From Bispira polyomma (lineage: Eukaryota), in NCBI GenBank assembly GCA_965649765.1, contig OZ287751.1, positions 76,632,001-76,696,000 of the forward strand: 64,000 nucleotides of DNA, given 5' to 3'. The notes beneath the pieces were generated by a model. It worked only from the letters and a program-made list of their open reading frames with translations. It ran no database searches and was not told where the DNA came from. A program made the position numbers and the translations under genes. This document shows positions 1 through 64,000 of the stretch, one piece after another. The stretch's first letter is position 1, and each line of letters opens with the position of its first letter.

Positions 1-25548: not shown

Positions 25549-28057
25549 GTAAGTGTAGTACTATTTATTATCTAATTATTAAAAGTTACTAAAGTGAATT
25601 TAAACCATAACTACTGAAACTTGAATTGGGTATGTGTTCTTATTGGTATGGCTGAAAGTTAATTTTATGAAATTTGAAAAGATTTGAAGTTTCAAAATGT
25701 TTATATGGTGAAGTTATATGTGGAATTTATGGGTTTAATTTAGTTACCCTTTTTTATTAAAACTAATATAATATGCAATTGCTTCTGTTGCACTGTCATT
25801 ATATGGATTTTTATTTGTCCAATTATGCAAGTATTTTATGTGGTAGGGGAATCTTTTAAGAATAATAATTAAAAAAAATAGTTAACTCGTGTAAAATAAT
25901 TCTGTGTATTATTGCATACCTGATTGTTATATTAAATTGACTCGTTTAAAAATTGACATAGCTCACTTATTACCTCTTTTTTTATCAATCCATCAAAGCC
26001 TTTAATAATAAGATCAGTTCAATTCGTTTGGGCCTTGGTTTTTCATCTTTTAAATTAAACTTGTCAAATGTATATTACTAGCTCTGTGTAAGTGTGATGT
26101 AATGAAGATCAAAAGTAATTTTCCTCCTGACACGCAACTCGTGAGGTGGGGTGAAAACTTTCTGGTTAAAAAAAAAGTACAACTTTGTATTCGTTTTCAA
26201 TAAATTGCTCTGTTGTATGTTAAGAATGTAGTTTACCCTCTTGATTATATTGTATTGGACAGATCTGACACTCACATGCTCGTTTGTAGGGGTAATGTGT
26301 ATTATATTGATGTCTATATTAAACTATCACAAAAAGAAGCATGTTACTTTGGGTGTTCTAATTTATTCTGATGGGTAGAGAACATTTTAGTAAGTGAAAG
26401 CTTTTCCTTTCTGGAAATTCTCCCTTATAAAGTAAAACATGGTTCTGAGAAAATAATAAAAATATGTGCACAGACACACGCTTATCTCCCCCCCCCCCCC
26501 CCCCCCCTCAAAGTAGAACTTAATATATGGTAAGATTTGCCGTGGCATGAGAACTTTATTGATGAATTATATATTTACTAACGACCCCTATCACTTTAAT
26601 GGCCATCAATATTGGTGCCACGTTCTTAGATCCAGTGGTTCCTCCCTATTGGCTAGTAAATCCCCACCTTGCAGGTCACCTATGGCATTTCCAAAGAGTC
26701 CACACTTATGAGCCCCGTCTTTAACGGCCACAAGAAAGGAACTTGCCACCTCACTCAGCGTGACGTATATTGTGTCTGCATGCGGCGGAGTGATTTACAG
26801 TCACACTCATATTTGCCGCGAAAAGAATTCGCGGTTTTGATAAATCGTCTGCAATTGTCTTTTCTGAGATCAAAATAGGGCCCCACATTTTATAATGTAT
26901 TAAATCGTGCCCCATTTTTTTTGACAAATGATAGAAGGTCTCAATATATACATTTAAACACTTAACCCAGTTATAGTTGATGCTCCCCAGTTTGAATTGA
27001 TTATGACTCTTTTTCTCCCACAATTTATCTAGTTATGGAAGATATCTGTCAGTTCTTGACAAGGGTTGTTTGGAAGGAACACTTGTGATGTATGAGGGAA
27101 CTGTCTTGCATTCACTTTCCTGTATTTGAAGAGAGCATTGTTGATATATAAACAGGGCGTTGTTTTATCCTAATTAAATTCCAATACTTTTTGCCGAGTG
27201 GGAAATACCCCAGAGGCTATTTATAGTCAGTGGAAAAACGTGAGACGAAAGAGTAAAAACAAAAGTTAATATATTTGCCAGGTTGCTGAGAATTTTGTAA
27301 TTCTTTATGCTCTAATGGTAGACATTAAATAAAAATTTAAAGTCTTAGTATTTCCCGCCATAGGCTAAAAATGGACCACGTGGTTTAGCCACCTGGTAAC
27401 TGGGATTTGAGAGTGAGGGGAAAAAAGTGAAAAGACAATCCCTCCATATAACCATGCAGACAGACTTCTGTGCTTTTAAACTGCCTTTCCTAATTGAGAT
27501 TAATTAAGTTAAAATGAATAGTAAGTTATTGTACTGTCTAGCTGAGCCTTTCAACTGTGGTTTTGGGCCCCCAAGGCTTATTCTTTGTGTTTTCTTCTCT
27601 CTTTTTTTTTTTTTTTTCTTTCATTACATGAAAAGTAACAAAAAAATGTGGGTGTTATGGGAGGCGAGACTTGTGGCACCTAATACTGTGAGGTAGAGCA
27701 ATTTACAGGTTACACCACAGCCTCCAACCAAAACAGAAAACAGACCCCAGTCCACCTTTTGTGGTTTAGGCTGATCCCTTGATTATTATAATGTTGCTGT
27801 TCCTTGTATTTATGTAAGAGCCTTTGTTGGACATTCAGTAGACCTTGCTGTGGGGACATCTGTGTGTGTAAAAAAAAAAAAAAAAAAAGCTGAAGGAAAA
27901 TTACATGTATATAAAACCTATATAATATATATAATATAACCAACCCGCCCCGCCCCAATAGACCAGGGATGACAAGTGAATACATGAGGTAGAATATTAT
28001 TGTTCTATTTAATTGACTTACTTAAAAGAGTATTTTGCTATTTGTTTTTACCTACAG

Positions 28058-28965
28058 GCGAGAAGGTGAGCCCGAAATTGTGAAGGGCAAATTCTTATGG
28101 GGCAACGCGATCGATTTCAACACACATGCAGTTAACTTTCTGCTGAAGACGGCCAAGACGTACGGCAATGTGTTCACACTGAGGCTCGTCAACCAGCACA
28201 TCACCATCGTGAATGACGTGCACAGCTATGAGGCCCTGCACAAAGAGAGGAACTTTGACTTTGATCCCATCCAGAAACAGGTCAACTGGAATGTGTTCAG
28301 CTTTGTGCTCAAGGACGCCAGGAAGATGATCAAAGACACGGGCAGGACAGTCCGTGGCGAGAACCTGGGCAAGTGTATGACCTCTTTCGCAGACAAGCTA
28401 GACGAGTCCTTCACCACGGTCATGACCGACAAACCCACAGAGGGCAAGTGGATAGATGATGGTCTACGCAAATTTGCCGGCAAGACCCTGTTTGACGCCC
28501 TCTTCAACACCATCTTTGGCTCCCCCAATGGCCACGTGTTCAACTCTCAGAATACCTACCACAACTTTGAAGTCTTCCACAAGTATTTCAACCACTTCTG
28601 GCTCGGTGTGCCAAAAGCCCTTTTCCCATCGGCCATGAAAGCCCTGGGAGAGATGGTACAACAACCCGGATCTGATGAGCTCCTCTCCAGGCCAGATGCC
28701 TCCGACTACATTCGTACCGCAGTGACCTACATGAAGGAGAAAGGTCAAACAGAGAGTGACATTTCGGGACACAACCTGGTCTACTTGCACGTCAACTACA
28801 ACACCTTTCGTCTGGCCTTCTGGGTGATGGCGGACCTCCTAGAAAACAAAGCTGCCTACCAGGCTCTCATGGAAGAACTGCAAGAGGCCATAGCTGTGAG
28901 GAGAGTGGATGATGACAGTCCAGTAGAGTTCACAGGCAAAGACATTGAAAACCTGCCCATTCTAG
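28058..28965 (+). CDS. Cytochrome P450, clan 7 (CYP7/CYP8-like), exon 2
   Basis: Acceptor cctacag|, donor G|gttagt. RREGEP..KG...WGNAIDF....FL......YGNVFT, LFNTIFG and NTFRLAFW align with CYP7A1 (RRQTGEPP, HGHVFT, YLTIFG, NTIPATFW). Confidence 0.95.
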
Positions 28966-28994
28966 GTTAGTACCTGAGCTATAATCCTCTTTGA

Positions 28995-29162
28995 TAGTGG
29001 AACCTCTATTATCTTCTAAATATTTAATGTTATAAACTCTATTCCACTCTCGCCCAAATGTTCAAGTTTTTTCCTATTGTTTAAAAGAGAAATTTCCTGT
29101 TTTATTTTATAAATCTTCTATTGTCCAAACTAAATATGTTTTGGACAATAGATGTTCTACTG
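28995..29162. mobile_element. Tc1/mariner(pogo)-type MITE
   Basis: TIRs tagtggaacctctattatc and gacaatagatgttctactg, followed by TA. Same family as 8348. Confidence 0.7.
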
Positions 29163-31678
29163 TAGTTGGAAGCAAGAGTCTAGCTGGGTTTGTATAGATC
29201 TTTAAAAAAGCAAAACTGTCGAGGGATAGTTAAACCAGAGATCCTTTAAATTAGAATGTGGTCTTATCATATAACTGCAATGTGTGGTCAAAGTGTTTTG
29301 TTGACGAGAAGCTTTCAAGTTGTAAACATTGTTATTGTTTGTATGTCTTGTAATAAGCATGTTTAGTTTATTTTAAAGATCTGTCTATTACTATAGCCTT
29401 ACATAACTATTCAGGAAGTGGGGTTTATTTTTACCACTGTGATCAATCTTTACTGTGTGAGTATGTGTAATCCCAAATAGGTTAATAAGGGGTTGAGTGG
29501 TTTAGTCACTCTGTAGTTTTTGGGCCCAATTCTTCAGTGATTCAGCCTCCCCTATCTATATATACATACATACCAACCCTGGACACACTAATTCTATTTT
29601 CATGGTCACTGAGATGCTTTCTTCAATTAACGTCACTAAAAACTACAACACCCAAAAAAACGTCGGGGGGAAAAGAAAAGTATAACAAGTGTGCATTAGT
29701 GTAAAAGAATTGAGGACGGACGCTTTAAATGAAAGCGAGTTTATATATGTAATTTTATGCTTGCATTACAATATGTGCTGAGATCAGCATAGTTGAGTGT
29801 GTAGTTAATTGACACACAAACTTCTGTAGGTCATTCACTCTGCATAATGTTTAATCCCAGTCCAAGCTTTAAGATCCAATGAATTCACATATCTTACTCT
29901 TATTATTTCCTTAATTCTGATATTTCTTTTGTTTTTTTCCCTGAGCCTTTCATAATCTACTGCCCCTCCCCACCCCCCACCCCTTTACTGTCTCTGGCCA
30001 CTTGTACGCTATTGGCTGAATGGCTCGGATATGTGTTTTTTTAGGGGTGCTAGTAGTAACCTGCTCTGTTATATATTGATAGATTTACTCTAAGCTGTGT
30101 AGTGTTGTCCTGATAACCACAGTAAACATAGAGAAATACACACCCACACAAATGACTCAGCCCAAATTACTCACACAAACATACGTATACAGCTTTACTT
30201 ATTGTTGCATCATTAAGAGCAACTGATCCATAGCTGTCCTAATTCACATCTAGAACATACCTATCTATTCATCCATAAATTTTGTTTGTTTACTTTAAGA
30301 GGGGAATATTCAAAATTTTCATTTTCGTTTCGTGACCAACATGGTATCTGTAGTCCTACCTAAAAAGGTAGTTTTACAATCTACACCAAGTTACAACTTA
30401 CATGTGTAAAGCTGGAAAAAGATGTTTGAGTAGAGGAACTTCTCCTGCTTCCATAAGTTTTTGACTTAAAATGGTCTTGAACTCTCCTTTACTTTAACAC
30501 TTTTTAACTACAGTTGAAGTACACACCTGAATGTTCAAACTGCTATTGACTAGTTTTTAGTAAATAAAACCTGATTATCATAAATAATTAAATATAAAGT
30601 AGCTTTCTCCTTGTAACCTGCCACCCTTCTGGATAATTACAGCTTTCTATTTGTTGATAAATAAAGTCAGCTTAAATTTTAGACAAATCACTGTCAATTA
30701 ACAGTATTTGAGATTAATGTTTCCCGCCATCTTACTCAGATAAATTAATGAAGAAATAAAAAATGAAAATTCAATAAGGTTGAGATCATATGATTCCATA
30801 TATCGATCTGGAGCTATGATCTAAGATATATATAGGGAAGTAGTTGAAATGCCTATAGATTTCAAGGACCTGTTCAATTGAATAGTTATGGTGGATTTTT
30901 AACTGATACAATTATGTAACAGAAAATTCACTTGGTCAATATGTGCTTGTGACCAAAAAAACCCCCAAAAAGTCAAGTTTGTCTCTTGTTTTATATTTAT
31001 TAGGACTAAGAACCTTAACAGAAAATTGTGTTGCAAAGTTATATTAAAAAACAGTATGACAAGGTTAATTAACACTTTGAACTGAGGAAGTGTTTATTAT
31101 CATGATATGGCACGGTTTAAAACCATTTCATCTGCTACTTAAAAGCTATATTAATATTATGATTACTGCAGGGAATTTTTGATAATTTTGTTTTGTTTGT
31201 ATATCGCCTCCATAAACTCTATATTCAAGCAATGGCAATGTATTGTCTGGCTCCTTTTAATCAGCATTGTTAAGATAAGCATTTGTATATTATGTACACC
31301 GTAGATTACTATCTTTATATTACAAACTAGCCATGTATTTCAATAGCCTTTTTTTGTCCCATTAGCATTTGTTTTAAAAAAGATAAGAGAGATTACGTAA
31401 GCTTCTCGGATGTTGTTCTGTTTATTCTTTTCCTTAAGGTTCTTTAGCTTAGATTACAAATTTCCCGATGGTTATTAGATTACGAATTACCCGATGGTTA
31501 TTGTGTAACATATAAGAATTTTTTTTGGCCATTTTGTAAAAATTGGTAAATTGGTACAACTGGTAGAGTAAAATTACTCCCAACACTAGTTGTTACGATG
31601 CCATAGTGTGACCTGTTTAAACTCAATCTGTATTTTCACCAATCTCTAATTTACCCTCTTCTTGTACCCTATTTCCAG

Positions 31679-31857
31679 AGAGTGTATGTCAGGAATCCCT
31701 ACGTCTGTCCAGTGGGGTCTTCATGGTCAGATACGTCCAAGAAGACACCTGGTTCAGCAACTCACAAGGCCAGAAGTACCTGATCCGGAAGGGGGATCGT
31801 GTAGCCATGTACCCTCCAGCCATACACAAAGATCCAGAGATCTTTGAAGATCCATTG
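31679..31857 (+). CDS. Cytochrome P450, clan 7, exon 3 (K-helix ExxR)
   Basis: Acceptor atttccag|, donor |gtaaga. Translates (E)SVCQESLRLSSGVFMVRYVQEDTW...YLIRKGDRVAMYPPAIHKDPEIFEDPL, matching CYP7A1 ESLRLSS...IRKDDIIALYP..HLDPEIYPDPL. Confidence 0.95.
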
Positions 31858-33429
31858 GTAAGAATTTCAACTTTTATCCCATTCTCTTTTTTTTTTTAGT
31901 AATTAATTAATTTTTTTTTTTTTGTAAAAAGGAAACTAAGGTTTTGTTGAACTGTCTTTTTGTTGCATTGTGTTGGCTTTGTTGTGAGCCCCCATCAAGT
32001 TTACATACAGGAAGAACTTCGAAGAAGGTATATAGAAATGGATATGTTTTTCTCACCCCTGAACATTTCCTATACAGCGTGATTGTTTTCAGAATCAATA
32101 TAGGGCCTCCTTGTAGGAAACCAAGGAAAGTGTGTGTGCAGTGTGAAAAATTCTGTCTGCTTTAACACTTCAGAGAGTAACATTTTCATACAGATATATA
32201 CATGTCTATATAACACACAGATGTAGTCGATATAACCTTAAAGGCGGGTGGATGTATTTGTTTAAGTTATTCAATCAATGATAATACAGATTAAGAGGAA
32301 TCCTGGTCGGTTTCAACACAACCCTTTTGTGTCCATGTTAAACAGATCAGTCTATAACAAGTTGGTGTAAATGCATATCATGTGAAGATCAAAGGAGTTA
32401 GGGGTTTTCAAAAGCCTCTTGTCCATTTAGGTCATTTTATGGGTAAAAATATACATACAACACAAGTAGAAGTGTCTGGAAATCTTAGGAATGTTTAAGG
32501 ATTAGTGAAGATAGATATAATTTTTGTGTGTGTATAAAAAGAAATAAGATAAGAGGGGAAAAAAAATTACAAGAAAACTTTTTAACCGTGCCAACTTTCC
32601 AAAACCGACCTCTGTGTTTAATCTGTTATAAAGCTGCCCAGTGATAAAACAAGTTTTTGAATATATAAATAGAGTGATATTGACACCTACTACAAGAATT
32701 AGCATGCATGATAGTATTTTGAAACAATATCGGATACTTTGCAATGTTGACTTCTGGCTGGTACCTTATTTGCCTGGGGCTCTTTGGGGCAAATATAAGA
32801 ATCCCTTTGATGATGTGACCGCCAGATAAAAGCCTTCGTTCCTTTTTTTGGAAAAAAAAAACAATACAATGTATCATCAAGTAACTTGGCCAAACACTGA
32901 CCCAGATTAACACCCACCGAACACTGATAGGAACCAGTTGTTGTCACATCATTACCATAGTAACGGTTGGCCACACTTTTTTATAGAAAACTTAAAAGCT
33001 TTTTTTTAGTACATATATTTCTAAATAGTAACCCAATGTTATGGTGAGGGACCTTATGTTTTTTTATAGGGCAGTTTTGTTACTAAGTAACATAACTAGA
33101 AATGATGGGCGTAACAGTGAATGTATAAATAGATATACATATAGATATAGTACGTCTGACATGTATTTGTTTAGGTATATCTCTAAATAATACGGCTGAC
33201 TATGTTCATACATAAACTGAAGGCTATCAAATAGAAACCAGCGACATTCGCTGATAACGATATTGTCCCGGCATACACAAGATTAACTCTCTAGTTAAAC
33301 AATTTTCCCCCCATATATCTTATCAGTGTAGTAGATTTGCTTGATACAATTAACTTATCAGATGTTCTTATTTTAAACTTATAGTTTAAAAAAAGCCTGT
33401 ACATGTTTCCCTGTGTTCTTTTTTTACAG

Positions 33430-33717
33430 ACATACAAGTACGACAGGTTTGTCGACCAGAAGTTCTATAAGGGCGGCAAAGAAGTGAAGAATCCTGTGAT
33501 AGGATTTGGGTCTCTCTGCCCAGGGAAGCGCTATGCCATCCTCCAGCTCAAGTGGTTCGTCATGACCACACTCGCCCGATTTGAAATGGTTCTAAACGAT
33601 GGGGAACACGCAGTATACGATTCCCAGTACCACGGACATGAAATCCTGCCGCCCGTAGAAGATATCCAGATGAGATACCGAGTGCGGGAAAACCACCCCA
33701 CCCTGAAGTTTGTCTGA
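33430..33717 (+). CDS. Cytochrome P450, clan 7, exon 4 (heme-ligand Cys, stop)
   Basis: Acceptor tttttacag|, phase 0. Translates TYKYDRF...FYKGGKEVKNPVIGFGSLCPGKRYAILQLK...GHEILPPVEDIQMRYRVR...*. Spliced CDS is 1464 nt, giving 487 aa. Confidence 0.95.
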   Translation, partial: TYKYDRFVDQKFYKGGKEVKNPVIGFGSLCPGKRYAILQLKWFVMTTLARFEMVLNDGEHAVYDSQYHGHEILPPVEDIQMRYRVRENHPTLKFV

Positions 33718-36700
33718 TATTAAGTAGGAGAAGAAAGCGAGAGAGAAATAGATGTATAGTACGGACCCTTCCAGACAAAGAGACCCTAAAGTAGTGTGTG
33801 ACATACATTCAACGCATGTACAGTCAGCTTGTCTCAAAAATCGCCACTGATTGGGTGGTAATCGGGGCGGGATTGAACTTAAAAACACGTATCCACAAAA
33901 AGCCTTGATGATCACATATGCTTTCAGAAAGACTGGCAAAGCTTAAAATATATTTATCCCTGATTTTGTGTGTCAAGGTGTGACAAAAGAAGAAGCGGAA
34001 GGAGGGGTTGTCGGGTTAAACTCCACACCTGAAAACCCCAGCGAGACGCTTTATATCCCCACCCGCCTGTGGCACAGGCGTGAATCACGAGCTTTTAGAA
34101 TGTAGAAGCCTGAACTATCTGTATATATATACATGTATATATATAACTTATACATCTGCTGTAGTTCCTATATAGATGGTTAGAAGTGTCAACCACCCCC
34201 ACTGATTCTTCTTCTATTACTGCAACTCCACAGATCTATTACACACACACATGACCCCATGACGACCAACCACTACATATATATTGATTGTGGCTGGTTC
34301 ACACGAGCATTAGAACTAGTGGTTCCCGATCTCACATTGTGTACATAGAACAACTCTGTTCCTCACTGGTTTCTACCACTACTACTAGACTGTGGTATAT
34401 TCTGTACAAAGGAACAATGGGCTTCACCTGGGAATGGTATGACGTGAAAGTACTGACCGATACTACATGTAGAATTCCTCACATATAGACACACAAAATA
34501 TAGACTTGAACTGAAGACGTTTTACTTGAATTGTGTATAATGTATAATTTTTCAAAAGAGCAATTCCTAAATGTATGTGTGTAACTACAATTTCTGGACT
34601 AATATGGAACTATTTTGTGTTTTTGTCTTGTAATTAAAAAACCTAATTATTCCATGTGTACTGATAACTACTGCATTAGTTGTTTGTAAAATAATAATAG
34701 TGATAATAGTGTTTATTCAGAAAAAAAGAAATTGTGTTTAGAAGTTAAATGTGCCCCCCAAAAATAGTTTAAGGTGTTTTTTAACACAGTAAGTAACGCC
34801 CACTCATCATTTAATTTTGAAAGTATTTTACAATGGAAAGTTAATTGCATCTTTTAAAAAGGAACCTTTTTCTGTAATTTCTGATTGAGATGTTGTCTTC
34901 AATTTATTTGCAGTAGTTCAGGATCTATATATCAAATCAATGCACCTTTTGCGTCTTTATATATTTGTGTCTGCTTCAAATTAATAATAATAATTAATAA
35001 TAATAATAAAATATTTTTGTATTTATTTTTGTACGACTATTTTATAATACATAAATTATAGCTAATTATTTATGCAAAGAAAGCGGTTGTGTGTTACTTT
35101 TTAAAGTCTCAGCTTACGTGTATGTTAATTAAATTGTAGTAGTACATTTATTTCCCTTTTATTCTAATTATTATTATAATATATTATTATTTATCTGTCT
35201 TTTTTTTCTTTGGTCAATGATTACGGCTTAATAATCATTAAGTGCTTGATACTGGTGTTTATATATTATTGCGATGAATCTCAATGATTAGCCTACAACA
35301 TTCCATTGTCATAATATATGTCTCTATTTGTTTATTATTATTACTCTAAATATGGTAATGGTTCATATTTCCTCAGTTCTAATACACCAATTGATTTCAG
35401 TAATGACATATCATTGTATGTGGCGACTTGAATGTCGTCAAAAAAACGTGTCCACAGTGTCTTGGCTGTCTGGGTTTTTCTGTGTTTTCTTTTTCTACCT
35501 GGGGTGTTCTCCGTGTTATTTTAGGATTAAATTAAGCGGGTAATTGGGAGATTACTCCCTTGTCCCGGCCACTTTAAGGTGCTGTAATTTGCTTCTTCTA
35601 ATTCATGTACCACCACAGTAAGCTCGCTTTTCCCTCATTTTTTCATGTATTTTTTTAATTTTTTTTTTTTCTGTATGTTTGTGTTGTATATATATCTAAA
35701 TGCTTCTTGTAAATTAAGGCTCAGTAGAAAAGTAGCTGTAGAGTTATTTATTGATCTATTTATTATGTTGTTCTTCTTTTTCTTTTGCTGAATAGTAATC
35801 AAAAGAAGAAACAAATTTAACACACTATAAACAATAAACAAGCTTCACATTCTGTGCCCAAATGTAGTTATTTATATCCTATTTATGTGTAGTTTGTTAA
35901 TGTGCCACTTGATATTGTTAAGCTGTTATTTTATACTTTCTAATTGTAATTTCTTGTTTGTAACCACCAGCACAAGCTTGACGTTAGATTGCTTGACAAG
36001 CCCTATTGACAATAGGCACATTAACACTGTGTTACGGTACACATCCTTGGTCTCAAATGTAGTACAGCTTATTTCTCTTGTGCCTCTTTGGTACCCACAA
36101 ATTCTTTGTCGAGTTATTCTTTTTTCTAAACTGACAGATGTGGTAAGCTGGATTACCATAGCAACACAAAAAGGGGGCTACACCAAGTTAAAGCATATTT
36201 TGGTCAAATAATGTGGGGTTTATTCAATTATTATTTTGAATAGAAAGAAATAAAATTTCAAAATAAATTGGTGGTATTTTTGGTATGCAGTCTTTAAATT
36301 TGTTCTCTTACTTTTAAAATATTTTCTATAAGTAAAATTATCAACATAAAAATTTCTGTATGTACATATATATATATATATTGTAGTGTCAACTTTTAAA
36401 AAGCTAACCATGGGAAATATGTATGTATAAATGTAGACTTAAGTGTTCCTATTTTTCTATGGCTTTATCAGTTGTTAATAATTCCACTGTTCAATTAACG
36501 ATTCGGTTGAGCGATTTTTTTTTTTTAAATGTTCTTTTCTTTTTGTTTTGATTATTTCAGTTACAAATGAGTGCTACTTGATGTATTAAAGTGTATTTAT
36601 TTTTCTTAACTATGCAGGCTAATTTTTTTTTAAAAAAGCAAAATTTGTATCAATTTGATCAAACATAAAAAATGTTGCAAAACAGATCATATTGTACAAT

Positions 36701-37360
36701 TGGAATAGAAATGTGTGGAGTGTAAAGAATTAACTGCAAACAGTGCTAGTCAGTTAGTATTTCATTAGTGTGTCATTAGTGTGATTAGGTTCATGCATAA
36801 CCTATTAGATAACTTGTAAAAGTGAAGTCATGGGATCTTGCTAAAATTCAAAATTTATTGGAAAACATAACTTCTTTAGAAAGTAGATGATAACTAGTAA
36901 TTCTCTATTGAGAAACCTAATCTTTCTGGTCTTTATTTTGGTTGTATTATTTCTAGTAGTATCACCGGGTAGATTGTACCAATCTTTTTTGAAAGACATT
37001 TATTTTCTTCTTCAAAAAATTATAATATCCATGTACATAATTATGTGTATCACTTTAATTGTTTTAGGGAGAAACACCAAGAAGAAACAAATCCTATCTT
37101 GTGCTCTGGATAATCTTGCCATGTTTAAAAGAGTTGTTTTGAGAGATTTATACCAAGTCATCCCCTGTCGCCAGTTCACGTAACCATATAATCATCAAGT
37201 CAATGCATTTAAAATGTAGTTGTTCATACACCTAATGCAAAACAAAAAAAATGAGTATCATTTCTTCATCTAGACGTTGTGCATCATTTTTTGTTATTGT
37301 TATATTGTATACGTGTATAAAATAAATTATTATAAATTCCAATAAAATTATATATTATAA
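33718..37360 (+). other. Probable long AU-rich 3' UTR of the P450 gene (end point uncertain)
   Basis: No recognisable TEs until the SINE at ~37470. AATAAA at 35005, 35833, 36262, 37321 and 37341. Confidence 0.4.
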
Positions 37361-37469
37361 TCTTCTGAATTTTCATGTGTCATAATTGCTGTCCTTGTGT
37401 TTTTTATGTGAACACAATATATTCCACTGAACCATTGAAATTTCAACAACAATTGGTTCTATCCAAGCT

Positions 37470-37695
37470 GCTAGCCTGAAGATTGTACCCTCGCCCAAGG
37501 TACTTCAAACAAAATTGTCCCTCTCCACCAAGGTGTATAAATGGACCTTAGTCTTTGCACCATATGTGGCAGTATGCTTCCTGAGAGAGCTGAGACTGAA
37601 CAATTGGTTGACAAGTGGAAGAAATTAGGCTGGGAGTGTAAATTGTAAAGTTGCAGGAAACCACAACAGAGGTGATAGACTATAAACCTACACAC
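37470..37695 (+). mobile_element. CORE-domain-like SINE, family B, 5'-truncated
   Basis: gattgtaccctcgcccaagg...ctctccaccaaggtgtataaatgg...acagaggtgatagactataaacctacac, colinear with the 41394 copy. Confidence 0.75.
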
Positions 37696-39174
37696 ATTTA
37701 CAAATTAGATTACAAATTTCATTGACCTTTGCACTTTATCTGACTGTTCCCTGTAATTTACATGCTAAAATGTTAATAATCATGATATAAAATAACTTCT
37801 ATTTTAACAACAATTGTATAACAAATGGTATTATCCCTGTGCACTTACCCATTTTTGGATTGTATCCTTTCACACTAAGGTTCTCTGAAATGTACATGCA
37901 AGCTATGGTCTCCAATAAAAAATACAATCCTATCCTATTCTCCAATGAACATCTTCCAATGAAAGAGAACAAAGAAATAATAAGTGACAAAAATGTTCTG
38001 AAATTTATCAAAATTATTTATCCGATTCGTGTTAAAATATTGGTAGCAATATAGTTGCCTGCTCCACATCTCCCCCAAAAAGTTGAAGTAAAATACTACT
38101 TGAGATATCTTCACTGTCATATTTACCCTTACTATAGGTTATGTTGTTGGTGAAAAGCAATTCAAGAGCAGGTTGCAGCAAATTCAAAGCCCTTAATTAA
38201 TTATCACAGTCTACAACACATCTTGATGCAAATCAAATATTGGAACAACAAGTTGTCTTGCCTGAAAATTAAAGCCATAGCCAGAATTACGGGCATCCAT
38301 ACTTTCAATCACAAATTTTGTAATTTGGGGTATATAACTGTTGTTTTTCTAAACTTAACCATATACTACATCTTTGGCAATACACGTACTGCAAATACAG
38401 AAATTGTAGACAGGGCCACTTAAACGTGCATAATTTCAGATCAGCATTTCAAACAGAACTGCAACATTTATTCATGACTAAACGACCCACCATTCTGAGA
38501 ATGGACATTGAATTTGAGTTTAATCACAAATGTTTCCTTTACGTCGTCCCGTACAACCGGAAGTTTATTTTCTTAAACGCACGTTTTGACATCATTCCGC
38601 AAGGTGTATATACGGGTTCTAATGTGGCCTGCTTTGATTTCCCTTGCCCCCCTCTAAACACACAACATTACCACGTGTACCAGGTCCCACGTAATCAGAG
38701 TTATTGTATATCTCAAAGACGACTGACCAGTGACGTCACGGTTTATTTTCGTGTATATTTAACCTTTGTTCAGTAGTAACAATTACACGTGATAATTATG
38801 TTTATATGCTTATATTTTATCTGAATATTGTGTTTAAAACAAAACTGTTCACCATGCATGTTTCACTTAGTATGGTTGCACATTCCCCATGCAGCAAGCA
38901 AGACATATTGGCTATTTCAGGTTATGTCTTTACCTTGTTCACCATAAATCTTGTAACCCTTTAGACCGAAATCAAATGCTGTTAGTAGGGTGAAGACTAA
39001 AAGTTTTTCTACCTCACAATCTCCGGAATTAATCAGTACTATACATTACCAAAACATACACCCGTCTCTGAGACACAAACCCCGTCGAGAATGCCGTAAT
39101 ATGTGTAATAAGTCATGAAATTATTGATGTCTTATAAATACAGTTGACCAAAACTATTCAAATGTGAAACTTTT

Positions 39175-39960
39175 AAAAGTTTTATTTATTTCAAAATCCA
39201 TTATTCGTCCTCACATTTTAATGACAAGATAGTCTTAGTAAATTATAAGATACAAGATACAGCATATGTTCCATTGGCTTTAACCGCCCAAAAAGTGAGA
39301 AGTTGTTCATACAACTTTGTCTTAATCCTAGCTCCCTTCTGTGAATGTCATTCTAGTCGAATCTTACGTAACACCTCTGTTCCACTATGCTAATCGAAGC
39401 CTCCGATAATTACAACTATGGGCTCGGGCCATCCTTAGGGACATAATCGTGGAGGTTGTTGTAGTGGTGCGGCTTATCTTTGGTACTCTGGGTCATGTTT
39501 TTAAACCTTTACAACTTGGTAACCATCGACCAAGCAAGTTGGTGACCATCAACCAATAAGTCATGCTCACTCAGGGTCACTCGTAACCTTCCCACAATTT
39601 ATTTTTCCATCCAACGACTTATATTTATTCAGTTGGCCCCTCTCAGGACCTAAATCACTAAAAAATTCATCCATCCACATTCAAACATATCTTCCCATCA
39701 GTAACGATAAGTCAGGGTCATAACGACTTATCCTTCCGCTCCCCCAAATTATCGAGTCATGTGCCAACAATACATAGTTTGAAAGGACCTGATTGAAAGG
39801 ATAACTCCAAAAGACAAGTTGTTGGAAAGGCCCCAAGTGAAAGGATAACTCGCTGGTGACAGCGATAACTTGGGCTTGAAATCTGATTTGTAAAAAAAAG
39901 CTCTCATGACGAGAGGCAAACTGCCCAATTTGAGATTTCAAATGTTGGACGAGTAAGTTG
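39175..39960 (-). mobile_element. Probable highly decayed L1/Tx1-clade LINE 3' portion
   Basis: Minus-strand broken frames (IIWGSGRI, WEDMFECGW..F.DL, LRMARAH.CNYR, LRKIRLE*...FWAV) loosely follow the L1/Tx1 ORF2 C-terminal pattern. AATAAA on the minus strand at ~39181. Confidence 0.4.
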
Positions 39961-40167
39961 TAGTGTCTGGTGTCACAATTTTGACACAGGGTGTTTATAA
40001 TTAATGTGGCACACCTGTTTAACAGGTATTAAACCATGCAGGTCATAATATGCTTTTCAAGTTGGGTAAAACATTTCTGACATATATATATATATGTATA
40101 GAATACAAATTAATATTTTTTTGAAAGATCGCAACTAAGTTCTGTTGTGCACCATCCATTTTTGATT

Positions 40168-40410
40168 GGGGACCTGGGTGGTGTAATTAACACACTCGCC
40201 TCCCACCTCTACAGTCGTGGGTTTGAATCTTGGCCCTGGCATGTATTTAGGAAAGTGGGCAGTAGACTTGCAGATGGTGGGTAGTTTGCATCACAGAAAA
40301 TTACATTGACAACTATACTGTGCTCTGATTTTCTCCGCTAATGAACTGCCTGTGTTGTGATATGACACAAGATGGGTTGAACTTGTTTTAAAAAGTAATT
40401 AAACAACAAT
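40168..40410 (+). mobile_element. tRNA-derived SINE, family A
   Basis: ggggacctgggtggtgtaattaacacactcgcctccca...gggtttgaatc (B box)...gcagtagacttgc...ctctgattttctcc...gatatgacacaagatgggttgaa. Confidence 0.75.
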
Positions 40411-41393
40411 GCCTATTTTTCTGAATATGATTTGAAGTTCAATTTAACTTAACTATATTTTAAGATAAAAGTGATAAAAAGTCATTAGAACAATGCTTCG
40501 GCATTTATTATTAACTACACCAGTGAAACAATGGACACTTTCTTAGCCTCTGACCAAGAGCACTTGAAATGTGTAGGAGGCAGAGGGTTAAATGAAGGGA
40601 GCATGAATAAGCTCGTGTGTTTTTTTATCCCCCACACAGGGATCCAGCAAACGATAAGAGTATGACACATCTATAAAGCTTCTCTCTTAAAGAAAGTTGT
40701 TTTTGTTAAAGACAGACCATATAATCTGACCATTATCCCTTCTTCTTAGTTTGATGGTAAAATTTGATTTTCCTTGAAACACCTTGTAATAAACACGCGG
40801 CATTTGACAGATTGATAATAGCTTAATCCACCCGGAAGTGCTTTGTGAACTTCTCACTCGCCGAGGTTAATTTCACAGCGATAAATCAAGGTTAACACGA
40901 TGAGTCTTGTGTCTTGTTTGTTTGTAAGAAAGACATATAACATTGGAAAATTGTCAGTTGGGGTGTGTTTACGTCTAAACACGTGGGCGGAAGATGTACC
41001 CCTTTTATTGATGTTGTTTTCTTCATCAGTTTGACTGTGCTTTTTAGTATGTTCTTTTGTTTTACTGGTAATTAATTCAAAATCGAGCTTTTGCAATCCA
41101 ATCTAGATGTAGCACCAGTTTTAACCTATCCGGTTAATTAATGTTCTTTATTTTAGTTACAATCAATGTGTTTCCTGTCTATTGCTACTCCTGGGTTTTT
41201 TATCAGTCTCAGCCGGACATTGTTTTCATTTTAAAAAGGGGTGCCGCCATCTTAGAAAAGGGCGTATACTTCTTATAAATAATTTGTAAGGCATTTGTGG
41301 ATTAGTTGGAAGCAACCAACCCGTCTAAAATGACAGGTGTCAGAGTATATGTAGTGGTCATGTCAAAGTTAGTGTAGTTAGTGTAATTTACAG

Positions 41394-41735
41394 TGAGGTC
41401 CCTGCGGCCTAGCAGTTACAGTGTGAAACTTGGGATCTGAGGGTTCAGGTTCAATCCTCGCAGCAGCAAGGCCAGGAGATTGTATCATTATACAAGGTGT
41501 TTTATTCAAATTTGTCTCTCTCTACCCAGGTGTATAAATGGGTACCTGGCCACTAATGGGTGTTAGCCTTTGTGGGTCGTATGTGGCAGCACAACTGGTA
41601 TGCTTCACGGAGGAGCTTAGACTGAACAAGTGGTGGAAAAGTGGAAGAACCCAGACTGTGTGTACAGTGTAAACTGTAAAGTTGGATGAGACCTCAACAG
41701 AGGTGATATAACACTATAAACCTACATACACACAT
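41394..41735 (+). mobile_element. CORE-domain-like tRNA-derived SINE, family B, near full length
   Basis: A box gcggcctagcagtta, B box ggttcaatcc, CORE-like ctctacccaggtgtataaatgggtacc, tail gtaaag...gtgatataacactataaacctacatac. Confidence 0.8.
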
Positions 41736-44700
41736 ACTGTGTCGTTTTTTAAAAGAAGACAACTCTAGTTTATAATATAAATACTAGTGTCATTCTTGAA
41801 ACTTTACTTGTAGATACTGCAGGGGAACTATTTTTCACTATTTTGTGTGTGTGTCAACTTCTCCAAATATCTCATCGAAGGTTTAAGTCTGTCAACTTTT
41901 ATAAAGTCTTCGTCTTAGAAATGTATATATATATATAAAAACAGACTTCATATAAACAGCAAGCCCCACAATTAAAGGAAATGTCCCCCAGAGGCATATG
42001 CACGTTCCATCCAATTATCTATAATAAAATGTGCTGTTTTGCATTATAAAATGTGGATCACCAAAGTCACTAACTATATATGTGGTTTGTGTGGGCCACT
42101 CCTGAATTATACATTTGGAACTTATAAGTAGCAAACCAAAGGAAATAAGCTAATTTACCGAATATCTCTCAATTGATTATAAAATCCCCACCAGTGCCAC
42201 ATTATTAAAAAATTAACTCATATTTTTTTTAAAGGGTGACTCTTCTTTCACTAAAAACTCTATATAACATTAACACCTTCAAAGCTCAAAGGAAAAAGCT
42301 GAGGAAAAAATTTTGAAATAACTTAATTTCTTTCATATACGTCATCAATAAGGATTTTTGGACAGAAAAAAAATGGAGGTCGATTAATTGAGGGACCACC
42401 ATTGACGACGAAATTCTATAATAATCTTTGGCATACCTGTTGGTTATTTATTTGCTATTAAGACTGGTGGTTATCATAAAATCCCAACAGAGTAATTGTT
42501 ACCGCCCGTTACATCAAAGCAGGGGCCGTCTGCTGTATGGATGTTCTCTTCAAGACAGTTCTTGACACTTCCCCGTGAAAACATAGTCTTTAAAATATCA
42601 TTGAATTTGCCATTAGCGTGCCATATACGTGAAAGCTGAATAGGCTCTAACTTTTAGTATTATATATATGACCAGGCATTAGACATGTAGCATTAATGTC
42701 AGTTGAACAATTTAAAAGCATTTTCTTGTGCCAAGTTTTGCAAATGTGCAACTTATAATAAACATTATATGTAAGAGAGTAGTATAAAAAAACAAAAACA
42801 ATGTGTGTTGTGCGCAGAAAAGTTTTCAATAAATATAACCAGAGAAACTAAATAGTATACACTAGATAATTAATTAATTGTACTTCTAATGTCATTGACC
42901 TAGATTGTGATATTTTTCTGGATTATTTACTTAAGCAAAATCCTTGAATTTGGGCATCAGTGTTCTTTTCTGACGTGTTATATTCAAATATCCCAATATT
43001 ATCTTATTGGTTATTTGATGACCAGAATTGTCCCACTTTTTGGGTGTTATAAAAAAAAATGAAACCAATTAAAATTGAGACCATAAAAGACGGTTTATTA
43101 AAAAAAGAGAAAAAATAGACTTAATCAGATCTTTGTTTTTTACATTGTGAAGAATGAGAGATATTATTATATGATGTTATTACTCCATTACATAACTATA
43201 CAATCACCAGCCTGGTTTGGTCTATCCCATAATGAGTTCGCATGTGTCTAGTTTCACAGATCAAGCAAATAAAACCTTGTAAGTGGAGGTCTTGTTAATG
43301 CTGGGTTGTATTTGAAATCAAACGACCATATTGTCTTCTAGGGAGGTCCTGTGTCTCGAAATGGGTTCTTTTTTTAAATATGGCAGTATTCTCTTTAATT
43401 TCTGAATAAGTGGTTTTCCCTTAATCTGTTTTTTTATTATCAAACAGGGAATACACATACTCGTAGATAAATATTTCATTTATAATTGGCAAAACCACAT
43501 GGACCACAGAAAGGTTTCAATGAGAGAAGTGGTACAAATTTGTTGAACTGATTGAAAAAATCTTTCATGGTGAATTTTAATATCTCTTTTGGTCTTCTTA
43601 GTTTAATTATATACCCAGAATTGTTTGTAGTGGTGCACCAAGGAAAACATTTTAATAGGCAGTTTGATCAGTTATATACCGACACAAAGAAGTATGGTAT
43701 ACACAGTTGGAGAATTCATAAAAAAAAAAAAAAATCATTTTTCATTGTATTCAAATTTTGTTGAATTATACTATATGAAGCTGTATTTCTTGTCCACAAC
43801 ACCCTAAGACAATGATACATGGAATGCATTTGTGTACCTTTATCTATCGTGCAAAGTGCTAATAAACATGCTCTTTACTGCCCAAGTACAGCTAACAAGC
43901 ACCAGTAACTGTCATTCTCCCAACATTAATTCACTACTATTTTACTCGAATTATAACAACCAAATTTTGGTAAATGTAAAGGATTTTAATACAAATTAGG
44001 TAATGACTGCTTGATAAGCAATTTTAATACAATGAAATATGTTTTTTATGAATTTTCCAACAGTGTATACCTATACTCATTTGTGTCAGTATATAACTGA
44101 TGAAACTGCAATTTAGTTTTTATTTTACTTGGGCAGTGAAAAATCTTTACCTTTCTATGGACCAATAAACAATTATCTTTCACCTTTGTAACAATTTCTG
44201 CACATGACATACAAATTATACAGATTCCAGATACTCAATAGCAGGATAAGAAACTACCAGCCTTTATTTCAATACAAAACTACTGAAGATCGAGACATGA
44301 GGATGACAAGTTACCAATCTCCCCAATGATCTTTAGTCTGTCACTGGGGGCAGGACATAATGACAAAGGACCACCATTTTTCTGTGGTCATTTGAGCTAC
44401 TATGTATCTGCCTGTACCTGGTTGCCCCAAGCTGGTGTAAAACCCAGGACCCATACGCATATTCTCAAAAGAAACTCAGACTCAACTTACAGGAAGGCTA
44501 TGTGGCAATCCTTGTACATAGAAGTAACTCATGCTTCTGATAATTGTAGCACTAAATTAATATGTGCAGTCAGATTTTAATTTATACCACTCTAGCTAGA
44601 GATTCAGATACTTTGGATTTAAGTTTGAGTTGAACTTGAGATCTTTCAAGAATACAGCTCCTAGAAATCAATCCTAAATCATTGGATCAAATGATATTTA

Positions 44701-45499
44701 AATTAGAATTGATTTCTAGAAAGTCAAAGCTGTCTATTTTATTGGTTTGTGGTTGCAGTTCATCTTGTGTGTGTATTATATATCCACTTAAAAACAAGCT
44801 ACATTTTAGCAGTGTATTGTGCGGTGTTAGCCATCTTAAATTTTATGATATTATACCATATCACCATACATATATCCATACAAAAAAGCATGACAATTAA
44901 ATTACAGTTCTAAAAACAAATTATTCTCACACAAAGAAAGTGACAGCTTGATAAAGAACTCCCTTTTATATTTCTGGAAAAGTAGGTTGTTAATGCCTAA
45001 ATACTGATATTAATGTTAAGTGATACACTGTTTCTAAATCAGAGGATATTTGGAAAAATACCCATACATGCAATAAATTTCGGTGCTGTTGCTTTAGCAT
45101 CCAAAAAATATGTACAAAATATTTGGATAATCTCTGCAAATTATTGTAAAGCTTTTCCTGCGAACTCTAACACATCTATTTTAATCGATACTAAGGCAGA
45201 TTGCCACGTTAATAAAAAAATGTTTCTACTTTACACCCAAAAATTGCTTAATTTTATTTTGTGGAAAATTTTTTTCGTATCTATAAAGTTAAAAAAAAAC
45301 ATGATCTATGTGCTAATTAAGTAATTATAGTTGATAATGGGTTTTGAAAAATAAAGTTAAAAAAAAATCGCCAAAAAAACAAACAAACCATCTTTAGCTG
45401 AAGAGTCGTTTTGATTAATAAGGCTCTGTTGTTTAATTTGAAACTGTATTGCATTTAAATAGTTTATGGTAAATGTGTATGATAGTGATAGTTGCCTAA

Positions 45500-45616
45500 T
45501 CGTAAACTTTGTGACACCAATCAAACCGCGCTTTTTTACGGGATAAGCAATAGAAAGAACCCGGAAATAAGTTATGATTTGATATGCGGATGTTAGTTTG
45601 TGTATCGCGAAAAACA
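45500..45616 (+). promoter_or_regulatory. Probable TATA-less promoter/5' UTR of the copine gene
   Basis: CpG-containing patch directly upstream of the ATG, with CCAAT (45517), an ETS-like CCGGAA (45561) and TCGCGA (45605). Confidence 0.45.
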
Positions 45617-45699
45617 ATGACAGCTCCTCCACCACAATCTTTTCAGCCTGGCGCAGCTGCTGTACCAGCCACACAAGTAGAAATCAGTGTATCAGCCAG
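45617..45699 (+). CDS. CPNE8: Copine (CPNE5/8/9-like), exon 1
   Basis: MTAPPPQSFQPGAAAVPATQVEISVSA(R), donor AG|gttaat. Matches CPNE8 IPATRVEVSVSCR. Confidence 0.88.
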
Positions 45700-48600
45700 G
45701 TTAATATATGTATATTGGTTGTCAGATACGTCTGAGACATTTTGACACTCATTTTCTTTAATTATCGTATAGACGTATATTATCGCCCACATTGACCAAA
45801 TTTTCCCCAAAAATTCTGCTTGGATAGCAATATTATAGACCGTATACCAATCATAGTTACCCTGAATATAATGGTAATTTCTTCATCAGTAAATATGAAA
45901 TTGTCTATGTTTTATTGTGTATTTATTTCAATTGTGATCTTTTTTTTCTGACATTGATTAACAATTAAGCAATTATATAATACTGTCATGAAATAATGAA
46001 ATTTGTGTTAGAAAACTAGGGGTGTCCATAATTCTTGCTGTGACCATAATTGCTTGGCAAGCAGTATGAAATTGCAAGCAGTAGAAATTTGGGTCCCTGA
46101 ATGCAAGTGTGGGTGTTTAAATTGTGTCCCCAAGGATTTTAATGAAATAAAAGGTAAAATGAGCTTGATGTTGTGTACACCTTTCTGTCATGGCACATTC
46201 AAATTTTTGTGTCGTTGCATGTCAAATTATCAAGCAGCTAACAAAATAACACAGAATAAAATATAATAAATAGCTTGCACAATGTCTGTTGCTATAAATT
46301 AATAAAATATTCATATACACTTCCTTATAAAAAATTTGAAAGAGGGTATCAATCTGGTCACTGATCGATAAGGGAAAGTGTAATGTATCGGTTCCCCGAT
46401 CGTAAGTACAAATCTTATAGTTGTGTCCCTTATAATTATATATGTATGGGTCTTTTAGTAAAAGTACAATAATACTTCTCAAAAAATTTTATATTGTGTA
46501 TATATTCAACATCAGAACATGCACTATGTTACATCAACTACGTAAAAAGGGTAAAAATATTTGTTTATCGATCACTACTCACCTATTCGATAAATTATGC
46601 GTCAAAGCAGTTAATTATCCTTATATGGAAATTGGTATTTCTCTGTGGTCTCTACAATGACAGATTGCCTGATTTGCATAAAATCACTTAATTATTGCTC
46701 AAATACACATGCTTCTTTTCTGAGGTATACATCAGTCACAGACTCAATAAAAAACAAGATCTGCATATTTCAAAGTTAATTTATCTATTAATTGAGATAA
46801 TTGATAAGGTATTCTATATTTGGTATGTCGTTATTTTATTTCTATACAGTTATGTTTGTCTCTCTTATACTTTCATTATACGCAATTTTTATCAAATCCA
46901 TCAGCATTGTTTTTAAGGTGATACATTTTTACCAGGACTCGATTGAATAGCCGGGGACTACTACGATAGCCACTTTATAAAAATTTATATTCCTACAATA
47001 AGATACCAACTGTTTTTGGCATACCCCTTTTGTGAATACTCTTAAGTATACAATTTAGTGCAAATGGTGTAAACACACAGGGAGGAACTGTTTAGAAATA
47101 CATGAAAAAGTAGTAGAAAGGAGAGACCGCCAACGATGTGCTACATTTTATAAAATAATGAAATCAAAATAAAATATTAACTGATACACATTATATATGA
47201 GAATTTATTAAAATACCACTAAAATATTCGTTAAAGTTGGATGTATTAACATTTATTCATAATTACGAAGTGGTTAGATGTCGGGTGACAGACGTTTAAC
47301 ATTTGCAATAAACTTGGATCCTTGATGCGTAATATTTTTGTTCCACATCGGGTCCTCAAATAGGTCCTCCTTACTAGTGGTAAAATAAAACTTATAAACA
47401 AAGTGGCTATCGAAGAGGGATCTTGTATATAAAAAAGTACTAATTCAAAGCAATTGACGCATTACTGGTAAATCTGCAGGCCTTGTTTGTATTTTATTCA
47501 CGGGTGATATATAACAAAATGCAGACAGTTTAATTTCTATGGAAGTCAGTGCTTGAAAACAGGAAAGGGGGATGTTAAAAGCAATTTGCAAACTTGTCAT
47601 AAGGTACATTGACAGCAACCATCAGGAAAGCACCAAGAGACCAGTGTTATACAAAATTAGAGTTTCTGCTATGACATATTCTTTATGTATCCCAAGGACA
47701 AAATTATTTTAATATCGATCGATAACCAGACAAACCAACAAACTTGATAATAATAAAATGTAAAAGTTTGACAGAATGAAACAGGAGGTCTGAACCGCAA
47801 AATTGTTTGCAGGTGCATTTACCAGCAAAACCAGCTTTAATATGGTGCATTGTAATAAGGACAAGTGTAATAATATCTAAAACGCTGTAGGTAGAAAACT
47901 GTTGTTTAAAGTATGCCCTAACATAAAATATGTTTATTTTACACCGTCAATGTTAGAATTCAAGAATCCAAACAATAAATATTGTCAAAATCAATAAACA
48001 GTTTACCCACTAACATATATATTGGATATTTTGTCAAGACATTTAAATTTTACGGGAGGAGTAGGGTTGTGTGTAATTGAAAATTTTATGACTATATCTT
48101 TTCTGAATCTTTTATTGGATGTGATATAATCTCTTTGGACCTAATTATCATCCGCACTATTTTTGTACCATTTTTTCTTCAGCTATAATAACTGAGCCAT
48201 TACATTGCAAATTTGTTTATTTGAATGTGTTATAAACTTGTTTTGTAAAAGATAAAAAAGAGGTCAATGTTTTACAACCAGGCAAGGCCTGTATTACACA
48301 GATTCTTTTCATGTCTTTTATTTTTCAAAAGTTTTATTACTCATTCAATATATCATGGATTTTATTACACTAATAAAACCTCCCGAAAGGCTTGCATTAT
48401 TACGCCATGTTACTGCCATCAGACATGTAAATTGATTCAAAATAGTTCTCATGATTTTAGTATAGCCCATATGATACTTGTAATATTAAAATTTGCTCAG
48501 TTTTAGGTTTTCTTTTTTTTTTAAACACAACTATTGTTTATTTTGATATCTTTTGAAATGCAATATGACAAAGAGTTAACTCCTTTCTCTTATTGCGACC

Positions 48601-49370
48601 TGAGATAGTAGTCATATCCCTTGTTTTTTTCCTATGTAAAAAGGTTTACATGTTTGAGGTAATTCTGTTTAGGTTAAAACCTAAGTTTAGAATGCTGCAT
48701 TGTACAGACCGTGTTGAGGTGGTAAGAGTGATTAATTATTCAAGGTCCTGTTTTCAACAAAAATAATGGCTTGTCCATCTGTCGTGTCTGGAGGTCATTT
48801 TCAAGGTTGTGGTTTCTTTAATATTTCCCTGTTTTCAATAAAAAAGAAAAGACAGAGTAGGTGTAATTGTATGACACTGTCTGGGTACAACAATATTTGT
48901 ACATATCTTGCACAATTGCATATACTCTATAGTATTAGTATTTTGTTAAAGTTATTACTTTTCTTTACAGTAGCGGGTAATCAATATTCCTCATAATCAT
49001 TGTTCAGTCCATTTGTAGAGGGAGTGTAAAAAACTGTCTGGGGTCAATGTAGTGTGATGTGATCCACCTGTAAGAGTTTGGTGTGGCCCCATGAATTTGG
49101 GGGTCATTGCTGGGTGATATTATCACAATCAAATTTTTCATAGTGTGACACTTTTATATATTTAAGATTGTTTCTAGAATATTTCAAGTTTATTTTGTTT
49201 TATTCAGTGAGAACAAAGATTTCACTATGATTAACTTTATTTAATAAACAATTCCATAAGTAACAATTCAGTCGTTGTATTTTCACAATCTAATATTGTT
49301 CAGGTTTTGCATGAGGTGATGATATGTCTGAAATCCTGTGAAATCCTAGTTTCCCCTGTTTTTGGGGAAT

Positions 49371-49810
49371 GCTGTTCCATCGGTCAAAGCATGGGCTGTT
49401 CCAATCAGTCAAAGCCTAGGCTGTTCCATCAGTCAAACAATAGGCTGTTCTATCGGTCAAACCATAGGCTATTCCACCAGTCAAACCATAGGCTGTTCCA
49501 ATGAGTCAAAGCATAGGCTGTTCCATCAGTCCAACCATAGGCTGTTCCATCAGTCAAACTGCAAGCTGTTTCATAGGTTGAACCATAGGCTATTCCACCA
49601 GTCAAAGCATAGGCTGTTCCAATCAGTCAAAACATTGGCTGTTCCATCAGTCAAACCATAGGATGTTCCATCAGTCAAACCATAGGCTTTTTCATAGGTT
49701 GAACCATCGGCTATTCCACCAGTCAAAGCATAGGCTGTTCCATCAGTCAAACCATAGGCTGTTCTAATCAGTCAAACCATAGGCTGTTTCATCAGTTAAA
49801 CCATAGGCTG
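49371..49810. repeat. 24-bp minisatellite, ~18 units, in copine intron 1
   Basis: Unit gctgttccatcagtcaaaccatag (some 25 bp), head to tail with no spacers. Confidence 0.95.
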
Positions 49811-49914
49811 ATAGATATCTGCACATTTTTGGAGATTTACTTCTCCCTTTGTTTGAACTCAGGTCCTATTTTACCATCTTGATCTCTTCAAAATTCAAAT
49901 TTTAGCATCGACGT

Positions 49915-50200
49915 TTAATTTTTAACCCACCAGCCATATTTAGCTGAGCTTGTCATTGTCAATAGTTGTGACTGGGCGGTGGCAGCAGCGTGCATGTTAC
50001 CCTTTGTGTCAGTGCAAAAAACCAAACCTCTCGACAGATTTTTACCAAATTTGGAGATGATTACCCCATTACATCACAAATTCATTCGGTTATCACCAAT
50101 AAAAATTGGCCATGTCAACCGCTTGTTTTTTTTATTTTGACCTTTAGAATTTCAGTGTCCAGGCATAAAAAAATGTTGGAGGTAAATACATTTGCTGCAC
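49915..50200 (+). repeat. Degraded Helentron-associated-type interspersed repeat
   Basis: Starts ttttaacccacc...gcttgtcattg...ggcggtggcagcagcgtgc and contains gatttttaccaaatttgg. Resembles bivalve Helentron-derived repeats (recognition from memory). Confidence 0.35.
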
Positions 50201-50411
50201 ATCTAGTCTTCTATTATTTACAGTTACACTATTACTGTTACCTTTTTAAAAAAGCGAATGCCTTTATTTGTGTTTCATAACTTTACTTAAACATGTCCCT
50301 GTTACTTGTTTTCCATCCATACTTGGGGGCTGGGGTTTTTGCGAGCCATAGATGGCTATTTTTCTGTCAGACTCTTTAATTTTGTAATTGATTCCTGTGC
50401 TATAATTTCAG

Positions 50412-50499
50412 AAATTTAAAAGACAAAGATATCTTTTCAAAGTCTGATCCCATGTGTGTTCTCTATATGCAGGAGTTTGCGAACAATGCATTCTACGAG
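50412..50499 (+). CDS. CPNE8: Copine (CPNE5/8/9-like), exon 2, C2A domain
   Basis: Acceptor atttcag|, donor |gtatgt. Translates (R)NLKDKDIFSKSDPMCVLYMQEFANNAFYE, containing the copine DxDxFSKSDP signature. Confidence 0.93.
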
Positions 50500-50941
50500 G
50501 TATGTGCAGAGGTTTACCAGAAGGAACTTTTCTAAAAATATCAGCGGTTGAAGTAGCTGCTACTAGTTAATGTTTCCCTGCTTTAAATTCACAATTGCCA
50601 TATTTAAACATAACAATATCCTTGATCAATTTTAAGATCCTTCCATCCAGAAATACTTGTGGATGGAACTGAATCAAACTGAATGTGGTAAATTTTTTAA
50701 ACAAGAATATTATTAAAGCTAGCTGGTGTGATAAATGTGATGAACCTGAAGCTTTACTTCTTATTGACAAGTGAATGTTTTCAGAGACATGTATTGTGAG
50801 TTTGAGTTAAACTTATTACATATTAAAAGGGACTTTGTTAAAGAATTCCAAGGTTTTTCGTCAAGTCAGTCAAATGTGAGCTGTATTTACAAATACAAAC
50901 AATGATCTTGTTGAGGTTTTTTTTTTTTCTCTCTTCCTTAG

Positions 50942-51045
50942 GTTGGCAGGACAGAAATGATCAGAGACACACTTCATCCCGAATTTGTTAAGAAGTTCCT
51001 GCTGAATTACTACTTTGAACAGTCTCAAAAGCTCAAGTTTGAACT
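50942..51045 (+). CDS. CPNE8: Copine (CPNE5/8/9-like), exon 3, C2A domain
   Basis: Long polypyrimidine tract then ccttag|, donor CT|gtaagt. Translates VGRTEMIRDTLHPEFVKKFLLNYYFEQSQKLKFE(L), versus CPNE8 [35 protein letters not shown]. Confidence 0.95.
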
Positions 51046-51248
51046 GTAAGTATTGACACAAGGCTTAAACCTCTCATCTTCACATCTTTTTTTTTTTGTT
51101 TCTCTTTTTTTATGTTCAAAAAAAAATAGGGAAAACATTCATGGTCATTTTTACGTCCTTGTCTTTAGTAATGTGACTTTTAGACTACACAATACAAAGT
51201 GGTAAGAGGCTTTATGTAAATTTTCTGTTGTCTCTATTATCTGTTAAC

Positions 51249-51620
51249 TTGTGGGTAAATCGCTTGGATTGGTGGAGATCGATATCACACGTAAAATTAT
51301 TTCAATATCGCCCATTATCGAGACATAGAAAGAAGTTGTGAAAAACTAAAACGTATCTGCAAAACGAAAAACCTTTCTAAATAAAACTGGAAGTGAGAAC
51401 TGCTAGAAATCTTTACAACTAAAAATAGACTTAAAATGGTCATCATCCATTATTTTTAGGCATTAACCATAAAACATCTTTAGAATCGTTGTATAAATGT
51501 TTTCCCAAGGTGTAATATGTGTCTATAATGATATCAATGTGTTTCTATTACACATCGATATCAGCACGCAAAAGCCCAAACAATAAATATTAGTGATATC
51601 GATAAACAATTTACCCACTA
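51249..51620. mobile_element. hAT-type MITE
   Basis: TIRs TTGTGGGTAAAT and (rc) TAGTGGGTAAAT, subterminal GATATC/ATCGAT motifs. 8-bp TSD ctgttaac / atgttaac. Confidence 0.8.
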
Positions 51621-52139
51621 ATGTTAACATACTGTTTTTTCTATGGACAGTAAGTAGCCAGGTCCTAAGATAGTGTCATGTATCTTGAATGTAGGTCATA
51701 TTAATTATAATGATATGCTCATCATTAAAATTTACCATATTTTGTGGATCTTATCTCCACACAGAAATATAGCCGCTGCTGCAAACTGGCCATCTTGCAT
51801 TCTTTTGTCCTAATTCAACAAATGGAAACATACACTATTTTTAGTAATGCTTAGTAATCTAGAAACTACTGCGATTTTAAAGTGCCCATATATACTAAAC
51901 CATTTACCTCGTAACAGTTTATGGTTGGTAAGGTCATAATATTCTCTTTGACAACCTGGTTTCATATCACAGGGAAACCTGTTCAGATTGGATACAAATA
52001 TCCGTTCGGGCACAAAACGCACAAAATTTCTCCCCAAAACTTGATCAAACTTTGGAGGTGTAGTTATTTTCTTTTGCACTTACAGGGTTTCATTGTGGGA
52101 GGATTCTGGCATTTCTGATAAAATGATCTTACTTTTATA

Positions 52140-52321
52140 CATTGTAACCTCTATTATCTGAACATCTTGTGAGTGCAGGTTTTTTTTTGTTCAGACAATA
52201 AAATGTTAATAAAATGGACGAGTCTTTTTGCTATAAAATAGTAAATTTGCTAGAGTGGAACAGAGTTTTAAAATAATTGAATATTCGGCTAATACAAGTT
52301 TGGATATTAGATGTACCACTG
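52140..52321. mobile_element. Tc1/mariner(pogo)-type MITE
   Basis: TA-flanked, ends cattgtaacctctattatc and gatattagatgtaccactg. Same family as 8348. Confidence 0.65.
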
Positions 52322-53491
52322 TACCACACTAGGTTATTGTCAAATAGGTTATGCATTAGTATTTAAACCTTGTCATACAAACATTAAACCAACAACATAC
52401 ATCGTTCTATCAAAATTAAAAGCACACACGACGCACGTAAAAGTAAAAGTTACATTGTAAACTTCTTTTTTCATAAATAAACTAATTTAAAGATTTCAAG
52501 TGAAGTGGTGTAACTTTGTAAGATATAAGGCACACATAAATTAAAACATTAAGAGCGAACCGTGTTGAAATCTTGATTATGAATTGAAACAACAACACTA
52601 AAGTAGTAGTTCCACTTTTGATGTATCAATGTAACTTTTGAATTGAAATTATATTTGAAACTTGGACTAGAAAGAGGGAAAACAAACATAGTTGATGATC
52701 TCTGAATCAACACAAGTTGCTTGACAAGTATTTGAAATATTCCAATATACTATCTAATCAGATGATTTCCAGCACTCTTGAAACTCAAATTTTTTCCCAC
52801 TTTCAAAATGTTTTTCTGTTTTTGCAGTCTAATTTCAGAAGACTTAAAAAGTGGGTAATTGAAAAGTGGATGAAGAGCGGTTTTGAGAATTTCTGTATCT
52901 TGGGTAGTAGAGCTGATAAGTAGGGGAGGATATAGTTGTGTATCATTTTTATGGAACTTCACAAGGCCTTTGAGTCTGTGGAGCTTTCTGTTGATATTTA
53001 CAGTGGGAATCAGACTTGTCTGAATAACAAGTGTTTATGGATGATTCTCCAACATACAAGCAATTAACAAGAATGATTTTTGCATCACGCCAGCTAGTTT
53101 AGTGAATACTGTTGTGTGCCATTTAAAACACCAGGGGCCATCTCAAGACAGCACCCTATTCAGGGGGGTGCCATTTTGACACCCCCAATATAATAATTAA
53201 CTATAATATACACGATTTTTACTTGAAAAAATTCCAGAAATACTGTTTATAGTCTTTTATAATTGTTTTAATAACTCATTTTGACAGAAATGGACACAAA
53301 TTGCCACATAATTCTGCAACATTTATTATGGGATAGCATTGTCAATGTATTTTTCATCAACCTTTTAATTTAAAGTAGAAAACCAAGCAAAAACCAACTT
53401 AACATTGAATTTATATGTACAACTAACATGTTAGCCTGTGCTTCTTTACAGCACATTTTTATCGGCCAACAGCCCTTTTTATAAGTTCTTA

Positions 53492-54085
53492 TTTGATATA
53501 CCAAGCGCTTCCTTTCAGCACATTTGCAACAAATCAGATCCGACGTTGGCCAACGTCTGTTGGGCCAACAGATTTTATATGTCAGGGAGGGGAAAAATCG
53601 GATGGTCAGTCCTAAAAGAAATACTCTGTCATATAGGTACAGTTTTCATCCCATTTTTACTCAATAATTGTCAGATCTTGATGTTGAAATTGGCATGAGA
53701 AAGTTTATTTCACTGTGATTACAGTGTTCTTTTTTGTAACAAAATTTGTTGATAAACGGCTCAGATAATAAAGTTTATAGATGGGTATACTACTTAACTT
53801 CCCCCTTAAAGTGTAAATAATACATCACAAATGTCATGACGTCAGTTTTGGGCTACATCATAATATACAAACCAGGAAGTAAAAATAGTTACCCTTACTT
53901 AACTGTAGAGATCTCAGCCGTTCCTGAACAAATTTTCGTGGGAACGAAAACACAGTAATCACAATAAAATAAGCTTTCTCCTGCCATTTTTAAAGTCATC
54001 ATCTGACAAATTTTAAGTGTACATCGGATTAAAAGGACTCACAATGTCGGAATGTACTGAAAGGAAGCGTAGGCTTAGTGTCAAA
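53492..54085. mobile_element. Foldback/long-TIR non-autonomous DNA transposon
   Basis: Imperfect inverted arms of ~250-300 bp. Examples: cgcttcctttcagcacatt with aatgtactgaaaggaagcg, and gtgattacagtgtt...aaatttgtt...aacggctcagat with atctcagccgtt...aacaaattt...aacacagtaatcac. Confidence 0.75.
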
Positions 54086-55179
54086 GTATTTACAGCTATT
54101 TGTATAGATTTTCAAAGTACAATGTACTAACACTCACATTTTAAGATTAAAGTCACTGGTGTTGAAACAGCCCCTACAAATACCCTGCAGTCAGTTATAT
54201 TTTTAGGTTTAGGAAACATGCAATAGTAGAAAAGGCCCAGTCTTCACACTTTCTCTTAAAGGATATTGGAGGCCCCTCTTTTTAAAGGCTATTTTTGATA
54301 AATAGTTGTGGTAATACTAACAAGCAAGGGGGGTGTTTGTCGAAAGTCCAAAAAAACTGATGAAAATAAATCTGACATCAGAAAGTGAATTTCACCAATT
54401 CAAATACTTTGAGACAATTCTTTAAAATAAGGTCAATGAGATGTTTCAGTTGCAGAACATAGAAGGAATATGTTGTTGTATACATTCTGTAACAAATTTC
54501 TATCTAATCATAATGTCAGTTTGTTAAAATTTATTAAAATAAACAACTTTTATGCTTGAGTTGAAACTTAATATCAAAAAGAGACCTGGTCTCTTTGTGT
54601 AAAATTAAGGTGAATAGCTATCCGACTTATACAAAAAAACACCATGTGTACTGAAGACTGCATTGGAATTTTAATTGTTTACAAACTTAGTGTATCAGAT
54701 TTGACTTGAAAGGAGGGAAAATGCAATGCAAATAAGATTAAACCCGGAGTAAAAGTTATACAATCAGTTGGTTTGTGCTTTGAAACAGTATTCCTTCAAG
54801 GGAAGTAGTATATGGGGTTGTTGATTTGGATGAAATTTAGTTTTTGAATTTATAGTTTATATTAATTATTACAGTGAAAAGACTTTTATAACTTCTTTTT
54901 TTGTCACCTTAGTGTGAACTGAAAAGGTAAAATGATAATTGGCAATAGTGAATTTTTACTTTTTTTTTTCGAATTTAAATTTTACTTACATGCTTTTACA
55001 TTTTTCAGCAAGTCTTGTAGTGATATAATGAGACACATTTCTGTTGCATTTCTGACAATCAGTCAAGGGGAAAAATTAGAACTGTTAGATAAGATGTAAA
55101 GCTACTATCTCAGTCAGTAATCTGTAAAACCCGAAAATTGACACATGATGAAACAGATAAAATAGTAAACAAAGCAAGA

Positions 55180-55570
55180 AAAATATTAAATGAATAGTTC
55201 TTGAAAGTTTGCACAGTAAAATATATGGATATATTAAAAGAATAATTATCTGAGGTTTGCATAGTAAAATATACTGAAATATTAAATGAATACTTTTTTA
55301 AAATTTGTATAGCAAAATATACAGAAATAATAAATGAATAATTACCCTAAACTTCCTCGTAATAGCCCATGGGCTTTTAACTTGAACTTAAGGAAATGTA
55401 GGGGATGGGCTCTTAAGAGAATGTGGTTTTTTCATTCAAAAATTTAACAGTATTTATAGAAAACTAGGGGTGGGCTCTTATGAAAGCATGGGCTATTACG
55501 AGGGAGTTTAGGGTATCTAAAGTTTGCATTGCGTGGACAGCTTGGTATAATATACAGAAATATTAATTAA
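55180..55570. repeat. ~54-bp degenerate tandem repeat (~4 units) interrupted by a MITE
   Basis: Repeated aaatattaaatgaata...aagtttgcatagtaaaatatac. Confidence 0.7.
55345..55513. mobile_element. Tc1/mariner-type MITE, 169 bp
   Basis: 27-bp TIR CCCTAAACT(T/C)CCTCGTAATAGCCCATG, 26/27 identical. TA duplicated at 55343-44 and 55514-15. Confidence 0.9.
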
Positions 55571-55664
55571 GACCACACAGCACAAAATCATGTGATTCCA
55601 CACTCTAGGTCATAAATTTTTTAGTTTTCATTATTTTTTAAATTCTGCTTTATCACCTTTAAGG

Positions 55665-55857
55665 CACGGCAGAACATTATCTAAACAGGGTGTGAGAGCA
55701 ACATTCTGTTTGGATAATAGAAAATTCATAAAATAGAAGATGCATTTTAGTAACGAAACAGGAGGAAAACGTAAATTTGGGAGAGCGAAAAAATGAGGAG
55801 TTCATGAAATCCAATATTTGGATGATAGAAGTTTGGATAATAGGTGTTCTTTTAGTA
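55665..55857. mobile_element. Degraded Tc1/mariner(pogo)-type MITE
   Basis: gcagaacattatctaaac...gtttggataatag...gtttggataataggtgttct. Same family as 8348. Confidence 0.55.
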
Positions 55858-57527
55858 TCTAAAACTGTAGCCCTGTTATTTAAGATATCATGTCATTTTG
55901 TCATCTCTATCTTATCTTTATACAATATTTACACACGCCACACCACACATGCATATTCAGCACTGCCTGTCACCTGACGTTTAGAATCAGTCATATCCTC
56001 AAAGGAGAGTGTCCGTATCTCTAAATTTAAATATTACAAATTAAATATTGTTACATAGGAGTTCATAAAATGTAGCGTATGATTTCTCAGACCATCAATT
56101 GCCTCTGTGTGGCAATTATTTTGAGCAATTTAATTTAACTTTTAGAGGTGATGTGTACATTTTTTTGTTCTATTAAACTTAAGAGAGAAAGGCCGCCCCA
56201 GAAAAAAAAGACTGACATTTTTGTTATGTGTGGTTATAAGACGGTTGTAATCAAATTATTATAACAGGTGATTAAAGGTGTGTTGTGTGTTTGCTCGCCA
56301 AGTTAGGAAACATTAAAGAGAACCATCACTTTCCCACCACATGATTTTCTGATGTTGAGAAAGAAGCATTTATTCCGGCTATTTGATCAATTCACAGTTT
56401 GGGTTAAGAAATGTTATTTTAGAACAGACATGGGAGGGGTATGTTGGGGGGGGGGGACCTGGGGAAGGTGGGGGGAGGGGGGGAGGGAGTTTTATTAGTA
56501 GACATTGTCATTCTTGTGTCTGGGCCTATTATCTTCTTCTTTTTTTAAAATTATTTGAGCATCTCTATTCTGTATCTAAAAGATGTCTTTTTACCATAAC
56601 ACCCACCTCTTCAAGGTGTGTGTGTTCATTTAATTTTTTTCTCTCTCTATGTATATAGATATATATCAGGCATTTTATTGTTATTATCATCAGTGTCATC
56701 AATTGGGTCTGTGTAGTTCTCTAATGTTGAAGGGCGTTGGGCAAACTGAATAGGAATGTATAAAGAATTACTGGTTTGTTTAGGCAGTTGAGTTGAAAAC
56801 ATCCTTTTATGTGGCACTTGTTTCCCTGTTTTCCTATTTTGTGGGGACAATTTGGTGAGGGGCCGAGCCTTCAATCGGGCGGAAGAGTAAAATAACAAAC
56901 TTTGAAGACATATGACTTTGCTAATCCCGTGAAATGGTCCGTTTTAAGGGGTGTGTAGGTTGGGGGGCCCTGTTTTCACATGTGTCGAGAAGACACAGAG
57001 GGAGAAAGAGGATTAGTAATGTTAAATTATGCTGAGCCGTTGGTGGAGTGTTGTTACTGCCTGGCTCAGTGTGTTTTCATGTGGTCGTCACCTCTTTGAA
57101 GTGGTGCTTGTTTGGAGAAGACAGTTTTATTTGAGCGACGGGAGGACACACACTGTAATATAGATATATATGTATAGTTATTGAAGGAAATGTTTCATCT
57201 TTTTCCCAGTGGCCGGGTTTATCTTTTGTGTAACACAGTGTGTTGTATAACTTAAAGAAATGACAAAGTTTTGACGAAAAAAAAAGGAAGAAGATAATTA
57301 AGCCTAACATTTACAAAGCTTTTTTTTTTTGGTATTCTAATCACATTGAGAAGGTTTTTTTTAAAGATTCTAAACAATAAATTAAAAGATTTGAAATAGT
57401 TAAATTCATTTACGTTTTAATATACATTCACAAAAACTCCCCCAAACAGCTCTGCGGTATTAATATATCAAAGAAAGAGGCGTTTCCTGTGTGAATTAAG
57501 GAATTCTGTGTTTCTCTATTTGAACAG

Positions 57528-57567
57528 GTATGACGTGGACTCACCTAGCGCACGTTTAGAGCAGCAC
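57528..57567 (+). CDS. CPNE8: Copine (CPNE5/8/9-like), exon 4; gene continues beyond the window
   Basis: Acceptor ttgaacag|, donor |gtaagt. 40 nt translating (L)YDVDSPSARLEQH, versus CPNE8 YDVDSKSPNLSKH. The next exon (DFLG...) was not found before 64000. Confidence 0.92.
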
Positions 57568-57782
57568 GTAAGTTTTAAGCCTTGTTTGCATACACAGGGA
57601 TGTGTGTACATCATCCTTATACGGCAAGCCTCTCCAACAATTTGAGGCAAGATTATTTAGTTTACAACATATTTACTCTTAATAAGGCATCACTTTCTTA
57701 TTTTTGTAGTCCAATTTTAATAATTGTCTCACTATTTTCTTCAGTGTTCACTAATAACAAATTTTTGTACCAAATACATGTA

Positions 57783-57954
57783 CAGTTAAACTCCTTTAAG
57801 TAGAACTCTTGTTAAATCATTTTCCCTTTTTAGGTGGTGAAAATTATGTAGTAAGACACTTTTCCTTTAAAATGTACCCTGTTTTGTGGAAATCCTGCTA
57901 AAGTAGAGATATTTCTCAGGGTCCCTTGAGGTTCCATTTAAAGGGGTTCAACTG
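57783..57954. mobile_element. Tc1/mariner(pogo)-type MITE
   Basis: TA-flanked. TIRs CAGTTAAACTCCTTTAAGTAGAAC and (rc) CAGTTGAACCCCTTTAAATGGAAC. Confidence 0.75.
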
Positions 57955-60649
57955 TACCTGTATATTACAACAAGGAAGTTGAAAATTCTATTTAACTTCC
58001 GTCATTCAGCTCTCTATCCCATCAATTATTGCTCCCAGAGTGATTTTTATTGGATACGTTATACAGATGTATGGAGACACTCTAAAGATATATATTAGGA
58101 CCACAAATGTTGACATATATATGTGTGACGTATACAGATGACTAACCCTTTGAATGGAAACAGGGCATTAAGCCCACACCTTGTTTCTCTGTCTGTGTGT
58201 CATCTTCACTGTATATGCTGTTCCAGTCATATAGCATGTAACAATTCTGTTCATACAACAAACGCATGTCTCAAGGTTTTACTTCAGCTTTTAGTAATAC
58301 ATGCATGTCCAAAAATTCTTGGAAATTAAGTCCCAAATTCAAGACCATACTTGACTGTCAATAAGACTTTAATTAATAGAAATAACCTCTACTTGCGAGA
58401 GCTTTCAACACTCAATTTAAATTAGAATTCAGATTTAAAGTTTTTAATTCCAAGAATTTTGTTTCTAATTATCACTCACGTAAGCGGACAAACGCCTAAA
58501 ATATATAAAGAACAATTTAATACCTATTTTAACTTCATCTTTTCTTAAGTTTTGTTGGGAGATAAGTGAAATTTGTTTACATGCAAAATGCAAAACGATC
58601 GGCAAATGATCAGCCCTAAACTATGGGTCACATGACCCAGTAAAAATGGATATTGATTAATAATAGGAAGTAATCGCTAAGAGGAAGTTAGGCGATAAAT
58701 TAGTGACATTTTCTGCCACATAATATCTCTACGTACACAAAGTATTTCTTTACTGTGTAGGCTGAGATATAGGGGAATGTAGATTTCAGCACAAGTATCA
58801 GTTGGTACGTAGTTCAAGAATGAGGAAACTCTTCCCTGTCTTAACACACTAAATTGTTTAACATTAAACAAGATGTAAGAGGTTTCTCTTACACAATCAT
58901 TACTTACTCTAAACTATGACATACATGTTGGTGTAACTCTATCACAGATTAGAGGGATTATCATCAGCAAATATAACAAACACCTACCACATTAAAAGGC
59001 TTTGTCAGTGCAGGTTTCGGGAGTCTTTGCTTAAGAAATATAGTCGGCCTTTTTTGTCTGTCAAATATGTTAAATGATAATGGATAAACTGGATCTTTTG
59101 ATGCAAAGATCGTCATCTTGTTAGTGATGAACCACTTCACTTGCTTTACATTTAAGATATGTACAATGAAATCTGCCACTTTTAGTAAAATTTTTATTTA
59201 ATAGTTTAAACCAATCAGATTACCTGCATCTAAATTGACCAGCCAATGAAATTAGCCGTTGATATTAGACTTTAAAGAATAAAAAGACCTTGATCTCTAG
59301 ATCTATATTTGCATCTTTACAGAATTCAGTTTTTGACTCAAAAATACCTGACTTTATCAAAGACATTTTAAACCAAACCGTAACACAGCATCGTTGGGCA
59401 CTATTTTTGGTATTTGATGAAAAGCTTTGATAAAAAGCATTTCTTTTGTAAGTTAGACTTCATATTTACAATTATACACTTATAAGCATTTTTCTTGAGC
59501 AACGATCGCCATTTTGTACTTCCACTGTGATTCGCCAGAGCAACATGATGACTTGCGTATTTATGGTGTCCCCCCCCCCCCCCCCCCTAAAACCGTACCT
59601 ATGTCATGAGTTGTCATGTAACAGCCCTCAGTAAGTTTGTTCATGTATTATTAATATTCAGTTCAGACAAGTTATATTTAATATAATTTTAGAAGAGGTA
59701 AAACTCCCTGTTAAACTATAGGTTAGCACATAGTAGATACCATATTTAAAATATTAGAACGTTTACCATCATCTGTGTATATTTCAACGATGTCTAAATT
59801 GCAAATTGAAGTGTTTATTACTGTGTTTTTTTGTGTGATATAGTATAGTACTAGTGTGTATCCTCAGTTATACATACACATACACACATCAGATGTAATA
59901 ACATGTAGTTGTTTGTCTGTTTTTTTATATGTTTGTGACATAAAAAAGGGTGAATAAATTATACACATACCGATGGTCTTACTTTCCCAACACTCTCTTG
60001 CAATCTTCCATTGTCATACAACTTTAAATTTTGCATTTTCAAAGTTTTTAGGAATCTACTTTGCCTGTATATGAGCTTCTGTGAAAAAAGTGAAATGTCT
60101 TTAAAATACAAATAGTTTAATATGTTTTCTCTTTTTTGCCTTGTTTGTGTTTCATATTAACTGTGTCATTTGCTGTCAAGTGTTGGTTAAATGGTGTAAT
60201 AATAATATTTACATTACAGATTTCTCACTTCATCAGGGTCTTTTCTCAGTCTTGCAATTCTTTTTTTAATAATTTATTAAATTTTAACAGCTATAAAAAT
60301 GTTCTCAGTTACAGTACTAAATTATCTGTGTGGATAAATAAATTATAATTTGTTAGTTATGATATTAAACTTTTGACATCTTTGACAGAAAAGCTCCACA
60401 CTCATAGGTGAACTTATTTCTTAAAGTTTCAGTGAACGGCCAACCCCTTCAGTTTTTTTCAACTGGATCTTGCATATTCCTTCGACTTAAATGGCTGTCA
60501 CTCCGTGTACTATTTAATGGACAAGGAACTAGTGGATGATACCTGGTTGTGTAACTGTCAACTATCTACAAAGTACTGGGTTGTTGTTTTTTTGGCTATT
60601 ACAGTGTAACTTCCAACAGATTTCCTATTTCTCACATAAGGTTTATTAC

Positions 60650-60870
60650 CTATGCCTAAAAAGGTTTCTTTTTTGCCCTTGTTTGTTACTTTGTTTGTTG
60701 TACAAAATACTACTGAACTGATTTAAGAGTTGGTAGAGAGATGGGACACTGCCCAAGTAAGAATCCATTAAATTTTGGAGCAGATCCAGGTAACACGGCT
60801 GATCCAGGACTTCTTTTTTTTTGCACTCTAGATCCTTGGTGGATCATGGAGGCATTCCCTACTAATTGTG
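60650..60870 (+). repeat. Interspersed repeat, with an inverted second copy at 62085-62240
   Basis: tgtttgt...aaaatactactgaactgattt...gcccaagtaagaatccattaaattttggagcagatccagg. Confidence 0.55.
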
Positions 60871-60954
60871 AGAATATGTAATGTTTTGTAAAAATATTTC
60901 CAGCAGTGTTATTAACATTCTTGTGGTAATACATTGTTTCATGGGAACTGTGTT

Positions 60955-61195
60955 GGGACCTCAGTGTTGTACATGTAGTGGTAACACACTCGCCTTCCAC
61001 CTTTGTAGTCATGGGTTTGAAACTCGACCCTGGTATGTATTGTGGGAAAGTTGGTAGTAGATTTGCTGAAGGCTGCTGTTTTATAGAGCAGAAATCCTTG
61101 AACAACAACTTGTCGTGATTTCCCCCATCAATAAATTGTTGTTTGTAAAATGACACAAGATGTGTTGAAAGAGATGGTGAAACCAAGCTAAACTA
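60955..61195 (+). mobile_element. tRNA-derived SINE, family A
   Basis: gggacctcagtg...gtagtggtaacacactcgccttcca...gggtttgaaactc...ggtagtagatttgctgaagg...atgacacaagatgtgttgaaag. Confidence 0.78.
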
Positions 61196-61490
61196 GACAT
61201 GTGAAGTATGACTCTATCCTGGAATACAAAGTAGCTGATATTTGTGAAATTAGAAATGTACATATGTTGTCATCTTGTTGTTCATATAAAAAAGAAGCAT
61301 TGCAAATATCTTTAGCAAGTGTTATACATAGATTTATTACATGTAGTGACATATAACAGTTTGTTACAACACTTGATGTACACAATATATTACACCAGGA
61401 AATATATAATCTCAACAGTGGTATCATTAATATTGTCACTAATTACTTTTTAGAAACAATGGCATATTTATATTAGCATATAAATATATA

Positions 61491-61720
61491 GAGAAAGGAA
61501 TCTGAAATTGGCCGCTGTATCTGAAATTCGCCACTGCTAAAATTGAAGTTAACTCAATGAAAACTGGTGAAATTTTACTGGAAATTAGGTGATTAAATGC
61601 AAAATAGCCACAAAAATCTTCATTGCCCACAATTTGACAAACAATTGAAATAATTGAGTTAGCTTAAATTTTAGGGTTGGTCAATTTCAGATACAGTGGC
61701 CAATTTTAGATTCCTTAGTC
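61491..61720. mobile_element. MITE with ~40-bp TIRs, TA-flanked
   Basis: GAGAAAGGAATCTGAAATTGGCCGCTGTATCTGAAATT and (rc) GACTAAGGAATCTAAAATTGGCCACTGTATCTGAAATT. Confidence 0.82.
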
Positions 61721-62084
61721 TATATTCATTACAGTTTTTACCAAATTGTGGTTAGCAATGTTTGAATATTTTGCAGATCTTATTGATGTTACATTTGATA
61801 GATGTCATATTTTACTGCTATTTACAGTAGTACCTCTTCATTAAATAGTTTGTGTTTTATTATAATTTCAACACTATGTGTTTAATTTTGCTAGGTATGA
61901 AAATGAGTAACATTGTGTTGGCTCACATATGGACACTCCATTCATAATATGAATTTCATATGTCCTGAACCATTTATGCAATGTATCATCACCACTAAAG
62001 TGGCATATATTAGAATATCCGTATTTTGTCATACACATACCTCCATCATTAAAGGTTCTACAGTTGTAAAAAAATTTTTTCTTC

Positions 62085-62240
62085 CCGTATTTGCTCTAAA
62101 ATTTTATAAACTTTTCCTTGGCCCATACCCCAACAACCCTCCACTCAATTTCTTGTCAATCAGTTCAGTATCTTTTTTTTTTTTTGTGTAATCTTGGTGA
62201 TAAACAAACGAACAAACCTTAACAACCAACTGAAATGGGT
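62085..62240 (-). repeat. Interspersed repeat, inverted copy of the 60650 family
   Basis: gctctaaaattttataaacttttccttggccc...aatcagttcagta...aaacaaac is the reverse-complement counterpart of 60690-60785. Confidence 0.55.
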
Positions 62241-64000
62241 GAAAACATAAATATTGGTACAGGTAATATGGAATATATACATAAACTGACTAGTGACTAT
62301 AATCATTGTCTGGTAAGTAAGAGAAAAAAAAATAGAAGAGAAAAACAAAAAACGTTGTTCGGTGGAATGTTTATGGTCTTTTTGTGTTAACAATTAATCC
62401 TTATGATGTCATTCTAGTGTTATAAATAAAGCACAGTTTGTCATGTTCAGGTTTAAATATAATTGCAGCACAGTCCAACTATAATAACCTGGCCTTTTAA
62501 CAGGGTCCTCTTGTTTATTATGACTAGTTACATATGTCAGCAAACTTTATGCTCTTATTATACACTGTAAATAAATCCTTTGTGTCTAATATATTCCGAC
62601 ACAATTATGTATTTACCTGACTAGTTCATTCCCCCAAAGACCCTTTAACCTGTAATTATCTCCTTGAACTACTGTACCATTTCCAGATTATTCCAGGCTG
62701 GCTATTATGTGGTTAACTGTTTGGAAATAATTAGCCAGTGGAGTTTAACTGGAAATTATAGATATATATGTATATAGATATATATAGCAACCATTGCTGG
62801 AGATAATTGTTATATGTCAAAGAAAAAGCCAGTGATTAAAGATGATTTAGTATTGCCGGGTTTAACACAGACAAATTGCTGTTTGATGGGGTGTTTATCT
62901 TTGAAATAAACTCATTTCTCTTAAATAGGACCTATGTTGTCTTTTATAATAAACGTTTATAATGTTACCAGTTTTTTTCCACTTTTTTAGGGGGTGGTAA
63001 TTGTGATGTTGTAAATTTAGCATTTCTAAGTTACGTTATATCATATTTAATATTAAGTGACACTGTTTTAAATTGAAATTTTCACTTGGAAATAATTGTC
63101 GCTATTTCTATTAAAAATTAATTCCCTGTGAGAATAAAATTTGTTATTAATCTTTGAAGTGAAAAAATGTCGGTTATGACAACTAATTCACTTAAATTCT
63201 TTTAACATGGAAAATTAATGAAATTTTATTCTTTGTAGACCAAGTCTGGCACGTTGGACACGATGCAAAAGTCATTTTGTTGCGAAAATTGCACTTACTA
63301 TTTCGTAACAATAGCTATATGTTGGAGCAGTCCAAGCAAAGATAAACGTTTTATACTACTTTAAGCATTCCAGTTAATTTTTGCTGTGTGTGAAGTGCTA
63401 GTGGACCTTTCTTTAGGGTTACGTGAGAACCCCAGTCACCCTTCTTCAGTTTTTGTTACAAGACAGACCATAGTGAAGAATGACTTTGTGGGGAGGAGGG
63501 AGGGACTCATTTTTTTAGGGTTATTGCTGTTTCAAAAAATACTCATAAAGAGACCTGACCAATTAGTCTTCTTGTAGGCAAGATTTATATCCAAGTTTGA
63601 CCACAGACTACATCTCTCTAATCAGAAAACATTTAAAAATGATAAAAGGTTTAAAATTATGGCTGTTTTCTAAAATAGAAGGTAACCTTTTGTGTAAAAC
63701 ACTCACATATACAGTAACAAGTTAAGGCTTCGATGGTACATACTTGTTCTAAGCAAACAGGAGCTAAAAAACCTTGAAGACATAGGTAAATGGTCATCCT
63801 CAAGCCTTTATCTTTAATTCTGAGAATGACAGTTACAGGTGCTGGTTGGATTTATTTGGGCAGTCAGGAAAAATGTCCTGAGTATAAATTTAAATATGAA
63901 CAAACACAAATGAAATACTAGCCATATGGTTCAAAATATGATACTATAGATTTTTAATGCGCCTAGTTGATGCCAGGCATCTTCTAATGCGCAACATCAT

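Follow-up and report, generated by a model that had tools for sequence, protein, structure and literature searches.

The question raised by this locus is what chemistry a cytochrome P450 carries out when the oxygen-activation segment of its I helix has been remodeled. The window, by which we mean the whole 64,000-nucleotide stretch of Bispira polyomma DNA analyzed (contig OZ287751.1, forward strand), contains such a gene, and a sequence-only reading had taken its noncanonical I helix as a sign of isomerase or peroxide-type chemistry.

A clan 7 P450 gene with four exons

The I-helix segment, HNLVYLHVNYNTFRLAFW, is the translation of positions 28770 to 28823 (forward strand) and lies inside the 908-base exon 2 of a P450 gene with four exons, GT-AG introns and an open frame without internal stops that encodes 487 amino acids, the exon joins being inferred from splice signals and homology (Table 1). 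Three of the exons matched Pfam p450 (PF00067). The protein has the ExxR motif, the heme Cys and the P450 fold, the latter judged from a model of the Capitella orthologue. Its best solved relatives were CYP7A1, prostacyclin synthase and CYP8B1, and it was closest to CYP7/CYP8, with an I-helix Asn at the Thr site as in other clan 7 enzymes. When exon 2 was compared with this genome, a single match was obtained, the window gene itself (one of five candidates).

Table 1. Positions in the window of the P450 gene and its principal features
Feature	Positions	Strand	Basis
Exon 1 (aa 1-29), with the start codon and an N-terminal segment predicted to anchor in the membrane	25460..25548	+	ATG, GT donor; N terminus matches Capitella CYP3067A1; joins from splice signals and homology
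Exon 2, helices A to J including B', F and I	28058..28965	+	
His204, F helix, in place of the Asp of the clan 7 Trp-Asp-Arg triad (D210 in CYP8B1)	28578..28580	+	Alignments
I-helix segment His268-Trp285, one residue shorter than in other clan 7 P450s	28770..28823	+	Translation, alignments
His274, family defining; by homology over the heme, at the site of the ceiling Trp or at motif position 1	28788..28790	+	
Asn278, clan 7 Asn at the site equivalent to the catalytic Thr	28800..28802	+	Alignments
Exon 3, K-helix ExxR (E338-R341) and Arg350, likely heme-propionate ligand	31679..31857	+	
Exon 4, meander, heme loop, L helix, beta-4 hairpin, stop codon	33430..33717	+	
Shortened heme loop FGSLCPG, thiolate Cys422 at 33517-33519, three residues deleted	33505..33525	+	
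Gln431 at Cys+9; Glu in most P450s compared	33544..33546	+	
His462-Glu463, beta-4 tip (F482-G483 in CYP8B1); Glu463 family defining	33637..33642	+	

Three sets of contigs compared with the gene revealed nothing about its splicing. In the introns, two short stretches (28990 to 29140 and 26483 to 26512) are repeats that gave a pile-up of many unrelated contigs. As for neighboring genes, about 97 of the 140 candidate frames in the window, picked by eye, were compared with Pfam and rendered one weak match below the cutoff, which was judged to be due to chance. No Pfam match was obtained for a 342-codon Pro/Gln-rich open frame that follows an acidic patch (6140 to 7168, forward strand); it probably represents the 3' portion of a gene lying upstream, to which stretches at about 2112 to 2354 and 3873 to 4073 may contribute additional exons. 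Elsewhere in the genome, many long frames for CYP4-type P450s (EGHDTT) were observed (L004 to L011, on contigs C1, C3, C4, C5, C8, C9 and C13), several of them clustered and apparently with few or no introns.

The gene belongs to the CYP3067 family

In P450 nomenclature, at least 40% identity is required for membership of a family and 55% for a subfamily. The window protein showed 60.4% identity to Capitella CYP3067A1, whose gene also has four exons, formed a single clade with it and contained the same gaps in the I helix and the heme loop. The window gene is thus a CYP3067-family (clan 7) cytochrome P450. The Capitella protein used here, P0021, matches CYP3067A1: all four motif positions, the length of 495 aa and a sequence stretch in the published supplement agree.

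The search with the exon 2 protein yielded 133 matches at E values up to 1e-10, of which the best 120 were used. The named CYP3067 members came from annelids, molluscs, nemerteans, one brachiopod, one bryozoan and the flatworm Macrostomum, that is, from six spiralian phyla, and included the leech Helobdella, Dimorphilus and the tubeworm Lamellibrachia; among the named members of the matches listed, none lay outside those six phyla. CYP3067 formed one branch with full support both by FastTree (18 of 113 rows) and by IQ-TREE (16 of 39 rows, 100/100). CYP7A and CYP8 fell outside that branch in these trees, which were unrooted and built without CYP39 or an outgroup from another clan, and in the 39-row IQ-TREE analysis the CYP8 rows formed a branch of their own (100/100) outside CYP3067. 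A sister grouping of CYP3067 with tunicate proteins (FastTree, support 93) was not relied on. The ESM Atlas returned clan 7 and general P450 clusters only. Owenia possesses both a CYP3067 gene and a clan 7 gene of the Trp type. The Owenia fusiformis record P0121 (923 aa) contains two near-identical Trp-type clan 7 domains and probably reflects an annotation in which two tandem genes were fused.

The family to which the gene belongs already bears a name. Dejong and Wilson grouped CYP3067A1 with CYP7 in 2014 and called its I-helix and heme-loop gaps "peculiar", with no explanation in the passages available; they added that its full function "may be questioned", yet reported EST support in Capitella (PMC4229089). 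In the literature searched, which excludes most subscription journals, nothing was found on the function, range or key residues of CYP3067; the family name occurred in a single paper, and neither the motifs nor two gene identifiers gave a text match. The family is thus named but unexplained, and these searches turned up no published account of its range, its key residues or its probable chemistry. What is new here is that CYP3067 is one clade across six spiralian phyla and that the I helix is its most conserved stretch. A relationship with CYP3050A1, the only P450 of schistosomes and an essential one, was considered and rejected on the description of that protein, in which the P450 signature is kept and ExxR is lacking (PMC4694641).

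The doubt voiced in 2014 about full function (PMC4229089) would suit a decaying or inactive gene, an explanation that we consider highly improbable. The frame is open, the splice sites are canonical, and there is EST support for Capitella CYP3067A1 (PMC4229089). In addition, identity to the full-length orthologues, which span phyla, was 50 to 60% in 30 of 30 cases, and conservation peaks in the odd helix itself; this conservation largely refutes decay.

His274 and Glu463 define the family

The 18-residue interval from position 268 to 285 ranked second of 470 in identity to the window protein (0.90, against a mean of 0.52, over 30 full-length orthologues), and the first-ranked interval overlapped it. 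Thus, the oddity of the I helix is not due to chance. His274 was present in 114 of the 116 rows with a residue at that place (best 120 of 133 matches), the two exceptions being fragments that leave the exon earlier.

To these data a column test was added, with 30 core rows, 22 divergent rows and 82 other clan 7 rows. Of the 483 columns tested, His274 and Glu463 were the only two that never varied within the family and did not occur in the other clan 7 rows. Glu463 was found in 30/30 core, 11/11 divergent and 0/81 other clan 7 rows. The values for His274 (30/30, 20/20 and 0/82, respectively) are partly circular, because about half of the divergent rows, which include three near-copy pairs, were picked after the His helix had been seen and the 82 outside rows were picked for a Trp...Asn motif. 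Among 32 rows chosen by profile score alone, His274 was present in all 32 and Glu463 in the 24 of 24 that reach it, and the His was likewise present in each of five long divergent proteins that had been selected for their score and short loop. His274 was also the only invariant polar residue of the I helix, and Cys422 was invariant in all rows reaching it.

The shortened proximal loop described in the sequence-only reading was borne out, the Cys loop being three residues shorter (FGSLC versus FGSGATIC). Loop length and helix type went together: of the 41 rows with a short Cys loop, 37 had the His helix and the remaining 4 were fragments lacking that region, whereas none of the 103 long-loop rows had it (120 of the 264 rows had no scorable loop, and 8 long loops mismeasured by the pattern were of full length by eye). 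The residue at Cys+9 followed the same division: it was Gln in 37 of the 41 rows with a short loop, and Glu in 93 of the 103 with a long one. By family, Gln occupied Cys+9 in 30/30 core rows and 22 of 24 new rows (the other 2 having Glu), and Glu did so in 75 of 81 other clan 7 rows; among the solved relatives, CYP7A1 and CYP8B1 have Glu, and the human and zebrafish prostacyclin synthases have Ser and Ala, respectively. Cys+9 is the position of Glu366 in P450cam. That Glu is treated as a proton source (PMC2830628).

As for other pocket residues, His204 was found in 30/30 core, 12/20 divergent and 32/32 new rows and His462 in 30/30, 7/10 and 23/24, respectively; Gln102, Asn106 and Asn108, which with His462 and Glu463 make up the B' and beta-4 pocket residues, were present in 30/30 core rows. 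A His-His-Tyr triad in place of Trp-Asp-Arg was dropped as a candidate, given that Tyr459 occurred in only 3/10 divergent and 10/24 new rows. Asn278, the key residue of the sequence-only reading, was kept in 17/20 divergent members and Tyr277 in only 8/20, so that both were rejected as family key residues. Besides varying in the family, Asn278 is common to the hydroxylases CYP7A1 and CYP8B1 (N286 in the latter, which depends on a reductase; PMC9463588), and for both reasons it is not diagnostic of an isomerase.

Several extra copies appear to evolve fast (P0124 and P0128 from Macrostomum, P0130 from Aplysia, and P0122, P0127 and P0129). In all of them His274 and Glu463 are kept and Asn276, Tyr277, Asn278 or Thr279 is changed, which suggests one chemistry with different substrates.

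Probable location of the invariant residues over the heme

The absence of (A/G)Gx(D/E)T from the segment was confirmed by the translation. Its being one residue shorter than that of CYP7A1 also held, although the place of the gap is ambiguous. HMMER pairwise alignments with CYP7A1, CYP8A1 and CYP8B1 and a profile-profile alignment each set one gap between His274 and Asn278, with His274 opposite the Trp, whereas MAFFT set it opposite the following Ala. Comparison of HNLSFLWASQGNT, from the Owenia Trp-type clan 7 protein, with HNLVYLHVNYNT gave the same one-residue difference. The clan 7 stretch W-A-S-Q-A-N-T aligned to F-E-G-H-D-T-T in 8/8 ordinary P450s of this genome; therefore, Asn278 corresponds to the catalytic Thr site and Tyr277 to the acid site.

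By homology, His274 would be on the heme-facing side under either gap placement. In CYP8B1, W281 and A282 are both within 5 Å of the ligand, as is F482, and W281 stands directly over the iron at 8.2 Å (PMC9463588); D210, W281 and F482 are first-shell active-site residues (PMC10033310). In the CYP8B1 chain the counterparts of His204, His462 and Glu463 are D210, F482 and G483, respectively; the triad Arg is lost. The nearness of Glu463 is judged from its neighbor F482, because G483 is unmentioned in the CYP8B1 passages searched. For the Capitella orthologue, two heme-free AlphaFold2 models (pLDDT, 90.4 and 86.6) showed an unbroken I helix (270 to 300, Capitella numbering), the short heme loop being the least confident part near the heme. 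The fit to CYP7A1, CYP8A1 and CYP8B1 was about equal (Z, 39.4 to 41.1), with a Z of 41.1 and an rmsd of 2.4 Å over 441 residues for CYP7A1.

A His in this position might act as a sixth ligand of the iron, making the Cys/His heme a heme, redox or gas sensor or a ligand-gated switch instead of an enzyme. Counted from Asn278, His274 falls on motif position 1, the place of Ala264 in P450 BM3, and in the BM3 A264H mutant the His coordinates the iron and the protein is inactive (PMC11900375); that His274 is the sole invariant polar residue of the helix points the same way. Counted from upstream, it falls instead at the place of the Trp that lies 8.2 Å from the iron in CYP8B1 (PMC9463588). Furthermore, the B' and beta-4 pocket residues are invariant in the core rows, fitting a specific ligand or catalysis, and no output domain is attached. 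We consider iron ligation unlikely.

More unlikely still is a second metal above the heme, bound by His204, His274, His462 and Glu463. The FeB center of NO reductase is a comparable three-His-one-Glu site. All four residues are invariant in the core rows and nearly so in the new ones (32/32, 32/32, 23/24 and 24/24, respectively), and the equivalents D210, W281 and F482 are jointly first shell in CYP8B1 (PMC10033310). Nevertheless, the losses of His204 and His462 in divergent members speak against such a site, and no P450 of this design was found in the literature searched. Both metal-centered explanations are less likely than peroxide chemistry or ordinary monooxygenation.

A putative acid-base pair and peroxide chemistry

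Five features occur together on one branch: invariant His274, invariant Glu463, the change of Glu to Gln at Cys+9, the helix deletion and the loop deletion. These linked changes fall in the elements of a P450 that are responsible for O2, proton and electron handling, and a departure from ordinary O2 activation is plausible. We tentatively favor, at somewhat less than an even chance, a putative His274-Glu463 acid-base pair over the heme that would drive peroxide chemistry, with a sterol or lipid as substrate and with no need of O2 or NADPH. Judging from homologous structures, His274 would lie at the ceiling of the distal pocket with Glu463 near it. The hydroperoxide of a sterol or fatty acid, or else H2O2, would bind to the ferric heme; with Glu463 orienting it, His274 would shift a proton and the O-O bond would break, after which the substrate would be rearranged, as by an isomerase, or oxygenated, as by a peroxygenase. 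The helix deletion may remove the O2-binding kink, and the loop deletion may alter the reductase-docking face. With such an acid-base pair, a hydroperoxide or H2O2 would be used directly, in the manner of CYP74 enzymes (PMC10813956). A sterol-derived substrate is favored by ancestry only. The peroxide chemistry of the sequence-only reading still leads, now on account of His274, Glu463, the Cys+9 Gln and the deletions; the reasons originally given for it were weak.

The heme-thiolate enzyme chloroperoxidase has an acid-base pair of this kind, His105-Glu183, and the geometry would be inverted here, because in that enzyme Glu, not His, is nearest the heme (PMC6417270). The residue at Cys+9 does not follow the proposal throughout, since Glu is back in 2/24 new family rows and is absent from 10/103 long-loop rows.

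The same pocket could instead belong to an ordinary reductase- and O2-dependent monooxygenase that acts on a polar sterol or oxysterol. His274-Glu463, together with His204, would then stand in for the Trp-Asp-Arg triad, either anchoring the substrate or relaying protons; we hold this to be possible, if doubtful. CYP51, an ordinary monooxygenase, has a His-Asp pair that does such proton relay work. In agreement with monooxygenation, the membrane anchor, ExxR, Arg350 and Cys422 are intact, and the replacement of the triad Asp by His204 goes with the Trp-to-His change. A Trp-type CYP7 query of this genome, moreover, found its best match in the window gene, with none better among 74 candidates (a comparison in which small-exon genes could be missed), so that this gene may carry the sterol role of the clan. 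CYP8B1, for its part, hydroxylates with an Asn and without an acid-alcohol pair (PMC9463588). Against monooxygenation, four changes in the O2 and electron machinery (the helix deletion, the loop deletion, the Cys+9 Gln and the new His-Glu) arise together, and the coexistence of both gene types in Owenia implies that CYP3067 is not simply a CYP7 replacement. Since clan 7 monooxygenases already function without the acid-alcohol pair (PMC9463588) and the I-helix motif of CYP51 itself has a His (AGQHTS) (PMC4229089), two facts that weigh against peroxide chemistry, monooxygenation stands close behind it.

A bolder form of the peroxide proposal, which we judge somewhat more doubtful than the acid-base pair itself, is that CYP3067 converged on peroxidase chemistry, placing a His-Glu pair (or, bolder still, a three-His-one-Glu metal site) in a clan 7 pocket, and would be the sole conserved hydroperoxide-processing P450 of Lophotrochozoa, substituting for clan 74 and making a sterol or oxylipin signal of worms, molluscs, brachiopods, bryozoans and flatworms. 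Aplysia neurons have an orphan hepoxilin-forming activity, of which no mention was found in the review searched. As weak context, lipoxygenase matches above the Pfam cutoff were observed at six places on four contigs of this genome (C10, C6, C14 and C1), and clan 74 is absent from Capitella (PMC4229089).

Significance

That a P450 has been kept at 50 to 60% identity over six phyla, with its oddest stretch the most conserved, makes one important job likely. The pattern of changes in the alignments suggests that CYP3067 may act on peroxides instead of oxygen. In practice, the database labels CYP7A1-like, CYP8B1-like and prostacyclin synthase-like are misleading for CYP3067 in transcriptome studies of molluscs and annelids. 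Should His274 and Glu463 prove to be a catalytic pair, CYP3067 would represent a naturally occurring peroxygenase or isomerase among the P450s, with a design for which no precedent was found in the literature searched. It would then be useful to enzymologists and in biocatalysis, and would open a way into sterol or oxylipin signaling in a large animal branch.

Comparison with known systems

The closest counterpart, Capitella CYP3067A1, matches the window protein in its gaps and exon number and is 60.4% identical to it, but comes from another species, and the passages of the 2014 paper give no range, key residues or function (PMC4229089). CYP7A1 and CYP8B1 share with CYP3067 the fold, the I-helix Asn, ExxR and the beta-1-4 Arg. 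In contrast to them, CYP3067 has His for Trp with one residue deleted, His for the triad Asp with the Arg lost, a heme loop shorter by three residues, Gln at Cys+9, His-Glu at the beta-4 tip and a clade of its own; the window protein neither grouped with CYP7A nor kept W-A-S-Q-A-N-T.

The likeness to CYP8A1 and CYP74 drawn in the sequence-only reading was not sustained by descent. CYP8A1, prostacyclin synthase, has the clan 7 fold and the Asn and lacks Glu at Cys+9, as CYP3067 does, and it works without reductase or NADPH (PMC9463588), as proposed for CYP3067. Both the Trp and the Trp-Asp-Arg triad are kept in CYP8A1, as is a heme loop of full length, whereas CYP3067 has His274 and His204 and no Arg; the window protein did not group with CYP8 in the tree and is not a CYP8 orthologue. 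Enzymes of the CYP74 clan (allene oxide synthase, hydroperoxide lyase and epoxyalcohol synthase) resemble CYP3067 in their remodeled I-helix groove and need neither O2 nor a redox partner (PMC10813956), as CYP3067 may not. Their heme-binding region has nine extra residues (PMC10813956), whereas that of CYP3067 has lost three, and the closest solved relatives of CYP3067 belong to clan 7, not CYP74.

P450 BM3 A264H has, like CYP3067, a His four residues before the Thr equivalent; it is engineered, inactive and has a full-length helix, whereas the His of CYP3067 is natural and comes with a deletion. Chloroperoxidase and the unspecific peroxygenases have a fold unrelated to that of P450s. They offer a working analogy in combining a Cys-ligated heme with a distal acid-base pair, either His-Glu or Arg-Glu (PMC6417270), and the invariant His and Glu of CYP3067 map to pocket elements by homology. 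In chloroperoxidase it is the Glu that is directed at the heme, whereas in CYP3067 the His would be the nearer of the two.

Follow-up and report, generated by a model that had tools for sequence, protein, structure and literature searches.

The closest described relative of the gene reported here is CYP3067A1 of the annelid Capitella teleta, which was named by Dejong and Wilson (2014, PLoS One 9:e107728, PMC4229089) and has EST support. The motifs printed for it are '....NT', ESFR at position 344, FKYDR at position 400 and 'AFGS...LCPG', the gap in the last of these being called 'peculiar'. The authors questioned whether the gene is fully functional and treated the gap as an oddity of one gene; their paper contains neither a comparison across phyla nor a function for the protein (PMC4229089). 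In the literature outside subscription journals, the motif string FGSLCPG was not found, CYP3067 was named in that paper only, and no functional or biochemical study of any CYP3067 member was encountered. Searches of the same literature for clan 7 in molluscs or for a deletion in the Cys loop returned nothing relevant, and a cnidarian CYPome paper is silent on CYP3067. Two further points of reference are cholesterol 7-alpha-hydroxylase (CYP7A1; PDB 3SN5, 3DAX and 3V8D) and prostacyclin synthase (CYP8A1 or PGIS; PDB 2IAG, 3B6H and 3B98). The isomerase chemistry of the latter is established.

The window, i.e. the whole stretch of 64,000 nucleotides that was analysed, contains on its + strand a four-exon P450 gene, with GT-AG introns throughout, no internal stop and 487 codons, the spliced length that had been given in the first-pass annotation. 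Exon boundaries were set by tblastn with full-length relatives and by reading of the splice sites. Coding exon 1 (25460-25548) carries the start codon and a hydrophobic N-terminal membrane anchor (MLAVTTWILLFGSALLAVIYVVLSTIMRR), ends at a phase-2 donor GT at 25549 and matches the N-terminus of the Capitella ortholog (P0022) in tblastn. Coding exon 2 (28058-28965, about 302 codons) encodes the first two thirds of the P450 domain and with them the I-helix HNLVYLHVNYNTFRLAFW at 28770-28823 with its Asn-Thr pair at 28800-28805. Coding exon 3 (31679-31857) contributes the K-helix ExxR in the form ESLR (31693-31704), the beta-sheet region and the YPPAIHKDPE segment. Coding exon 4 (33430-33717) holds the meander YKYDRF (33433-33450), the Cys loop, the L-helix, the C-terminus and the stop codon. 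When all six frames of the 1.04-Gb genome were searched with exon 4, the only match was the gene's own locus, and thus neither the window nor the genome yielded a paralog. Searches were run exon by exon, with full-length orthologs serving as a proxy for the 487-aa protein.

The letters around the Cys pocket on the + strand are NPVIGFGSLCPGKRYAILQLKW (also given as KNPVIGFGSLCPGKRYAILQLKW). Both the reading of these letters and the alignments bear out the earlier observation of a heme-ligand loop FGSLCPG at 33505-33525, with its Cys codon at 33517-33519, in frame in an intact exon. Three residues separate Phe from Cys, and not the six of the canonical signature FxxGxxxCxG. When exon 4 was compared with PDB chains using phmmer, each alignment, whether to CYP7A1, CYP8B1 or prostacyclin synthase, placed a 3-residue gap between FG(S) and Cys, the aligned canonical loops being FGSgatICPG in human CYP7A1, WGaghNHCLG in human PGIS and WGtedNLCPG in zebrafish PGIS. 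MAFFT produced the identical gap when 17 canonical clan-7 proteins were aligned, among them proteins of vertebrates, a chytrid and an amoebozoan. As the flanks of the loop are in register (Lys-x6-Phe upstream, Cys-Pro-Gly downstream), the loss sits between Phe-Gly and Cys. Among the first 200 proteins fetched the Phe-Cys spacing was bimodal, with 3 residues in 57 proteins and 6 residues in 46, and there was no true intermediate; the sole spacing of 5, which came up after further fetching, was an effect of the regular expression on the Aplysia string FGFGTLC.

Three run assemblies of one study (X1-X3) match the stretch without an indel or any other difference, but give weak support, since the assembly may itself derive from these runs. 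A run from another study and another organism (X4) is about 93% identical to the window. In its contig of 1532 nt, the end of exon 3 (GATCCAGAGATCTTTGAAGATCCA) is joined directly to position 33430, which identifies the contig as a spliced transcript and confirms the junction of exons 3 and 4. Over 33429-33539 this contig shows seven substitutions and no gap, and the four substitutions that were listed are, in a codon reading against the window, third-position and synonymous. Reads or cDNA that restore nine nucleotides, which would have pointed to an assembly error, were thus not seen in X1-X3 or X4. A splice artefact was also ruled out, because 75 nt of exon 4 precede the loop and the choice of splice site cannot explain its length. 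The closest relative found, a locus in an ENA assembly (L004), shares the four-exon structure and codes for VIGFGSLCPGKRYA, with the same loop. The X4 run is recorded as 'DNA?', yet its 1532-nt contig is transcript-derived. Two further X4 contigs, both shorter, disagree with one another at 33540, 33559 and 33578; the differences point to alleles or to a pair of closely related species.

The shortening extends beyond the loop. Just upstream, a second deletion has taken about six residues out of the stretch that links the meander DRF to the FY-K segment, where the four-residue linker VDQK (33451-33462) replaces a linker of about 10 residues in canonical clan 7; a 6-residue gap appears at this point in the phmmer alignments against CYP7A1 and human PGIS and again in the MAFFT columns. 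Between the meander Arg and the Cys, 56 of 59 short-loop proteins have a distance of 24-25, compared with 31-33 in 47 of 56 canonical ones, and the two deletions together shorten the segment from meander to Cys, on the proximal side, by about nine residues. The first-pass annotation had proposed a remodelled proximal region; the remodelling is supported, and with the upstream deletion it goes further than had been claimed. The L-helix starts as KRYAILQ (33526-33546) and so reads YAILQ as previously noted. Its Gln stands where most canonical clan-7 proteins have Glu (A-x-N-E-I-K), a replacement common to nearly all short-loop rows (A-L-L-Q-x-K-W), while the rows of PGIS and of Cynoglossus CYP7B1 have Ser at this site. 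The two basic residues that follow C-P-G, K-R or K-K, are conserved in the family as GK[KR]. In the I-helix the family reads VNYNTFR compared with (A/S)QANT(I/L)P in canonical clan 7; the Asn-Thr pair is kept and the flanks VNY..FR are family-specific. The I-helix was considered as a discriminator between monooxygenase and isomerase and found uninformative, since Asn-Thr is common to the canonical clan-7 rows, including CYP7A1 and CYP8B1-like proteins. Its departure from the usual P450 I-helix is one that most of clan 7 shows, the monooxygenases CYP7A1 and CYP8B1 included, and does not by itself point to isomerase chemistry.

Scored exon by exon against Pfam PF00067 (gathering score 22.8 bits), exon 2 reached 33.9 bits (E 2e-08) and exon 3 27.0 bits (E 2.6e-06), whereas exon 4 alone, with 16.5 bits, stayed below the cut-off. 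ESLR, YKYDRF and the Cys, features of P450 membership, are all present in the window. The only strong relatives in the PDB were CYP7A1, CYP8A1 and CYP8B1, followed at much weaker scores by CYP51; exon 2 matched CYP7A1 best, and the top match of exon 4 was zebrafish PGIS (E 2.7e-11). Together with the tree described below, these matches uphold the assignment to clan 7 made from the DNA alone. The AlphaFold model of the closest full-length ortholog (P0019), which stood in for the window protein and, like all the models, is heme-free, had a pLDDT of 94.5 and a pTM of 0.93, and Foldseek gave it TM scores of 0.82-0.86 to CYP7A1, PGIS and CYP8B1 (0.84 to CYP7A1). The pLDDT falls to 80 in the block of 10 residues at the loop. 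This dip was discarded as a sign of disorder, because in a canonical CYP7A1 control of similar alignment (P0200) the block at its own loop dips further, to 64, and confidence in the modelled short loop is thus no lower than for a normal one.

With CYP7A1 the protein shares the clan, the fold, an N-terminal anchor, the F-G...C-P-G flanks of the loop, the I-helix Asn-Thr pair and the meander FKYDR(F/Y). It differs in its overall identity of about 28%, and CYP7A1 has the 6-residue loop FGSGATICPG, a meander linker longer by about six residues, Glu in the L-helix and QANTIP in the I-helix. With prostacyclin synthase it shares the clan, the fold (TM 0.82-0.86), the best match of exon 4 and the absence of the L-helix Glu, but identity is about 25% and PGIS has the 6-residue spacing, as WGAGHNHCLG in human and WGTEDNLCPG in zebrafish. 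The gene is an ortholog of neither. Identity to CYP7A1 is 27-28%, where at least 40% is needed, and the tree places the protein in a different clade, whose stem is 1.74; identity to CYP8A1 is 25-26% against the same 40%, and PGIS groups instead with a CYP8B1-like protein. The automatic NCBI name 'cytochrome P450 7A1-like' on the mollusc orthologs is no statement of orthology.

A search with exon 2 returned 145 proteins, of which every full-length one has the short loop, mostly as FGSLCPG and otherwise as FGTLCPG, FGTICPG, FGSICPG, FGALCPG or FGSLCTG. The possibility raised beforehand that orthologs would all carry the canonical loop is therefore contradicted, as the full-length ones share the 3-residue spacing. 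The carriers include the annelids Capitella, Paralvinella and Owenia, the nemerteans Tubulanus and Lineus, the brachiopod Lingula and twelve or more molluscs, among them bivalves, gastropods and Octopus. When 1.84 billion representatives were scanned with exon 4, without a profile, the flatworm Macrostomum (YGVLCPG, YGVLCPA) and environmental sequences joined the list. Among the named sources, no carrier of the short loop was found outside Spiralia.

A maximum-likelihood tree (IQ-TREE, LG+C20 PMSF, quick search, no CYP39 sequence included) united 36 short-loop proteins and exon 2 of the window, 37 rows in all, in one clade with an SH-aLRT of 100 and a stem of 1.74. Gaps were treated as missing data, so that the deletion itself did not drive this grouping, and the trait requires a single change on the tree. 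Within the clade, the nearest neighbours of the window's exon 2 are Capitella, Paralvinella and P0019, a placement that speaks for an annelid genome. The sister group is formed by the vertebrate CYP7A/7B/8A/8B proteins, with an SH-aLRT of only 87 in what is a quick tree with long branches. The distribution and the tree indicate a single origin of the short loop, at the base of a clade in which every named member is a spiralian.

Some members of the clade are divergent. Two of them, P0148 (locus L001) and P0211, come from ENA metagenome contigs, carry the loops FGNLCIG and FGTLCIG and form a long branch of their own inside the clade; P0148 is an uninterrupted ORF of 531 aa on a 2.9-kb contig. 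For P0148 and for P0140, another divergent short-loop protein, no named homolog was found, the matches being environmental or Logan contigs only. The Aplysia protein annotated as 'cytochrome P450 7A1' (P0138, XP_012946916.1) lacks, in the alignment, the whole segment from K-helix to meander, has a loop that ends in CPA and forms a long basal branch of the clade; it has the look of an erroneous gene prediction or of a paralog in decay.

The window protein is 59.5% identical to the Capitella ortholog in exon 2 (309 aa), 68% in exon 3 (60 aa) and 58% in exon 4 (88 aa), and the motif positions of that ortholog agree with those published for CYP3067A1. In CYP nomenclature, more than 40% amino-acid identity defines a family and more than 55% a subfamily. 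The window protein belongs to the CYP3067 family and, judged by these identities, probably to the same subfamily A, although official naming rests with the nomenclature committee. Its GFGSLCPG agrees with the heme-loop form (A/G)FGS...LCPG. The likeness to CYP3067A1 covers the gap, the NT remnant of the I-helix, ESxR, FKYDR and the clustering of exon 2; the differences are that the latter is from another annelid species and that it reads MAFG where the window protein reads IGFG, with Gly for Ala before the Phe. The FxxGxxxCxG spacing, from which the window protein departs, is a motif and not a criterion that excludes P450 membership, and the nomenclature committee accepted CYP3067A1 with its gap. 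The gap in the CYP3067 loop has thus been known from Capitella since 2014, and the present gene is a further member of that family. The span over several phyla, the second deletion, the family-wide L-helix Gln, the single copy and the strong constraint appear to be undescribed before.

Selection was estimated by Nei-Gojobori counts for each exon between the window and L004, the counts being summed without joining the exons. The dN/dS was 0.066 for exon 1, 0.085 for exon 2, 0.007 for exon 3 and 0.044 for exon 4, and 0.063 for all exons (dN 0.083, dS 1.32), a ratio that is approximate, as dS is near saturation, though far below 1. The codons for the loop Leu, Cys, Pro and Gly differ synonymously between the two genomes and the peptide is unchanged. 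The Cys was invariant in 50 of 50 aligned proteins; the Pro and Gly at Cys+1 and Cys+2, ExxR and, on the heme side, a His (H369 of P0019) were invariant or nearly so, and ExxR, the meander DRF and the Cys were invariant in one or the other of two alignments. The claim that the gene is intact and not decaying accordingly holds. The first-pass annotation had also named conservation of the loop in lophotrochozoan orthologs, combined with a low dN/dS, as the sign of a distinct functional family, and this is the outcome obtained. Several Logan contigs barely exceed their ORF, e.g. the 1527 nt that encode the 476 aa of P0019.

This clan-7 P450 gene is constrained, expressed and present in a single copy, and its Cys, ExxR and meander are invariant. 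We consider it very probable that it is the annelid-type ortholog of CYP3067A1, a membrane-anchored protein whose short loop has one origin and is fixed, and which would act as a heme-thiolate enzyme on an endogenous lipid. In P450s such as P450cam and BM3, the donors of hydrogen bonds to the thiolate come from residues after the Cys. The N-terminal side of the Cys loop holds the Phe above the thiolate and contributes to the surface on which the redox partner docks. Since the donors lie after the Cys and the C-P-G segment is untouched, as in CYP7A1, the invariant Cys would still ligate heme, in a proximal pocket that is compacted but ordered. The change lies on the N-terminal side of the loop, which makes an altered redox potential or altered docking plausible, as the first-pass annotation had suggested. 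Single-copy status and a dN/dS of 0.06 favour an endogenous role over detoxification of xenobiotics, and the substrate may be a sterol, an oxysterol or another lipid, as in the CYP7/CYP8 sister group. Our best guess is a heme-thiolate enzyme that is anchored in the ER and has an endogenous sterol or lipid as its substrate. That it works as a POR-served monooxygenase on a substrate of the sterol or oxysterol type is the reading to which we lean slightly, and what this and the alternatives below leave over falls to other activities.

The chance that nine nucleotides are missing through an error of assembly or annotation, or that the gene is a decaying one or a pseudogene, is practically negligible. 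No support for it was found; X1-X3, perhaps the assembly's own reads, would not by themselves exclude a systematic error, but the spliced X4 contig from another organism is ungapped, the L004 genome carries the same loop and 57 proteins from many species share the spacing, which rules out an assembly error, and the low dN/dS, the intact frame and the canonical splice sites rule out a pseudogene. It is very improbable that the protein is a heme-free or non-catalytic P450 fold with a loop too short for thiolate ligation. The break in a near-universal spacing, the score of exon 4 below the Pfam cut-off and the question of full functionality raised by the Capitella authors (PMC4229089) would all fit such a protein. 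A pseudoenzyme is, however, not expected to keep its ligand Cys across several phyla, as it is kept here along with the Pro and Gly after it, ExxR and the His, and the loop is under purifying selection, with synonymous changes only.

Rather unlikely is a self-sufficient P450 of the PGIS, TXAS or CYP74 type, in which docking of the reductase has been lost and a lipid endoperoxide or hydroperoxide is rearranged without O2 or NADPH. It takes up the reductase-independent or unusual chemistry inferred in the first-pass annotation, for which none of the results speaks directly. PGIS is itself a clan-7 member and its zebrafish form is the top match of exon 4; the L-helix Glu is lost here as in PGIS sequences, about nine residues are gone from the meander and Cys-loop region on the proximal side through two deletions, and the long stem of the clade (1.74) suggests a functional shift. 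Against this, exon 2 matches CYP7A1 best, the fold fits CYP7A1 and PGIS equally, and the family has F-G and C-P-G like CYP7A1, whereas mammalian PGIS has W-G and C-L-G. The Asn-Thr of the I-helix is common to the POR-dependent CYP7A1 and to CYP8B1-like proteins, and the conserved basic GK[KR] after the Cys would suit docking of an acidic redox partner. To our knowledge, moreover, self-sufficient P450s have Cys loops of normal or increased length, as with the insertion in CYP74. A wider form of the proposal, in which the proximal face of the CYP3067 clade was rebuilt once (about nine residues lost, Glu replaced by Gln), the reductase was abandoned and the enzyme became an isomerase, a dehydratase or a peroxide-driven catalyst acting on an oxygenated lipid or sterol signal, is unlikely. 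If true, it would be a new structural solution for a 'self-sufficient' P450, in the opposite direction to the loop insertion of CYP74.

The F-x-x-G-x-x-x-C-x-G spacing is among the most constant features of P450s and serves gene annotators as a quality filter. Here a loop shorter by three residues is kept under strong constraint, with one gene per genome where this can be checked, in annelids, molluscs, nemerteans, brachiopods and flatworms, and a functional heme pocket thus appears able to tolerate the change. Filters based on the motif wrongly flag CYP3067 as broken, as happened in the 2014 Capitella paper (PMC4229089). The family corresponds, in spiralians, to the bile-acid, oxysterol and prostacyclin P450s of vertebrates; it is a natural experiment on Cys-loop length in relation to the thiolate environment and partner docking, and an entry point to sterol and lipid signalling in lophotrochozoans.

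The other ORFs of the window gave no Pfam match. One of them, at 6140-7168 on the + strand, is an open frame of 342 aa with a high content of Pro, Gln, Ser and Thr, in which an acidic stretch is followed by a run of Pro (EESDDDEPPPPPPPPPAPP); it probably represents a disordered exon belonging to a gene upstream.
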